From: Oligoflexales bacterium
Lineage (GTDB): Bacteria; Bdellovibrionota_B; Oligoflexia; Oligoflexales; RGVZ01
Direction: 5' to 3'
Length of the DNA stretch: 64,000 nucleotides
NCBI GenBank assembly: GCA_044360315.1
Contig: JBIKKO010000003.1
Span: 1,301-65,300, forward strand
The position numbers and the translations under genes were made by a program. The notes beneath the pieces are model-generated. The model saw only the letters and a program-made list of their open reading frames with translations, had not been told where the DNA came from and ran no database searches. The number at the start of each line of letters is the position of its first letter. Position 1 is the first letter of the stretch. Below, piece by piece: positions 1 to 64,000 of this stretch.

Positions 1-935
1 TCATTGTGGAAAAACTTACACATGCGCCCGGATAAGCCGGCCACGCCGCGAATGAAGCCACTCCAGGAATCATCTGACGTAACTTCATGAACCACCCATC
101 TGCTGTCAAAATTCAATCCATCTGGCGTGGTGCATTCCTCGCGAGTTTCGCAGTCACGACTCATCCAGCCAGGTAGTGGTAATGGGAACACAAGCTCTGC
201 TGGAAAAAAGTAAACGAATTTCTTATCTATCGCCTCAACGGGTCCCTCTGAATCACAGCTATTTTGGTTAAAGGTCGCGCTTCGGTATTCGTAGACCCCG
301 GATAACGTATCCTCCGGTTTATTTGGAATATCCATGGGCGGTGGAGTCGTGCCGTTGCCGGCGCTAGCGATACGACGGTTGACAACAGTTGGTCGACCAT
401 CTTCATCTAGGGGGCCGTCAGACTCATTGATAGTAGGATCGGAGGCTAAGTGGATGCCAAGAAACAACAGATTTTTTTCTGTGTCGATTTCGTAAAGGTT
501 TTTCATGGTGTCTCCCGACTTTAGATCGATTTGCAGCGATTTGCAAACCAGGCCAGTGACATCCTTCGGTTTCCCGAGCGTCCAGTCCGAGGCGCCACAT
601 TCATTATCTTGATTGGCTGACTCAACATCCGCCGAAGTCAGGAGCGTTAAAAAAAATTTTTGAATCGTAATATCTAGTTTTTTATTGTCGATCGTTTCAT
701 AGGTGCATGTAAAGGAGAGCGATTGACCTCTATTTCCTAACTGACTTGAGACCAGAAGCTCGCTTTGTACGCTGCAGGATTTGTCTGGTTTGAATTCATG
801 TTGGGAGCGCATCTTTGCGATCCCTTGGTGAATTGGTATCAAGGCGGTTTTCCAAGTCCCAATCAGCCTAGGATCAGGTTCAGCTCCATAGCTAATCGAA
901 CTAAGTGCAAGGGATGTCGCAAGAATTAATTTCAT
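1..935 (-). CDS. hypothetical secreted protein (C-terminal part runs off the window edge)
   Basis: Complement ATG at 935-933. Hand translation MKLILATSLALSSISYGAEPDPRLIGTWKTA... has a signal-peptide-like N-terminus. No reverse-strand stop in this frame in the stretches I checked (1-180, 840-935). It is absent from the ORF track, presumably because there is no stop inside the window. It lies 24 nt downstream of the beta-propeller gene on the same strand. Confidence 0.5.
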   Translation of the reverse strand, partial: MKLILATSLALSSISYGAEPDPRLIGTWKTALIPIHQGIAKMRSQHEFKPDKSCSVQSELLVSSQLGNRGQSLSFTCTYETIDNKKLDITIQKFFLTLLTSADVESANQDNECGASDWTLGKPKDVTGLVCKSLQIDLKSGDTMKNLYEIDTEKNLLFLGIHLASDPTINESDGPLDEDGRPTVVNRRIASAGNGTTPPPMDIPNKPEDTLSGVYEYRSATFNQNSCDSEGPVEAIDKKFVYFFPAELVFPLPLPGWMSRDCETREECTTPDGLNFDSRWVVHEVTSDDSWSGFIRGVAGLSGRMCKFFHN

Positions 936-959
936 GAATCGTGCTCCTGAAGGAATTGA

Positions 960-2039
960 TTATTGACCATGTAAAACTTTTTTGTAGTTCCAAATACTGA
1001 CTTCCGGTGTAAAGCCAGCCGGTATGTTGATGTATGTCCCCGCGATTGCGTAATGACCTGGTTCAGTCAGTGGAGTAAAATGCGTGACAAAACCAAACTG
1101 CAGAGCAAGGCCTTTGGCTTTGGGCTGCCACGTCGCAGTATCCCAAACGATCACTTGACCACTCATGTCTGTTGTTATCAGTTCGGTCATATCGGGCGTG
1201 AGTGTAGCAGACTTAAAGGGGCGTCCTGTGTCACTGTTAATGAGTTTACCGATCTGCTGACCGTTGCTTAGATCAAAGATGAGAACTTTGTCCCCAGAAC
1301 AGCCAACGGCTTGGCCAAGATCGTTTGAAAAGCCCAAAAACTCAAACCAAAAAGCATCGGACGTGGATTCGCCCGCTTTGATAATGACGCGTTCTTGCTT
1401 GGGATCTTGAATATTCCAAAGTGCAAGGGTTTTTCCATCCCCCGCTAGCACGCGGTCGTCACTTCTAAAACGAACCGTTATGATGGGCCAGTCATACACA
1501 CCGAGCACTTCCGACTCCTGGGTCAAGAGGTTCCAACGAAGAAGTCGTCCCATATCATCACCTGTGACTGCAAAAATACCATCACTGGCCAAATCAATGG
1601 ATGTGATCGTGGAAGACTGTGGAGTTTGCCAGCAGCTGATAACGGCGGCTGTGTCTGTGTTGACTGTACAAAGTGAGGCGCTTTTAAGAGCGACCACAAT
1701 GAGTTTGCCGGTCCCGCTAATGGACATTGCCGTAACCGGGTCGGGAACTCGTCCGTCTTTTTTAAAGTGGTGTTGCCACACGAGTGTGCCATCTTTGGCG
1801 GATGATTTGGCGATTGTTCCGCCTTGGTCTCCCGAGTAAATGAGGTGTTCCTTCACTACCAGAGAAGCCAATTGAGCACGGTGCACCGAAAGTTTGGCGA
1901 TTCGATCAAAAACAAACTCGGCGTCCTCTTGGGCAGTCGCTGGGCGGATCGTGAAACAAATTGTACATAGTAGTCCCAATGAGATGGAGTTTCGGAGATC
2001 GAGGTTACGGATTGCGGAAAGGAGTTGTTTCAAAGGCAA
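960..2039 (-). CDS. secreted beta-propeller (WD40/PQQ-like repeat) protein
   Basis: 359-aa ORF with a hydrophobic N-terminal segment (LGLLCTICFTIRPATAQE). Blade-end motifs recur every ~40-50 aa (LVWQHHF, LLRWNLL, LALWNI, VIVWDT, VSIWNY). Confidence 0.55.
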   Translation of the reverse strand: MPLKQLLSAIRNLDLRNSISLGLLCTICFTIRPATAQEDAEFVFDRIAKLSVHRAQLASLVVKEHLIYSGDQGGTIAKSSAKDGTLVWQHHFKKDGRVPDPVTAMSISGTGKLIVVALKSASLCTVNTDTAAVISCWQTPQSSTITSIDLASDGIFAVTGDDMGRLLRWNLLTQESEVLGVYDWPIITVRFRSDDRVLAGDGKTLALWNIQDPKQERVIIKAGESTSDAFWFEFLGFSNDLGQAVGCSGDKVLIFDLSNGQQIGKLINSDTGRPFKSATLTPDMTELITTDMSGQVIVWDTATWQPKAKGLALQFGFVTHFTPLTEPGHYAIAGTYINIPAGFTPEVSIWNYKKVLHGQ

Positions 2040-2236
2040 GGTCCTTTATTGTATGTGGTGACGTCATTATGCGGTCGCGCCGCATGCATAAAACTGAAAG
2101 TCTCAGCTTTGGTCAATTCAATTTTTATACGCAAAGTCAAATCCTGTGCTATTTGACGAAAATCATAGGACATATTAGTTGTTCTCAAAGCTGCCTAATG
2201 ACGAACCCATGAAATGCCGATTCCTTCTCACGGGAG

Positions 2237-2440
2237 CTAGGCTATGAATAATAATGTTATGGGTGTTGTGGTGGCATTAAGCGTTCTCACCTGTAGCCGC
2301 GTTGAGACAACGTCCTCTGCGACCAAAGCACAGATAGCCATGACGATAATATCGATCAGTTTGTGAAGCTTTGTTCTATCAACGCGATAATCCTCAACGT
2401 TTTCAAAGCATTTGATGAGCGAAAGGCCAGTTCCATCCAT
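2237..2440 (-). mobile_element. ISAs1-family (H-repeat type) transposase remnant, N-terminal ~40 aa only
   Basis: LIKCFENVEDYRVDRTKLHKLIDIIVMAICALVA resembles, from memory, the N-terminal region of ISAs1/H-rpt transposases (E. coli YhhI ...[29 protein letters not shown]...). Similarity fades after about aa 43, the ORF stops at aa 67, and no DDE core follows. Confidence 0.6.
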
Positions 2441-2526
2441 GGAGATACATCCCCCAAATTAATTTTTGGGGACATTTTACCCGACATAACTATATGAAAT
2501 CATTATGTTTTAGATGCGGTGCCCTG

Positions 2527-4335
2527 TTAAACAACCGGCGCAGCATTGATTGTATTCCTAACCTTGGATAGCTTGGTTAGTTGATCATAACGACCTTGTT
2601 TTGCGGTCAATTCTTCAGGGGTTCCATGTTCAATGACTTGTCCGTGCTCTAGTACAAGAACTTGATGGCAGCGTTTGATGGTCTCTAACCGGTGTGCGAT
2701 GACAATCACCGTTCGACCCGCAAGCAATTTTTGCGTTGCCTCCTGAATAAGACTTTCCGATTGGGGATCAATACTACTGGTGGCCTCGTCAAGAATTAAA
2801 ACAGGTGGTTTACCAAGGAGAGCACGAGCAAATACGATGAGCTGTTTTTGGCCGTGACTAAGGTTATCGCCATGTTCCCGAACGATATAATGATACTGGC
2901 CCGGCAGCTGTTCGATGAATTGATCTGCGCCAACAGTTCGGCAAGCCTCTTTAATGTCCCGCTCTGTGACGTGAGGTTTGCCAAGGCCGATGTTAAACAA
3001 TATAGAACCTTCAAAAAGTACGATGTCTTGGGGGACGATCCCGATTTGGGCACGAACATCCTCCGGATTTAGGGGGCTGATGGACTCATGGTTGACCAAA
3101 ATCCGGCCACTGTATCCATAGTATAATTTGCTAATTAGCTTGACGATGGTTGATTTGCCACTACCGGTTGATCCAATAATGGCGAGTGATGTGCCGGGAT
3201 TTATGGTGAAGCTAACGCTTCTTAAAACATCGCTGCCGGTACTGTGATAGCGGAAGGACACGTCGTCAAATTGGATCGATACCGCGCTAGGCCATGACAC
3301 ACCTTGATCTCCTGGAACGATGTCTCTACGGTCCAAGAGTCCGAAGATGCGCTGGATCGAGGTGAATGCCCCCTGAAGCATGGCCATCTTCGTGCCGAGC
3401 ATTTTTAATGGCTCAAACAGTTGTTGGACATATTGAACGAAAGCGACCATGGTTCCCGCTGTGAGTGTGGCCTCTAGTGTTGTTCCTGCGACGAGTCCCG
3501 TGCTCTTAATTGTCATAAACAGGACGATTCCAAGCGTGATCGATGCAATGCCATCAATGGTAGAGAACATTAGGGCGTCGTAATAGACGTTTTCAAGTTG
3601 TGCGTCTCTGTATTGTCTATTGAGCCTCGCAAAACGCCGTGAAACTCCATACTCGGCATTGAGCAGCTTCACAGCACTGAGGCTTGTGAGTGCCTCCTGA
3701 GCAAAGCCGTTCAGAGCGGCGAGATTTTTACGGGAAACTAGCATGGATGTGTTGAGCTTTTTGGAGAACCAAATCACAATCCAGGTGATGATGGGAAGTA
3801 TGACGACGGCGATAATTGCCAGCTGTGGCGATAAAACAAACATTCCCACCACGCACCCCACCAACACCATAAGATCGATGACACTCGAGAGGACACCTTG
3901 ATTGAGAGACTCGCTTAGAGTGTCGAAGTCACTTGTCGCGCGGGTGGCTAAAGCTCCGCTAATCTGATGATCATGCCAGGCTGGGGACAGATTTAGAACG
4001 TGTCCCACGAGGGTGGTGCGAAGGTCTCGAATCATTTTATGGACCGCGGTGGCCGTCGTTAGGGATTGTATTCCGGCAAAAACATAGTGGGCGAGAGATA
4101 GCAGAAGACCTGCTAAAGCCCATCCGATGGTAATCCGGATGTCGCCTTTCAAAATTCCCTCATCGATAGCCCTCTGGATTGCGATGGGTTGAATCATCGC
4201 AATCACGCCAACAATCGGCATGACGGAAGCTCCGATAAAGACAAGCCTGCGGTTGGGTCTAAGCCACGGCCATAATTTAATCAAGGAGCGAAATGATAGG
4301 GCGCCATATGCTTTATCTTCAGCGGGCTGAGTCAT
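2527..4335 (-). CDS. ABC exporter, fused permease/ATP-binding subunit (half-transporter B)
   Basis: 602 aa with a 6-TM N-terminal half. Walker A GSTGSGKST, signature LSHGQKQ, Walker B VLILDEATS. ATGA start/stop overlap with the upstream partner gene. Confidence 0.9.
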   Translation of the reverse strand: MTQPAEDKAYGALSFRSLIKLWPWLRPNRRLVFIGASVMPIVGVIAMIQPIAIQRAIDEGILKGDIRITIGWALAGLLLSLAHYVFAGIQSLTTATAVHKMIRDLRTTLVGHVLNLSPAWHDHQISGALATRATSDFDTLSESLNQGVLSSVIDLMVLVGCVVGMFVLSPQLAIIAVVILPIITWIVIWFSKKLNTSMLVSRKNLAALNGFAQEALTSLSAVKLLNAEYGVSRRFARLNRQYRDAQLENVYYDALMFSTIDGIASITLGIVLFMTIKSTGLVAGTTLEATLTAGTMVAFVQYVQQLFEPLKMLGTKMAMLQGAFTSIQRIFGLLDRRDIVPGDQGVSWPSAVSIQFDDVSFRYHSTGSDVLRSVSFTINPGTSLAIIGSTGSGKSTIVKLISKLYYGYSGRILVNHESISPLNPEDVRAQIGIVPQDIVLFEGSILFNIGLGKPHVTERDIKEACRTVGADQFIEQLPGQYHYIVREHGDNLSHGQKQLIVFARALLGKPPVLILDEATSSIDPQSESLIQEATQKLLAGRTVIVIAHRLETIKRCHQVLVLEHGQVIEHGTPEELTAKQGRYDQLTKLSKVRNTINAAPVV

Positions 4336-6116
4336 GATCGTACCTCGATAGTCGATGGCTCTCCGAATTGGTCGGTAAGTCTTGGTAGGTGCTCTTTCTC
4401 GTCACGAGTTATCGTGTCAATGAGATCGCGCACCTCAGGGAAGGTGCCGAACTTGGCAATACGACCTTCTTTAAAAATGAGGATTTTGTCACAGGGTTCT
4501 AGGATACTGACACGGTGAGATGCGATCAGTAGGGCCGATTTTGTGGTGAGTAGGGACTCTATCAGGCGATGCTCGGTATCGTGATCCACAGCTGAAAGAA
4601 CATCATCAAGAATAATCAAATCAGCGGGTCTAAGAAGTAGCCGCGCTAAAGCTAGGCGTTGTTTTTGTCCTCCTGAAAGTTTGATTCCTCTTTCTCCAAT
4701 CAGTGTGTCCCAAGTGTCAGGCATGCGCATGATGTCGTCATAAACTTGAGCCTGCTTGGTCACCCGTGTGAGTGTTTCTGTTGAGATGTTTTGATCGTCC
4801 ATCCCAAGGCATAAATTAGTTCGGATGCTTTCGCTGAATAAGAGAGGTTGTTGTTGACCGTATGCAATCATCTGTCGTACAGCAGCGGGAGATAAATCTT
4901 TGGTGTTTTGACCGAATAAATAGACATCCCCAGAGGTTTGGGGTGCGAGACGAGTGATGATGTTGAATAGGGTGGATTTTCCTGATCCGATACTGCCGAA
5001 AATTCCAACGCGTTGTCCCGCATTGATTGAGAAATTGATGTTTTCAAGACAGATTCTGCCATCAGGCCAGTTAAATGAAAGATTTTGAACCAACAATAAT
5101 TGTCGGTTGACCTTGATCTCAGCGGTTGAGTGTTCAGCCGTTGTAACCTGTTCATTTTCAGTGGGTAGACCCGATAAATCCTCGAGCCGCTCTGCAGCCG
5201 GTTTTGCGCGCTGATAAACATTTAAAATGATCCCCAAGCTTGCAAAAGGAAACGTTAGCATGCCGATATAAATATTGAAGGCCATGATGTCACCTACAGT
5301 GAGCTTCTGCGCAATGATCTGCTGTCCCCCCCAGGCGAGTGTCATGAATTGGCTTATACCGATTAAGATAATCATCACCGGCCAAATGAGTGTTCTAATC
5401 CAAACTGTGCGAAGATTTGCGCTATAGATGGCTTCGTTTTCTGGCAGAACACGCGTCAGCATGGCCTTCTGTGCGTTCATCATTTGAATGATGTGAGTTT
5501 GTGCAAATGTTTCAGATATTTTACCTGTCAGGCGACCTGTGGCTTCGGTGCTGTCGCGCATGGCTTTGTAAAGTTTGGGCATCATCATTTTCGTAAGTAG
5601 CAGCATGGGCAGCATGGGCGAGATGGCTAAGGTGGTCAGAATGGGATCAATGCTAGCCATCTTTGTGACGGTAAATAAAGATATAAAAATCACATTGAGC
5701 ACTTGGAGCGCACCGAAGGCGAAAAATATTCGGAGTTGAGTCACATCGTTATTTAGCCGAGATGTTAGATCGCCAATGGAAAATGGCACGAGCATGGTCA
5801 TCGGTGCGCGAAGTACATGGCTAAATGTGTCATCTTTGATTGCAGCCTCGAGGGTGCGGCCTGGCCAAAAGATCAACATCCGCGAGGCCGTGCGAATCAA
5901 AACCTGCATAAGACCAAGAGTAATAATGGCAAAGGTAATGGTTGAGTAGGGCGTCAGATCTTGCCCGGCAGCAAGAGCGTTGATGATTTGCTTGGCGAGC
6001 TGTGGGATTTCCAGGACGATTATATTTGTCACAATCAAAGCGACAATCCCGCTTAAATACCATCGCCATTGAGGAGCAGCGTAGCGATATCCAAGACGCC
6101 TCAAGGGATTTTTCAT
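4332..6116 (-). CDS. ABC exporter, fused permease/ATP-binding subunit (half-transporter A)
   Basis: 594 aa with a TM-rich N-terminal half. Walker A GSIGSGKST, signature LSGGQKQRLALARL, Walker B LIILDDVLSAVD. It overlaps both neighbours by 4 nt. Confidence 0.9.
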   Translation of the reverse strand: MKNPLRRLGYRYAAPQWRWYLSGIVALIVTNIIVLEIPQLAKQIINALAAGQDLTPYSTITFAIITLGLMQVLIRTASRMLIFWPGRTLEAAIKDDTFSHVLRAPMTMLVPFSIGDLTSRLNNDVTQLRIFFAFGALQVLNVIFISLFTVTKMASIDPILTTLAISPMLPMLLLTKMMMPKLYKAMRDSTEATGRLTGKISETFAQTHIIQMMNAQKAMLTRVLPENEAIYSANLRTVWIRTLIWPVMIILIGISQFMTLAWGGQQIIAQKLTVGDIMAFNIYIGMLTFPFASLGIILNVYQRAKPAAERLEDLSGLPTENEQVTTAEHSTAEIKVNRQLLLVQNLSFNWPDGRICLENINFSINAGQRVGIFGSIGSGKSTLFNIITRLAPQTSGDVYLFGQNTKDLSPAAVRQMIAYGQQQPLLFSESIRTNLCLGMDDQNISTETLTRVTKQAQVYDDIMRMPDTWDTLIGERGIKLSGGQKQRLALARLLLRPADLIILDDVLSAVDHDTEHRLIESLLTTKSALLIASHRVSILEPCDKILIFKEGRIAKFGTFPEVRDLIDTITRDEKEHLPRLTDQFGEPSTIEVRS

Positions 6117-6835
6117 CGCGCAACACCAAAGAAGCGACGTTCAATCAAATCGGCCCGCTCTGTTAAAGATGCCTCCGTCCACTCGCTTAGTTCTTCAAGT
6201 TTCCCACCCTCAAGGAGAATAGCCCTGGGACAAATCTGCGCAGCGAGAAGCGGGGTGTGGATACTCACTAACGTGGTTTTCCCCCTGCGTGCGCGATCAT
6301 GGATTGCAACGGCAAGGGTGCGGCTATTGGTAATGTCTAGAGCGTTAAAAGGCTCGTCGAGGATCAATAACTCGGGATCATGAATGAGGGACACTGCAAG
6401 GCCGATCCGACGCTGCATTCCGTGACTAGACTTTGCTAATGGTCTATGACGCCAGCTGTGCGCGTCCCAGCGTTTTAGTTCATGTTCTACTAACTGTTTG
6501 GGCTCGTGTAAGTTTAACAGTCGGGCTTCGTAGGTTAAAATCTCTTCAGGCGTGGTCCATGGTGGTAAGGATGACTCTTGTGGCAAATATCCAACGTGCT
6601 TTCGCAATGCGGTAGCATCGGGACTCATCTTCTGACCGAGTATTTTAAGTTCCCCGTCCTCGCGATCGATGGCGCCCGTGAGTAATTGAAACAGCGTGCT
6701 CTTGCCTGCGCCGTTCTTCCCGAAGACGGCAACGGTCTCGCCAGGGTTAACGCAGAGATTTAATGGACCGAGCGTAAAGCCTGTTGTCCAGGATCGCTTC
6801 AGTTGTGTTGCTTCAATGGTTTGCTGCGCGTGCAA
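6113..6835 (-). CDS. ABC transporter ATP-binding protein (stand-alone NBD)
   Basis: 240 aa. Walker A GKNGAGKSTLF, degenerate signature SSHGMQRR, Walker B LLILDEPFNALD. Confidence 0.85.
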   Translation of the reverse strand: MHAQQTIEATQLKRSWTTGFTLGPLNLCVNPGETVAVFGKNGAGKSTLFQLLTGAIDREDGELKILGQKMSPDATALRKHVGYLPQESSLPPWTTPEEILTYEARLLNLHEPKQLVEHELKRWDAHSWRHRPLAKSSHGMQRRIGLAVSLIHDPELLILDEPFNALDITNSRTLAVAIHDRARRGKTTLVSIHTPLLAAQICPRAILLEGGKLEELSEWTEASLTERADLIERRFFGVAR

Positions 6836-8000
6836 ATCGTCCTCCTTGGTAGCGGTGAGCTTCGCGAAAAATGAGATAAATCAAAGGAGCTGCCACAGGA
6901 GCTGCAATGACCGCCGAACCAATAAAAACACAGATCAAAGTAACCATAACCATATTGGTAAATGGCTTTCTTCCGTCAATTTGCATGACAAACGCTGGGG
7001 CTAGCCAGACGGGGAACGCCGTCAAAAATCCGTTGATCATGATCGAGGAAGCCTGATGCAGTGTCGGTAGTGAGGCCTCCTGTGCGGCCATTAGGCTCAC
7101 GCTAAATCCATAAGTTATGAGGGTTAGTAGAAAGACTTTGGTCGCCCACCGAGTAAAGATGCGCTGCCACGAATGAATCCACGCATCATGTGAGATGGCG
7201 GCTTGGCGTTCGATCCAGGAGGTCTTCAGATCGTCATCGATCAGTAATGGAACAGCCCAAGCAAGGAGAACGCCAGATACGAGGGATGTTAAATAAGTGA
7301 GTTCGAGAGGTTGGCCTCGTAAAAGGGAGAACACACCAATCGGTAAAGGGATAATTGCGATCCAGGGTAAAGCGAAACCAGGCCAGTGACGTTGGGCCAA
7401 GCGCCGTTGCCGCCAGGCAAGCAGTGGAGGCACGCTGTCGTTCATGGCAAAAGACGCTGTTTCGTGTGAGGCGTCCCGATTGGGTTTCAGCGGTCGTAGG
7501 CTGAATGTAATCGCAACGATTGAGGCAAGTCCCGCCATGAGATATTGTGCCAGGGTCAGTGGTGTGATGGTAACGTAAATCACCAAGACAGCTCCCGCCA
7601 TGAACACCGTATTCATGGTGACAGAGAGTGCCCATCGATTTGCTGTGATCGTCTGAGAATCAACACCAAAAAGATGGAGTTGATCAAGCCAGTGATGGGG
7701 CTCATTGAGTTTACGCCGGGTGTAGTGGCCGATGGATAATCCTGAGCAAATGATTGCGATTGTCGTTAGATGTCTAAGTCCTTGTGCCGCAGCCTCAGGA
7801 TTTACCTGTGGCAGTTTGTCGCGAAAAAAATCTCCAAAAATATAAATAAATAAGCCAAGCACGACCATCGTTGCGGCCGACGTTGTGGCTAGGCTTCCTG
7901 CTGAGGCTTTAAAGCGCCTCCATTGCTGGCGTACGACCGGTAAAAGGACGTCGTAATAAAAACGAATCTTAAGACGAGGGTCTCTGGGGTTTGGCAACAT
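6813..8000 (-). CDS. polytopic membrane protein, probable permease partner of the 6113-6835 ATPase
   Basis: The ORF track gives 6813..8090, but that start overlaps the upstream gene by 74 nt. The ATG at 8000 (MLPNPRDPRLKIRF...) lies 16 nt after the upstream stop. About 10 hydrophobic helices, and a 23-nt overlap with the ATPase gene. No family recognised. Confidence 0.6.
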   Translation of the reverse strand: MLPNPRDPRLKIRFYYDVLLPVVRQQWRRFKASAGSLATTSAATMVVLGLFIYIFGDFFRDKLPQVNPEAAAQGLRHLTTIAIICSGLSIGHYTRRKLNEPHHWLDQLHLFGVDSQTITANRWALSVTMNTVFMAGAVLVIYVTITPLTLAQYLMAGLASIVAITFSLRPLKPNRDASHETASFAMNDSVPPLLAWRQRRLAQRHWPGFALPWIAIIPLPIGVFSLLRGQPLELTYLTSLVSGVLLAWAVPLLIDDDLKTSWIERQAAISHDAWIHSWQRIFTRWATKVFLLTLITYGFSVSLMAAQEASLPTLHQASSIMINGFLTAFPVWLAPAFVMQIDGRKPFTNMVMVTLICVFIGSAVIAAPVAAPLIYLIFREAHRYQGGRFARAANH

Positions 8001-8016
8001 GTCAGCCCTCCTTGAT

Positions 8017-8850
8017 CTATGCACCTGGGTTCCAGCGCAATGTAAGCTCGGCTCCCAAGCGCTCGGAAAGTGTTTCTGAACGAAGATCATGCAAGATGCT
8101 GGTTGTTATCGTCCACTGTGTTAACAGCGTCCATGCCAAGTTGAGTCGCGCCGTTCGCTGGAGTGTCCACTGCTCAACCGCTGCACCATTGTGCCAGTGC
8201 TGCCACTCCTGCTCAGCACCCACTGTAAACGTTATCATCCTAGACTTCAATCCGACATAGGCATGCCTTGGTGCCACGACATTGATGATCAATCCATCAA
8301 CGCCGATCCGCTGCCATGACAACTCCGGGATCATGAGAGGTCTTTGATGAGTGCGATGAATCACGTGTAATCCGATCCAGGAGCTGAGCTCATCGGAGGG
8401 GCGAAGTTTTAACCACGGGTAGCGTTTGGACAGGTTTCCTATGATACGGGTATGGGTGCTTGGCCGATGGGTGAACCCTCCGAGGCGCACCATATCAAAA
8501 CGCCAGGCAGGCTCTCCTTCGGCGGCGTGGTGCATTAACCCACCTCCATATCGCTCGTCCCTTAGGGTTTCGCTTCCGCCGATTTGCGCATGATCTCTGT
8601 AACGAACCGTTAAAAAGGGCATGCCAACAACCGCAGAGATCGGTACGGGGATGTCTGCATCAAAGAGTCTTTCTCGACTTTCCGTTTGAGTCGATGCGCC
8701 TCGTGGGCGTTCCTTCCACCAGCGGGCACCTACCGCTGGGCCTGCGAGCGGTTCAACGGCGTTGACCGATGAGTGGCCGAGCCAACAAGCAACCACAATA
8801 ATCGTAGTCAGCAATGATTCCCAGTGATGCGAAGTGTGTCGAAAGTTCAT
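8017..8850 (-). CDS. hypothetical secreted protein, possibly outer-membrane associated
   Basis: The ORF track starts at TTG 8886. The ATG at 8850 gives MNFRHTSHHWESLLTTIIVVACWLGHSSVNA|VEP, a plausible signal peptide. It is the first gene of the minus-strand ABC operon. No family recognised. Confidence 0.5.
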   Translation of the reverse strand: MNFRHTSHHWESLLTTIIVVACWLGHSSVNAVEPLAGPAVGARWWKERPRGASTQTESRERLFDADIPVPISAVVGMPFLTVRYRDHAQIGGSETLRDERYGGGLMHHAAEGEPAWRFDMVRLGGFTHRPSTHTRIIGNLSKRYPWLKLRPSDELSSWIGLHVIHRTHQRPLMIPELSWQRIGVDGLIINVVAPRHAYVGLKSRMITFTVGAEQEWQHWHNGAAVEQWTLQRTARLNLAWTLLTQWTITTSILHDLRSETLSERLGAELTLRWNPGA

Positions 8851-8915
8851 AGGGAAACATGCTACATTGCGACGGGAAATAATCAATCAACTTCCTATGA
8901 TAGGGGATCAATCAT

Positions 8916-9296
8916 AGGAAAAAAATTACAGTAATCTTAAACGGCTGTGGCCATCGTGATGGTTCGGAGGTGCATGAAGCTGTTTTGACGATGTTCGGCA
9001 TTGAAGAGGCGGGAGGCACTTGGGACGCCTTAAGTTTGAATAGGCCCCAGACTCGGGTGATCAATCATCTGGATGGGGTTGTTGACACCAATGAGACGCA
9101 GCGAAACATGATGAAAGAGTCGGCAAGGATTGCCGGGGTGATGGGCGCAAATGTAGTCGCTTGCGGCGCAGGCAACTGCATCGTGGATTCACACCTTAAA
9201 TGCGTTAGTACGCCTGCTTACATGTTAGACGCAACCCTAAAAGATATTGCCAAAGGCATTGCCAAACTGGCCGAGGAGGTCGTTAGGCTTGGCTAA
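8916..9296 (+). pseudogene. elbB: elbB (DJ-1/PfpI-family, isoprenoid biosynthesis glyoxalase ElbB) with lost start codon and internal deletion
   Basis: The frame upstream of the ORF-track start reads RKKITVILNGCGHRDGSEVHEAVLTMF..., versus E. coli ElbB MKKIGVILSGCGVYDGSEIHEAVLTLL (from memory), with AGG where ATG is expected. After ...ESARIA the sequence jumps to the ElbB C-terminus (MGANVVACGAGNCIVDSHLKCVSTPAYM...). About 90 aa including the nucleophile-elbow Cys region are missing, leaving ~125 aa versus ~217. Confidence 0.7.
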
Positions 9297-9420
9297 TTTA
9301 TCTCATCAAATGGCATCATTTTTTTAAGGATAGCTTTGTGGTGATTCGGTCATCTCCAACTTAACATCGATCATTGTTAGGTATGTTGTTTTGAACAAAT
9401 CAAATTCAAGGAGATCTGAA

Positions 9421-9822
9421 ATGGTAAAGACATCTTTATGTGCAATGGGTTTATTGTTGGCCAGTGGAATGTCGTATGCCGCAGTGCCTGATTATGCAGG
9501 TTGTACCGAGTCTGACTACGTAACGATCGATCAGCCCGAAATCACAATCGAGTTTCAAGGTTCTAGCTATAAGCCTGCTTGCATCAAAGTAAAGAAAGGC
9601 ACAAAAGTGATTATTCCAGCAAGCAATAGACACCCGCTCCAAGCGGCCCAGGATTTTGACGGCGTCGTCAACCCTTTGAGGTTAGAAGGTGCTGATCATC
9701 GAGAGAACCAAACTCTGATCGCGGAAATGTCTGGGTTTTACGGTTACTACTGTACGCGCCACGCAGATTCTCATGATGGAAGCGGGATGGGTGGAATGAT
9801 CTGGGTAACCGATGGTTATTGA
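9421..9822 (+). CDS. cupredoxin (plastocyanin/azurin-family type-1 copper protein), secreted
   Basis: AAGGAG at 9408-9413 precedes ATG 9421. Signal peptide MVKTSLCAMGLLLASGMSYA. C-terminal copper-ligand pattern YYCTRH....GMGGMIWV, plus an upstream His (NRHPL). Confidence 0.75.
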   Translation: MVKTSLCAMGLLLASGMSYAAVPDYAGCTESDYVTIDQPEITIEFQGSSYKPACIKVKKGTKVIIPASNRHPLQAAQDFDGVVNPLRLEGADHRENQTLIAEMSGFYGYYCTRHADSHDGSGMGGMIWVTDGY

Positions 9823-9933
9823 TAGATCATTATGCCTTCGATCACGCGGTTTTCATGGTTGTGTGAAAATCTCGTTTCGAGTTGAAACTCGGTGTGGTCT
9901 GCTCGTGGTTTAACAGCAGGCACGCTTTTTCAA

Positions 9934-9963
9934 GGGCCGCCTCGTTCGAGGTGGCCTTTTTTT
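9934..9963 (+). terminator. rho-independent terminator after the cupredoxin gene
   Basis: GGGCCGCCTC-gttc-GAGGTGGCC stem (one G:U pair) followed by T7 (9957-9963). Confidence 0.7.
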
Positions 9964-10038
9964 GCCCAGAGAAAGGAGATCGCCGCAGATTGGAATGTAT
10001 TGTATAAAGATGGGACAAAGATTAATGATCATGTTAAT

Positions 10039-11880
10039 ATGCAACGATTGTTAGTTGGTGGGGTTGCATTGAAAACAATTTCTGATCAGTTTTATGCAGG
10101 TCGATTTTCTGAAATTGTCGCCCAGTATATCGAGGGTTCTGGTTCTCTGAACTACTCAGCAGCGGATGCTGTTTATATTGTTGGCGCACTCAGTTTTTTA
10201 TCGCGCGCAGTGGAAGCTGAATCGATCCTGATTCGTCATCGTCCTGCCATGACTGACAGTGAGCGTTTTGAAGCAACCTATTATCTTGTGTTGAATTTAC
10301 GTAGGCAACGAGTTCTTGCGTCCATGGCGAAGGCTCGGCTACTGTTGATCGAGATGGCAAAGGATCTACGCCGACTTGGTGTGGCGGATGATCGGATGCA
10401 GTTTTTTCTGTGTATGGGCTTTGGGTTTTACCGCTATGTTGACGGTCGATTTGCAATCTCGTTGCGTTGGACACAGCGAGCCTACGAGCACGCATTTCGA
10501 GCCAACTTTCCATTTGGTCGTTTGGTTTCCTATGACATGATTGGGCATAATCAGCTGATGGTGGGGCAAATCCGTGCAGGATTAAAAAACTTAAATTCCG
10601 CAGCACAGATTGGCGAGTCTTTAGGACAGGGTGCTATCCGTCAGGCTGTTGATGTGGCATCGCGGTTATATCGATCGACGTATGGACTAGGATTGGCTCG
10701 GGATCTGATGGCTGATTTAAAAAGCGCCATAAAGGCCTGTGCCTTTGAGAATAGCTACACCATGGCCAACCTCCATCTTGAGCTTGCGCGCTTGATGATT
10801 TTGGCTGGAGACGGCCATCTCGTTGAGGGTACCCTGGCAGAGGCAAGTGAGTGGGTGTACCGGTTGGATATTCCATTTATGGATGCGAGTTTATCGTTTC
10901 GATACGCACACCTTGCGTTTCTTCAAGGAGATCACCGCAAGGCCCTTGAGATTGTCCGCACCGCAAAGATCCGTGCTCAGGATGGTCATTCCTCAAGCCT
11001 CATGGTTGGTATCTTAGGTCTTGAACTCAGGCTGCTACATCGTCTCGGTATGTCGGTAGAGGCTCAGTCTATGGAATCGGCGATCCGTGACTTAGGGCAA
11101 CGCTCTGGACAGATGATCTCTCGACGTATCAATGAGAGGTTGGGACTCAAGCCGCAAAGTCCTTTGCAACGTGGTGAGGATTTACTTGGTGATTTGATCG
11201 ATGACATCCACTTAAAGGCCCATGACATTCGATCCCGAGTTTTGAAGTCTGGGTTTTTGGGGTTGGTTCCTGAAATGGCGGAAGTGTCGTTGTTTGGTGA
11301 AGCCTTGATTTTTGGCTTTGATGGTGACTCTGTTACGATTGTATCGCGAGGCCAGGTTCGTCATGACCGTGATGGTTGGCCTGAGCTTGTCAGGAAGCTT
11401 TTTTTCGCGTTCAAGGATTCGCGTCGTTTGACGAAAGAAGAGATGACCGAGCGGGTCTGGCGGCAAAACTATAGTCCGCTTAGGCATGATCCCCTAATTT
11501 ACGCTTTGATTGCGCGGACACGAAAGACCCTTGAAGGGTGCGAGGATTGGCTTACTGTAATTGATGGCACCTATCGTTTAAGGGAGACTGTCGAAATCAA
11601 AGATGTAAGCGTTTTAACCAGGGTTACAGTTCCGTCCACAAATGAAGCTCTGCTGCAGACGAATAGTGTTTTACCGGATGATCTTAGTTACAGACAATCG
11701 AAAATTCTGGAGATTTGTGCCACAAAAGGTGTAATTTCCAATAAGGACATATGTGAGGCGTTCCAGGTGTCAGAGGTCACGGCAGGCCGTGATCTGTCTG
11801 ATTTAGTCGCGAAAGGTTATATAACCAGGGTTGGTAAGGGGCGCGCCACAACCTACATGAAGGTTCAAGGAAAACTCTGA
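10039..11880 (+). CDS. transcriptional regulator with helical N-terminal region, OmpR/PhoB-type winged helix and C-terminal DeoR-like wHTH
   Basis: The ORF track starts at 9892, but that stretch contains the terminator above, so ATG 10039 (MQRLLVGG...) is more plausible. ...LTKEEMTERVWRQNYSPLRHDPLIYALIARTRKTLE..TVIDGTYRL resembles trans_reg_C. LSYRQSKILEICATKGVISNKDICEAFQVSEVTAGRDLSDLVAKGYITRVGKGRATTY is a typical wHTH. Confidence 0.6.
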   Translation: MQRLLVGGVALKTISDQFYAGRFSEIVAQYIEGSGSLNYSAADAVYIVGALSFLSRAVEAESILIRHRPAMTDSERFEATYYLVLNLRRQRVLASMAKARLLLIEMAKDLRRLGVADDRMQFFLCMGFGFYRYVDGRFAISLRWTQRAYEHAFRANFPFGRLVSYDMIGHNQLMVGQIRAGLKNLNSAAQIGESLGQGAIRQAVDVASRLYRSTYGLGLARDLMADLKSAIKACAFENSYTMANLHLELARLMILAGDGHLVEGTLAEASEWVYRLDIPFMDASLSFRYAHLAFLQGDHRKALEIVRTAKIRAQDGHSSSLMVGILGLELRLLHRLGMSVEAQSMESAIRDLGQRSGQMISRRINERLGLKPQSPLQRGEDLLGDLIDDIHLKAHDIRSRVLKSGFLGLVPEMAEVSLFGEALIFGFDGDSVTIVSRGQVRHDRDGWPELVRKLFFAFKDSRRLTKEEMTERVWRQNYSPLRHDPLIYALIARTRKTLEGCEDWLTVIDGTYRLRETVEIKDVSVLTRVTVPSTNEALLQTNSVLPDDLSYRQSKILEICATKGVISNKDICEAFQVSEVTAGRDLSDLVAKGYITRVGKGRATTYMKVQGKL

Positions 11881-11963
11881 TAGGGATATGACGATTTTTC
11901 TGGTTGGTCGAACCTGTCAAAAAACCTCGATGAGTTCGTGGACCCCTGACTCATCGTAGGCCC

Positions 11964-11979
11964 CCCCGCTTGCGCGGGG
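11964..11979. terminator. GC hairpin between convergent genes (weak terminator candidate)
   Basis: CCCCGC-ttgc-GCGGGG; no clear U-tract on either strand. Confidence 0.25.
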
Positions 11980-11997
11980 ATCAAGGCTCTTAACGTG

Positions 11998-12576
11998 CTA
12001 GTCGCGGTGGACGTGAACGATACCTATCGGTTCGTGTGACAAGGCAACTTGGGCTTGCTTGATTAGGCTTACCTGCTCGGCAGAGAGATCTGTTCTTGTC
12101 TGTAGGTAGCGATCGGCGGATGCGGTGTTTAATTCAAAAATACCGTCGTCCCCCTCTTTGTTTTTGCCATAGGTAATTTTGCACGCAAAATTACGCTCGT
12201 CTCCAGTGCAATCAGCCGAAGCCATAGGGGTGTTGTCACCAGCATATTCCTTGGTAGCAAGCTTCCAGGATCCTTCCTGGAACGTTCCGTTCATAGAGAA
12301 ACTCTTTGGACTAGTGCCATCAAGTTCTCGTGGCAAACGGTAGCGAAATGTTGCCTCTTCGCCGTTGGATTTAATATTAAATCTTGCGTGTCGGAGGCTT
12401 ACATAAACTGGTTCAGAAAGGTGCTGACCAGCAGGGACTTCGTAGAACATCTCTCCTTGGTTTACCGGATTACTGTCATCTTCCCGGGCGACTAGGGGGA
12501 GAGCCAGGAGGCAGGGCCCTAACAAAGCGACTGTCAAGGCACATCGGGTTGATGATCCGCTTTTAAACTGTTTCAT
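11998..12576 (-). CDS. hypothetical secreted protein
   Basis: 192 aa with a signal-like N-terminus (CALTVALLGPCLLALPLVA). No family recognised. Confidence 0.6.
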   Translation of the reverse strand: MKQFKSGSSTRCALTVALLGPCLLALPLVAREDDSNPVNQGEMFYEVPAGQHLSEPVYVSLRHARFNIKSNGEEATFRYRLPRELDGTSPKSFSMNGTFQEGSWKLATKEYAGDNTPMASADCTGDERNFACKITYGKNKEGDDGIFELNTASADRYLQTRTDLSAEQVSLIKQAQVALSHEPIGIVHVHRD

Positions 12577-12643
12577 GGCGCACTCCTTTGATTAATTAAA
12601 CATTAGTGTTATAACAAAACAAAAATCTAATTAAAACTATTAA

Positions 12644-13627
12644 TTACCATGTCATTGTGGCGCCGGCGGATTGTGAGCGGCTCTGCTTTGTTTCAATACA
12701 AAGACGCGCAATCCAAAAGGTAAACACATAACCGCCCGAAATTAAATAAACATGTAGAGTTTGGGCGAGTTGCACGCCTAGCACTTCAAGAAATCCACTT
12801 ACTCCAATAAGGGACCAGATTTGCCAAGGAGTAAGCGGTAGGACGCCGCCTAGGTGGGCGTGAGCAAGCAGGACCCCTCCAAAAGCAGTTAGTCCTGATG
12901 TGATCACCCAATGTGGCCCAAGCACTGCAAAACACAAAGCACTTGGTAGCAGAGCAGAGGCTGCAATAAACGCCGCATTTCGGCGTGCAAAGACCATCAC
13001 CGTTAGGAATATGGCAACTGCGGTTTTCCAATCATTTGAAAAAAAGATCTGGCCAAAACCCATCAAACTGCCAAACAGCGCTTGAGTCCATTCTTGTTCA
13101 AACGGGGACGCGGCTAAGGTGGACGGGATAAACGTCCAGGCAGTTGAAGCTTGAGTTAAAAGTTGGAAGGACCAAAACGTTAGGCAGTAGGGAAAGACGA
13201 TTGGTGGCAAGTCCCATGTCTTTAGGAATCGATCGACTGCAATGACAAAGATCACGCCTAGCCCGGCAAATAATCCTATGGCTAGCAGCGTCTGCGATGA
13301 GGGTCCAAGGACTGTAGCAAGTGCAAGTCCTAGGAACATGCCATTGAGTGCAAATAGACGTGTTTGCCGTAGTGGTTTATTTTGGGAAAACTTACGACTG
13401 ATCAGCTCAGCCGAGAGTGCTCCGAAAGATCCGAATAGAAAGATCTTAGGGCTTAAAATCAAAAGGACGCAAGCAAGAACTCGGCCCATGGTTTGGTTTG
13501 GCGAAAAAAACGTATCCGCCAACGCAAGCGTTAGAGTCCGTTCGGCAGATTGTAGTGTCCTCCAAAGACCCAGCAGCATATCTTGGAGGGTTGAAGTGTG
13601 TTCAGCGGTTTTTACAGCATGTGCCAT
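12644..13627 (-). CDS. urea-transporter (UT) family channel-like membrane protein
   Basis: The ORF track starts at TTG 13657; ATG 13627 overlaps the upstream stop by 16 nt. About 10 TM helices with a two-fold internal repeat (FFSPNQTMGRVLACVLL / QIFFSNDWKTAVAIFL; LFALNGMFLGLALAT / LTAFGGVLLAHAHLG). LPPIVFPYCLTFW resembles the UT LPxxTxPFVLxTW motif. Motifs recalled from memory. Confidence 0.5.
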   Translation of the reverse strand: MAHAVKTAEHTSTLQDMLLGLWRTLQSAERTLTLALADTFFSPNQTMGRVLACVLLILSPKIFLFGSFGALSAELISRKFSQNKPLRQTRLFALNGMFLGLALATVLGPSSQTLLAIGLFAGLGVIFVIAVDRFLKTWDLPPIVFPYCLTFWSFQLLTQASTAWTFIPSTLAASPFEQEWTQALFGSLMGFGQIFFSNDWKTAVAIFLTVMVFARRNAAFIAASALLPSALCFAVLGPHWVITSGLTAFGGVLLAHAHLGGVLPLTPWQIWSLIGVSGFLEVLGVQLAQTLHVYLISGGYVFTFWIARLCIETKQSRSQSAGATMTW

Positions 13628-14241
13628 TGATCTAATCCTATTCTGATGTTTCCCCAAGTGAGCATGCGATTTGAACGGATGTTGACGCCGATGACGTTAT
13701 TGATACCCCGTTCTAGGTATGGCTCAATCCAAACCCCTTCTGTAGGGTCAAACAGCCTTACGTGATCCGTCGCTAAATCAACCATGGCCGAGACTTCGTG
13801 GTACACATATTGATCCTCAATCCATGGGAGGCGTCCCCTGACTTTATTCCACTTGACCCGCCATTGCTCGGTCATCGATTTCGGTTGATCTAAAATGACT
13901 TGAGCCGGGAAAACCTCGAAGTCGTTGCGATTGTTTCTTGCAATCTGATGCTCAAAGATCTCGAGGGAAAAGGCAGCAAACACGCCGCAATCGATACTCT
14001 GTAACTGCACAGCATCACACCAGCCAAGCGGCCATTGCACTGGTCCCCATTTGTAGTGGCGTTTAAGCCAAAGAGGTGCTTGGATCCTTTGCTGTTCGGT
14101 CCGTGAAAATATCATCGACCTGTGCATGTTGTGTAACCACTGTCTGGCAAGGTCGCAACACGTTCCGTGATGTGTGAGGGTTGAATGCCGTATCCCAACA
14201 AAGTTACATTGAGGGGCTGACACGGCCATAGCCAAATGCAT
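13612..14241 (-). CDS. transglutaminase-core-like Cys/His/Asp protein (putative thiol amidase/transferase)
   Basis: ATG 14241 is preceded by AAGGAG with 8-nt spacing, located inside the last 38 nt of the upstream gene. IDCGVFAAFSLEIF ... YVYHEVSAMV ... LFDPTEGVW matches the order and spacing of the transglutaminase-like catalytic Cys, His and Asp. Confidence 0.5.
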   Translation of the reverse strand: MHLAMAVSAPQCNFVGIRHSTLTHHGTCCDLARQWLHNMHRSMIFSRTEQQRIQAPLWLKRHYKWGPVQWPLGWCDAVQLQSIDCGVFAAFSLEIFEHQIARNNRNDFEVFPAQVILDQPKSMTEQWRVKWNKVRGRLPWIEDQYVYHEVSAMVDLATDHVRLFDPTEGVWIEPYLERGINNVIGVNIRSNRMLTWGNIRIGLDQWHML

Positions 14242-16450
14242 AACTCATACTCCTTTCATAAGCGCCCGCATCTGCGATGACAAGGCGATCTCCGATAGTT
14301 AGTGATTCGGGAAAATTGACTGAATCTGCTAAGATGTCGTCTTCCATGCAGATTCGTCCGAGCATGCGCGATTGGCCGGGACCCAGTGCGATTAGCTCTC
14401 CATTTTTTATGACGAACATGCGATGCGGATAGACCCTGGCAAGCGGTAATTCTGAAATGCAGGTATCAACCACGACGTCTTGAATGTGGCCGCGTTTCTT
14501 GCGGATATCTTGGACGCTCGTAATCATAATCGCAGTGTTTTGAGAAAGTGCGCGACCGGGTTCGATCACTACATGCTCAAGTGTAGGGATTTCGCGATGT
14601 AGAAACTCTAATATCGCTTTCCACTCAAACTTCTTTAAATCGCGCGGATGATAACCACCACCGAGATCCAGGATCGAAATGCTTCGTTGAGATTGCAGTG
14701 CTATAGTTTGAACCCAATGCACGGCGCTTTGGACGGCATCTTCCCAGTGACCGTTGCCAATGAGGTTTGATGCTAAGTGAATATGGAAGCCTAGTTTTAT
14801 GTCTTTTGGCATCTGCTCAATTAAGGTGACAAGCCTGCGTATATCGGCAAATGTGTCTAGCTCAGCGCCGAAGCGGGAATTGAATCCGGGGATCTTTAAA
14901 CGAAATCCCCAGGTTTTATCCCGACGCCCAGAAGCAAGCAGACGCGCGAACTCATCAGCAGAATCACAGAACACGGCCTTGAGCCCGGGATGGTGAACCA
15001 TGCTTCTTGGCCACCATTTCGCCGGCCCGTTTAAAATAATTTGTTCTGGCATCCAGCCCGTTGCAAGGGCTTTCTCCACCTCCGCCATGCTGATCGCTTC
15101 CGCGCTTAACCCGCGTTGAAATGCGGCATCAAGATACTCCTGCTCTGGGCTCGTTTTGATGCTGTAGGCAACGAGTAGCTTTGTCTGGTTACTCTTCAGT
15201 GTCATGAGTTCACTAGCATCTTTGAAGTTGTCGTCTATCAAACTGGAAATTGTGAGACGCTTAGGGGTTTGTTCGACGTGGGCAAGGGAGGCCTGCCACG
15301 CATTTTTTTCAGTTTTGTCTATCTCGAGTGACCGTGGCGACACTGCGGGCGTGTTGTCAGGATTTTCTTGGTCAATCAGCTTTTTCTCGAGCGTACCATA
15401 CGAAGCGCCGTATTTTCCTGTCATTCCGATGTCACCGTGGATCGGCTGCTGGACCTGCGGCAGAGACAAGGCCTTTAAAACGGGTATCTCCGTGACAACT
15501 CGCGTAAACTCGTTGGTAAGAGGTTTGACCGAGCCTCTTGGTTTGATGCCGTGACTGGCCTCGACAAGCATGGCCGGAAGGTTAAAGCCAGCAATCGTTG
15601 ACCCGTGAATCCATGCGGGGAATCGTGGGTTGAACTCCATGAGCCAGTATTGATCAGACTCATCGCGAATGAGCTCTAATTCTCCACCTCCTGTCCAGTT
15701 GATTGTCTTTAGTACGTCAGCTAGTAGACCATATTGAGCATCTGAGAGTGGGCGGACTTTCCCTGACCATGTCTTGCCTTCAGGCGTGATCACGCGTTTT
15801 TGCATGTGTACGGCACCGCATAGTTTTCCTTGGAATGCGGCAAAGCAGATCGACTCTTCAACCCCTCGAATATGCTGTTGATATGACACCTGGCGAAGCT
15901 TTCCGTCGGGGTTAAAACTATCTCTTGCGCGAGTTAGGTCGCGCCAGCTTGCAGCAAACTTTGCGCCATGGAATGCTCCCTTTACCCAAACTCGCCATGA
16001 CTGGTCACGGCAAAAGTCAAACAGTTCTTGATCATCACCTTGATCAAGATAGATCTTAGGGCGCTTAAATGGAAGAAGTTCGCCAATGCGGATAAATGGT
16101 TTCTCAGCGTATGACAAAGCGTTCTGATCTGGCATAAGAAAGTTAGCACTGGGTTTGATTTTCTTTGTGAGCCAGCTGATCTCAATGTCTAGAGCTGAGA
16201 TTAACTGATGGTCTTGGGCGTATTTTTTCAATGTGTCAACGTGATTGTCGAGATCGAGGATATCCCATGATGGAAAGACGAGGCGTTCGGATAAACAGTC
16301 GTCGTGAAGACCTGATGATCCGCTCCAATAGTCCATGCCGATGATTTTGGCAGAGGACCATGCAGCGCGCAAGGACTTGGCAATGCCCAGTCCTGCCGAT
16401 GGGCTAGGTCCACTGTAGAAACCTGAAATCAAAAACTTTAAATCACTCAT
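14204..16450 (-). CDS. bifunctional ATP-grasp ligase / fold-III PLP-dependent (Orn/DAP/Arg-type) decarboxylase fusion
   Basis: 748 aa. The N-terminal ~320 aa carry ATP-grasp hallmarks (WRVWVKGAFHG, QQHIRGVEESICF, GGGELELIRDESDQYWLMEFNPRFPAW). The C-terminal ~400 aa carry decarboxylase hallmarks (AYSIKTSP with the PLP Lys, HIHLASN, ILDLGGGYHP, EPGRALS, GRICMEDDIL, AGAYERSMSYAFG). AGAGGAG RBS upstream of ATG 16450. Confidence 0.8.
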   Translation of the reverse strand: MSDLKFLISGFYSGPSPSAGLGIAKSLRAAWSSAKIIGMDYWSGSSGLHDDCLSERLVFPSWDILDLDNHVDTLKKYAQDHQLISALDIEISWLTKKIKPSANFLMPDQNALSYAEKPFIRIGELLPFKRPKIYLDQGDDQELFDFCRDQSWRVWVKGAFHGAKFAASWRDLTRARDSFNPDGKLRQVSYQQHIRGVEESICFAAFQGKLCGAVHMQKRVITPEGKTWSGKVRPLSDAQYGLLADVLKTINWTGGGELELIRDESDQYWLMEFNPRFPAWIHGSTIAGFNLPAMLVEASHGIKPRGSVKPLTNEFTRVVTEIPVLKALSLPQVQQPIHGDIGMTGKYGASYGTLEKKLIDQENPDNTPAVSPRSLEIDKTEKNAWQASLAHVEQTPKRLTISSLIDDNFKDASELMTLKSNQTKLLVAYSIKTSPEQEYLDAAFQRGLSAEAISMAEVEKALATGWMPEQIILNGPAKWWPRSMVHHPGLKAVFCDSADEFARLLASGRRDKTWGFRLKIPGFNSRFGAELDTFADIRRLVTLIEQMPKDIKLGFHIHLASNLIGNGHWEDAVQSAVHWVQTIALQSQRSISILDLGGGYHPRDLKKFEWKAILEFLHREIPTLEHVVIEPGRALSQNTAIMITSVQDIRKKRGHIQDVVVDTCISELPLARVYPHRMFVIKNGELIALGPGQSRMLGRICMEDDILADSVNFPESLTIGDRLVIADAGAYERSMSYAFGYGRVSPSM

Positions 16451-16584
16451 GTTGATTGTTCTCCTCTAAGTGTCAGCCTCATCACGTGAATCATAATGAC
16501 GGATAGTCTTGGTGATTGGCTACCCAAGTGGTATGAAGAAAATGAAGGGATTTGTGAGGGGAAACCGGAGGCGTAGCTAAATAT

Positions 16585-17013
16585 ATGAAATCATTTAAAT
16601 TTAAGCCAGTTCTTCAGGAACACGCCATGGGCTGCGGGTTGGCTTGTGTTGCGTATCTTGCCAAGAGGTCATATCGCGCCGCATTGGCGTCAGTGGAAAA
16701 ACCTGAAAGGGCTTGGACCCGCGGCTTTTACTGTCCCGAGTTGGTGGCATTATTGCAGTCCTTTGGATTGAAGTATGGTTGGAAGGCTAAGCGGGGTCGC
16801 GCAGCAGGATTTGTTGAGGGCGACATTTTGATCGGAAGTATCGTATTTTTAGGGCCATGCAAAGAGTACCCTCAAGGTCACTTCATGGTGAAGGTGGGTT
16901 CTGGTTTGTACATGAACCCTTGGCTTAATTTTCCCTCGATCCGGGCGGCAAAGGCTGGGTTTACACGGCGGATGATTGGCTCTATTACCCACGTGATTTT
17001 TCCACTGGAGTGA
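16585..17013 (+). CDS. stand-alone peptidase C39-like (papain-fold) domain protein
   Basis: 142 aa. Q-x5-GCGLACVAYLA (oxyanion Gln plus catalytic Cys) and the downstream GHFMVKV His motif, as in bacteriocin-processing C39 / BtrH_N-like domains. Confidence 0.6.
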   Translation: MKSFKFKPVLQEHAMGCGLACVAYLAKRSYRAALASVEKPERAWTRGFYCPELVALLQSFGLKYGWKAKRGRAAGFVEGDILIGSIVFLGPCKEYPQGHFMVKVGSGLYMNPWLNFPSIRAAKAGFTRRMIGSITHVIFPLE

Positions 17014-17180
17014 CAGCTAGGGCCAAGGTATGTCCCTATGCCTGGGTGAGAGAGTATTCTTATCCGTTCAAATCCCTTCAAACGTTTAGGGCAATGTTAG
17101 TCGTTGATCTCGCGAGTATTCGCTATGTTGGTATTGCGGGCGAATCATTGTCCGCAAAAACCATGAATAGGAGTTTATAT

Positions 17181-17753
17181 ATGCGACTAAGAGTGAAGTC
17201 AGTGACAATGGCCTCGATGATGATGGGTTTGTATGCGGTAAGTAGCTGCGGAGCGGATTCCGCGAAAGGAATACTCGGAGGCAAGAGCTCATCAGCACTC
17301 CAAGCTGAAGGCGGCCGCGAGCGTGAATACGAAAATGAAAGAGAGCAAGAGAACGAGCAAGAGAACGAGCAAGAGAACGAGCAAGAGAACGAGCAAGAGA
17401 ACGAGCAAGAGCAAGAGAACGAGCGAGAAGGTCGTGAGGATCAGGGTCGCCGCGATGATGATCGCGCCTCGTCCGGTCGCATTCAATCACCCGGCGATCA
17501 ATCGGCTCAGATTGGCGCCTCCGTTGAATTCACGATTCAGAAGACGCGTTCTCGCGACGACGATGTATACACATTCTCAGCGACCGGTTTGCCGGCCGGC
17601 CTAACTATCGAGGCTGCGACTGGTAAAGTTTCTGGCGTTGTCTCTGCTGCAGCTGGGGCCTATGCGGTCGAGGTTAAGGCAACTAAGCCAAGCAGCCGGG
17701 GAACTCATGTCGATACGTATGTCGTCAAATTTTCTTTCGTGATCACGCCGTAA
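17181..17753 (+). CDS. lipoprotein with acidic (ENEQ)n tract and C-terminal putative Ig-like domain
   Basis: The ORF track starts at 17010. AGGAG (17169-17173) lies 7 nt before ATG 17181, giving MRLRVKSVTMASMMMGLYAVSSC|G (lipobox). Next come the EQEN repeats, then FSATGLPAGLTIEAATGKVSGVV, typical of the putative-Ig (He_PIG-like) domain. Confidence 0.65.
   Translation: MRLRVKSVTMASMMMGLYAVSSCGADSAKGILGGKSSSALQAEGGREREYENEREQENEQENEQENEQENEQENEQEQENEREGREDQGRRDDDRASSGRIQSPGDQSAQIGASVEFTIQKTRSRDDDVYTFSATGLPAGLTIEAATGKVSGVVSAAAGAYAVEVKATKPSSRGTHVDTYVVKFSFVITP
17343..17420 (+). repeat. in-frame 12-bp tandem repeat GAGCAAGAGAAC (5 perfect units plus one unit with a 6-bp internal duplication)
   Basis: Read directly: units at 17343, 17355, 17367, 17379 and 17391, then GAGCAAGAGCAAGAGAAC at 17403-17420. 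It encodes (EQEN)n. Confidence 0.95.
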
Positions 17754-17813
17754 CATTCGCTGGTCATGTGTGCTCAGACGTGTTTTTTTGGGGCGCTATA
17801 GCGTCGCCTCTTT

Positions 17814-17847
17814 GGGAGCGGGTTGTGAGACCCGCTCCCGAGTTTTT
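17814..17847 (+). terminator. rho-independent terminator after the lipoprotein gene
   Basis: Perfect 10-bp stem GGGAGCGGGT-tgtgag-ACCCGCTCCC followed by gag-TTTTT. Confidence 0.75.
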
Positions 17848-17905
17848 ATCATCCATACTGCGCAGTCATCTCGTATCGAGAGGGCTCAGCGGCAATTCCT
17901 GGTCA

Positions 17906-18349
17906 CTACTTTAAGCAACCTGCTTTTCTGAACTCCGATTCGATATTGATTTTTTGGTCAGAACACACTAACCCGTAACGCCACATGTCATGCTTTCCAA
18001 AGTCTTGCTCAGACCACAAAACTTCGAGCGGTATCTGGCGCTCTCCAATATGTAAAATGGCCTTGCTGCCTACGGCAATCTGTGTGTCGCATACGATACC
18101 AAGCCCATGGGCACTGACATCGAGAGGCTTTGCATCCACGTCCTTCTGGTCAACGACAAACCTGCCGGGCATCAACCCCGTCAAGCGTTTACGATCACTG
18201 ATGCGTCGTTCTTTAAGTTTTAGCTGATAACCTGGCATTGTGATGTCCCTCCCTAAACCCGTCATCAGAGTCGAGCAACCTTGTCGTCCCCAATCAAGGA
18301 GAGATTCGGCAGTCGCGACTTGGAGCTGAGGAAGGTTTTTTTTGGTCAT
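17906..18349 (-). CDS. PilZ-domain c-di-GMP-binding protein
   Basis: 147 aa with RRISDR (RxxxR) followed by LDVSAHGLG (DxSxxG). Confidence 0.75.
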   Translation of the reverse strand: MTKKNLPQLQVATAESLLDWGRQGCSTLMTGLGRDITMPGYQLKLKERRISDRKRLTGLMPGRFVVDQKDVDAKPLDVSAHGLGIVCDTQIAVGSKAILHIGERQIPLEVLWSEQDFGKHDMWRYGLVCSDQKINIESEFRKAGCLK

Positions 18350-18550
18350 AGAAACAGATAGTTACGGGGGTAATTACGTTCACGAGTTCCGACCTCAGAT
18401 CGTTGCGCTCCTCTCTGGCAACGATTCCCGTTCAAGACTGCAGCAGACTTTTAAGGTTTGCTGACAGTTTGATCTTGCAGGGCATGATTTTAGGCAGTAT
18501 CTCCAATGGCATGTGCTTCGGTTTGGTTAGATCATTGGCGGGGTGTTCGC

Positions 18551-20299
18551 ATGGTTGGAATGGTGCAGTTGACAGTCATTTTGTTGGTTCTAGTTTCATG
18601 TCTACGTCCCAGTGGAGCAGTGGTTAGGGTGGTCGGTGGCCAACCGGTTTCCGAGCACAGGCCATGGTTTGTTCAGCTCCTAGATACGGCCCAGTCGTCC
18701 AGAGGCTTTTGCGGTGGTGCACTGGTTGAGGCCCGGGTCGTGATCACCGCGGCCCATTGTATTGATGCTGAGACCATAAACACGTTGCATGTGGCTCTTG
18801 GGTTTGCCGATGGCAATCATCTAAATGTGAATCATCCTGTGAAGGTTCAGGGCGTTATGGTTCATCCCCAGTATGACCCATCTGATGTCGCCTTCGACAT
18901 CGCTGTGCTTTATCTTGAAGACTATGCGGACGCGCAGTTTGAACGGCCCGTTGTTCCTATTCAGTACGCTCGCGATGTTGATCTTCCTGAACGTCTTCAC
19001 CAGCAAGCTCTGGTGATCGGGCTTGGTAATTTGACCTCCATTGGATCTATTTATGATAGTGCGGTCCATGAGGTCGAGGTCCCGTTGCTAACAAAAGATC
19101 TATGTAAGGACATGTTTCCTGACGTGCAAGAATCGACAATCTGTGCTGGCGACCTAACATCGGGTGGTCGTGACAGCTGCCAAGGAGATAGTGGTGGTCC
19201 CATGGTTGCTATGAACAGCAATGGGCAGCTGGAACTTGTGGGCATTGTAAGTCAAGGGGAGGGTTGCGCACAAAAGGAGTCTCCAGGGCTTTATGTGCGG
19301 GTTGCGTCTCATGCAGAGTTTATTGCCGATGCCACGGAAGACTTGACTCCGGAAATCACAGAGCCGGTGGTACCACACGATTTACAGAAGCTTCTGATGA
19401 CCAGGTGCTTGTCTCAGTTTACGTCTATTCCAATAAATCAATCGGACTTAGCAAGTCATTCGCGGACGACAACATTCAGCGTTGATCTTCGTGGTTTTGA
19501 ATTGATGCCTAACGATGAGTTGCCCGTTGGGCGTGTTGTAAACACCTGCCATGTTGTTGAGGGAGATTTGAGGGTCGAGGCAAGCTGGGTGTTGCACGGC
19601 TCAGAAGCCTTAACATCGCGCTCCAAAATTAAGGTTTTTGTCCGCATCAACGGTCAATGGACTCTGGGGTCAAAGGCGCTAAAATTAAAATATCAACAGG
19701 ACACTCTGCTGTGTGCCACCTCCCAGGGGCTGGTGATGTTGGCCGATCAAAGGCGTCAAACGTATGTGATGTTTCGTGATGTCCTTTATAGATTGGGAGA
19801 GCCCGCTGTGCATCCAGGTGATAGTCAGGTGACTTGGGGATGCTCGGTTGGGGATGCGTCAATCGAGGTTTATGAGATTGCGTTAGGTGGATCTGCAAGG
19901 CAGCTTGCTGCGCGCATTCATCATAAAAGTATAGGGACCGTTTCTGTGGCTTTGATACGAAAGGATCGGGATGCTGGTGTTGCAGCGACGCTCAAGGTGC
20001 CGCAGGGCGATACGAAGGGTACTTTGTCCCTACTAAATTTCTCTGATCGTGACCTCTTCACGTGGAGAATGAATTGCCCAGGGCCATTTTCTATAACAAC
20101 GATCGCGGGGGATATTCGCTCGGCGAGGCTAATGGAATCAGGCACGGGATATAGTGTGCTGTTTGATGCAGCTCGCGATCCAGAGGGGCAGCTGATGCGA
20201 GCGTCATCTCTGGTGCTGGAGGTCGAAGCGTCCACCGTGTCGGCACTTGAGGCCTGTGTGATTAACGATGTGATTAATGTTCAGCTAGAGTCATTGTAA
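18551..20299 (+). CDS. secreted trypsin-like (S1) serine protease with ~340-aa uncharacterised C-terminal extension
   Basis: Signal-like MVGMVQLTVILLVLVSCL, then VVGGQPV. Catalytic triad motifs ITAAHC, DIAVLYL and CQGDSGGPMV. The ORF track starts at 18506. Confidence 0.85.
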   Translation: MVGMVQLTVILLVLVSCLRPSGAVVRVVGGQPVSEHRPWFVQLLDTAQSSRGFCGGALVEARVVITAAHCIDAETINTLHVALGFADGNHLNVNHPVKVQGVMVHPQYDPSDVAFDIAVLYLEDYADAQFERPVVPIQYARDVDLPERLHQQALVIGLGNLTSIGSIYDSAVHEVEVPLLTKDLCKDMFPDVQESTICAGDLTSGGRDSCQGDSGGPMVAMNSNGQLELVGIVSQGEGCAQKESPGLYVRVASHAEFIADATEDLTPEITEPVVPHDLQKLLMTRCLSQFTSIPINQSDLASHSRTTTFSVDLRGFELMPNDELPVGRVVNTCHVVEGDLRVEASWVLHGSEALTSRSKIKVFVRINGQWTLGSKALKLKYQQDTLLCATSQGLVMLADQRRQTYVMFRDVLYRLGEPAVHPGDSQVTWGCSVGDASIEVYEIALGGSARQLAARIHHKSIGTVSVALIRKDRDAGVAATLKVPQGDTKGTLSLLNFSDRDLFTWRMNCPGPFSITTIAGDIRSARLMESGTGYSVLFDAARDPEGQLMRASSLVLEVEASTVSALEACVINDVINVQLESL

Positions 20300-20368
20300 A
20301 CGCTAGATGCTCATTAATATTTTTGAAGAGTATCAGTGCGCTTTTTGGATGCCCTCGAAATTAGTTGA

Positions 20369-20581
20369 CTTCAAACCGCTTCATTTGATTTTCCTACCGT
20401 CTATCCCTATAATTACGAGGGGAGGTCAGCCAAGTCTGGTGATATTTATGGTCCGTTATTTTTCGTCAGTATTATCTTCAATTGTTTTCGGCATTGGGTA
20501 TTCCTAGCCCTCAATGACGGTAAAGTCAGAACCCTTCACGACCGCATTGCTGGTACGATTGTGGTCAAGGATCTGGGATAG
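20369..20581 (+). pseudogene. RDD-family membrane protein remnant (C-terminal ~70 codons, no start)
   Basis: Hand translation of the frame ending at TAG 20579-20581 gives ...GDIYGPLFFVSIIFNCFRHWVFLALNDGKVRTLHDRIAGTIVVKDLG*. The tail resembles the RDD-family C-terminus (...RQxLHDxxAGTxVV). The frame opens only at 20369 after a TGA and has no start codon. Confidence 0.4.
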
Positions 20582-20589
20582 ACATTAGT

Positions 20590-22149
20590 TTAGGGTCCGA
20601 GCAGTTGGATTGTGCCAGACGAGCTTGTTTTTTGGGTGACAGAAAATAGGGATGGGGTCCAGTGAATATTGTTATCCATGCTATAGGTGACTGGGGCTGA
20701 GGGTTCGGTTGCCGATCCCGTCGTAGTCTCCTTTGTTTTTGGAACCAGCTTGTTGAGTTTGCGACGCAGTTCGGTTTTTTTCTGGGACAATTGTAATGGG
20801 ACTTCTACGGCTCTCCAGGCTAAAAGGGAAAAGTCAGCTTGTTCGACTTTGTCAGGTGGTAGAAGAAGCGGTGAGTCGTTTGTGGCCAAGCGTATCGGTG
20901 CCGGAAGTGCTAAATAGGATCCTTGAAGGTCAACAAAGTATGATCCGTTTAGGAAGCCATCCCAGGGAGTGATAAGACCTTTGCTGCGCCATTCATAATG
21001 TCCGAAAAGAGGGATGTGACGAACACCGAGGTAGCGAAAAATCTTGGCAAAGTGCCGTACGATTTTAAATGTATCGGGTATCATGATGGCATCTTGTTGA
21101 ATGTCTGGCTGTAAGGCGACCATTTTTGGATTAAATCGCTCCCCATTCTCTTGAGCATGTTTTTTAGCAGTTTCATATAGTTTTTTTAGCTCATCGCGTC
21201 TTTCGATAGGGTCAAGTCGAAAGATTTTTCGGGCAGCTGCTTCCATTAGATCAAAACGTTTGGCGTCGTAGGTAACTTGATGAATAACGGAGATGTCAGC
21301 TTTCTTGGCGGCCTCTGTGTAGTGTCCAATGAATCGTTGTGCCCGTTGATCGTTCGGCATGAGTAGGGAGACGCGTTTATGGCCAAAGCGTTGGTTGCCG
21401 GCAACGGCAGCGTCAGCAAGGACTTTTTGACTTGGATATGCATTAAATATAAACGGCGATGGGGTAGTTCCACCTGAAGGTTCAATCAATAAAAACAACG
21501 GTATCTGCAGTCGGGGTGCCCACATCTTCAGTAAATTGGCATCATCTGGTTCTGATCCACCAATGATGGTGGAGACTTTGTGCTCGAAAATTAACGAGGC
21601 CAAGCCCTCAGCGGTTTTTTCTGGCTTCCCCTGGTTGTCGATGATCACAAAAACTTTTTGTGGGTCGAGATTCTCATGTCGTGCGCGCTTTTCGAATGCA
21701 GCTATCAGTAGGCGTAAGTGTGGCTTGGCGCCTATTGGTAGAATAATACCAACCCGGCCCGTGTGATGATTTAGAATTTTAGCAAGGAGCGTGATAAACT
21801 GAAGTTTTGTTTCCTCATCTTTGCAATGTTCAGGCGTCATTTCGTCAATTAATGCATACCCGTCAGTATGCTCAATCCTTAAATCTTTGGACCGTTTACT
21901 CCATAGCTCTTTAAAGGATGGTATAAATCTAGTGTATAGCTTCAGGCAGGTATCTTCAGTCGCACTCGAAGCTGTTGGGTTGGTGGGTGGTCGATGATGA
22001 CCTGCTTTTTGTGGATCATGCCGCGTGCTTGATGGTTGTGTTGAGGGTGATGCGGGTTTCTCCAATTGGGCGTGCGACATAGGACTCTGAGCCGAGATTA
22101 AAACGGCGAGCGTGAGTATTTTTGCACGTCTGTTAATGTCTAAAAACAT
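20590..22149 (-). CDS. secreted periplasmic-binding-protein-fold protein, possible LpoA-like PBP1A partner
   Basis: The ORF track starts at 22293, deep inside mrcA. ATG 22149 gives MFLDINRRAKILTLAVLISAQSPMSHA (signal peptide). A Pro/Ser/Thr-rich linker follows, then a type-I PBP-like core (GIILPIG...VFVIIDNQGKPEKTAEGLASLI..VSTIIGG). It overlaps the mrcA stop by 17 nt. Confidence 0.45.
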   Translation of the reverse strand: MFLDINRRAKILTLAVLISAQSPMSHAQLEKPASPSTQPSSTRHDPQKAGHHRPPTNPTASSATEDTCLKLYTRFIPSFKELWSKRSKDLRIEHTDGYALIDEMTPEHCKDEETKLQFITLLAKILNHHTGRVGIILPIGAKPHLRLLIAAFEKRARHENLDPQKVFVIIDNQGKPEKTAEGLASLIFEHKVSTIIGGSEPDDANLLKMWAPRLQIPLFLLIEPSGGTTPSPFIFNAYPSQKVLADAAVAGNQRFGHKRVSLLMPNDQRAQRFIGHYTEAAKKADISVIHQVTYDAKRFDLMEAAARKIFRLDPIERRDELKKLYETAKKHAQENGERFNPKMVALQPDIQQDAIMIPDTFKIVRHFAKIFRYLGVRHIPLFGHYEWRSKGLITPWDGFLNGSYFVDLQGSYLALPAPIRLATNDSPLLLPPDKVEQADFSLLAWRAVEVPLQLSQKKTELRRKLNKLVPKTKETTTGSATEPSAPVTYSMDNNIHWTPSLFSVTQKTSSSGTIQLLGP

Positions 22150-24256
22150 TGCGGTAAGTTCCTTCGCTCGTTCGGTCAATAGCTTCAAGTGCCGACGACG
22201 TTTCAATCGGTTGGTTGTTTTGAAGGAAAAACATGGCCGCTCCCCCATTCGAAACTTTGTGTCCATAGAGAGGGTGGATGCGAGCTTCTGCAATACCTTC
22301 AGGGCGGTTGAATTTTGTTGGCGGTCTGACGGGATAAGAGTTGCGTATAAACTGGTCCCAAATAGGTAGGGCTAACGCACTGCCTGAGGCCTTTGCATGA
22401 ATGGGGGCATGCTCGTCAGTACCAACCCAGACAACAGATACCATGTTTGGCGTATATCCGCAAAACCAATTATCAGAGCTATCGTTACTTGTACCAGTCT
22501 TTCCGGCAGCAACGGAGGCAAGGTCAGCGCTGGTGAATCCCGTCCCACTTGTGAGGACAGCGCGCATTCCTTGGGTCATTAGGTAGGCTATCTGTTCGCT
22601 GATGGCACGGCGCTGGCGTTTTTCGAGTATAGGACGCTCCCATAAGACCTCGCCGTCAGCTGTCGTGATTTTGGTAATCGGCGCGAGTTCAGTCAGTATT
22701 CCTTGATTGGCGAAACTTCCGTAGAGACGGGCTATGTCCATCATCGTCACATCCGACGACCCAAGTGCTGATCCGAATTCCTGCTTTATGGGCGAGCGAA
22801 TTCCCAGCTGTCTTGCGCGGTCGATTATTGCGGGGAGTCCGATTTCGCTAGCTATCTCGATCGTCGGAGAGTTCATAGAACGATAGAAGGCGCGCATCAT
22901 GGTCGTTTCCGTCAGGTAGTCGTCTTCCATATTTTTTGGGCGATAATTTTCAATATTGACTGGAGAAACATAAATAACATCACTCCACTTGTAGCCACGA
23001 CGCAACGCCTCCGCGTATACGACAGGTTTAAAGGCAGACCCTGGCGATCGCATCGCTGAGGTCGTTCTGTTAAACTGGGACCGCTTGTAGTTGCGACCTC
23101 CGACCATGGCAAGGATATCGCCTGTGTTCGGATCTGTGACGAGCATCGAGGCCTCGATCGCAGCATGCTTGAATTCTGATGTCCCGAGAACTTTCACCTT
23201 TCCAGTTCGATTGGCCAGATCATCTAATCTTGCATCGTACCAGGATATCGTTTTTTCAGCCAAAGACTGCAGTTTAGAGTTCAATGTGGTGTGAATTCGA
23301 AGACCAGACATCTTGTTGATATGAGGGTTTTCAAGACGGAGCTTCTTTAGAGAGTCGGAAATGTAATCGACAAACCATGATGCCGCTTGAGTGTTTATAT
23401 ACTTGTATTCACGATATGTTAGTTTTGCTTCGGCCATCGCGGTAGCCTCTGAGCTACTAATCATCTTTTGACGCTTCATGGCGGCGATGACTTGCTTTTG
23501 TCGCTGCTTTGCGCGATCCGGGAATTTAGCCGGATTGTAACGGCTAGGGGATTGAAACAAACCCGCAAGAAGAGCGCCTTCGGCCGGCGTTATGTGGCGC
23601 ATCTCTTTACCAAAATAGCGATGAGCGGCTGCTCCAACACCGTAGCTGCCATTTCCCAGGAACATAATATTGACGTAAAGTTCGAGAATCTTCTCCTTTG
23701 TCAGTTGTTTTTCAACCTCAAGTGCCCAGGCTATCTCTTGAATTTTTCTTTCGATGGTCTTCTCTCGATGTAGTAGAGTATTTCTCACTAGCTGTTGAGT
23801 GATTGTGCTTGCTCCCTGTTTTGAGGGTTTTGATCGTAGTCGAGCAACAATGGCGCGAACAATAGCCTTGTGGTCGATGCCTTTGTGAGCAAAAAACTTA
23901 GCGTCTTCAACCGCAATCAATGAGTTGATAAATGATTTTGGAAGTTCTTCATACGGGACAAAAACGTGGTAGCGATCGAAAAATTCTCCAATCTTCTGTT
24001 GCTCGCTATCTAATACGATCGAATTGTCTTTATATCGGTAGTTTTGGAGCGCGGAAATACGATTCTTGTCGATTTCAAAGATGCCCAGTGCGGAAAGCCA
24101 CCAATAGGTCCAAGCTAGTCCGGAAAGTGAAGCAATTACAAACGAGACGCCTAAGACTCGCAGCGGCCGAATGCGCTGACTTTTCAAAAAGCCTTGTCTT
24201 CGCCCAGAAGGTTCAGGCGAAGAGACGGGCTCAATTGATCTAGGCTCGGTTTTCAA
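22133..24256 (-). CDS. mrcA: class A penicillin-binding protein PBP1A (glycosyltransferase/transpeptidase)
   Basis: 707 aa with an N-terminal TM anchor. GT51 motifs EDAKFFAHKGID, GASTITQQL and RKIQE. Transpeptidase motif SAFKP, then KTGTSND. Confidence 0.9.
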   Translation of the reverse strand: MKTEPRSIEPVSSPEPSGRRQGFLKSQRIRPLRVLGVSFVIASLSGLAWTYWWLSALGIFEIDKNRISALQNYRYKDNSIVLDSEQQKIGEFFDRYHVFVPYEELPKSFINSLIAVEDAKFFAHKGIDHKAIVRAIVARLRSKPSKQGASTITQQLVRNTLLHREKTIERKIQEIAWALEVEKQLTKEKILELYVNIMFLGNGSYGVGAAAHRYFGKEMRHITPAEGALLAGLFQSPSRYNPAKFPDRAKQRQKQVIAAMKRQKMISSSEATAMAEAKLTYREYKYINTQAASWFVDYISDSLKKLRLENPHINKMSGLRIHTTLNSKLQSLAEKTISWYDARLDDLANRTGKVKVLGTSEFKHAAIEASMLVTDPNTGDILAMVGGRNYKRSQFNRTTSAMRSPGSAFKPVVYAEALRRGYKWSDVIYVSPVNIENYRPKNMEDDYLTETTMMRAFYRSMNSPTIEIASEIGLPAIIDRARQLGIRSPIKQEFGSALGSSDVTMMDIARLYGSFANQGILTELAPITKITTADGEVLWERPILEKRQRRAISEQIAYLMTQGMRAVLTSGTGFTSADLASVAAGKTGTSNDSSDNWFCGYTPNMVSVVWVGTDEHAPIHAKASGSALALPIWDQFIRNSYPVRPPTKFNRPEGIAEARIHPLYGHKVSNGGAAMFFLQNNQPIETSSALEAIDRTSEGTYRNVFRH

Positions 24257-24465
24257 TGTTAGCGTTTCCTGAATCTCTGTTAATTATAGATGGTATCGGT
24301 GTGAAAGGGGTGTGCTTTATCGAGTTAGGCTTTCCGGTAGCGGCCTCCTTTCCGTAAGAGCCTGTATTTATTGTATAGAAAATCATTTTTGTATTTACGT
24401 CTAATGGATCTAAGGTAATTGTCGATACCTTCCACGGGTTGGGACAACCCTAGGCGTGAGGAGGT

Positions 24466-25533
24466 TTGATTGTGGTAATGCGCATGCCGTCAAGGCCCGT
24501 TAGCTTGTTGCTTGTCTGTCACAATCGAAGTGAAGGCAGTGTGATGCGTATTACGCTTGAGGAAACGGTTGGTGATTTGCTTAGTCGCGTGTTCCTAAAG
24601 AACGACGTGCGCGAGGCATTTGAAGTCTATAAGGAGCATCATCCCGATATTGTGATCATGTGTGGGTTTGAAAGCGGGTTTTCAGAGGCCTTAACGATCA
24701 ATATCCGAAGACTGGATGGGAAGCGTCATACGGGAATTATCGTTATGGCCCCTGTTGATGAGAGTGTCGATCAAACTGTCGCAAACAATTATCATGCGGG
24801 TGCTGATGATGTGATCTCATCAAACACGAGCTTGTCGATTCTGAGATCAAAAATGATAACTGTCATTAATCACAAAATCGCTGCAGATGAGTTACGGACG
24901 GCCATTCACAAGTTAGCGGTTATGAGTCTCACCGATGAGTTGACTGGTTTGTGCAATATGCGTGGGTTCTTGAATAAGTTTGATAAGGCCTTAGAGCGAT
25001 GTGCTAGCTCAGATGCAGGGATGGCCGTCTTGATGCTGGACTTGGATCATTTTAAACGAATCAATGACACGATGAATCATTTGGTTGGCAGTCAGGTGAT
25101 CAAGATGGTTGGCCATATCATTAGAAAGCCCGACAGGCTTGAACCGTTGGACTTCGCAGGTCGATATGGTGGTGACGAATATATTGTGGTACTGCATGGG
25201 GCTGGTTTTGAATCCTTGATGAAAAAAGCCGATGACATTCGCGATGAGATTTTTAGGTCAGAATTTCGCTTTAACGATATGGTGGTGAGGGTAACGTGTA
25301 GTATGGGCCTTTGCTTTGTGCCACCCGGAACCAAGGCTTTGGGCGATGATGTGATAAAAGCTGCCGATGCAATGCTCTACCGCAGCAAGGAGCAAGGACG
25401 AAATCGAGTGGCTGGCATAAGGTTAGGGGATCCTATTAATTTTGACCATGTTAGTCGGACGAACCTGGTTGATCGGGATGCCGGCGGTGATGACGATAGT
25501 GTCCCCAGAATCGACTATGCCAAAGCTCTTTAG
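24466..25533 (+). CDS. diguanylate cyclase (GGDEF, motif GGDEY) with degenerate receiver-like N-terminal domain
   Basis: GGDEF-domain motifs LTGLCNMRGF, LMLDLDHFKRINDT, RYGGDEYIVVL and YRSKEQGRNRV. The N-terminal ~120 aa are REC-like but lack the acidic pocket and phospho-Asp (LLVCHN, PDIVIMCGFESG). GAGGAGG at 24457-24463 favours GTG 24472 or ATG 24478 as the start. Confidence 0.8.
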   Translation: MIVVMRMPSRPVSLLLVCHNRSEGSVMRITLEETVGDLLSRVFLKNDVREAFEVYKEHHPDIVIMCGFESGFSEALTINIRRLDGKRHTGIIVMAPVDESVDQTVANNYHAGADDVISSNTSLSILRSKMITVINHKIAADELRTAIHKLAVMSLTDELTGLCNMRGFLNKFDKALERCASSDAGMAVLMLDLDHFKRINDTMNHLVGSQVIKMVGHIIRKPDRLEPLDFAGRYGGDEYIVVLHGAGFESLMKKADDIRDEIFRSEFRFNDMVVRVTCSMGLCFVPPGTKALGDDVIKAADAMLYRSKEQGRNRVAGIRLGDPINFDHVSRTNLVDRDAGGDDDSVPRIDYAKAL

Positions 25534-26913
25534 TAATTCTGGAAGCTGCTGAAGTAGTTCGTCTGTATTATAAAATAGAGGATTTTGTACGCCGTAGCAT
25601 CCCCAAATGAGGCTGATGCGAGCAGCAACCTCAGGGCGAGGGGAAATGGCGATGACGGGAGTCTTAGGGCGCCACTTCGCCATGCTGCGAGCAATGCTTC
25701 CCGTCAATGTCAGAGCGACAATGGCTTTTGCGTTTAGGGAGTCTGCAGCTTCACAGGCGGCGCGAGCAATCGCTTCGTGGTCCTCCCATGTGCGAGAGCG
25801 ATCAAGATCATCCGTAGAGTAGCGATCAGGGCGCTTAAATGTCCAGTGCTCGACTTCGCGGATGATTCTTGCCATTGTCTTCACGCATTCGACTGGGTAC
25901 TTTCCCGAGGCGACCTCACCCGACAGCATGACGCAATCTGCGCCGTCAAGTACGCCATTGGCGACATCAGCGACTTCGGCCAGTGTTGCCTGTGGGTTTT
26001 CAATCATCGACTCTAGCATTTGGGTGGCCACAATGACTGGCTTGGCGTGGCGTGCTCCCGCCGCTAAAATCATGCGCTGATAGCCTGGCACCCGCTCTAC
26101 ATTGCCTTCCACGCCAAGATCGCCGCGCGCAACCATAAGAGCATCAGCGGCTTGCGCGATTTCATCAATGGTCGCAATCGCGGGTAGCTTTTCGATTTTT
26201 GCAATGACCGGAATGTCAGATCCCATTGCTTTAATCATCTTTTTAATGCCGTGGATGTCAGACGGGTCTTGCACAAATGATAGAGCGACGTAGTCGACTC
26301 CATTTTGGATGCCGAACAATAAGTCGCGGCTGTCTTTTTCCGTCATTGCTGGCAGAGAGAGCTTTGCGTCAGGAAAGTTGACGCCTTTTCTTGGCTTTAA
26401 GAGACCACCGTTTTCTACCCTGACAATTACGTTTTGACCTTTTATATCCTCAATGCGCAGGATGAAGTTACCGTCATCCATCATCACCCTTTGACCCACG
26501 GCGACGTCTTTGACAAGATCTTTGTAATCGATGGGGATCACAGTGGGATTCGTCTGTTCAACGCCGTAAACGAGGGTGTAGGTTTCTCCAGTCTTTATCT
26601 CAATACCGCCATTTAGCAATTTACCGCAGCGGATCTTTGGGCCCTGCAGGTCTTGGAGTAAGGCTACCGGGTGTCCGGTTTCCTCTGATAACCGACGAAT
26701 CAGATCGATATTTCTTTTGTGGGTTTCATAATCGCCATGACTGAAGTTAAGTCTTGCAATATTGAGTCCGGCCAATATCAATTCGCGCAGTACAGCCTCG
26801 CTAGACGACGAAGGGCCAAGTGTGCCAATAATTTTACAGTGCCGAATGTCCTCAGCTGCGGCCTTATGGAAGTTTGGAAGCTTAAGTGAAGCGTTCGGCT
26901 TAGCCTGTGACAT
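25423..26913 (-). CDS. pyk: pyruvate kinase
   Basis: 496 aa. KIIGTLGPSS, ARLNFSHG, GPKIR, MVARGDLGVE and the C-terminal regulatory domain. Confidence 0.9.
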   Translation of the reverse strand: MSQAKPNASLKLPNFHKAAAEDIRHCKIIGTLGPSSSSEAVLRELILAGLNIARLNFSHGDYETHKRNIDLIRRLSEETGHPVALLQDLQGPKIRCGKLLNGGIEIKTGETYTLVYGVEQTNPTVIPIDYKDLVKDVAVGQRVMMDDGNFILRIEDIKGQNVIVRVENGGLLKPRKGVNFPDAKLSLPAMTEKDSRDLLFGIQNGVDYVALSFVQDPSDIHGIKKMIKAMGSDIPVIAKIEKLPAIATIDEIAQAADALMVARGDLGVEGNVERVPGYQRMILAAGARHAKPVIVATQMLESMIENPQATLAEVADVANGVLDGADCVMLSGEVASGKYPVECVKTMARIIREVEHWTFKRPDRYSTDDLDRSRTWEDHEAIARAACEAADSLNAKAIVALTLTGSIARSMAKWRPKTPVIAISPRPEVAARISLIWGCYGVQNPLFYNTDELLQQLPELLKSFGIVDSGDTIVITAGIPINQVRPTNMVKINRIP

Positions 26914-27111
26914 GGCGGTCCTCGTAATTCATGTTTGTTGCGTGATGCTTCAGCTGGTGATTTTTCTTACAATAGCTGAAAACTTAAAAGCTTTTGACAT
27001 GTTACACGTCAAATGCGCGGTCGTCAAAGCGGGGTTCATACGGCGGGCACTAATGCTACTGCTTTGGGCAGCCGAAGTTAACATCCGGGATTTATTATAT
27101 AGTCTGGAGAC

Positions 27112-30100
27112 TTGCAACCGCGTGGAGGCGGCGTGACGGACCCTCTGAAACGATTTACTGGTAAATGGATCAGCCAACGCTACTGTATTGAGCAAGAGCT
27201 TGGTCGGGGTGGCATGGGTGCCGTCTACCGGGCCTTTCATGTCGATGATCCTTCAAACGACGTCGCAGTAAAGCTGATTCTGCGTAATCAAAAGATGTCG
27301 TCGACGGATCTCTTACGATTCCAAAAAGAAGCGGCTCTGATGAGCCAGCTCTATCACTCAAATATCATCGCATTTCATGAGCTAGGAATTTTCCAGGCAG
27401 AGGACTCTCAAGACGTCAGTCGTGGCTATTATATCGTCATGGATTACGCCAGAGGCAAAAACCTAAAGGAAACCCTGGCTGATGATGGCCGAAAGGATTT
27501 GGCCTTTTTCTTTCAGGTTGGACTCCAGGTTGCGGATGCTTTGGATTACACTCATGGTAAAAATATCATCCACCGCGACATCAAGCCCCAAAATATTATC
27601 GTTAGTCAAGCCCCGGGTGACACTCGCGGCGTCCATGTGAGAGTTCTAGATTTCGGTGTGGCCCGCTTAGGTGACGTGATGGGCCGAGATGATGCTGCTG
27701 CTGACGATAGAGCTGGAACGCCTCTTTACATGGCCCCTGAACAGACGGCCACCGGTTTTGGAGCCTCCGATCACCGTGTTGATCTTTATTCCCTTGGTTG
27801 TGTTCTCTATGAGATCTTGACTGGGCACCCGCCTTTTAGTGGTGATAATCGGGAGTCTTTGGAGAGAGCCCACCAAACGGCAGAACCAGAACCGGTCCAG
27901 GTACTGCGACCCGATGTGCCTACCGTTGTTGGTCAAATTATCCAAAAATTATTAGCGAAACGCCCTGATGATCGCTACCAAACGGCCTTTTCTTTATCAG
28001 CTGATTTGCTCAGGGCCAAGGCCCTTTGGGAACAAAAGCCCCGCAGTGTACCTGTGTTCCCTTTGGCATTAAAGGACGCATTCTTTGCAGTCTCTGCACA
28101 GTTGCCGCTGCATGGTCGCGGCAAGGAGATTGATGCGATTTTGCATGAGTATAGCCAGGTTGCCGAAGCCAAAGCAAGGGGGCGTATCACGGTCCTCACA
28201 GGGCCAGCGGGAGTCGGAAAAACTCGAGTCTTAAATGAATTTAGGGGTAACCTTGCATCGCGGCGGATAAAATTTTTGAGTGGTGTTTTTACGCAACATG
28301 AAAACGCTTTACCGTTTAACGCTCTGGCAAACGCGTTCAACGAGTTACTTGTTAAGACCGCCAAGACGTCACCGGTCGATGCCGATGTGCTGTCGCGTAA
28401 AATCAAGCAAATCATTGGTCCCGATGCACATCTTGTTGCCGGTGTCGTGCCAGGCTTAAAGCCGTATTTAAATGACGTGCCAGAGCCGGAAGATGGCACC
28501 GATATTGAGGGTGAGAGATATCCAAGGTTCACTAAGGCATTTTCTGATTTTACGAGGTGTCTAGTTCCCGAGGCTCAGCCGCTCGTTATGATTCTTGACG
28601 ACGTGCATTGGGCTGACGAAAAAAGTTTGGCATTAATTGATCAATTTTTTTCAAATGCAAACTCATTGCGTTTCCAGTTGGTGCTTGGCTGCCGTATCGA
28701 AGCGGTTCAAGAGGGCAGTCCATTTTGGCGGTTTATTCAAAAATTCAGAGGACTAAAACTTCGCTACGCAGAAGTTCAGCTATCGGCTTTGACTATGGAC
28801 GATTCACGGTCCGTTGTTACATCACTACTTCGGCTCAGCGACCCAGTCGCGAAAGAACTGGTTGAGCACTTGCTCATGAAAAGTGGCGGTGTTCCTATGC
28901 GACTTGTGGAAATTACGCGTCGATTGGTAGCATTGGATTTGATTCGATTGAATCGTAAGGATCGTGGTTGGGAGTGGGATATGGCGGAAATTCACTCCGC
29001 TAAAGTAAGTCTCACCGCTGTGGATTTGGTCCTTGGGCGGTTGACTGAGTTTCGTGGAGCCGATCTTTTGGCTTTAAGAACTGCGGCCACCTGTGGCATG
29101 TCTTTTCAGTACGAAACGCTATTGCTAGGGGGTAAAAATTCCTCAATCAGTGTGATAAGAATGATTGATCGCGCGATCGAAGAAGGAATTATCGTCCGTT
29201 GTCCAGAACCATCAGGGCTCAAACATCTCGGTAAAGCCTACATGTTTATTCACAAAAAGGTACGCGATGCTCTATATGATGTGATTGATATTCACGAAAA
29301 AAGAGCATTGCATGGAGCGATTGCTTGGAATCTGATAAAATTAGTAGATAATCCCAAAGATCAAATGTTGTTTTCAATTGCACAACATCTCAACAAAAGT
29401 CGAAATCAAAACCAGCTCACACCAGAGACCGAGAAGTTGGCGCTCACCTACAATATCAAAGCTGGTGACAGTATTCGATTGAAACATGGTTGGACAGCAG
29501 CCAACAACTACTACCGGATTGCTTTGGATATTGTCGACTTGAAGACTATACCCGGCACCGATATTAGCATTCGTAACAAGATTATTGAGCGGCTTGCGGA
29601 TGTTAATGCTGGGCAAACCAATTTCAAGGTCGCTTTACAGCGTTACGCCGAATTGCTTGAGCAGCCTATGTCTTCTTACTCCTATGTCGCTGCCGTCGCG
29701 AAGTCAGTCCACCTAAATATCGTATGCGGTAACATCTCTGAGGCCCTTTCATTAATCAGAAAAGGCCGAGAAGTATACGGGGCAAAGGCCCACCGGGCGG
29801 GGGTTTGGGGCGTTGTGAGTTTTTATTTTGGTTTGTTCCTCGATTTCTTATGGGGGGCATCCTCAACGGCGCCTCTTGTCAAGGGTTTGAAGCTGTGTTG
29901 GGCTAATAGTGCAAAAAAAAGAGGTGACGGTGGATTTGACTCTTTGGGTGCGAAGCTCAATTGGCTGTTGACAACCGTTGCAGCGCGGCAGGATGCCGTT
30001 TTGATGAAGGTTGCGCACGCGACCCTAAGGAGTGATGTTCTCGAAGGTAGAGCTCCGGTGCCAGTGGCGATCAAATTTTTAGCTGAACGGGCAGGACTTT

Positions 30101-32529
30101 TACCCATGTGGGGCAGTGTTACTAGCGCCTATAAGCTTTTTGACTTTGCTGAAAGACTGAGTAGGCACGACGGTCTCGAGCGTGTATCGGGCTTCGTCTC
30201 CATGCAAAGAGCGATGTCGGTGGATTACATTAAGGGTCGTTTTGATGATGTTGTCTTCCATATGAAAGAGGCTCTCAAAAAAATTGAGCCTGAACATGAT
30301 CGTGTTGATTATGCTCATTTGCTTGCGTTTAATCAATATCTGGATTTGTTATCGGGAGACTTTAGTACTGCAGAAGATTTGAACTCTCAAGTCCGAGCAA
30401 CCGTTCCAACCAGAAACTGGGTTAGTCCGCTGTCGATGGCGATATTACTTTTCGGCTTACTGCTTTGCGGAAAACGTCAGCGTTTAGTGAAGGTTGGCGA
30501 GGATTTTATGCGACGGCGTCGCGCTGTCGGGGGGCGTGATGATGTTTTTAGTAACATCGTCACGACAATGCTTGTCTTTGCAAAAGGTGAAGATGATCAC
30601 TCACGTATCGGATTTTCGAAAGTTGTGGGTCAGTACTTGTCGACGGTTCAGTCTGAGCTTTTGCCAACATGGCAGCGGGATTTTGTGGGGCTGTTTGTCA
30701 CGATATTCCCAGTTTTCTTTGAGATGGAGTACGGCAAGCAGATTATGCGCAATGCGGAGATGTATCGGCTCCTGGCTGCTTTGAGGAGAGTGCATAGTCC
30801 GCTTAATAACTATTTCCAGACCAGGACGGTGCAGTCCCTCATTTATGCTCGATCGGGAGAGCTAACAGGTTCGCGTCGGATAAAAAAGGTATTTGATTTC
30901 GCATTAAGAGAATCCAAAGTCGAAGACAACGTCCTGGTGCAGGCGTTCTGTTATGCGTGGTTTGGTTCTTATTTGATAAACCAAGGTCAGTCAAGTCGGG
31001 GTGATTATTTGGAGAGCGCTATTAGACTTGCTGATCGCAAGGGTATGTTTGGTGTAGTGGCCTATATACAACGAGTGATGGAGGGGCATGGCATAAAGCC
31101 GCGTCTTCAAATGCTGGGTGATAATGGCAATCAAGTCGAGTCCAGGCCTGGGCTGCTAGGTCATGCGGGAATTGAGTCGCAGCATCTCGATTACATTGTT
31201 TCAGCAGTCAACAACGACTCGGATTTTAGGCAAGACCTAAGGGGGACAATTGAAATTTTAAAGTTAGTCTATCCTGATGCTGCTTATATGGTGTTTATTT
31301 CGGACTCGTTAAAGACGGATTCAGTCTTATTTAGCTCGGCTCCAATCGCGGAGACAAATGCCATGTTGGTTGCTGTTGCGCCTTACTATTCGATTAGATC
31401 GACCTTGATGCTGCATGTTTCTGGTGGAGCGATTGCAGTTAACAGTGGTCAGACTGTCGTTTCGGCTGAGGAACTAGAGAAAACTTTTGTCCCAGAGGAA
31501 GATTTGGGCTCCACCCAGGTGCTATTGGCAGGAGGTTCAGATATAAGCCCTGTGCCCCTCAGAGCCGGTGTTCGTCTCGTCGAGGGGGCTGCAGTGTACC
31601 AGTCTGATGATGTGTCAAGTATGACTTCCGGTATGCAGTGTTTGGTCCCTATACGTCACGGTGGGGAAACTTTGGGCTTGATTGTGATCAGTGATGTTGG
31701 GGCAGAGGCGTCTCAGGACTTTCATCTTTTGAAGCGCGAGTTTGATGCTATAGGTTCCCATGTGGGATGGCTTTTATCTCAAAAGTTTATACCGCTCCGC
31801 GATTATCTTGAACAATCTGATCGTGGCGTTCCGGTAAATCTTTCGGTCATGGGTGGCGTGTTTTTTGAGGCGGTGTCCTGGCTTGATATTCAGCTTGTGG
31901 GTAGCTTGCGGAAGGAAAGGGAGGCTAGCTGGTATGTGGGCCTAAAATGGGGTGCGAACCAGTACCTAGTAGTTTACTGTTGTGTCAAAGGTGATGTTTT
32001 GGAGCGAGACCGTTTTGCAGCATCCTTGTTGTACCAGGTTTTTATTTCTCGAGAACTCGTGAATATGCAAGGTCAGATTCGAAGTGAGCCGGCTGACGTC
32101 CGTAACTACTTGCAAAAGATTTTGAATGCCGGCGGTCTTGCTGGTCGGATGGATGAAATTTTATTTGCTTACAGTATTTTCGAACGGGATAATGAGGTTG
32201 TTTCATCCGGTCACTATGGTCCTTCGCGTCCTGTGGTTTTGGGGGTCGAGAATCGGGTCACCGCTTTTAATGAAGCGTCACTAAGGATGCGGGATGGTCG
32301 TGACTTGCGCTATTGGGAGGTGTTTGCCCCCTTGAATAAAGACAATATATTCTTGGTGAGTTACGATACAAGTCGCATTGATGGTGGTGGTAAGCTTTCA
32401 ATGTCCTCGGATGGCAGATCTGGTCTCGGCTTGGGGGCGTCAAAGTCTGCTACCAAATTACTTGAAACCGCGGTACAAGAGAGGTTGCTTCCTCGTTACT
32501 ATGTAGCTATTACAAGGCGTGCAGCGTGA
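27112..32529 (+). CDS. giant multidomain Ser/Thr protein kinase - STAND/AAA_16 NTPase - helical repeats - GAF - SpoIIE/PP2C-like protein
   Basis: 1805 aa. Hanks kinase motifs GRGGMGAVYRA, VAVK, HRDIKPQNII, DFGVAR and GTPLYMAPE. P-loop LTGPAGVGKTRVL and Walker B MILDDVHWADEKS. About 800 aa of helical region follow. GAF-like segment (CLVPIRHGGETLGLIVISDVG). C-terminal SpoIIE-like segment (ASWYVGL...VVYCCVKGD...SSGHYGP...FLVSYDTS). GGAGG 27124-27128 followed by GTG 27133 may be the true start. Confidence 0.85.
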   Translation: MQPRGGGVTDPLKRFTGKWISQRYCIEQELGRGGMGAVYRAFHVDDPSNDVAVKLILRNQKMSSTDLLRFQKEAALMSQLYHSNIIAFHELGIFQAEDSQDVSRGYYIVMDYARGKNLKETLADDGRKDLAFFFQVGLQVADALDYTHGKNIIHRDIKPQNIIVSQAPGDTRGVHVRVLDFGVARLGDVMGRDDAAADDRAGTPLYMAPEQTATGFGASDHRVDLYSLGCVLYEILTGHPPFSGDNRESLERAHQTAEPEPVQVLRPDVPTVVGQIIQKLLAKRPDDRYQTAFSLSADLLRAKALWEQKPRSVPVFPLALKDAFFAVSAQLPLHGRGKEIDAILHEYSQVAEAKARGRITVLTGPAGVGKTRVLNEFRGNLASRRIKFLSGVFTQHENALPFNALANAFNELLVKTAKTSPVDADVLSRKIKQIIGPDAHLVAGVVPGLKPYLNDVPEPEDGTDIEGERYPRFTKAFSDFTRCLVPEAQPLVMILDDVHWADEKSLALIDQFFSNANSLRFQLVLGCRIEAVQEGSPFWRFIQKFRGLKLRYAEVQLSALTMDDSRSVVTSLLRLSDPVAKELVEHLLMKSGGVPMRLVEITRRLVALDLIRLNRKDRGWEWDMAEIHSAKVSLTAVDLVLGRLTEFRGADLLALRTAATCGMSFQYETLLLGGKNSSISVIRMIDRAIEEGIIVRCPEPSGLKHLGKAYMFIHKKVRDALYDVIDIHEKRALHGAIAWNLIKLVDNPKDQMLFSIAQHLNKSRNQNQLTPETEKLALTYNIKAGDSIRLKHGWTAANNYYRIALDIVDLKTIPGTDISIRNKIIERLADVNAGQTNFKVALQRYAELLEQPMSSYSYVAAVAKSVHLNIVCGNISEALSLIRKGREVYGAKAHRAGVWGVVSFYFGLFLDFLWGASSTAPLVKGLKLCWANSAKKRGDGGFDSLGAKLNWLLTTVAARQDAVLMKVAHATLRSDVLEGRAPVPVAIKFLAERAGLLPMWGSVTSAYKLFDFAERLSRHDGLERVSGFVSMQRAMSVDYIKGRFDDVVFHMKEALKKIEPEHDRVDYAHLLAFNQYLDLLSGDFSTAEDLNSQVRATVPTRNWVSPLSMAILLFGLLLCGKRQRLVKVGEDFMRRRRAVGGRDDVFSNIVTTMLVFAKGEDDHSRIGFSKVVGQYLSTVQSELLPTWQRDFVGLFVTIFPVFFEMEYGKQIMRNAEMYRLLAALRRVHSPLNNYFQTRTVQSLIYARSGELTGSRRIKKVFDFALRESKVEDNVLVQAFCYAWFGSYLINQGQSSRGDYLESAIRLADRKGMFGVVAYIQRVMEGHGIKPRLQMLGDNGNQVESRPGLLGHAGIESQHLDYIVSAVNNDSDFRQDLRGTIEILKLVYPDAAYMVFISDSLKTDSVLFSSAPIAETNAMLVAVAPYYSIRSTLMLHVSGGAIAVNSGQTVVSAEELEKTFVPEEDLGSTQVLLAGGSDISPVPLRAGVRLVEGAAVYQSDDVSSMTSGMQCLVPIRHGGETLGLIVISDVGAEASQDFHLLKREFDAIGSHVGWLLSQKFIPLRDYLEQSDRGVPVNLSVMGGVFFEAVSWLDIQLVGSLRKEREASWYVGLKWGANQYLVVYCCVKGDVLERDRFAASLLYQVFISRELVNMQGQIRSEPADVRNYLQKILNAGGLAGRMDEILFAYSIFERDNEVVSSGHYGPSRPVVLGVENRVTAFNEASLRMRDGRDLRYWEVFAPLNKDNIFLVSYDTSRIDGGGKLSMSSDGRSGLGLGASKSATKLLETAVQERLLPRYYVAITRRAA

Positions 32530-33428
32530 GTCAAAAAAGCTTTATTGATGATTTATTGGTCAGTCGCCGTTTTTTATTGATCACGGGAAAAGGTGGGATT
32601 GGCAAGACGCTGCTTAGTTGCTGTCTGGCCAAACGCGCGCAGCTTCTGGGGCGAAGAGTATTAATCGTGGAGCAATCTGTAGTCGAGCAGGTAGGTCCAC
32701 TCCTTGGATTTGCGGGCGTTGGGCACGAGGAAACCTGGGCGGGATCTTTGGGCGTGGCTAATTTTACTCCGGGTGGAAATTTTCGCGACTTTATTACAAA
32801 GCATTTGATGAAGTCATCCCTTCTCGATGTGATCTTTTCGAACAAGATTTTGCATAGTTTTTTCACATCGATCCCTGGTTTCTCTGAGTTGATGTTGCTT
32901 GGTCGCATCTATTATGCTTTAAACGAATCGCCGCGGCAGCGGCCTGATTTGGTGATTATGGATTCATACGCCTCTGGGCATTTTATGAGTCTTATGACAA
33001 CTCCCAATGCGGTTATACAGTCAGGGTTGGCAGGTCCCATTCTTCATTTGACGACCAAGGTTCGTGATTGGTTGGCCGACGTGAATGAATGTGGCACGAT
33101 TTACGTCGGCGTTCCGGAGGAGCTTGTTGTGAGTGAGACTCTTGAATTTTTGCCAAAACTGATCCGGACATCTCCAGTGGCGCTAAGTGCAGTAGCCATG
33201 AACCGTTGCCTGCCAGTGGTAAAAGTTACTGATCTTGCCTCGCCGGCCAGTGTGTTCTATGCAGAAAAGCTAGAGCGCCAGGCGGTTGCATTGAAACGTT
33301 TTTATGATGGCATAGGGTCCGATCCCTTGTTGAGTGGGGTTTCCGTTGTATTAGTGCCTGAGCTTGGTTATGTACCAGAGCCGCTAAGTGATGCGGCAGT
33401 TTATGCTCTCTGCGGAGGGAATCCATAA
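32526..33428 (+). CDS. ArsA/Get3-family P-loop ATPase, divergent paralogue
   Basis: 300 aa. Deviant Walker A TGKGGIGKT. VIMDSYASGHFMSLM corresponds to switch II DTAPTGH. The DPA switch-I motif is not evident. GTG start overlaps the kinase stop (GTGA). Confidence 0.65.
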   Translation: MSQKSFIDDLLVSRRFLLITGKGGIGKTLLSCCLAKRAQLLGRRVLIVEQSVVEQVGPLLGFAGVGHEETWAGSLGVANFTPGGNFRDFITKHLMKSSLLDVIFSNKILHSFFTSIPGFSELMLLGRIYYALNESPRQRPDLVIMDSYASGHFMSLMTTPNAVIQSGLAGPILHLTTKVRDWLADVNECGTIYVGVPEELVVSETLEFLPKLIRTSPVALSAVAMNRCLPVVKVTDLASPASVFYAEKLERQAVALKRFYDGIGSDPLLSGVSVVLVPELGYVPEPLSDAAVYALCGGNP

Positions 33429-34552
33429 TGAATAACAATTCAGGATTGACCGGTGTAACAGTTGTGGAAGGCTCTCCCGTCGAGAGGATGCTTAGGAGTC
33501 AGCGGGTGATCATAATTATAGGTGCTGGTGGCGTGGGAAAGACAACGTCATCGGTTGCTTTGGCTATCCATGCGGCGCGGCTTGGAAGGCGTGTCGCTTT
33601 GTTAAGTATTGATCCTGCAAAACGTCTCGCAGCAGCCCTGGGTATAGAGTTGAGTCACGAATTGAGGCCAGTTTTGTTTCCGAACTCTAGTGGTATCAAA
33701 GGTGTCTTGCACGCGGCTATGTTAGATCAAAAGGCAGTCTTTGACAGCATGGTCCGCAAACACGCCCCATCTCCCCATATTGCCGACAAAATTCTGCGAG
33801 ATCCGCTATATGTAGCCGCATCCACAAACTTAAGCGGTCCCTTGGAGTACATGGCCCTAGCTCGTCTCCAGGAGCTGTCGGAGAGCCCAGACTGGGACCT
33901 CATTGTTGTTGATACCCCTCCTGATTCTCATGCACTTGATTTTCTAGCAAGACCCAATGTTCTCTCGGGGTTTGTTGAGAATAAAGTCATGAGTCGTTTG
34001 CTCAAGCCAATCGTTGTGGCAGGGCGGTTTGGACTTGGCCGAGTGGCATCAATCAGCGAGAAGGTTCTTGGTGGCGTGACCAGCGTAACCGGTTTTGCAG
34101 CAATTCGTAGTTTTGGTGAGTTTATTCTGCTGATGCAAGAAGTGATCGAGGGTTTTCATCGATCTGGTGAGAGAGTGTTGGAGACTTTAAAGCGTGATTC
34201 GACCAGCTTTGTATTGGTTTGCGCCCCCCATAAAGCCGCAGCTCGTGCAGCAGACGTCCTTGGCAGCGAGTTGAGGTCTATGGGCTATGTGCTAGAAGGG
34301 CTTGTTTTTAATCGCTGTCTGCCCGCCTTGGTCACAGCAGATCTTGGCGCGCTATCGTCCGATAACTTGGCTATCCTCAAGGCTCGAGCAAAGTCTGAAG
34401 AGCAAACAATCGATCGGCTGTCGCGTTCAATTGAGATTATGCAGGAAAGGCAGCAAGTGTGGAGGCTTCGTGTCGACGAGCAGACGGCCGATATTCACTC
34501 GATCGATGGGATTTTAGATTTTTCAAAGCTTTTTGCTCGTCCTGTCTCCTGA
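33428..34552 (+). CDS. ArsA/Get3-family P-loop ATPase
   Basis: 374 aa. GAGGVGKTT, LLSIDPAKRL and VVDTPPDSHALDFL. ATG overlaps the upstream stop (TAATG). Confidence 0.75.
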   Translation: MNNNSGLTGVTVVEGSPVERMLRSQRVIIIIGAGGVGKTTSSVALAIHAARLGRRVALLSIDPAKRLAAALGIELSHELRPVLFPNSSGIKGVLHAAMLDQKAVFDSMVRKHAPSPHIADKILRDPLYVAASTNLSGPLEYMALARLQELSESPDWDLIVVDTPPDSHALDFLARPNVLSGFVENKVMSRLLKPIVVAGRFGLGRVASISEKVLGGVTSVTGFAAIRSFGEFILLMQEVIEGFHRSGERVLETLKRDSTSFVLVCAPHKAAARAADVLGSELRSMGYVLEGLVFNRCLPALVTADLGALSSDNLAILKARAKSEEQTIDRLSRSIEIMQERQQVWRLRVDEQTADIHSIDGILDFSKLFARPVS

Positions 34553-34767
34553 CTTTGGAGTTTGAATGCGGACCGGTAAACGCCTAAGGTCTTTGTTGGA
34601 GTCCTGTTTAAGTGAACTAACGTTCCGTTGATCTTCGTTAGCTCGGCAATCTGTGCCCAGTGCTGAGCGGAAAAAAATCCCCTACAATATAAATAGAGAC
34701 AATTGTGGATTGAATCATTTTCGAATGACAATGACCTAGTCATTTTTCGTCGACCGCATGTCCAGAG

Positions 34768-35637
34768 ATGAGTTTGCTCAGTAGTTTACCTTGCTATTTG
34801 TTTTTGAGGGATTTAATCCAGATGACAGAAAGTGCCTCGACAGTTAGTCGTGAGTTTTTACTGAGCAAGCCCATTGCATCTTTAGGACGTTTTTTACTCC
34901 AGCCAGTGGGTGATGTAAAAGCTTACTTCGTTTATTTGATCGACATCGGAAAGCAAGCCTATAAACGTCCCATGCGCTGGGATTTGATATTTCAGCATTT
35001 GGAATTTATAGGCAATCAATCTCTCAATATCATCATGTTGACGGGATTTTTTACCGGTGCCGTGTTTGCATTGCAGATTGGCGGTATTTTTCAGATTTTC
35101 CGAGCAGAAAGTATCATGGGCGCGGCAACAGGCAAGGCTCTGACGCGGGAAATGGCGCCCCTTATGACCGCATTTCTCCTCACGGGACGTGCCGGTTCTG
35201 CGATGACAGCCGAGATTGCGACCATGAAAGTGAATGAGCAGGTTGACGCCATGGAAGCTATGGCTGTTGATCCTATAGATTATCTTGTGGTCCCGCGTGT
35301 TATTGCGGCCTTGATCATGATCCCGTTGCTGTGCGGGGTGTTTATCTTTGTGGGGACGTTTGGTGCGTTTATTATGGGTGTCGCCGTTTTTGATGTTGAT
35401 GTTGGAATTTTTATTGATCGAATCAAGTGGCTGGTTGAACCGCGAGACATTATGAATGGTCTAGAGAAGGCATTTATCTTCTCCATTATTATTGGGACGA
35501 TGGCCTGTCGATATGGACTTCAGGCGTCAGGCGGCGCGAAAGGCGTAGGGCGCGCTACGACGATGTCGGTTGTCATGACACTTCTGACGATCTTGCTCTG
35601 TGATGTGGTCATTACTTATGTGCAATTGAGGTTGTGA
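34768..35637 (+). CDS. mlaE: MlaE-family ABC permease (phospholipid/lipid-asymmetry type)
   Basis: 289 aa with MlaE-like TM pattern and motifs (LFQHLEFIGNQSL, TGRAGSAMTAEIATMKVNEQVDAMEAMAVDP). The true start may be the internal ATG at 34822. Confidence 0.85.
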   Translation: MSLLSSLPCYLFLRDLIQMTESASTVSREFLLSKPIASLGRFLLQPVGDVKAYFVYLIDIGKQAYKRPMRWDLIFQHLEFIGNQSLNIIMLTGFFTGAVFALQIGGIFQIFRAESIMGAATGKALTREMAPLMTAFLLTGRAGSAMTAEIATMKVNEQVDAMEAMAVDPIDYLVVPRVIAALIMIPLLCGVFIFVGTFGAFIMGVAVFDVDVGIFIDRIKWLVEPRDIMNGLEKAFIFSIIIGTMACRYGLQASGGAKGVGRATTMSVVMTLLTILLCDVVITYVQLRL

Positions 35638-35638
35638 C

Positions 35639-36397
35639 ATGAACGCCATTATCCACTTCAAAAATATCACCAAGAGGTTTGGCGCACGTGCCGTTCTCGA
35701 TGACCTGAACGTTGAGATTCCCAGGGGAAAGATTACATTTATAGTTGGCAAATCGGGAGAGGGGAAGTCTGTCACCATCAAGCATATTATGGGACTGTTG
35801 AAACCAGATGAGGGGCGTATAATTGTTGATAGTGAAGACATCACGGACTTCGATCATGAACGGCTGCGTGACTATCGTAAAAAGTTTGGGATGCTGTTTC
35901 AGCACGCTGCGCTCTTTGATTCTTTGACTGTGGGTCAAAACGTCATTTTCCCCTTGAAAGAACACACTAAGATGTCAGCTCCAGATATGTTAAAGCGGGT
36001 TGAGTCCGTCCTAGCTCAGGTTGGATTGCCAAATATGCAGCATAAATTTCCGACTGAGTTGTCAACAGGTGAGAAGAAACGAGTTGGGCTGGCCCGTGCT
36101 CTGGTGGCTAAGCCAGAAATCATACTATATGATGAGCCGACGACTGGGATGGACCCGCTGGTTAGCGAAATGATTGATGAGTTGATCGTACATGTTAATC
36201 GAGAGATCCAGGGTATATCCTCAATTGTTATTTCTCACGACCTAAAAGCTGCTCTTGCGACAGCTGAATATATCGTTTTTTTATATAAGGGCAAAGTAGC
36301 TTTGGCAGGAACGCCAGAAGACTTCAAAACTACAAAGGATCCAGTTGTTAGGCAGTTTTTCAGCGGGAAGGTTAATGGCCCAATGGAATTTTTTTAA
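35639..36397 (+). CDS. mlaF: MlaF-family ABC ATP-binding protein
   Basis: 252 aa. Walker A GKSGEGKS, signature LSTGEKKRVGLARAL, Walker B ILYDEPTTGMDP. It starts 1 nt after the mlaE stop. Confidence 0.85.
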   Translation: MNAIIHFKNITKRFGARAVLDDLNVEIPRGKITFIVGKSGEGKSVTIKHIMGLLKPDEGRIIVDSEDITDFDHERLRDYRKKFGMLFQHAALFDSLTVGQNVIFPLKEHTKMSAPDMLKRVESVLAQVGLPNMQHKFPTELSTGEKKRVGLARALVAKPEIILYDEPTTGMDPLVSEMIDELIVHVNREIQGISSIVISHDLKAALATAEYIVFLYKGKVALAGTPEDFKTTKDPVVRQFFSGKVNGPMEFF

Positions 36398-36483
36398 ACC
36401 TCTATGTTGTGTTGTTTTGGTGTGCGTGTTCAAGATGAAGAGTTTTTTGCCGATCTGAAGATAGGGAAGTCGAGGAGTACATT

Positions 36484-37977
36484 ATGTGGAAACAAATGGG
36501 AACTGAGTTTAAGGTGGGCGTGTTTACCATCGTCGCACTACTTACGCTCGGCTATATGCTGTTTGTCTTAAATCCAAATATCTTGAAGGATGCAACACGC
36601 AAACAGTACTACACAGTGCTAAAGGATGCGGCCGGTATTATCCCTAAGACACACGTCAAAACCAATGGCGTCACGATTGGTAAAGTGAAGTCGGTAGAGC
36701 TCGATATCAATAACACAAAAATTGTAGTTGAAGTTGATAGTCATGTTAAGTTGCCAGTTGGCAGTAAGATTGAAGTTCGCACCCGTGGTTTGCTCGGTGA
36801 CGTATACTTGGAAATCATGCGATCAGAAGATACAGGGGAATACATTCCTGAAGGTGGGTTGCTACCGAAGTCAGACGAAAACATGGACATGCAGGGTGTG
36901 ATGTCTTTGCTGGGGAATATCGGTAAAGACGTTAAGAAGATTACAGGGACGCTTTCAAACGTAGTTGGAAATGAAGAAGGCGAACGGTCACTACGAAACA
37001 TTCTGGATAATATAGAGACGTTATCTGCAGACCTGCGATCCACAGGATCGTCCATTCGCGGTGCAATTGGTGATAACCCTGAAGGGATGAAAAATATCAT
37101 CCAGAACTTGGATAAATCTCTTGCGAATCTTAAGAAAATCACTGGTACATTGGGTGACGTTCTTGATGATTCCAATAAAGAGAAGCTGAATAGAATCATT
37201 GCATCCTTTGATGACAGCATGCTTGAGGTCAAAGGCGCTACGAAAAACATCCGTTTGATCAGTGAAAAGATTGAAAAAGGTGAAGGAACCATCGGTAAAC
37301 TTGTCAATGATGATACGGCGATTCAAGAGATTGAGTCTGCTGTGAAAGAGCTGCGTGAAGTTCTTTCGCCAGCAACCAAAATGCAGATTATGGTCGATAC
37401 GCATGGGGAGGGTCGTGCTGATAAAAGCGGACAGACGTACTTCAATGTTATCTTCAAGACGAGGCCTGATCGATTTTATTTAGTTGGGATGACCGACGTA
37501 CAGGAAGGGGTCCGAGATACAAAAACGGAAGAATTGGACACAAGTCCAGCCGATGGCGACGCTCCAGCGTCTAACACCACCCGAGAACGGATTACCGAGC
37601 GGAAGTCAATTCGCTTCAATCTCCAGCTTGCAAAACGTTGGTACTTCTTGACGGCTCGCCTAGGGCTCTTCGAGAGTACTGGTGGTGGAGCGTTAGACGT
37701 ACATTTTTTCCGCGATCGTGTCCGATTCTCGCTTGAGGCATTTGACTTTAAGAGCAACGACAATGAGTGGAGGCGTGTGGCGCGGCTGAAAGCATATATG
37801 CAGGTTCTATTTTTAGATCACATTTATCTGATGGCTGGCGTCGACGATATCACGCGTAAAAGAAATCCTAGGACATATGAAGAGCAAAAAGGGCCGGTTC
37901 CATTTGGAGGGCTAGGCCTCGCCTTCAATGATCATGATCTGAAGGCTTTATTTGGTGCAGCTGCACTGGCGCGATAG
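36484..37977 (+). CDS. mlaD: MCE/MlaD-domain protein with long C-terminal extension
   Basis: 497 aa with an N-terminal TM (VGVFTIVALLTLGYMLFVL). MCE domain (GVTIGKVKSVELD...VEVDSHVKLPVGSKIEVRTRGLLGDVYLEI). Confidence 0.8.
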   Translation: MWKQMGTEFKVGVFTIVALLTLGYMLFVLNPNILKDATRKQYYTVLKDAAGIIPKTHVKTNGVTIGKVKSVELDINNTKIVVEVDSHVKLPVGSKIEVRTRGLLGDVYLEIMRSEDTGEYIPEGGLLPKSDENMDMQGVMSLLGNIGKDVKKITGTLSNVVGNEEGERSLRNILDNIETLSADLRSTGSSIRGAIGDNPEGMKNIIQNLDKSLANLKKITGTLGDVLDDSNKEKLNRIIASFDDSMLEVKGATKNIRLISEKIEKGEGTIGKLVNDDTAIQEIESAVKELREVLSPATKMQIMVDTHGEGRADKSGQTYFNVIFKTRPDRFYLVGMTDVQEGVRDTKTEELDTSPADGDAPASNTTRERITERKSIRFNLQLAKRWYFLTARLGLFESTGGGALDVHFFRDRVRFSLEAFDFKSNDNEWRRVARLKAYMQVLFLDHIYLMAGVDDITRKRNPRTYEEQKGPVPFGGLGLAFNDHDLKALFGAAALAR

Positions 37978-38006
37978 ACCTGTAAGCTATGCGGCGGGCC
38001 TCATCG

Positions 38007-38669
38007 TCAGAGTGTGCCAGACCATTTTCGGTGAGGTTTATCCAATTCAAGAGTGAATGCATCTCCCAGCTTCATGGGGCCTACACCGGCGGGGGTCCCT
38101 GTGAAAATGAGATCGCCAGGAAGAAGTGTATTAAAGGATGCAAGAAACCTGATCAAAAAGGGAACGTCAAAGATCATGTCGGCTGTGGTGCCGATTTGTT
38201 TCAACTCGTCATTGAGGAAGAACTTAAAGTTAAACACGGTTTGCCCCTCGCAGTCAGACAGCTTCAGCAATGGACTGACAACAGAAGATCCCGAAAAGCT
38301 TTTGGCTAACGTCCAAGGTAATCCTTGAGCTTTCAACGTTGCCTGAGTCTCACGGCGTGTTAGATCGAGCCCCAGCCCAATAGCGTCAACGGCTTGCCAG
38401 CCTGAAGTGACCGTACCGACCGGTACGGTTTGGCCAATCCTAAGGACCAGCTCGGCTTCGTGGTGAAATGACTCATTTGCGAAGGCCATTTGACCTTGGG
38501 TCAAAGACCGTAGGGACGCCGGTGCCTTTAAAAATACAACAGGGGCTCCCTCTGGGATTGGGTTGCCAAGCTCGCGTGCATGTTCTCGATAGTTTCGGCC
38601 AATCCCATAAATTGTGGGGACTGCTGCTGGGCCAAAACCTTCAATGGTTATATGGGGTTGCATATGCAT
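38007..38669 (-). CDS. fumarylacetoacetate hydrolase (FAH) family protein
   Basis: 220 aa. YGIGRNYREHARELGN, HHEAELVLRIG, DLTRRETQ and LLPGDLIFTGTPAGVGP. Confidence 0.85.
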   Translation of the reverse strand: MHMQPHITIEGFGPAAVPTIYGIGRNYREHARELGNPIPEGAPVVFLKAPASLRSLTQGQMAFANESFHHEAELVLRIGQTVPVGTVTSGWQAVDAIGLGLDLTRRETQATLKAQGLPWTLAKSFSGSSVVSPLLKLSDCEGQTVFNFKFFLNDELKQIGTTADMIFDVPFLIRFLASFNTLLPGDLIFTGTPAGVGPMKLGDAFTLELDKPHRKWSGTL

Positions 38670-38928
38670 TGCCTTACTGGTTTCAGTTTCTTCCTCGGTT
38701 ACATAAATCCGTTCGTCACGGACAAATGTAGCTAAATTTATCGTTAATGAACATGGATTTAGCTGATTTGCGGATCAGTATGTGTTTGAGCGAAGGGAGT
38801 TTAAGCAGGCTATCTGCGGCAGGGGTTTTGTAAGTACTTAATTTTATTGTTATATTTTGAAATTTGGTAAGTTCACCCCGCTCTTTCTATAGAATCAATT
38901 AAAAATAAAAATAACTTTATAAAATATC

Positions 38929-38956
38929 TTTACAAAGTCATAAAATAATGTATAAG
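38929..38956 (+). promoter_or_regulatory. sigma70-like promoter candidate for the 39032 gene
   Basis: TTTACA (38929-38934), 16 nt, TATAAG (38951-38956), within a ~360-bp AT-rich intergenic region about 75 nt upstream of ATG 39032. Confidence 0.35.
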
Positions 38957-39031
38957 GATGTTAAGTCTTCTGATTTTTCGGGAGGCGAGCTGAAGCTGTA
39001 GTTGATTAATTCTTGCTGTTGAGGTGTTTGC

Positions 39032-40042
39032 ATGAAGATGAACCGAGTTCGCTCCTATCGGCTTTTACCCAGTAAAATGCACCTGGCATCTGCCGTCATT
39101 TTGATTGGCGGGGTGGTTGGTTTTAGTTCCATTGCTATTTCTTCAGGTGAGCATGCGGCTGCTCCTGTTCACGAGCAACCTACAGCCACGACTACCATGA
39201 ATGAAATCTCCGATGGCTCCGTCGTTGATCTGGGCGAGGGTCTCTCCATAGCGCCGATTGCCGGTTGGAGCATCCAGCGCAAAGCTTTGGGAATGAGTCT
39301 TGTCATGAAAGAAGTTCTACCGGCGCAGACCGGTGACGTGGATTATTCAAAGCCGATCTTTGCTCGTAATTTAACCGTCATGACCATGCCATCGGCCCGA
39401 CCGATTGATGAGGCTTCCGTTGCGGAGTTAAAGGCCGAGATAGGCAATATGTTTGCCAAAGATTCTTCCTTGAAAGACTTTGCGTTCACCGATCACAGAT
39501 TTTTTGATTACAAAGGAAAAAACGACGGTTTGATTTTGTTTTCCCAGCTTACGGTCAATAATTATCCAATGATGCAGATGCAGGTGATCGTTTCGGGCGA
39601 GGCAAAGTCTTATTTGATGACTTACAGTGATCTTGCGAGCAACTTTGCCAATCCGGCAAGCTACGATGCTGCTTGGAAGTCAATGACCTCGATACAGGTT
39701 TCAGGGATCGCGCCAAAGCGTTATCAGCGTGAGCTGATGATTGGCGGTGGGGTGGTCGGTGTGTTGTTGGCTATCATCTTACCGTTTTTCTTTGTCCGCT
39801 GGATGAATGCGAGAAGGATTCGTCGTTTTGCCGATGAATTACAGCATGACTGGGATACGGGAGCCTCGAAGTCCGATCTAGACTATGATCTAAGTCAGCA
39901 TGAGGCACTTAGCCAAACGCAGACTGCCCGCAAGAAAAGCAAGGCAGTGGCCAAAGGATCTAAGACTAAAGACTTCGACTTGGACGTGAGTGCATTCTCA
40001 AGCGTGAGTGCATGCAGCACGAGGCACAGTCAGTTCGCTTAA
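39032..40042 (+). CDS. hypothetical bitopic membrane protein
   Basis: 336 aa with an N-terminal anchor (LASAVILIGGVVGFSSIAI) and a second TM (GGGVVGVLLAIILPFFFV), followed by a charged tail. No family recognised. Confidence 0.65.
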   Translation: MKMNRVRSYRLLPSKMHLASAVILIGGVVGFSSIAISSGEHAAAPVHEQPTATTTMNEISDGSVVDLGEGLSIAPIAGWSIQRKALGMSLVMKEVLPAQTGDVDYSKPIFARNLTVMTMPSARPIDEASVAELKAEIGNMFAKDSSLKDFAFTDHRFFDYKGKNDGLILFSQLTVNNYPMMQMQVIVSGEAKSYLMTYSDLASNFANPASYDAAWKSMTSIQVSGIAPKRYQRELMIGGGVVGVLLAIILPFFFVRWMNARRIRRFADELQHDWDTGASKSDLDYDLSQHEALSQTQTARKKSKAVAKGSKTKDFDLDVSAFSSVSACSTRHSQFA

Positions 40043-40101
40043 GAAGAAGCTCTGTAACTGCACCATCCAAACATCTTGTCGGCCTTAGTCGACCCCAGCG
40101 T

Positions 40102-40150
40102 AAACAACCAGGATCATCATCGGAAATGATGCGTCCTGGTTGTTTTGTTT
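40102..40150 (+). terminator. rho-independent terminator (long hairpin)
   Basis: AAACAACCAGGA ... TCCTGGTTGTTT is a perfect 12-bp stem enclosing an inner CATCAT/ATGATG stem, followed by TGTTT. Confidence 0.75.
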
Positions 40151-40254
40151 CTAGAATGAGATTTCCGGTGAAAATCGGTGCGTTCGATCGCGCACGGGGA
40201 TTTCTCTGTCTGGTTCGGGGTTCCTAATATTGATTGAAAAGTCCCTCGCTAACT

Positions 40255-41064
40255 TTATTTTGGCAATACAACTTCAATCGTCGTATCACTAATGGCTTCA
40301 GGGATCCCTTGAGTCATGGCTAGCTCAGGAAGCGATTGACTCTTAGTCGCGCTTCCATCGACGACCGAGCCAGCGGGCCACTGACCTACGAAAAAGTCGG
40401 TTCCACACTGTACTGTCATTTTGCTGCACTCGATGCGGCTGGCATCGCTTTTTATCACGTTAGCGAAGGCGCACGATCCAGATGTCGGGAGGGTGCCGAT
40501 CTCAAGCTTGGCCACGTTGTTTGGAAGGGCCGGTAGGCAGCCAATGAGGCACGTGCAGATGCCTGAGAAGGCTTTTGGTCCTTTGAGAGTCGTTGCGAGC
40601 TGCCAAGCGGTCACTTGAGGTTTTGTCGGGTCGGTGGAGGGTTTGGCATATAACTGCTGCACGAAAGCCCGTCCTGAGAGTTTACCTTGATCGCTAGAAA
40701 TGATGATGCGACGGGCATTGTACATGAGGCCATCGGCTTCAAACCAACTGCCCACACTCGCATCATTTTTGTTACCCATGATCTGAAGGTCACAGCGATC
40801 GTCTTTCCGAACGTTCTGTGTCATAAAATTCAACATCTTGCCCTCGGTCTTTGTCCCCGATGTGTTCTCGTTACCACAACCAGTTAAAGTGTAAACTAAT
40901 TCGGGGCGATTCCAGTCTGCGTCTGACATGCCAACTACATGGATATCAACAGCCACGGGGTCCCCAGAAACTGCCTGGGGACGCAAACCTGTGCGGCAAG
41001 CGGCAAGCGCGATGAATGAGGTGACTGTCAAGGCGGTCATCCCAGGTCGTTTCAGCAATTCCAT
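40255..41064 (-). CDS. hypothetical lipoprotein
   Basis: 269 aa with lipobox SFIALAAC and several Cys residues. No family recognised. Confidence 0.65.
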   Translation of the reverse strand: MELLKRPGMTALTVTSFIALAACRTGLRPQAVSGDPVAVDIHVVGMSDADWNRPELVYTLTGCGNENTSGTKTEGKMLNFMTQNVRKDDRCDLQIMGNKNDASVGSWFEADGLMYNARRIIISSDQGKLSGRAFVQQLYAKPSTDPTKPQVTAWQLATTLKGPKAFSGICTCLIGCLPALPNNVAKLEIGTLPTSGSCAFANVIKSDASRIECSKMTVQCGTDFFVGQWPAGSVVDGSATKSQSLPELAMTQGIPEAISDTTIEVVLPK

Positions 41065-41197
41065 GTTTTGGTCTCCAGATGAAAAATTAGACTCTCCTTA
41101 GTTTATTATGTTCCGGTTATTTGACCAAGGAGTTGACGCCTTTCGCACTGGCTGGCAAAGTGGTAAGAATTATAAAAATGAGTAACTCAGTTAATGA

Positions 41198-42175
41198 TTG
41201 CGGAAGGTTGCTATGGCGTTAATAGAGGTGCGGGGGGTTTCCAAATTTTATGGTCCGCATGCGGCCGTAAGAGACGTGAGCTTTGACATCAATGAAGGCG
41301 AAATTGTTGGTCTTCTGGGGCTGAATGGGGCAGGCAAGAGTACAATCCTTAAAATGCTTGGTACGTTTCTTTTGCCGTCATCTGGCTCGGCGATGATGGG
41401 AGGATTCTGTGTTGAAGAGCATGCCGATCAGGTCCGGGAATTGATCGGTTACCTGCCAGATCAGCCGCCTTTATACGACGAGATGAGGGTTGTGCCCTAT
41501 CTTCGATATGTAGCCCAGTTAAAGAATGTTCCAGCCCAGGTTATCGATGAGCGCGTTGCCAGTGTTCTGGTTAAGACGAACCTCGAGGACGTTGCATGGC
41601 AAACCCTCGGTGAATTGTCACATGGATTCAGGCAGAGGGTAGGTATCGCTCAGGCTCTTATTCATAATCCACGGATTATAATTTTGGATGAGCCAATCAA
41701 CGGGCTCGATCCTGTTCAGATCGTGGAAATGCGCGATCTGATATTATCTTTGCGCGGAAAACACACAGTTATTCTATCGAGTCATATTCTTTCCGAGATC
41801 ACCAGAACGTGTGATCGGATTCTCATTATTGATAAAGGGCGACTTGTGGCTGAGGGGCAGGAGGCGGAGCTGGATAAAGCCTATGCGCGCGCGATGCGTG
41901 TGGTCGCAGTATTCCGGGGTGATATGAACCCAGCGCAGCTTAAGAGCATCAAAGGTGTGAAGGATGTCGTTTTAGCAAAAGGCGTTGAGCCGAACAGTAT
42001 GATCGCAACGATTGAGAGTGATGGTGACGTGCGTGCAGAACTTGCACGTATCATGATTGCCGCGGGCGTTGAGTTACTTGAGTTGGGCCGCGATGGCGAT
42101 GGTTTGGAGGCAATTTTTATGAACTTGGTCCGTTCGTCAAACACAGGAAACGCCAAAGGGGGGGCTCATGCTTAA
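41198..42175 (+). CDS. ABC transporter ATP-binding protein (GldA-type, ABC-2 subfamily)
   Basis: Walker A GLNGAGKST, signature LSHGFRQRVGIAQAL, Walker B IILDEPINGLDP. ATG 41213 (MALIEVRGV) is the more likely start than TTG 41198. Confidence 0.85.
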   Translation: MRKVAMALIEVRGVSKFYGPHAAVRDVSFDINEGEIVGLLGLNGAGKSTILKMLGTFLLPSSGSAMMGGFCVEEHADQVRELIGYLPDQPPLYDEMRVVPYLRYVAQLKNVPAQVIDERVASVLVKTNLEDVAWQTLGELSHGFRQRVGIAQALIHNPRIIILDEPINGLDPVQIVEMRDLILSLRGKHTVILSSHILSEITRTCDRILIIDKGRLVAEGQEAELDKAYARAMRVVAVFRGDMNPAQLKSIKGVKDVVLAKGVEPNSMIATIESDGDVRAELARIMIAAGVELLELGRDGDGLEAIFMNLVRSSNTGNAKGGAHA

Positions 42176-42896
42176 GACTTGGCAAGTGGCTCGGCGAGAG
42201 CTCGGAGCATTTTTTAACACTTGGATGGGATATGTGATCATAGCTGCAGTTTTGATTATCGACGGCTTGCTATTTAATGCATTTGCCGTTGGTAATGAGC
42301 CCAAGCTTTCAGCCGAGGTTTTAGCTGACTTTTTCTATTTTGCCAGTGGGATGAGTATGGTTGCTGGGATATTCTTGGCGATGAGGCTCATGGCTGAGGA
42401 AAAGCAAAATGGGACGATTGTTCTATTGTTTTCATCGCCGATCTCAGAGCGCCAAGTTATTTATGGGAAATTTATCTCAGCATTATTGTTTGCAGGGGTT
42501 TTGCATCTGGTGTCCTTGTATATGCCAGCTTTGATTCTGGTTCACGGTAAGATTTCGATGGGACATGTGATCGCGGGATATCTGTGTTTGATGCTGCTCA
42601 GTGCGGTGACGATATCGATCACTCTGTTCTCCTCGACCCTTGCGCCAAATCAACTTGTGGCGGCAGTTGGCGGTGGTTTCTTGACTGTCGTTTTATTGAC
42701 CATGTGGATGCTGGCCAAAGTTGTTGATCAGCCTTTCAAGGATATTTTTGGATGGTTGTCGATTCACAATGATCATTTTACTCCGTTTAGCAATGGAATT
42801 GTGAACCTCCAGGATCTGGTGTTTTACGTTGGTCTTGTGGTTTTCTTTTTAGAGTGTTCGACGCGTGCGCTTATTGGTCGTCGTTGTCAAGGATAG
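42168..42896 (+). CDS. ABC-2 type permease (GldF-like)
   Basis: 242 aa with 6 TM helices. 8-nt overlap with the ATPase gene. Confidence 0.75.
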   Translation: MLKTWQVARRELGAFFNTWMGYVIIAAVLIIDGLLFNAFAVGNEPKLSAEVLADFFYFASGMSMVAGIFLAMRLMAEEKQNGTIVLLFSSPISERQVIYGKFISALLFAGVLHLVSLYMPALILVHGKISMGHVIAGYLCLMLLSAVTISITLFSSTLAPNQLVAAVGGGFLTVVLLTMWMLAKVVDQPFKDIFGWLSIHNDHFTPFSNGIVNLQDLVFYVGLVVFFLECSTRALIGRRCQG

Positions 42897-42922
42897 TGAG
42901 CCGAATATGAGAGGAACGTGAC

Positions 42923-44830
42923 ATGAATCGTCGCTTTTTGGAAGTCTTTAGGTTGATTTCAACTGTTCTCGGTGCCGTCTTGTTTTTTACAGGAGAGCGC
43001 TATTTTCAAACCGTAGGAGCTCACTGGTGGTTGACCGGGGCGGGGCTCGTTTTGTTGAGTTTAGGAATTGCATTGGCTGTGTCCTGTTTGAGGCAGGCTC
43101 ACAAGCACGGTAATGTTCGCGAGGAGCCATCTTGGCGGTTGGCCGTTTTGTGGCAGTTGCTAATTCTTGGATCTGCTTTGTTGTATTTAATCTATGCCAA
43201 GGCTCTGGGAACAAAACCAGCGCCTACAACGATCCTTGAAAAGTCTCTTTTGGCAGCTTGGTTGCTGTTTGCTGTGGTTGGATTTTTTATGGGGATTGGG
43301 ACGGAGTGGTCCCAAACTCGTAATGGTCGCGGCCCGTATGCGGAGCCTCGGAGGGTTTTGATGTCTACCCGCGGGTGGCTGAAGGTTGGTATATTGGCCG
43401 TGGTGATTGGGTGTTTAAATTACGTGGCTGTTAAACGTAATGTAGTATGGGATCTTAGCTATTTGAAGACCACGTCGGTGAGTGAGTCCACAAAATCGAT
43501 TGCAGATGGATTGGATCAAAGTGTTGAGGTGGGTGTTTTTTTTCCTCAGGGCAATGAAGTGCTTTCTCAGGCTCGTCTTTATTTCAATGACCTTGCCAGG
43601 AAGTCGGCTCAAATCAAGCTTTCATACTATGACGTGGAATTACAGCCTTTGGCTGCAGAATCCTTTAAAGTCAGTCGGAATGGATATGTAGTCGTGAAAG
43701 CCGGTGACCAAACTGAGCGGTTTGACCTGGGTTTGACGCTCACGTCAGCGAGAAAAATACTTCGCAACATGGATGCTGAGTTCCAGAAAGCCTTACTGGC
43801 TGCGACTGAAAAGCGGAAGGTTCTTTATTTTACGAGGGGTCACGGTGAGTTGTCTTGGACTTCAGGTGAAGACGACTCGGGTCTCAAGTCCATCAAGCTT
43901 CTTGAAGCGTTTTTGAGACAACAAAATTATACGATTCGTTTCTTTGGTTTGTCTGAGGGAGCTGCCAAGGAAGTGCCACAGGATGCCGATGCTGTGGTTA
44001 TCGTTGGTGGCGACCAACCGTTTATGGAAGAAGAGGTCGTAACACTCAAAAATTTCGTAGATCGTGGCGGGAAATTATTTGTTCTGTTGGATGTCGATAT
44101 GCCAACCGAAACGTCAATATCGCAAGGGGTACGGGATGCTGCAAAGGACCCGCTTGTGCGTTGGTTGGCGACCATGGGCGCATCGTTTCAGTCCACAATT
44201 CTGGCAAATGCATCAAACTATGTGTCGGCGACGCGCTCTGAAGCCGATTCTTGGTTTTTATTCTCAAATGTATTCACATCTCACGAATCTGTGCAATCCC
44301 TCGCGCGAAATGAACAGCGAGCTGCTGTTTTGACATTTCGCTCTGGCTATCTTAAGACGGCCCAGGATATAAACGGCTGGTCAGTATTCGACACAGTCCG
44401 TAGTTTGTCTGACACATTTGCTGACGAAAATCGCGACTTCAAATTTACGGAAGGCAAAGAAAAGCGAGAGCCTCGTACCATCGGCGTCGCCGTAGAGCAA
44501 AAGTTAAATAGTGATGGAGCAGATGCGTCTGAACGTAAAATCAAAGGACGGGTCGTGGTTTTCAGTGATGCCACCGTGGTCAGTGACCCGCTGGTTCGCA
44601 ACCAGGCTAATCTTGTGTATTTTGTGGATGCTCTACGATGGCTTGTTGGGGAGTCAACGGCGAAGGGTGTCGCTTCAACGGAAGAAGATGTGCGCATTCG
44701 TCACACAAAAAAGGAAGACATGCTTTGGTTTTACGGGACGATTGTGTTTGTTCCGGGTTTAGTCTTGATTTCAGGAGCAATTGCCACGCGCCGCGCGAAG
44801 CGGCAGCGGCGGTCGGAGGTCAATAAATAA
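42923..44830 (+). CDS. GldG-like ABC-transport auxiliary component with extra N-terminal polytopic region
   Basis: 635 aa. About 5 N-terminal TM helices, a large periplasmic domain, and a C-terminal TM (LWFYGTIVFVPGLVLISGAIA). The call rests on gene order after the GldA/GldF-like genes. Confidence 0.55.
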   Translation: MNRRFLEVFRLISTVLGAVLFFTGERYFQTVGAHWWLTGAGLVLLSLGIALAVSCLRQAHKHGNVREEPSWRLAVLWQLLILGSALLYLIYAKALGTKPAPTTILEKSLLAAWLLFAVVGFFMGIGTEWSQTRNGRGPYAEPRRVLMSTRGWLKVGILAVVIGCLNYVAVKRNVVWDLSYLKTTSVSESTKSIADGLDQSVEVGVFFPQGNEVLSQARLYFNDLARKSAQIKLSYYDVELQPLAAESFKVSRNGYVVVKAGDQTERFDLGLTLTSARKILRNMDAEFQKALLAATEKRKVLYFTRGHGELSWTSGEDDSGLKSIKLLEAFLRQQNYTIRFFGLSEGAAKEVPQDADAVVIVGGDQPFMEEEVVTLKNFVDRGGKLFVLLDVDMPTETSISQGVRDAAKDPLVRWLATMGASFQSTILANASNYVSATRSEADSWFLFSNVFTSHESVQSLARNEQRAAVLTFRSGYLKTAQDINGWSVFDTVRSLSDTFADENRDFKFTEGKEKREPRTIGVAVEQKLNSDGADASERKIKGRVVVFSDATVVSDPLVRNQANLVYFVDALRWLVGESTAKGVASTEEDVRIRHTKKEDMLWFYGTIVFVPGLVLISGAIATRRAKRQRRSEVNK

Positions 44831-45828
44831 TGAGAAATACGAAATCTGATTTGATTCCTTGGTTTGTCGCTTTGGTTTTGGCCCTAGGGTTGGCCTATTG
44901 GGCATCGATACCGGTCAATGATCAGGGGTCGACAAAAGTGGCTGTGGTTCGCCTAAAGGAGGCATCTGTAGCCTCGATTGAACTCGTAGCGGACGTTGGT
45001 AAAGTTGTGGCGACAAAGGCAAGTGACGCTTCCGGGCGTTGGTGGATCGCTGTAGATCGTTCGGGTGATTCAGCGCGCGCTGAAGGAACGGGAGACATAC
45101 TCAAAGAGAAGTTTATTGCATCAGAAAAATTCAAAGATTTCGTAGGTGATTTTTCCCCACTTGAGGCGATTCGCGTTGTTGGGAAGGTGAGTGATGACAA
45201 GCTGGCAGACTACGGGCTTAAAGATTCCAAGAAAACTCTCTTGGTCAAAGATTCTGTGGGTACACAGTTAATTGGGTTGACCATAGGCAAGACGCTGTAC
45301 GGCGGGCGAAATGTCTACGCATTGAATCAAAATGATGGAACGGTCGTGCTCCTTAGTGGTGATTTGGTGACAGATTTTGAAAGGCCTGAGTTGCGTTTTT
45401 TTGAGCGATCGTTGACATCTTTTAGTCCTGAAGACGTGCGTGCTGCAGAGGTTGCTGTCGGTGATAAGTCTAAACGTTTTACGCACTCGACCAAGGATGC
45501 AAAAGGCGCCAGCGTATGGACGCTTGACGGTGGTGATGGTTCGCAGTCGGCTCAGTTTGCATCATGGATGGAAAAGATGATGCAGCTGAAGGCTTCGGCT
45601 TATGCCTCCGAAGCTGATGAGTCGACTTTGAGCGCATTGCCTGTTTCCTTTGAGGTGCGTCTCGATGGGCAAAGCACAGCTGGTCAATTGATTCAAATCA
45701 AAAAGCGTCAAATCAATGGGACTTATGAATATTGGGCCTTTACGAGTCATTTGAAGTGGCATGTTAAGGTGGCGTCAACCCGTGCGGAAACTCTCGATAA
45801 GGACGTCCCGAAGATTCTTGAAGAGTGA
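44830..45828 (+). CDS. DUF4340-like membrane-anchored protein (usual fourth gene of GldA/F/G-type clusters)
   Basis: 332 aa with an N-terminal TM (LIPWFVALVLALGLAYWA). 1-nt overlap (TAATG) with the upstream gene. The family call is by context only. Confidence 0.45.
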   Translation: MRNTKSDLIPWFVALVLALGLAYWASIPVNDQGSTKVAVVRLKEASVASIELVADVGKVVATKASDASGRWWIAVDRSGDSARAEGTGDILKEKFIASEKFKDFVGDFSPLEAIRVVGKVSDDKLADYGLKDSKKTLLVKDSVGTQLIGLTIGKTLYGGRNVYALNQNDGTVVLLSGDLVTDFERPELRFFERSLTSFSPEDVRAAEVAVGDKSKRFTHSTKDAKGASVWTLDGGDGSQSAQFASWMEKMMQLKASAYASEADESTLSALPVSFEVRLDGQSTAGQLIQIKKRQINGTYEYWAFTSHLKWHVKVASTRAETLDKDVPKILEE

Positions 45829-45831
45829 CCA

Positions 45832-46075
45832 TCACAAGGCACGTTTGAGCGTGTGTTTGCCAGAATCAGTCCTAAAGAGTTTCGTGCGGGCTTTGCCATG
45901 TGGACTAAAGAGCTCGCAGGAATTTTTATAAACTGCCATGAATATTTTAAGAGGAGCTCCACCAGCAAAACGTGGCAGTACCAGTACCAATCTAAAACGT
46001 GTTTGCGCCAGTTTCGACATTAACTACCTGGAACAAATCATGAAGGAGGCAGGTCTAGTAAAATCAGAAAATTAG
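45832..46075 (+). mobile_element. ISAs1-family transposase remnant (aa ~70-100 fused to the last ~45 aa; DDE core deleted, frameshifted)
   Basis: Hand translation gives SQGTFERVFARISPKEFRAGFAMWTKEL (cf. YhhI [30 protein letters not shown], from memory). In another frame from 45935 it gives AMNILRGAPPAKRGSTSTNLKRVCASFDINYLEQIMKEAGLV* (cf. YhhI [39 protein letters not shown]). Confidence 0.65.
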
Positions 46076-46160
46076 AGTCAATCCTCTTAATCAAATAGAT
46101 TCCACAAAAAATTCAAAGAATGGCACAATGTCGCTGGCGGTCACGTGGTTTAGTGGGCTT

Positions 46161-46447
46161 ATGAATACGACCATTCCCAAATTCCGCCCTTCCCCCATTC
46201 CACGGTCAAAAAACTAAATTCCACCACGGTGAGCTTACTGATCGACTGATCGCTTGCGCCATCTCAGTCCACAAAGAGCGTGGGCCTGGTTTTCTCGAAC
46301 CAGTTTATAAAAGCAACTCGTCTGCAAGTTGGACTCCTTATCAATTTTTCAGCGGCTAAAATTCGTATCAGACGGGTGATTCGCAGCACCGAATCAAACG
46401 CTGAAGAAGGGAAGAACGGAAATAGGGAAAAGGAGTTGATAAATTAA
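46161..46447 (+). pseudogene. GxxExxY-family protein remnant (frameshifted, internally deleted)
   Basis: ATG 46161 opens a short frame ending in a stop. The shifted frame reads HGELTDRLIACAISVHKERGPGFLEPVYKSN, carrying the GxxExxY motif. A third frame reads LQVGLLINFSAAKIRIRRVI, the family-typical C-terminus. The middle of the ~125-aa protein is missing. Confidence 0.55.
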
Positions 46448-46650
46448 AATTCACTGATGTAAGATGAACTGGAAAGTCATAACCTCTCAAAATTATGTTA
46501 ATTTAGCTGCGGTAGCCCTGTTGAATCAATTCTTAGAGCCACTTTAGCCGCCTAGATTTGTTATGATTTTCCGCGGCTTTATGTGAATTTTATGAAGTGC
46601 TTTAAAGAATAAATAAGTTTTTGCCGATCCCATATGGAAGGAGGTGGGGC

Positions 46651-48933
46651 GTGCGTTTCTGGAAAAGCAGGTGTGGGGGCGTTTTACTATGTGTCCTTAC
46701 TTTGTTTGCTCTGTGGGCTTGTAAACAAACGGAGTCTATTCTCTCAGATGCAGCGACTAAAACGTCGTTTAAAACGGGTTTGTTTAAGCCGCGGTCTAAG
46801 TCGGAAATCATTCTAGTTGGTAAACACTCACCGATGGCGGTCAAGGATTTTTTAGATCTAGCGAATCACCTCGTTGGTAAGGGTGGTTTGAAACTCTTGT
46901 TTGATGAAAAAATCACTTACGGGACCACGGTCAATGGGAAAGGTCATCAGCTGCTGGTGGCGGTGTCAAAAAACGCGTTACCTTTACCCGTTTTGTCCAT
47001 TGAGGATGGTAAGCTTTACTCCTGGAATCAGTCTGTTGTCATTGATAGAAGAAACGCTACAATCGGCATCAATGAGCTTTTTTTGAAAGTCCCTTATGGG
47101 CGTAGTCTTGAGCCGTATGATGTTGACCAAATGTATATTAGACGAAGCGCGCAAAATGATCGCGGACAGTTTGAACCAGTGCTTGTCCCTTGGTTGCAGC
47201 ATGTGAAGTCAGAGACTCATGACGTTGTTACGTATCAGGTCGGCAATAGTGTCTTTGAAGCTAGGCATGGTCTTCCACTGTTGGAATTTCGTCAGCATGT
47301 GGAAAATCAGCAGCCTAAACCCATTTGGTTTGTACTGGGTCGTTACAGTGATCAGGATATACGTGGCGGTGCGGTGTTTTGGCGCGCGAAGACTGACGTC
47401 TATTACTCGCTGAAAAAGGGGGATCAAAAGGTCGTCGAGTGGCGGTCTCAAGATGAAGACTCCATCGATCGTGTCGCTAGGATCTCGAAAGATAAAGTAG
47501 AGATTCCGGGTACTGTCCTTAAGTTTTTAGAAGGTTTGCCCGAGGACTTAAATGACAAGAATCATCCTAGGAACGCAGAGCTTTTGGGATTTGATTCATG
47601 GTGGGGCGATCATTCAGTATTCCAATTGGATCGAAACTCGTTAACCATTGTTGAGACATTAAATACTTCTGCGCAGGGATTGTCTTTGTCGGAAGTCGGG
47701 GGTTTTGCGGAAGAGGTGTTGACTGACGAGGATTATCGTCCCGCGGCGGATCTTGGTTTGGCTTTGGCCAATCCTTTTGATCGGACAAAACCTGTAGTGG
47801 TTCGTCCTCGGATGGATGGTAGTCAACTTGACGCTGCGGTTTATACGGACCAGAATGGAAAGCAGCGAGGCGGGACTGTTTTGTCTTCTAAGAATGTTCG
47901 TGTTCCGGGCGGCTATTTCTCAAATGATCGCTATGAGCAGCGGTATTTTGTTCATAACGCGACCTCTAACACGGTCGCGGAAGTATCAGCCACTGGACAT
48001 GTTATAAAGGACAATATCCCCGTTGATGAGTTCAAAAATAGGCAAAAGACTCTAGTAAATGTCGATAAGATGCAGCGAGACGGTGGTGTGGATCGCCGCA
48101 TTAGTGCTGAGTCAAATTCGCTTGAAGGTCGCTCGCGAAGGCAGCTTGAGATCTCGGAAAGTTATCTACAGGGAAAAACTACAGGCGACATGGCTCGTCG
48201 TGTAGGAAAAACTTTAGCAATTGGTCAAGTGCGTGAGCAGCTGGAGTTTGCATTGAAGGATGAGAATTCTAAAGCGCTCGGTATCTTGGTCGGTGAGCAG
48301 TTGCAAACGACCCAACTCGAAGAGACGCATGGGTTTCAGGATGTTGGACAGGTCTTCGTGCGGGGGGCGCAGTCAGCAGTTGTGGAAAAGGTTGCGTCTA
48401 GTATCGTTGACCCCGTTGCGCAGACGGTCTGGAAGGGTACAGACCTTTCGGCAACAGCATCGAAAAAAGTTGGTATAGGATCAGGGGTAGGCTTAAAAGC
48501 GTCGCGCGATATGTATTTTAAATATCAAGATTTGAAGGAACAAGGAGTGTTCGATCCAACCTCCCCTGACGCGGCCTTTAATAGGGCTGTCGGGACAGTC
48601 AGGATTGCAGGTGCCGGTGCTGCTCGAGTGGCAGGATTTGTTGCGACAGGTGATCCGTTAGCAAAAAAGACTGCAGGCAAAGCTGCTGTTAACCGCTTGG
48701 TTCGAGACTCTACGGGTGCATTACTCGACGAGTCAGCAGCTATTTCCCACGGGGTCCAGGCGCAAACACTGGAGCGGCAGCGTCGCCATATTTTGGAGGG
48801 GTCTGCACAGCGGCGGCGGGATGCCCAGGCTGCTGATACTGCTTTGAACGCGTTAAATCGGCTCGAGACCGCCCAAGGAGGCATGTCGACAACTAAGCCC
48901 TCCACGCCCCGTAGGACGTCGGGCGCGGACTGA
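46651..48933 (+). CDS. large orphan lipoprotein (760 aa)
   Basis: AAGGAGG (46638-46644) lies 6 nt before GTG 46651, giving VRFWKSRCGGVLLCVLTLFALWAC|K (lipobox). The ORF track starts at TTG 46621. I recognised no domain. The C-terminal ~150 aa are Ala/Gly/Arg-rich. Confidence 0.7.
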   Translation: MRFWKSRCGGVLLCVLTLFALWACKQTESILSDAATKTSFKTGLFKPRSKSEIILVGKHSPMAVKDFLDLANHLVGKGGLKLLFDEKITYGTTVNGKGHQLLVAVSKNALPLPVLSIEDGKLYSWNQSVVIDRRNATIGINELFLKVPYGRSLEPYDVDQMYIRRSAQNDRGQFEPVLVPWLQHVKSETHDVVTYQVGNSVFEARHGLPLLEFRQHVENQQPKPIWFVLGRYSDQDIRGGAVFWRAKTDVYYSLKKGDQKVVEWRSQDEDSIDRVARISKDKVEIPGTVLKFLEGLPEDLNDKNHPRNAELLGFDSWWGDHSVFQLDRNSLTIVETLNTSAQGLSLSEVGGFAEEVLTDEDYRPAADLGLALANPFDRTKPVVVRPRMDGSQLDAAVYTDQNGKQRGGTVLSSKNVRVPGGYFSNDRYEQRYFVHNATSNTVAEVSATGHVIKDNIPVDEFKNRQKTLVNVDKMQRDGGVDRRISAESNSLEGRSRRQLEISESYLQGKTTGDMARRVGKTLAIGQVREQLEFALKDENSKALGILVGEQLQTTQLEETHGFQDVGQVFVRGAQSAVVEKVASSIVDPVAQTVWKGTDLSATASKKVGIGSGVGLKASRDMYFKYQDLKEQGVFDPTSPDAAFNRAVGTVRIAGAGAARVAGFVATGDPLAKKTAGKAAVNRLVRDSTGALLDESAAISHGVQAQTLERQRRHILEGSAQRRRDAQAADTALNALNRLETAQGGMSTTKPSTPRRTSGAD

Positions 48934-48999
48934 CGTGTTGATTTTATACCCGAAAACACTCCTTAAACATTTTAGAAATCCACAAATTAACAAAATATC

Positions 49000-49037
49000 A
49001 TGTCTCTTGGTGAGTCCTTGAGACATCGCTCGTTTTT
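49000..49037 (+). terminator. weak terminator candidate after the 760-aa lipoprotein gene
   Basis: ATGTCTC-13 nt-GAGACAT stem, then cgctcg-TTTTT. Confidence 0.3.
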
Positions 49038-49161
49038 GGCCCGGCATTAGAGTTAGATGGCCACGTCTGACCACGAACGGGTCTAGCGTTGTCCTGCGTT
49101 ATGAATTTACTGATGACTGTGATATTCTTAAATCAATGGTATCCTTACGGGAGATGTCCTA

Positions 49162-50004
49162 ATGGGTTTAAGAATATCGACAAACGTATCGTCGTTAACC
49201 GGTCAAAGACATTTGCGTGACACACGCCAGTTGCTGGATCGCTCGATCGAGCGATTGTCGAGCGGCTACCGTATTAACCGGGCAGGTGATGATGCTGCTG
49301 GTTTAGCAATCACGGAAAAGCTTCGCGCAAAGACCCGAGGCCTGATCCAAGCACAGCGAAACGCGTCTGACGGTGTCTCTCTTATTCAGGTGGCCGAGGG
49401 TGGACTAAATGAGGTCCAGAATATTTTAGTTCGTTTAAGAGAACTGGGCGTTCAATCAGCGTCTGATACGATTGGCGCGCGTGAGCGGCGTTATCTTGAC
49501 GAGGAGTTTCAAAGTTTAAAGCAAGAGATTGATAGGATTGCAAACTCAACGGAGTTTAACGGGACTTATTTGTTAGATGGAACCGGTGGGTCCTTGGATT
49601 TTCAGGTGAATACCGGTGGTCAAAACCTGCTAGGTGTTGATCGTATCAGTTTTGATGCGTTTAAGCTTGATGTCAATACTGACAAGTTAGGTTTGGAAGA
49701 CGTAGGAGTTGCGGATAAGAACGGCGCGCAGCGCGGTTTAGCTATGATTGATGGTGCGATCGATGCGGTCTCTTCTGTCCGTGGTGAGCTTGGAGCAATT
49801 GAAAATCGTTTAGAATCAACCGTCCGTAACATTTCAATCAGTGTCGAAAACCTGTCGGCTGCGCGCAGCCGTATTAAGGATGTGGACGTGGCTGACGAGA
49901 CTGCCGAGTTGGCCAAGCATAATATCCTGATGCAGTCGGGTATATCAGTTTTAACCCAAGCCAACAGCATTCCACAGATGGCCTTGCAGCTATTGAAGGG
50001 CTGA
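49162..50004 (+). CDS. fliC: flagellin (short, D0/D1 only)
   Basis: 280 aa. MGLRISTNVSSL...ERLSSGYRINRAGDDAAGLAI...SDGVSLIQVAEGGL at the N-terminus and ...LSAARSRIKDVDVADETAELAKHNILMQSGISVLTQANSIPQMALQLLKG at the C-terminus. Confidence 0.95.
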   Translation: MGLRISTNVSSLTGQRHLRDTRQLLDRSIERLSSGYRINRAGDDAAGLAITEKLRAKTRGLIQAQRNASDGVSLIQVAEGGLNEVQNILVRLRELGVQSASDTIGARERRYLDEEFQSLKQEIDRIANSTEFNGTYLLDGTGGSLDFQVNTGGQNLLGVDRISFDAFKLDVNTDKLGLEDVGVADKNGAQRGLAMIDGAIDAVSSVRGELGAIENRLESTVRNISISVENLSAARSRIKDVDVADETAELAKHNILMQSGISVLTQANSIPQMALQLLKG

Positions 50005-50020
50005 GCGAGGGGCGTCTGGG

Positions 50021-50959
50021 TTAAATGGAGTCCAGACCCCAGATGAAACTTCTGGCCAGATTATTCAAAACATTTGATCCACTGCTGTCCGTCGCTTTTG
50101 CTAAAGCCATGGGGTGAGATGCAATATGCTTGGACTGCTGCTTCAACAATGCTAGCCATGATTCCGGAAGGCATCCAGGAGCAAGTAGTATCAATTCTAG
50201 AGCATTAAATTCCATGAGGATCGTTTGAATATCAGATACGAGTTCTTCTGCAGACTGAGCGCCCCATTCGTGAATCACTGATTGGAGATCTGCTCCTCGA
50301 CCAATCACCATCCAAGACGTAATCCTTAGTCCGCAGCGACGTACAAAGAGTAGCGTATTGGGTATTTCTAGTAGTTTGCGAAACTCATCGAGGCTTCGTT
50401 GCAGGTCCCACTCTAGTTTAGGCCGTAGTGAAAGCATGTGTAGCAGGTCCCCGTCAGACAAGGTTCTTCCCTGCTGTAAGGAGATCCCTGTTGGCTTAAT
50501 TTTTTTTCGTTGGCAAATCGTCAAACGCCACTCGCGTCCAATCGACGAAAAACCAAAATTTTGGTAAAATTGTAATAAATCACTCCAAAGGATCAATGCT
50601 TGGAGTCCTTGAGACTGGGCAATTTGTTCTAGGTTACTGATAAGAGAGCGCATATGGCCTTGCCCACGGTGCTGCTTATCAGTCGCGACATTACCAATAA
50701 GCCCAATGGGTATGCGATGTTGTTGTGAGCTATGAATTAAGGTGCGAGGCCAAAGGTTGGCGTGACCAACTAGTTCGGTATCTAGAAAGGCACACCAGCT
50801 TGTGGATAGGGACTCACTGGATAGTACGATGGGATACTCAGCGGCGTAAGGCCACTGGTTGGGTTGGTCGCGAAGAGCTGATTGAAGTAACTGATTGCGA
50901 ATTTCTAGTTCGTCATGGTTTTTTGGGTTTCTGTAGGAGATGACTAATGATGAAGGCAT
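50021..50959 (-). CDS. GNAT-family N-acetyltransferase with C-terminal extension (Eis-like layout)
   Basis: 312 aa. Acetyl-CoA motif IGNVATDKQHRGQGHMRSLISNL and ...ILWSDLLQFYQNFGF. The C-terminal ~150 aa are unassigned. Confidence 0.65.
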   Translation of the reverse strand: MPSSLVISYRNPKNHDELEIRNQLLQSALRDQPNQWPYAAEYPIVLSSESLSTSWCAFLDTELVGHANLWPRTLIHSSQQHRIPIGLIGNVATDKQHRGQGHMRSLISNLEQIAQSQGLQALILWSDLLQFYQNFGFSSIGREWRLTICQRKKIKPTGISLQQGRTLSDGDLLHMLSLRPKLEWDLQRSLDEFRKLLEIPNTLLFVRRCGLRITSWMVIGRGADLQSVIHEWGAQSAEELVSDIQTILMEFNALELILLAPGCLPESWLALLKQQSKHIASHPMALAKATDSSGSNVLNNLARSFIWGLDSI

Positions 50960-51056
50960 TCAGCGCTCCCTGGTATAGCCGTAATGTTTGAATCATTGTA
51001 TCATGACCGGGTATCGTTAACATAAGCTATGTGATAAACGTGGAGGGACCTGCATC

Positions 51057-52415
51057 ATGCCAATTAGAATGAATGGAGTTGGCGGTGGGTTTGATCCGAA
51101 GCTGGTCGATCAACTCATAGAGGCTGAAAAGATTCCTGTTGAGTCCGCCAAAAGACGTAAAGAGCGATTTACGGTTGAAAAGAAAGAGATTGAAAAGCTA
51201 AATGGGTTTCTAACGGAGCTCGATTCAACTCTAAACTCTCTCAAATCGCGCGCCGATTTTTTTAAAATGAAAGTCGAATCGTCCCATCCCGATATTATGG
51301 ATGGTGTTTGTAAAGCAGATGCTTTGATTGGAACCTATGAGTTTGAAGTGCGAGGGGTTGCGCGATCGGACAAGCAACTTGCGCTCGGATTTCCCGATCG
51401 TGATGAGACGGCCGTAGGATTCGGCTACCTAGAGATTGAGCGAGAGGATATGGGTCCGGTGGAGATCACTGTGGAGCCTGGCTCGACGTTACAAGATGTG
51501 GCGCGACAGATCAATGATGCCGAAGCTGGTGTGCGTGCGATGGTGATAAACACAAAATACAACCCAGATAGTTATCGTTTACTCGTCGTGAGCGAACAGT
51601 CGGGGAAAGAGGCGCGGATTAAGGTTGATGAGGATACTACGTTTCTTGAGTTTCAAAATCAGGTGGCTGGCCAAAACTTAGACGTTTTATTCGAAGATGT
51701 TCCAGTCACTGATGCGGATAATACCTTAGATGAGTTGGTTGATGGGGTTACATTTAATGTAAAGAGAGCTGAACCTGGGACACGTGTGCAGATAAATATC
51801 ACTCACGATGTTGATAAGACCATAGAAGGTATCAAGGCATTTGTTGATAAGTATAACCAATTGCGCGGATTCGGGCATTCACAATACCAGGAAGATCCTC
51901 AAACTGGTAAACGCGGTATTTTGGCCGGCGACCAATCGTTATCTTCCGTCATGCGTGGAGTTCAGTCGATTATTGGTACTCCGCTAACAAGTGGCGGAAA
52001 GTTTCAAAGTCTCGCTGACATCGGCATTACCACTGATCCCAAGACAGGTAGCCTAAAGATGGACGACGCTAAAGTTAAATCAGCTCTGTCCGAAGATTAT
52101 GAAGGCGTGGCTCGGTTGTTTATCCGCGGTCGCGACGGTCAGGGAATTGCAGAGGCAATGGGCGATAAGCTGAAGTCGTTGCGAGACCCTGGAAGTGGTG
52201 CGGTGAAGAGTCGTTTGAGGGCTCTCGACAACATCATAAAGTCGCAGGATGCAGATATTGAGAGGCGGGAACGGCAGGCAGAATCAAAGGGTGAAATGAT
52301 TCGTCGACGTTTTGCTTCTCTGGACGGACAGATCGCTAACATGAGGTCGCAAGGAAATTTTCTTGCGGCGCGCATGGGAGCACCTCAGCAGGGTGGCGGA
52401 GGTGATTCGTCTTAA
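51057..52415 (+). CDS. fliD: flagellar filament cap protein FliD
   Basis: 452 aa. The N-terminal G..GFDPKLVDQLIEAEKIPV and the C-terminal coiled coil are typical of FliD. Confidence 0.85.
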   Translation: MPIRMNGVGGGFDPKLVDQLIEAEKIPVESAKRRKERFTVEKKEIEKLNGFLTELDSTLNSLKSRADFFKMKVESSHPDIMDGVCKADALIGTYEFEVRGVARSDKQLALGFPDRDETAVGFGYLEIEREDMGPVEITVEPGSTLQDVARQINDAEAGVRAMVINTKYNPDSYRLLVVSEQSGKEARIKVDEDTTFLEFQNQVAGQNLDVLFEDVPVTDADNTLDELVDGVTFNVKRAEPGTRVQINITHDVDKTIEGIKAFVDKYNQLRGFGHSQYQEDPQTGKRGILAGDQSLSSVMRGVQSIIGTPLTSGGKFQSLADIGITTDPKTGSLKMDDAKVKSALSEDYEGVARLFIRGRDGQGIAEAMGDKLKSLRDPGSGAVKSRLRALDNIIKSQDADIERRERQAESKGEMIRRRFASLDGQIANMRSQGNFLAARMGAPQQGGGGDSS

Positions 52416-52446
52416 GGATGAGACGTACTTAAACTAGGAGAAGGCA

Positions 52447-52962
52447 ATGACAAATCCGTACAAGCAGTATCAAAAGACACAAGTAGTAACAGCAAGTCGT
52501 GAGAAGATTTTACTGATGTTGTACGAGGGAGCGATCCGGTTTACAAAACAAGCTCGCGTTGCCATGAATGAAAAAAAGATCGCAGACAAAGGGAAAGCGA
52601 TCAGTAAGGCCACGGCAATACTTAGTGAACTAATGGCAACCTTAGATTTTAAAGTTGGTGGTCAACTGGCTCAAGATCTTGAAAATCTTTACATCTTCAT
52701 GATTGATAAGCTGATCGAAGCCAATATTCATAACAAGGTTGAATGTCTGGATGATGTGGAGCGTCTTCTCAACACACTCTATAGCGCATGGAAAGATGTG
52801 ATCGAGAATCCTCGCCCAGACGGGGTGCCCTCCCCAGTTTTGCAGCCAGAAGAATTTAAGAGGTACAAAGAGCAGCTGGCGGCAGAGGGTAAGGAAATGC
52901 CAGACGGTCGCCGATCTGCTGAAAATGAGCAGCCTCGTGGAAATCTAAAAGTCGTGGCCTGA
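52447..52962 (+). CDS. fliS: flagellin-specific chaperone FliS (with ~45-aa charged C-terminal tail)
   Basis: NPYKQYQKTQVVTASREKILLMLYEGAIRF...LYIFMIDKLIEANI matches the FliS four-helix-bundle pattern. Confidence 0.85.
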   Translation: MTNPYKQYQKTQVVTASREKILLMLYEGAIRFTKQARVAMNEKKIADKGKAISKATAILSELMATLDFKVGGQLAQDLENLYIFMIDKLIEANIHNKVECLDDVERLLNTLYSAWKDVIENPRPDGVPSPVLQPEEFKRYKEQLAAEGKEMPDGRRSAENEQPRGNLKVVA

Positions 52963-53030
52963 TTTGTCCACATTTTGTGGAATCTTGAATTCCTAGCATT
53001 TTTTTCCGAACGACCAGGAAAAAACGTCCA

Positions 53031-53059
53031 GCCATCCCAGTAGGGGGTGGCTTTTTTTT
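53031..53059 (+). terminator. rho-independent terminator after fliS
   Basis: GCCATCCC-agta-GGGGGTGGC (one G:U pair) followed by T8. Confidence 0.7.
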
Positions 53060-53182
53060 CCCGATTGAGTAGCCAATCCTTGAATTTTTACAGTATTTGT
53101 CCGTCGTCTACACGGTTTTGCTAATCTTGAGAGTGCGGGTCAGGAGTTAATTTCTGGTTCGTACAACCGTTAGGAGGGATGT

Positions 53183-54505
53183 ATGCCTATTTCGCAATCA
53201 CTGTACACGGCGATTACTGGTTTGTCTGTGATGTCCGACGGAATGTCGGTTGTTGCTAACAACATTGCTAACGCCAACGGTAAGGGCTTTAAAAAAGGCC
53301 GTGCAGAATTTGAGGACATGGTTTCATCAGATCTGTCAACTGGTTCCGGTGCAGCCCAGCTTGGTCGCGGTGCCCGTATGCGGTCGGTGCGGACTCTGCA
53401 TACTCAAGGTGGTCTAGCAGTAACGGATAACATCACTGACTTGGCAGTTCAAGGCAGTGGGTTTTTCATTCTGAGTGGTAAAGCAGGTCAGGGTGATGAC
53501 TCATCGGACCGAAAGTACACGCGTGTTGGTTCCTTCGTGTTCGACAAAGACGGTTATCTTGCGGATCCGGGTGGTGACCGGGTTATGGGATTTATGGCCA
53601 CAAAGGCAGGAAACCTATCGTCGAGGATTCAGGAGATTCGTATTGAAACAAGTCAGATCTCGCCGAAGAAAACCGACAAGGTCTTTCTTGATCTAAATCT
53701 CGACGCAAGGATCAAGCCTTCTGAGGTTGAGTTTGACATAACAAATCCTGAAGCTACGTCACAGTTTAATAATACGATCACCGTGTTTGACTCTCATGGT
53801 CGCGGCCATCCGATGACAGTTTTCTATAACCGCGTCCCCACAAGCGAGGGTATTGAATGGAAATGGCATGCTTGTGTGGAGTCAGCTCAGGTTGCTGATC
53901 CTGTCGAGGGACAAGATTTTGTGTTAGGTGGAACCGGTACGGTTAAGTTTGACTCTAAGGGAAACCTTCTGGAAGAGGTCTTTGAGGGCGGTTCTGTAAA
54001 CTTTGGCGAAGGTGCCGAGCCAAATCAGGTTATAGAACTTGATTTTGGTAAAAATATTGGCACAGAGAAGGGTAATGGTCTTAATGCCACTAGGTCCATT
54101 TCTGCAAAGAGTGTGACCAACTTCCACAGTCAAAATGGTTATGAGACAGGTAATATCAAGAGTATGAATATCGAACTAGACGGAACGATCCGCGGTATTT
54201 ATACAAACGGTGTCCAGCGCGTGCTTGGCGCACTTGCTTTAGCTACGTTTGAGAATCAAGACGGTCTGATGAAGGCTGGTAAAAACAACTTCAGCGCAAC
54301 CCTAGACTCCGGTCCTGCAAAGATTGGTTTAGCGCAAAGTGGGACCCGCGGATCGATCTACGCGTCTGCACTTGAGGAATCAAACGTTGACTTGGCCCAG
54401 GAGTTTGTGACGATGATTATGACGCAGCGTGGTTTCCAGGCGAACAGTCGTTCGATTACGACGACAGACTCTATGATCGAGGAAGTTGTGAACTTGAAGC
54501 GTTAA
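53183..54505 (+). CDS. flgE: flagellar hook protein FlgE
   Basis: 440 aa. N-terminal SLYTAITGLSVMSDGMSVVANNIANANGKGFK and C-terminal LEESNVDLAQEFVTMIMTQRGFQANSRSITTTDSMIEEVVNLKR. GGAGGG RBS. Confidence 0.9.
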   Translation: MPISQSLYTAITGLSVMSDGMSVVANNIANANGKGFKKGRAEFEDMVSSDLSTGSGAAQLGRGARMRSVRTLHTQGGLAVTDNITDLAVQGSGFFILSGKAGQGDDSSDRKYTRVGSFVFDKDGYLADPGGDRVMGFMATKAGNLSSRIQEIRIETSQISPKKTDKVFLDLNLDARIKPSEVEFDITNPEATSQFNNTITVFDSHGRGHPMTVFYNRVPTSEGIEWKWHACVESAQVADPVEGQDFVLGGTGTVKFDSKGNLLEEVFEGGSVNFGEGAEPNQVIELDFGKNIGTEKGNGLNATRSISAKSVTNFHSQNGYETGNIKSMNIELDGTIRGIYTNGVQRVLGALALATFENQDGLMKAGKNNFSATLDSGPAKIGLAQSGTRGSIYASALEESNVDLAQEFVTMIMTQRGFQANSRSITTTDSMIEEVVNLKR

Positions 54506-54538
54506 TTTCTATTCCTTCTGAGGTTTGGTTAAATTGAG

Positions 54539-54568
54539 GGGGTTGTCCGCTAGGGCAGCCCCTGTTTT
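54539..54568. terminator. terminator hairpin between convergent flgE and cheW
   Basis: GGGGTTGTCC-gcta-GGGCAGCCCC (two G:U pairs), then tg-TTTT. Confidence 0.6.
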
Positions 54569-54629
54569 CATTGATGAGTGTGCGTTTTTTGAATGAGCAA
54601 GTTACAGCAAGCGCCAGCCCTAGGGTCGA

Positions 54630-55229
54630 TCATCTACCACTGCCCGAAGCAGCCGTCTCGATTTTGTGTTCTAAGACGCTTAAAATTTTTGAAAGCGAAA
54701 GAATTCCCACGATTTGTTGATTGTATCGAGATAGGCCGGCAAGAAGATCAAGTCCCTCGGCGGTCAGGGGGGAGGTCATATTTTCAATACTATCTGGGCT
54801 AATATCGGCTATTCCGGTGACACCGTCGACTATAAAGCTAAATGGCTTGGCATTGTCGTCTTCCTGACAGACTAATATGCGGACATTTCGATGGACTGCT
54901 TCTTTGTTCATACCTAACATTTTTTTTAGATTGACGACTGGCAAAATACGGCCGCGGAGATTGATGACCCCTTCAATAAAGCTTGGATGATAGGGTATAT
55001 AGGTGATTTTGGGTGGAATAATAATTTCTCGGATGACAGAGGACGGAATCAGGAAACGTTTGTTTCCAATATCCATCAATAGATGACGTGCGTTTTCATT
55101 TGATGCTGGGACAGTGTCTTCTTCCAAAGGTTTTGTGATCGCAAATATACCTCGATATTCGCCTGGCTCGTCGTCTGGTGTGTTCTTCCATAGATCCTGA
55201 CTCATAGAGGTCCTCCTGAGTTCCGTCAA
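54630..55229 (-). CDS. cheW: chemotaxis coupling protein CheW (with N-terminal extension)
   Basis: 199 aa with a CheW-like core (FLIPSSVIREII...GVINLRGRILPVVNLKKMLG...FIVDGV). 4-nt overlap with cheA. Confidence 0.8.
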   Translation of the reverse strand: MTELRRTSMSQDLWKNTPDDEPGEYRGIFAITKPLEEDTVPASNENARHLLMDIGNKRFLIPSSVIREIIIPPKITYIPYHPSFIEGVINLRGRILPVVNLKKMLGMNKEAVHRNVRILVCQEDDNAKPFSFIVDGVTGIADISPDSIENMTSPLTAEGLDLLAGLSRYNQQIVGILSLSKILSVLEHKIETAASGSGR

Positions 55230-57466
55230 GCAGCTATTTGACGTGTTGGCATACGTCTAAGAAAAGGTTCAATTTCAGTAGGGTCTAGGACAAGAATGAC
55301 ATCGCCATGACCCAATATTGCACCCCCGGCTATGCAAGGGATATTTGGCAGTAAATGTCCCAGAGGCTTTATAACAAGCTCCTGTTGGCTTTGGAGAGAG
55401 TCTGCGATGATCCCAAACCTTTTATCGCCATTGTCAATGACAACCAAAAACCTTCTTTGTTCTCTGCGGGTGATGCCCACGGGACGGTCAAGGTTGACGA
55501 TTTGGTTAGATTTTGCCCTGTACCAAAGATCTTGATCGCGTTCCGATAGGGATAGGATTTTATCTAAATGATAGACGGGTAGGGCTTTGTCGCGTAGTTG
55601 GATCATTTCTGAACCTGCGACTTTCTCAATGTCGTTCACGTTGATACGTATGGATTCAACCACTGAATTCAGTGGGATGCCAAAGGTTTCACCTTGGGAT
55701 TCAACAAGGAGTATTTGAATGATAGCTAGTGTTAACGGAAGTCGAATGGTGATTATAGATCCAAAGCCAAGTGCTGACGAGATGTCGACAGTTCCTTTCA
55801 GCTTTGAAATCTGCTTTTTTACGACATCCATCCCAACACCTCGACCGGATACTGTTGTAACCGTTTCAGCAGTTGAGAAACCAGGTTCAAAGATAAGATT
55901 AAACACTTCATGATCCGTCATCTGTTGGTCTGGCTTGATCAGTCCTTTTTCAAGAGCTTTTGCCCTGATTTTTGCGGTATCCATACCTTTGCCATCATCT
56001 TGAATCTTGATCAGGATTTGATTGCCCTCTTGTTTTGCGGATAAATGTACCTTGCCTACTTGATTTTTATTTGATTTCACCCGGAGTTCTCGGGTTTCGA
56101 TGCCGTGATCACAAGCATTACGAATCAGGTGTACGAGTGGATCGCCAATCTGCTCGACAAGGGTTTTGTCGAACTCGGTATCTTCTCCTTCTATGATAAG
56201 CTCTATATCTTTATCGAGCTGTCGGGCAAGATCGCGTACAATGCGCGGATATTTATTAAATACAGATCCGACCGGGACCATGCGAATTTTCATAGTGATG
56301 TCCTGGACATCGGCCATGTGTCTTGTGAACATCTGAAGCGCTTCGGCCATTGTGCTTGCAAGCTTTGAATTTTTGTTTTCGTGGCGTACTGCATCAGTCA
56401 GAGCTTGAAAACGTGTTTTGTCGATGACGAGTTCACCAATTAAATTGACTAAGGTATCAAGTTTCTCAAGGTCAACACGGATGGTTTCACCGGGAGTCTC
56501 GGTTTTCCTTTGACTTGATGTTTGCGCTTGAACGGAGGTAGCAGAATGGGTCGACGTTGATTCTTGTCCATTTGATTTGATGAGTGGTTTAACATCTGCT
56601 TTTGGTATATTTTGTGCCGCTTTTGTGTCAAACTTTCCGTCTGCGGCTGATTGTAAAAGACGTATGACATTTTCGATGTTGATTCCCGAGGGCTCCTTTC
56701 GCACAGCGGCGGGTAGCAGCTTTTTTAAGCAGTCCAACCCGTTGAACACAGCATCTATTGTTTGCGAGTTCGGTATAAGCTTTCCTTTTCGAACATGATC
56801 AAAGAGATTTTCCATACGATGCATGAGTCGCTCGATGGCCCGGAATCCAAACATTCCAGCTGCTCCTTTGAGCGTGTGTGCAGATCTAAAAATTTCCTCG
56901 ATAATGTCGCGATCTGTTGGACTCTGTTCAAGTTTGAGAATACTTTCGTCGAGTGCTTGTACGAGTTCGGCCGAGTTCGTTGTAAAGTCTTTCATCATTT
57001 CTGGATCGGATGCAAAATCATTAGCTTCCCATTCGGGAGCAGCCTCGGCGGTCTCAGTTTGGGTTTCGGTATGATTATCAGGAGCGGTGGTCTCTTCTGC
57101 GGCTTGATTCGCCGAATTCATGTCGAGAGGGGCATCCATTTCCGCAAGAAGTCGAAGGGCCTCATCGTCACTTATAGACAATTGAACGTCCTCTTTGGAC
57201 GGCATCGTTTCATGGTGTAGGGGCGGCACGGCGATCAAGGCTGTGTGAGGCCCGGTGTTCGTATTTTGGGGGATGAGAGTAGGTGTCCAATCTAGAAATA
57301 GATGGATGATTTCTGTGGTCTCCCTCATCAAGGAGCGGAGTTGCTCCAGACGCGAGGGGTCACAGCCTTGGCCGTCGCGCAGTTCTGAAATGAGTTGCAT
57401 CACACGCGGAAGGGCGTCCCTTTCGAGGTTGTCGAGTGCTGCATTGGTTAGTGCACTGCTGTTCAT
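55226..57466 (-). CDS. cheA: chemotaxis histidine kinase CheA (P1-P3-P4-P5; no obvious P2; ~160-aa unassigned N-terminus)
   Basis: Hpt motif FRSAHTLKGAAGMFGF. Dimerisation segment IRVDLEKLDTLVNLIGELV. HATPase motifs HLIRNACDHGIE, DDGKGMD and GRGVGMDVV. C-terminal CheW-like domain. Confidence 0.9.
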   Translation of the reverse strand: MNSSALTNAALDNLERDALPRVMQLISELRDGQGCDPSRLEQLRSLMRETTEIIHLFLDWTPTLIPQNTNTGPHTALIAVPPLHHETMPSKEDVQLSISDDEALRLLAEMDAPLDMNSANQAAEETTAPDNHTETQTETAEAAPEWEANDFASDPEMMKDFTTNSAELVQALDESILKLEQSPTDRDIIEEIFRSAHTLKGAAGMFGFRAIERLMHRMENLFDHVRKGKLIPNSQTIDAVFNGLDCLKKLLPAAVRKEPSGINIENVIRLLQSAADGKFDTKAAQNIPKADVKPLIKSNGQESTSTHSATSVQAQTSSQRKTETPGETIRVDLEKLDTLVNLIGELVIDKTRFQALTDAVRHENKNSKLASTMAEALQMFTRHMADVQDITMKIRMVPVGSVFNKYPRIVRDLARQLDKDIELIIEGEDTEFDKTLVEQIGDPLVHLIRNACDHGIETRELRVKSNKNQVGKVHLSAKQEGNQILIKIQDDGKGMDTAKIRAKALEKGLIKPDQQMTDHEVFNLIFEPGFSTAETVTTVSGRGVGMDVVKKQISKLKGTVDISSALGFGSIITIRLPLTLAIIQILLVESQGETFGIPLNSVVESIRINVNDIEKVAGSEMIQLRDKALPVYHLDKILSLSERDQDLWYRAKSNQIVNLDRPVGITRREQRRFLVVIDNGDKRFGIIADSLQSQQELVIKPLGHLLPNIPCIAGGAILGHGDVILVLDPTEIEPFLRRMPTRQIAA

Positions 57467-57493
57467 GCACGATCTCCATTCTGTGACCGTGAG

Positions 57494-58009
57494 CTATGAC
57501 GCCTTGCCAAGTTTGGTTGCTACAGGTGTTAGAAATAAGAAGTAGCTATCGGGCATGGCGTCGAAAATCAAATTCTGTTGGCATTTGTCGCATAATCGCT
57601 CTGGGGCCATTTGACGCGCTAGACGCAATAGTTCTAGCTTTGCATCGATGAGAACTTCCATATCTCCATGTTCCTCACATACATATGGTGCAAAAAACGA
57701 TTGGACATCTCCCTTACTAACAGACTCTGGGACCATGTTGAATTGATCCACCATCGGTATGGAACACTTAACAAATGTGATGGGTGCGATTTTTTCTAAA
57801 TCTTTGATCAGGAAGACCCATTCGCGCACACCGCATGAGTTGAAGTTGGTTATGCCTTCAAGGTCCATGATAATCGATTGAGTGTTGATGCGAGTTACAT
57901 CCTGCTGTTTAAAGGAATCATCGACGTCACCTTTAAAGCGATACAAAACCCCGCTGGCGTTTTGTTCAATATCTATGCTTAAGCTGCCAAAGCTGATTCT
58001 AGTCGACAT
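57494..58009 (-). CDS. STAS-like domain protein with C-terminal Cys/His cluster
   Basis: 171 aa. LYRFKGDVDD....IIMDLEGITNFNSCGVREWVFLI resembles anti-sigma-antagonist (STAS) topology. The C-terminal half carries CEEH...CDKC. It is the first gene of the cheA-cheW operon, 27 nt upstream of cheA. Confidence 0.45.
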   Translation of the reverse strand: MSTRISFGSLSIDIEQNASGVLYRFKGDVDDSFKQQDVTRINTQSIIMDLEGITNFNSCGVREWVFLIKDLEKIAPITFVKCSIPMVDQFNMVPESVSKGDVQSFFAPYVCEEHGDMEVLIDAKLELLRLARQMAPERLCDKCQQNLIFDAMPDSYFLFLTPVATKLGKAS

Positions 58010-58505
58010 TTTAGCCTCCTCTGATGACGTTTTAAAACGGTCCGGGAACCAAGGGGGTATCGGAATCCGAGGACTTCATCTTGAAAGCACCCGCCTTGCG
58101 TTTTTCGAAAAAAATTGGTTATTAGGCATGATTTCAGATGATTACGCGCCAGCTGCTGGTGGTCAGGCTGTGGTCGTTCGACGATCGAGGCTACTGACTT
58201 TCAGGATTGATGTTAGTTGATCTAACGGATCGGTGTTCATCTTATTGGCCTCCGGCCGGTCGTGTTGATGCTCTAACTTTGATTATAGCAGAACCACAGG
58301 TTGAATGGTTGCATCAGAGAATCAGACTGCGCTAAAGTAGGGTCAGGCGACGTTTCGTGTGTAGCTTGATGGTGACAAGAATTTGTGTCAACTTCAAGGG
58401 TAGTGCTCACTTAAAATGATTGCACTCAAACCCCTGTGTGCTTGTCGTTTTGAAGAGTGTTGGTCGTTCATATTGATCAAAGCAGAAATGGTGTGAGGTC
58501 TAGTA

Positions 58506-59486
58506 ATGAAAGTGCTCGCAATTGATATCGGTGGTACCAAGTCAGTGTTGGGACTGTGTCAGCTCCAGGGGACAAGGGTGACGTCGATTTCGGGCGTGAC
58601 CAAGCTTGCCAGCTCTGAATTCACATCTCTTCAGTCCATGATTAGTTTGTGGTGTCGGCAGCACCCTGCGCTCGAGTTTGAAGCCATCGGTGCAGGCGTG
58701 GCGGGGCCTTTTGCAGATGGGAGAGTCCCGTTAACAAATCTTGGTTGGTCTATCGATGCCCTTGAGGTTAGTAAAGCGTTTGGAAAACCGTGTCGAGTTT
58801 GTAATGATATGGAAGCTCATGGATGGGGAATCCTTGGGCTTAATGATAGCCAGCGGGCCGTGCTCAATGTTGGTCGGCCCGTTCAAGGGTCCATGGCCTT
58901 AATCGCAGCAGGCACAGGATTAGGAGAGGCCATCATTGGCTGGAGCGGGCAAGATCACTTCCCGATGCCAGGAGAAGGTGGGCACGCAAGCTTTAGCCCA
59001 ACGACGCCACTTGAGGATGAACTCTTGTTGTTTTTACGCGGTGAGATTCAAGGGCATGTTAGCTGGGAACGCGTGCTGGGCGGGCGCGACGGGTTTCGCT
59101 ACCTAGCGCTCTTTTTAGCTTCACACCGAAGCATCTGTTTGCCTGATTTTTTAGCTGATTTAGGACCGTCAGAGTTTGATTGGGGTCCGGCCGTCATCGC
59201 TGCTGCAGACCGTGGCGACCCATTTGCGCGTGACGTCGTGGGCTTTTATGCAACACTATACGGGCGTGAGTCTGCGAATTTAGCGCTGAAGTGTATTCCC
59301 AAATCAGGAGTTTATCTCGGAGGTGGGATTGCTGGTCGGATTAGACCAGCTCTCGCGGAACACTTTATGCGTGGGTTTACTGATAAAGGTCGATTTTCAG
59401 ATCTACTTAAAACCATTCCTGTGTTTATAGTTCTAGATGAATGGAATGGGTTAAAGGGAGCTGCCATCCAGTATCGTTTATCGTGA
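58506..59486 (+). CDS. glk: glucokinase
   Basis: 326 aa. LAIDIGGTKS, AAGTGLGEA..PGEGGHASFSP, HVSWERVLGGRDG, GVYLGGGIAGRI and FTDKGRFSDLLKTIPVFIV parallel E. coli Glk (from memory). Confidence 0.85.
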   Translation: MKVLAIDIGGTKSVLGLCQLQGTRVTSISGVTKLASSEFTSLQSMISLWCRQHPALEFEAIGAGVAGPFADGRVPLTNLGWSIDALEVSKAFGKPCRVCNDMEAHGWGILGLNDSQRAVLNVGRPVQGSMALIAAGTGLGEAIIGWSGQDHFPMPGEGGHASFSPTTPLEDELLLFLRGEIQGHVSWERVLGGRDGFRYLALFLASHRSICLPDFLADLGPSEFDWGPAVIAAADRGDPFARDVVGFYATLYGRESANLALKCIPKSGVYLGGGIAGRIRPALAEHFMRGFTDKGRFSDLLKTIPVFIVLDEWNGLKGAAIQYRLS

Positions 59487-59682
59487 CTGGACGGTGTCTT
59501 TAATTAAAAGCTGCTTTGTGGTCTCTTTGCTTTGTAAATCCTTGCGGGCGAATGCGGCCCCTGTTAGGCTTTATCATGTGTGAAGATGCTGGGTGGGTTC
59601 CGCCTTCGGTTCTGGTGGTCGGCCTGTTGATATGACGTGTCTTGTTGCGAATGATCAACTACATTTTTGGAGGAGCGTTCGT

Positions 59683-59931
59683 ATGAAAATCATTTTAGTT
59701 GCAATTTTATCCGGAGCTGTGGGGGCCGCGTTGACTTCATTTTTGTTTCAGCCAACATTTGCCAATGAAGTCGAACAGCGTGCTCGGGAGGTGCTGGGAG
59801 TGCCTGCTTGCTGGGTACGAACCGGGGTGCCTCGGTGGGCTGTGGGTACACGTTGTGATCAAAATGAGGTTGTGGTTGGCTTTAGGAGTGATTCAGTGTC
59901 TTGCGCCCATATTTATGTGAGCTGCAATTAG
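59683..59931 (+). CDS. small secreted Cys-containing protein
   Basis: GGAGGAG RBS precedes ATG 59683, giving MKIILVAILSGAVGAALTSFLFQPTFA (signal). The mature ~55 aa contain 4 Cys. The ORF-track start at 59593 is unlikely. Confidence 0.5.
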   Translation: MKIILVAILSGAVGAALTSFLFQPTFANEVEQRAREVLGVPACWVRTGVPRWAVGTRCDQNEVVVGFRSDSVSCAHIYVSCN

Positions 59932-59977
59932 ATCGCCGCCTAACAGGCTTATATGTTGCGAGCGGCCAGGGTTGTTC

Positions 59978-60646
59978 TTAGGGGCTTTTGGATAGTTTCA
60001 GGATATAGGTGGCGACGTCACGGGGGTGATCGGCTCTTGCGCTCGGGTATTCGGCAGTAGGAGTAGGATTAAACCCCCAACTAACCCAAATGGCCGTACA
60101 GTTCATCGACTTAGCAGCTAAAATATCTTGATGGCCATCACCGACCATAAACAAGGGGTGGTTCGCGGGATAACCCGAATCCATGAGTGCTCGGACTAGT
60201 GGCGCTTTATCCGGTTTGGGTTTAGGTGTTGAGTCACCGCCTAGCCAAGTTTTAAAATACGGTGCCCAGCCGAAATAGCGCACCAACTCATCAACCAAGG
60301 CCACAGGTTTATTGCTCACGATAGCCATGGGCACGCGCTCGTTTTGCAACTGCACTAGTAACTCGGAAATGCCATTATAGGGACGCGTCTCTCCGGTTAC
60401 GTTTCGCGCGTAGTGATCCATAAAAATTTCTTTTGCACGAGGAAAACGCGGATCGTTTTCTGAATACGTGACACGGCTTACAAATTTGTTGACACCATCG
60501 CCTACTGCCCGAACCACGTCGGCCACGGCCATGGGGTCAAGACCAAGCTCTGCTCGGGCACCATTTGCCGCGCGGGCGATATCGTACCGCGTGTCAAGGA
60601 GGGTGCCGTCCATGTCAAACAATACAAGAGGCTGATCACTGGCCAA
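59978..60646 (-). CDS. HAD-superfamily hydrolase (phosphoglycolate-phosphatase-like)
   Basis: 222 aa. Motif I LFDMDGTLLDT, motif II VSNK, motif IV MVGDGHQD. 11-nt overlap with pepA. Confidence 0.75.
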   Translation of the reverse strand: MASDQPLVLFDMDGTLLDTRYDIARAANGARAELGLDPMAVADVVRAVGDGVNKFVSRVTYSENDPRFPRAKEIFMDHYARNVTGETRPYNGISELLVQLQNERVPMAIVSNKPVALVDELVRYFGWAPYFKTWLGGDSTPKPKPDKAPLVRALMDSGYPANHPLFMVGDGHQDILAAKSMNCTAIWVSWGFNPTPTAEYPSARADHPRDVATYILKLSKSP

Positions 60647-62162
60647 AACGTTTCACCGCTTCCACCATGGTTCTTAGGCCATAAGCACAGCCTCCGGAGG
60701 CAGGGAAGCCGGTTGCTTTGCAGCTCCAACCCGTTCCAGCGATGTCAAGGTGGGCCCATTTTGTGCTGCCAACAAACTCCTTAATAAACATCGCGCCGAT
60801 GATTGTTCCGGCTTTAACCGATGGTTTAGCAATATTGTTTAAATCTGCAGTGGTGCCCTTAATCTCTTGCTCCAGCTCTGGCCATAGCGGAAGCCTCCAA
60901 AATGGCTCTCCGATGTGTTGACTGGCTTTAAGGATATGCTCGGCCGTCGCGTCATCGTTCGACATGAGCCCCGCGCCGACAGTGCCTAGAGCCATTAAAA
61001 CAGCCCCTGTCAGGGTCGCAACATCAATCATCATTTCTGGTTTGTACGTGACGTTGGCGTAATGGACCAAATCCGCTAAAACCAGCCGCCCTTCGGCATC
61101 TGTGTTTTGGATTTCAATCGTCTTGCCATTCATAGCAACAACAACATCTCCTGGTTTCGTTGCGTGGGAATTAATGAGGTTTTCTGTGGCTCCTATGATA
61201 CAGATGGTTTTCACAGGTGGTTTAACCTGGCTGAAGTAATAGGCAGAGCCTAATACGGCGGCCCCTCCAGACATGTCGTACTTCATTTCCTCCATGCCTG
61301 GTCCAGGTTTTAACGAGACCCCACCGGCATCAAACGTGAGTCCTTTGCCGATGAGGGCCACGCATTTAGAGTTGTCTTGACCGTCCACTTCCATGACGAT
61401 CATGCGCGCCTCGTTGGCTGAACCCGCATTAACGCTAAGGAACGAGCCCATGCCAAGGGTTTGCAGTGATGCCTTGTCGTGAATCGTAACTTTAATGCCA
61501 TGTTCTTTGCACACATCTTCGGCGATTTCAGCAAATCGTAAAGGATCAAACCAATTAGCCGGAGCATCTTGCATGAAGCGAGTCAGAGCTGTTGCTCGAA
61601 TCATCGCCCGTAGGTGTTTTTCATCGGAGGCATCAATCTTTCCGCCGAAAAAACTAAAGTGACCTGGCAGCGGATTTTTTGACGGGTCCTTTTTTTGTCC
61701 TTTGAAAGAACCCTGGGAGTATAGGCCTTGAGCGATGCCGTCGAACACTGATTTCGTACAAACGTCCTCCGCTTTACAGAGTACGACCCGCGAGGTTTTT
61801 AAATTTTTAAGGGCGCCTGCCGCATCAAGCCCGAGGGCTCGGCTTTTTTGCGGTTTGGATGTTCTAATCTTGGTGGGAGCAATCAAAATAAATGGCGAGC
61901 CCTCGACAAGCGTTACAAAGGTACCTGCCCCCTTCCATCCAGAGGCCGCGGTGGCGGCGCATATTTTCTTTTGCAGGTCTGTGGGAAGGCTCGGAGCGTT
62001 GAGGTTGATGGTATCATCTCCATCTTTTGCTTCCGCCAAGGCGACAATGTGGGTCGCGCCGGGTACGGTGTCTGCGACTGTATCTAACTTTACTTTAGCT
62101 GCCCAATCGTAGGTTTCGGGAAGTAACGATGTCCAATGTGCCTTATTAAATCCAGTCTTCAT
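60636..62162 (-). CDS. pepA: leucyl aminopeptidase (M17)
   Basis: 508 aa. M17 signature NTDAEGRLVLAD, plus VALIGKGLTFDAGG and MKYDMSGGAAV. Confidence 0.9.
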   Translation of the reverse strand: MKTGFNKAHWTSLLPETYDWAAKVKLDTVADTVPGATHIVALAEAKDGDDTINLNAPSLPTDLQKKICAATAASGWKGAGTFVTLVEGSPFILIAPTKIRTSKPQKSRALGLDAAGALKNLKTSRVVLCKAEDVCTKSVFDGIAQGLYSQGSFKGQKKDPSKNPLPGHFSFFGGKIDASDEKHLRAMIRATALTRFMQDAPANWFDPLRFAEIAEDVCKEHGIKVTIHDKASLQTLGMGSFLSVNAGSANEARMIVMEVDGQDNSKCVALIGKGLTFDAGGVSLKPGPGMEEMKYDMSGGAAVLGSAYYFSQVKPPVKTICIIGATENLINSHATKPGDVVVAMNGKTIEIQNTDAEGRLVLADLVHYANVTYKPEMMIDVATLTGAVLMALGTVGAGLMSNDDATAEHILKASQHIGEPFWRLPLWPELEQEIKGTTADLNNIAKPSVKAGTIIGAMFIKEFVGSTKWAHLDIAGTGWSCKATGFPASGGCAYGLRTMVEAVKRFGQ

Positions 62163-62490
62163 CTGTAGGTTTGCTCCTAGTAACTTGTGACGACGCCTTG
62201 ACCTTCATGGTTCTAGATGACTCTAAGCAGGAATAGCCATATAGGCAAGAGATTAGTCACAGGTATCAGGAGGGGTGTCACATGGCGCTCGTGGGCTGAG
62301 TCGTGTCATGAACTTTGGTGGATTAGGCTTATCATCCTATGACGGTTAAGGAGGGTGCGTGAGCATAAAAAAATTCGCCCGGATTTGAGCACCTTGTTCG
62401 ATGGAATATCCGTCAGACTTCATTGACTTTTATCTTCGAAACAGCCAATGTTCTAGCCTACAGTTTATTTTTTAAGAGGAGTTCAAATAG

Positions 62491-63762
<1,272 letters not shown>

Positions 63763-63876
63763 TGCCGTGGTGCGTCTTTATTTCTGACGCGTCTGGGCGC
63801 TTGAAAACAGGTTGACCTCGAAAAACAAGGATGCACGTCCGGACGTCTGGATTTTTTATCGAAGTGGGATCACGCG

Positions 63877-63909
63877 GCATTCTCCCCTCGGTATACTGGG
63901 GGAGAATGC
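63877..63909. other. perfect 11-bp inverted repeat (hairpin) at the start of a structured-looking untranslated stretch
   Basis: GCATTCTCCCC-11 nt loop (tcggtatactg)-GGGGAGAATGC. Further short stems lie downstream (GTAGG/CCTAC, GGGTT/AACCC, CCCTGC/GCAGGG) up to the window end. No ORF covers it. Confidence 0.4.
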
Positions 63910-64000
63910 ATCTCGTGTAGGCTTGGGTCCCTACGGGTTATCGTTTAACCCTGCTCGGCTGTGCCGACCGCTTGTGCAGGGTGCGGTAATGGAGGGACTC

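Follow-up and report, generated by a model that had tools for sequence, protein, structure and literature searches.

The three overlapping minus-strand genes at 12644-16450 of the window (the whole 64,000-nt stretch of DNA that was analysed) form a real, widespread and uncharacterised module, which probably makes and moves a small metabolite. The module probably represents ligate-then-decarboxylate chemistry in a new form, in which an ATP-grasp ligase is fused to the decarboxylase. The other two genes encode a 209-aa putative thiol enzyme and a homologue of UT-family channels.

Gene organization and distribution of the module

A sequence-only reading of this region had described five ORFs, and all were recovered at the same positions (Table 1), together with the motifs of the fusion (LMEFNPRFPAW, AYSIKT, LDLGGGY, EPGRAL, CMEDD and AGAYERSMS), gene overlaps of 38 and 16 nt and a divergent gap of 134 bp. 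The ATG of the 209-aa protein gene lies 38 nt inside the end of the fusion gene, with AAAGGAG 8 nt upstream of it. For the UT gene, the ATG at 13627 gives the 16-nt overlap, and the mechanical ORF reaches a TTG at 13657. A promoter scan of the 134-bp gap returned a single weak sigma-70-like match (+ strand, 16470-16497), no better than chance.

Table 1. Features of the module and its surroundings, in window coordinates.
Feature	Position	Strand	Basis or remark
Fusion gene, 748 aa	14204..16450	-	ORF list and Pfam/NCBIfam matches
ATP-grasp domain, residues 1 to about 345	15416..16450	-	Family profile, invariant columns
PLP decarboxylase domain, residues about 395-748	14204..15268	-	Relative 7kh2, invariant residues
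209-aa protein gene	13612..14241	-	ORF; follows fusion in 56/57 loci
UT-family channel homologue, 327 aa from ATG 13627	12644..13627	-	Pfam UT 6e-26
Divergent intergenic region, 134 bp, presumed promoter site	16451..16584	.	Sequence
C39-like protein of putative papain fold, 142 aa, lineage-specific neighbour	16585..17013	+	ORF, homologue residues
ENEQ lipoprotein	17181..17753 (likely)		ATG, AGGAG upstream, lipobox VSSC
192-aa protein with signal peptide	11998..12576	-	Possible fourth operon gene, Oligoflexia only
662-aa protein, C-terminal DeoR-type HTH	9892..11880	+	HTH_DeoR 8e-9

There are at least 448 protein clusters of full-length homologues of the fusion, about 750 aa long; at least 591 species genomes contain relatives. 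In 56 of 57 loci the 209-aa protein gene directly follows the fusion gene, as a rule with an overlap; the loci are from Oligoflexia, Acidobacteriota, Alpha-, Beta- and Gammaproteobacteria, Actinomycetota, Methylomirabilota, Verrucomicrobiota, Chloroflexota and one Bathyarchaeia MAG. The module occurs in at least ten phyla, and cultured strains with it include Collimonas, Pseudomonas akapageensis and Streptomyces. It is self-contained, since the flanks of the three-gene unit are completely different between loci. The earlier view of the three minus-strand genes as a conserved functional cassette is supported, although the UT gene follows the 209-aa protein gene in only 12 of 51 fused loci, representing six lineages. 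Because UT is missing from the other 39, the channel is not essential to the core chemistry; its gene is an accessory of one fused subtype.

The source annotations name the fusion 'hypothetical protein', 'ATP-grasp domain-containing protein' or 'diaminopimelate decarboxylase'. A search of literature and databases found no characterised homologue and no paper, in keeping with the earlier impression that this architecture had not been characterised.

The neighbours of the module are lineage-specific. The UT gene is followed, after 67 nt and on the same strand, by the gene for the 192-aa protein, which had no match in a Pfam search. Homologues of this protein adjoin the cassette in loci L001, L007 and L010, as do homologues of the 662-aa HTH protein, which remain there despite a rearranged gene order in L007; the latter protein is a candidate lineage-specific regulator. 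The divergent C39-like gene does not belong to the general module, which it accompanies only in close Oligoflexia relatives: it is the divergent neighbour of the cassette in L001, L007 and the P0287 contig, and elsewhere sits in a peptidase M15/S51 operon. Its 142-aa product scored below the Pfam Peptidase_C39 cut-off (15 bits against 22, E=0.022), and only 7 homologues were found, without a precomputed Pfam domain; Q11, C17, H99 and N111 are invariant among homologues, although only three sequences were compared.

The fusion protein and the order of its reactions

In the fusion, an ATP-grasp ligase domain is followed by a poorly conserved linker and an AR-fold PLP decarboxylase domain. The window protein scored 22 bits with Pfam ATPgrasp_Ter, under the cut-off of 29.1. 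Unfused homologues, in which ATP-grasp and decarboxylase are separate genes with 23-25% identity over the full length, scored above the cut-offs for ATPgrasp_Ter, CPSase_L_D2 and ATP-grasp_3 and matched PRK12767 at 4e-26. The ATP-grasp family profile found the solved ATP-grasp protein 2pn1 at 4e-15 and the CPS large chain at 1e-6, and matched biotin carboxylases, PurK and Ddl more weakly. K157, E272 and N274, the latter two in ExNPRFPAW, are invariant across fused and unfused members. Profile homology and the Mg/ATP-binding Lys and E-x-N residues thus place the domain in the ATP-grasp superfamily, and on these sequence features the N-terminal half of the fusion is a divergent CPS/PRK12767-like ATP-grasp. 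Its closest solved relative, 2pn1, is one of the PRK12767 'carbamoyl phosphate synthase-like' proteins; unlike the fused domain it constitutes a protein on its own, whose deposited name is simply 'Carbamoylphosphate synthase large subunit', and a literature and database look-up found no specific function reported for it. Because the nearest characterised relatives (CPS, biotin carboxylases and PurK) form carboxyphosphate, amide ligation is not the sole possible chemistry.

The decarboxylase half matched Orn_Arg_deC_N with 59.2 bits (cut-off 23.4; 5e-16) and Orn_DAP_Arg_deC with 30.9 bits (cut-off 23; 3e-7). Among 22 diverse members, K432, H556/H558, G597-G599, E630-P631-G632, C701 and Y731 are invariant, and the residue set of AR-fold decarboxylases is complete: PLP lysine, HxH, Gly-rich phosphate loop, EPG(R), catalytic Cys and C-terminal Tyr. 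The best solved relative is 7kh2, the N-citrylornithine decarboxylase FigC/FslC (1e-18, against 2e-12 for DAP decarboxylase). C701-M702 of the fusion aligned to C354-M355 of FigC, and the Cys-Met pair was found in all scorable complete decarboxylases of the family, fused and unfused, across 75 loci. In FigC, M355 takes the position of the Asp with which ODC, ADC and DAPDC bind the free side-chain amine, and the FigC clade contains SbnH, AcsE, MccE and BtrK, all acting on conjugated substrates, as well as DAPDCs and D-ODC (PMC7857480). The family therefore has the non-acidic residue beside the catalytic Cys that marks the FigC/SbnH/AcsE type. The window protein is not an FslC orthologue, because the NCBIfam FslC model gave only 72.5 bits against a cut-off of 500.

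This kinship suggests that ligation comes first and that the conjugate is then decarboxylated. The sequence-only reading had proposed that an amine is made first and then ligated; the opposite order is more likely, since the decarboxylase is closest to FigC/FslC and carries its Cys-Met motif. The same ligate-first logic operates with FigA/FigC (FslA/FslC) in rhizoferrin, SbnH in staphyloferrin B and AcsE in achromobactin synthesis (PMC7857480). Those systems use an IucA/IucC NIS synthetase, whereas here the ligase is an ATP-grasp enzyme fused to the decarboxylase; moreover, sequence identity is low and the module has a thiol enzyme and UT as partners and no siderophore transport genes.

In vibrioferrin synthesis, the ATP-grasp enzyme PvsA partners the decarboxylase PvsE. 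This pairing and the likeness to FigC/FslC, the closest characterised relative, would fit synthesis of a polycarboxylate siderophore or metallophore as for rhizoferrin, staphyloferrin B and vibrioferrin, with the ATP-grasp enzyme replacing an IucA/IucC-type synthetase. We consider this very unlikely, as no IucA/IucC synthetase with siderophore receptor and exporter genes was found among the annotated neighbours at the window and ten other loci, and no TonB-dependent receptor or iron-regulated context is conserved (a Plug/TonB receptor occurs at one locus only, 6 kb away). A passive UT channel is, moreover, no siderophore exporter.

The putative thiol enzyme and the UT-type channel

The 209-aa window protein had no Pfam or NCBIfam match, and single members of its family gave only marginal Pfam matches to Transglut_core (0.084) or DUF553 (0.13). 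By sequence it represents a previously undescribed family without a Pfam model, of which a search of 1.84 billion proteins yielded 297 representatives. Among 117 sequences, Cys85 is conserved in 115 (Ser in 2), His148 in 116 and Asp165 in 111 (Asn in 6). In the AF2 model (pLDDT 92.4), C85 opens helix 85-102, H148 lies within strand 145-155 and D165 closes strand 160-165. Residue counts and model geometry are compatible with the transglutaminase/papain-like Cys/His/Asp arrangement proposed earlier, and point to a putative cytoplasmic Cys85/His148/Asp165 hydrolase or transferase. The best Foldseek matches (VASH2, Rad4 TGD, 3isr, PNGase and MOA) are transglutaminase-fold proteins, but all are weak (best E=8.5e-3, for vasohibin-2 with TM 0.26; TM-scores at most 0.37), and a transglutaminase-fold assignment from the model is statistically not secure.

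Vasohibins oppose the ATP-grasp enzyme TTL. With vasohibin-2 as the top structural match, a protein or peptide tagging cycle can be envisaged, in which the ATP-grasp enzyme attaches an amino acid to a carboxylate of a protein in the manner of TTL and RimK, the decarboxylase trims it to an amine and the vasohibin-like 209-aa peptidase detaches the tag. MccE and BtrK indicate that the decarboxylase clade can handle large conjugates (PMC7857480). We regard such a cycle as highly improbable: the module has no conserved candidate target gene alongside, and the UT linkage favours a small molecule. The adjacent lipoprotein, whose likely true start is ATG 17181 rather than GTG 17010 and whose ENEQ repeat is a perfect tandem repeat (12-bp x 5.8, 17343-17411), had been put forward as a substrate. 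This is implausible, since no homologue was found in any of 85 related loci and the protein carries a lipoprotein signal and its export is predicted, in contrast to the enzymes, which are without signal peptides. As proposed for the module, glutathionylspermidine synthetase/amidase and TTL/vasohibin combine an ATP-dependent amide ligase with a bond-reversing cysteine amidase of papain/transglutaminase fold; they differ in having no decarboxylase step and no channel, and in their targets, glutathione with spermidine, or tubulin.

Butirosin side-chain assembly offers the same three enzyme classes, with BtrJ (ATP-grasp), BtrK (PLP decarboxylase, in the same clade) and BtrH (papain-like acyltransferase). 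By analogy, the ATP-grasp enzyme could load an amino acid, for example through the Glu gamma-carboxyl, as a thioester on the 209-aa cysteine, where it would be decarboxylated as BtrK does on Glu-S-BtrI, and the 209-aa protein would move the acyl group to an amine like BtrH or CtaG, without a carrier. BtrK is a detectable relative, at E=3e-3 for the window and 5e-29 for an unfused homologue, and in closthioamide synthesis papain/transglutaminase-like ligases work with ATP-grasp enzymes (PMC7183216, PMC12865890). Also consistent with this route are a second conserved thiol cluster in the 209-aa family (H25, C28, C29 and C75) and the metagenomic 944-aa protein P0255, in which ATP-grasp, decarboxylase and 209-aa domain form a single chain and are thus closely coupled. 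Nevertheless, a thiotemplated pathway appears quite unlikely. An ACP/PCP gene is absent from all loci, with no ACP-sized conserved ORF at the window or among conserved neighbours, genes for making an acceptor are not conserved nearby, and the partner in the unfused group is an M23 zinc peptidase, incapable of carrying an acyl-thioester. The module further differs from butirosin in lacking the carrier BtrI and BtrG, and the C39-like protein reminiscent of BtrH lies outside it.

The third gene product is a UT-family member, as had been proposed: Pfam UT gave 91.7 bits (cut-off 25) over profile positions 9-264 of 292, and dvUT structures matched at 2e-5. The NCBIfam urea_trans_yut model gave 56.8 bits against a cut-off of 274.6, which places the window protein outside Yut orthology. 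Beside the unfused ATP-grasp and decarboxylase genes, a UT::M23::unknown-domain protein was found in 15 of 15 loci. It keeps the M23 metal ligands, and since no additional transmembrane segment lies between UT and M23, known UT topology places M23 in the cytoplasm. This independent UT::M23 linkage indicates that the UT association is real, and the two architectures, fused and unfused, imply that ligase, decarboxylase, peptidase-like enzyme and UT have long been linked. A 2026 survey lists UT::Peptidase_M23 as a previously unknown combination, without assigning a function or mentioning neighbouring ATP-grasp or decarboxylase genes (PMC12998343). These bacterial fusions resemble the window in linking UT to a peptidase-like enzyme; they differ in that the partner in the window is a separate thiol enzyme and not M23.

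The recurrence of UT with the ATP-grasp/decarboxylase pair in two independent architectures, together with the canonical UT genes of Collimonas (Pfam UT 9e-68), raises the possibility of urea-linked chemistry. UT would move urea or an analogue, the CPS/PurK-like ATP-grasp enzyme would carboxylate or acylate a nitrogen, giving an amino acid with a ureido or acyl-urea bond, and decarboxylation would precede cleavage of that bond by the thiol amidase or the M23 amidase. Among characterised ATP-grasp proteins, the nearest relatives are CPS, biotin carboxylases, PurK and urea amidolyase, and in L003 and L004 the cassette has two DUF1989 genes, of a family associated with urea carboxylase, at a distance of 5 kb. 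On balance this is rather improbable: urease, urea carboxylase and allophanate hydrolase are not consistently nearby, most fused loci have no UT, the window UT is divergent by both profile scores, and such chemistry occurs in no known pathway.

Proposed pathway and its implications

The reading that we favour, with confidence slightly short of even, is that 12644-16450 is a self-contained metabolic unit of three genes, working on common cytoplasmic metabolites by ligation, decarboxylation, cleavage or transfer, and channelling. From the chemistry of its family, the ATP-grasp domain would use ATP to couple a carboxylate to an amino acid through the side chain, leaving the alpha-amino group free. 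Judging by active-site similarity, the FigC-like domain would then strip the alpha-carboxylate from the conjugate to give an N-acyl (or O-acyl) amine, and the fusion would hand the intermediate straight from one domain to the other. The Cys85/His148/Asp165 enzyme may cleave or transfer the amide of the decarboxylated conjugate, releasing a small amine or amide and recycling the carboxylate 'handle'. In the unfused version an M23 zinc peptidase would replace this enzyme, on the assumption that the two have equivalent roles. Finally, the UT-type channel would pass a small neutral solute, be it the product or a substrate or by-product resembling urea. Passage of an acyl-diamine is not obvious, given the narrow pore in solved UT structures. 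A cycle of ligation, decarboxylation and hydrolysis also costs ATP merely to decarboxylate an amino acid; this counts against the proposed cycle, for which a rationale is wanting.

A broader and unlikely proposal is that UT channels have a second, urease-independent role, as outlet or inlet of an ATP-grasp/PLP-decarboxylase/amidase pathway to a small neutral nitrogen metabolite that would be new. One version would have the pathway run carrier-free on a 209-aa cysteine thioester loaded by the ATP-grasp enzyme.

The module is compact, with two or three genes, self-contained, and composed of proteins that so far have only generic names. Solving it would give a function to a family of about 300 clusters without a Pfam model, and would add an ATP-grasp route to ligate-then-decarboxylate chemistry, so far represented by NIS siderophores and butirosin. 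It would also test whether UT-type channels, including the UT::M23 fusions, carry non-urea solutes or serve pathways other than urea catabolism.

Gene layout and linkage of the module

All five open reading frames stand where the sequence-only reading had placed them, and the translated fusion contains the motifs claimed for it (LMEFNPRFPAW, AYSIKT, LDLGGGY, EPGRAL, CMEDD and AGAYERSMS). The finer layout was also reproduced: the ATG of the 209-aa gene lies inside the fusion gene by 38 nt, with AAAGGAG 8 nt 5' of it, the urea-transporter-type (UT) gene starts at ATG 13627 and overlaps the stop of the 209-aa gene by 16 nt, and the divergent gap is 134 bp. An automated call for the 209-aa gene in the source metagenome (P0121) is 167 aa long and leaves out the first 42 residues. 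Because H25, C28 and C29 of the omitted stretch are kept family-wide, the long start is correct.

Open reading frames at the cassette locus (ORF table; window positions)
Feature	Position	Strand	Length
Fusion (ATP-grasp::PLP-decarboxylase)	14204-16450	-	748 aa
209-aa protein	13612-14241	-	209 aa
UT-like protein	12644-13657 (mechanical ORF)	-	337 aa
C39-like protein	16585-17013	+	142 aa
ENEQ protein	17010-17753 (mechanical ORF)	+	247 aa

Linkage was counted by running family HMMs against all six-frame ORFs of 85 related loci and the window. The expected co-occurrence was borne out: a gene of the 209-aa family directly follows the fusion in 56 of the 57 loci with room for it, and in the sole exception (L069) resemblance is confined to the decarboxylase half. 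A UT gene comes next in 12 of 51 fused loci, from Oligoflexia, Methylomirabilota, an Actinomycetota MAG, Collimonas, Pseudomonas and Streptomyces, and the overlapping trio is also present on three further long contigs, one of them a Polyangiaceae MAG. Since the flanks are wholly different between loci, the three-gene unit is self-contained. Clustering of all ORFs up to 5 kb from the fusion gave no extra gene common to all loci, and the neighbours in cultured strains are mixed (aminotransferase V, YcaO, aldehyde dehydrogenase, B12-radical SAM, MFS). The case for linkage is reinforced by three metagenomic proteins, each possibly a frameshift artefact: P0255 (944 aa; L006:290-3124) combines the three soluble domains, while the 209-aa domain is linked to UT in P0197 and to a GNAT acetyltransferase in P0278. 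The fusion, 209-aa and UT genes very probably form one functional module.

Fused loci that lack UT carry upstream a conserved divergent pair, a 220-aa protein and an enoyl-CoA hydratase, found at L005:6279-7733 and about 35 other such loci. This subtype has the motif CMEHD and occurs in Pyrinomonadaceae and Allosphingosinicella. Its 220-aa protein, with HRDHD, a later FHG motif and no Pfam match, is possibly a cupin-type oxygenase. In one UT-containing lineage the cassette is followed about 5 kb downstream by two DUF1989 genes (L003/L004:16885-18211); this family is linked to urea or guanidine carboxylase. When the window and eight cassette loci were scanned with Rfam, a single tRNA was the only match, and no riboswitch or other RNA element hinted at a ligand. 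A role in anti-phage defence was discarded after six proteins checked with PADLOC gave zero matches.

The divergent ENEQ lipoprotein and 142-aa protein lie outside the general module. HMM searches of the 85 loci found no ENEQ lipoprotein homologue in any of them, and the earlier idea that this lipoprotein is the substrate was given up on that absence and on the lipobox at its start. That the cassette tags proteins is highly improbable. Translation of the ENEQ protein more likely begins at ATG 17181, which is preceded by AGGAG and puts the lipobox VSSC at the start. The acidic ENEQ tract is encoded by an in-frame tandem array of a 12-bp unit (GAGCAAGAGAAC x 5.8, window 17343-17411), and the perfect identity of the units suggests recent expansion or variable length. 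The protein has a C-terminal He_PIG Ig-like domain, and directly 3' of its gene is a strong terminator-like hairpin (14 pairs, then a T-run; window 17811-17842).

In the C39-like 142-aa protein, Q11, C17, H99 and N111 are invariant across three homologues. Its match to Peptidase_C39 is below the Pfam cut-off (E=0.022). Only among Oligoflexia relatives (L001, L007, P0287 contig) does its gene lie divergently beside the cassette. The family is small (7 matches). A more distant homologue (38% identity; L087:653-2480) sits in an operon, between Peptidase_M15 and Peptidase_S51 genes, and such a context hints that the family may act on dipeptide-like substrates. A 192-aa secreted protein and a 662-aa candidate regulator of DeoR type are likewise found beside the cassette only in the Oligoflexia lineage, where they stay adjacent despite rearranged gene order.

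The GC content of the window is 45-51%, with mostly positive GC skew. Next to the locus, positions 17906-20299 encode two further proteins: one of 147 aa whose PilZ domain scores slightly under the Pfam cut-off, and a secreted trypsin-family protease of 597 aa that is extended considerably at its C-terminus. A 143-aa secreted protein (9391-9822) ends in YYCTRHADSHDGSGMGGM, which by eye looks like a cupredoxin copper site.

The fusion family and its decarboxylase active site

The fusion belongs to a large, coherent family without a name. At least 448 homologues were found by protein search, of which the best 120 are all about 750 aa long, with 95-100% query coverage and 37-70% identity, and scanning a single genome for each species gave at least 591 loci with relatives. 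Among the matches listed, the closest are from an Oligoflexales MAG (57%) and a Pseudobacteriovorax MAG (46%), and many are from Pyrinomonadaceae and Allosphingosinicella. Cultured strains among the matches include Collimonas antrihumi, Collimonas sp. OK307, Pseudomonas akapageensis, Actinokineospora enzanensis and a Streptomyces. One RefSeq match is plasmid-borne, on a linear plasmid of Streptomyces zaomyceticus, where both the fusion gene and the one after it are labelled 'hypothetical protein'. Source names of the homologues are solely 'hypothetical protein', 'ATP-grasp domain-containing protein' or 'diaminopimelate decarboxylase', and NCBIfam gave no specific name to the tested proteins, every match being far below its curated cut-off.

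Pfam places the decarboxylase half above curated cut-offs (Orn_Arg_deC_N 5e-16, Orn_DAP_Arg_deC 3e-7). The other half is weakly matched by ATPgrasp_Ter (22 bits vs a cut-off of 29.1), and the 400 N-terminal residues of the fusion, searched alone, matched no solved structure. A profile of this domain built from fused and unfused relatives matches the PRK12767-type ATP-grasp protein 2pn1 (4e-15) and, more weakly, the CPS large chain (1e-6), then biotin carboxylases, PurK and Ddl. Across fused and unfused members, neither K157 nor the E272-x-N274 motif varies. The CPS/PurK-like ATP-grasp domain would fit urea-linked chemistry, as would the canonical UT in Collimonas, and we consider this explanation distinctly unlikely.

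The best solved relative of the decarboxylase is the N-citrylornithine decarboxylase FigC/FslC (1e-18 for the window domain, 3e-59 for an unfused homologue), with DAP decarboxylases ranking behind it for both. C701-M702 of the fusion aligns with C354-M355 of FigC, in which M355 takes the place of the Asp by which ODC, ADC and DAPDC bind the free amine of the side chain (PMC7857480). The FigC clade includes SbnH, AcsE, MccE and BtrK, all acting on conjugated substrates, as well as DAPDCs and D-ODC (PMC7857480). Cys-Met was found in all complete family decarboxylases that could be scored, as CME[DH]D in fused and CMNID in unfused forms. It is very unlikely that the cassette is a siderophore pathway. 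Judging from the FigC-like active site and the Cys-Met pair, ligation most likely precedes decarboxylation, the reverse of the order in the sequence-only reading (decarboxylation, then ligation). PLP-dependent decarboxylation requires a free alpha-amine, and therefore the ATP-grasp domain would have to attach its partner via the amino-acid side chain.

Within residues 701-705 (window 14336-14350), the third position after the catalytic Cys divides the fused family: CMEDD mostly occurs with a UT gene and CMEHD without one, L020 and L045 being exceptions. FigC carries His at this position.

The 209-aa partner and the unfused architecture

Sequence searches of Pfam, NCBIfam and the PDB gave no match for the 209-aa protein. 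Its family has 297 members (HMMER scan of 1.84 billion representatives), and in the 117 compared the putative catalytic residues are strongly conserved: Cys85 in 115 (Ser in 2), His148 in 116 and Asp165 in 111 (Asn in 6). Glu149 is present in all 117. A further conserved cluster consists of H25, C28, C29 and C75. In the AlphaFold2 model obtained with a deep alignment (pLDDT 92.4, pTM 0.90), a helix starts at C85, and the following two long strands carry H148 and D165. Two independent models gave similar top Foldseek matches: vasohibin-1/-2, the Rad4/XPC transglutaminase domain, the putative cysteine protease 3isr, PNGase and the MOA papain-like domain. None of these matches is significant (best E 8.5e-3, TM <=0.37). 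The Cys/His/Asp arrangement of the earlier transglutaminase-core-like claim is present, and we regard the protein as probably a thiol enzyme of transglutaminase/papain-like type that has diverged very far, and not as a member of Pfam Transglut_core. A carrier-free thiotemplated route is an unlikely explanation of the cassette.

The assignment of the third gene to the UT family was confirmed (Pfam UT 6e-26, above the curated cut-off). UT also recurs in a second, older architecture. Sixteen loci (Bacteroidota, Marinimicrobia, Aquificota, Nitratiruptor, Accumulibacter) resemble the whole fusion at 23-25% identity, but here the ATP-grasp protein (about 350 aa) and the decarboxylase (about 450 aa) come from two adjacent genes. 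All 15 loci with room for it have, as the next gene, one for an approximately 730-aa protein with UT, Peptidase_M23 and a C-terminal domain; the M23 metal ligands are conserved and the C-terminal domain poorly so. A relaxed HMM search found no member of the 209-aa family in these loci, and the C-terminal domain was rejected as a hidden homologue (hhalign probability 0.2, relaxed search empty). Thus the quartet of ligase, decarboxylase, peptidase-like protein and UT recurs with another peptidase. At many of these loci (L070-L085, e.g., L071:7974-12597), TPR proteins follow the UT::M23 gene. A 2026 survey of UT proteins describes UT::M23 as a previously unknown combination, gives no function and is silent on ATP-grasp or decarboxylase neighbours (PMC12998343).

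Proposed scheme and novelty

Family chemistry and the FigC-like active site suggest that the ATP-grasp domain would carry out an ATP-dependent ligation and that the fused domain would then decarboxylate the conjugate. From gene linkage, the thiol enzyme, or M23 in the unfused form, would cleave or transfer, and a small neutral solute would pass through UT. The four-step scheme as a whole is tentative, and we hold it with slightly more doubt than confidence.

Literature searches yielded no paper on an ATP-grasp/decarboxylase/thiol-enzyme/UT or M23 architecture, only general comparative-genomics papers on amidoligases, and only the UT survey on urea transporters with M23. Together with the generic names of the homologues, this agrees with the earlier view that the fused architecture is uncharacterised. 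Ligate-then-decarboxylate chemistry is already known; new, and none of them characterised so far, are the ATP-grasp::decarboxylase fusion, its obligatory 209-aa partner family without a Pfam model, and the recurrent tie to UT channels.
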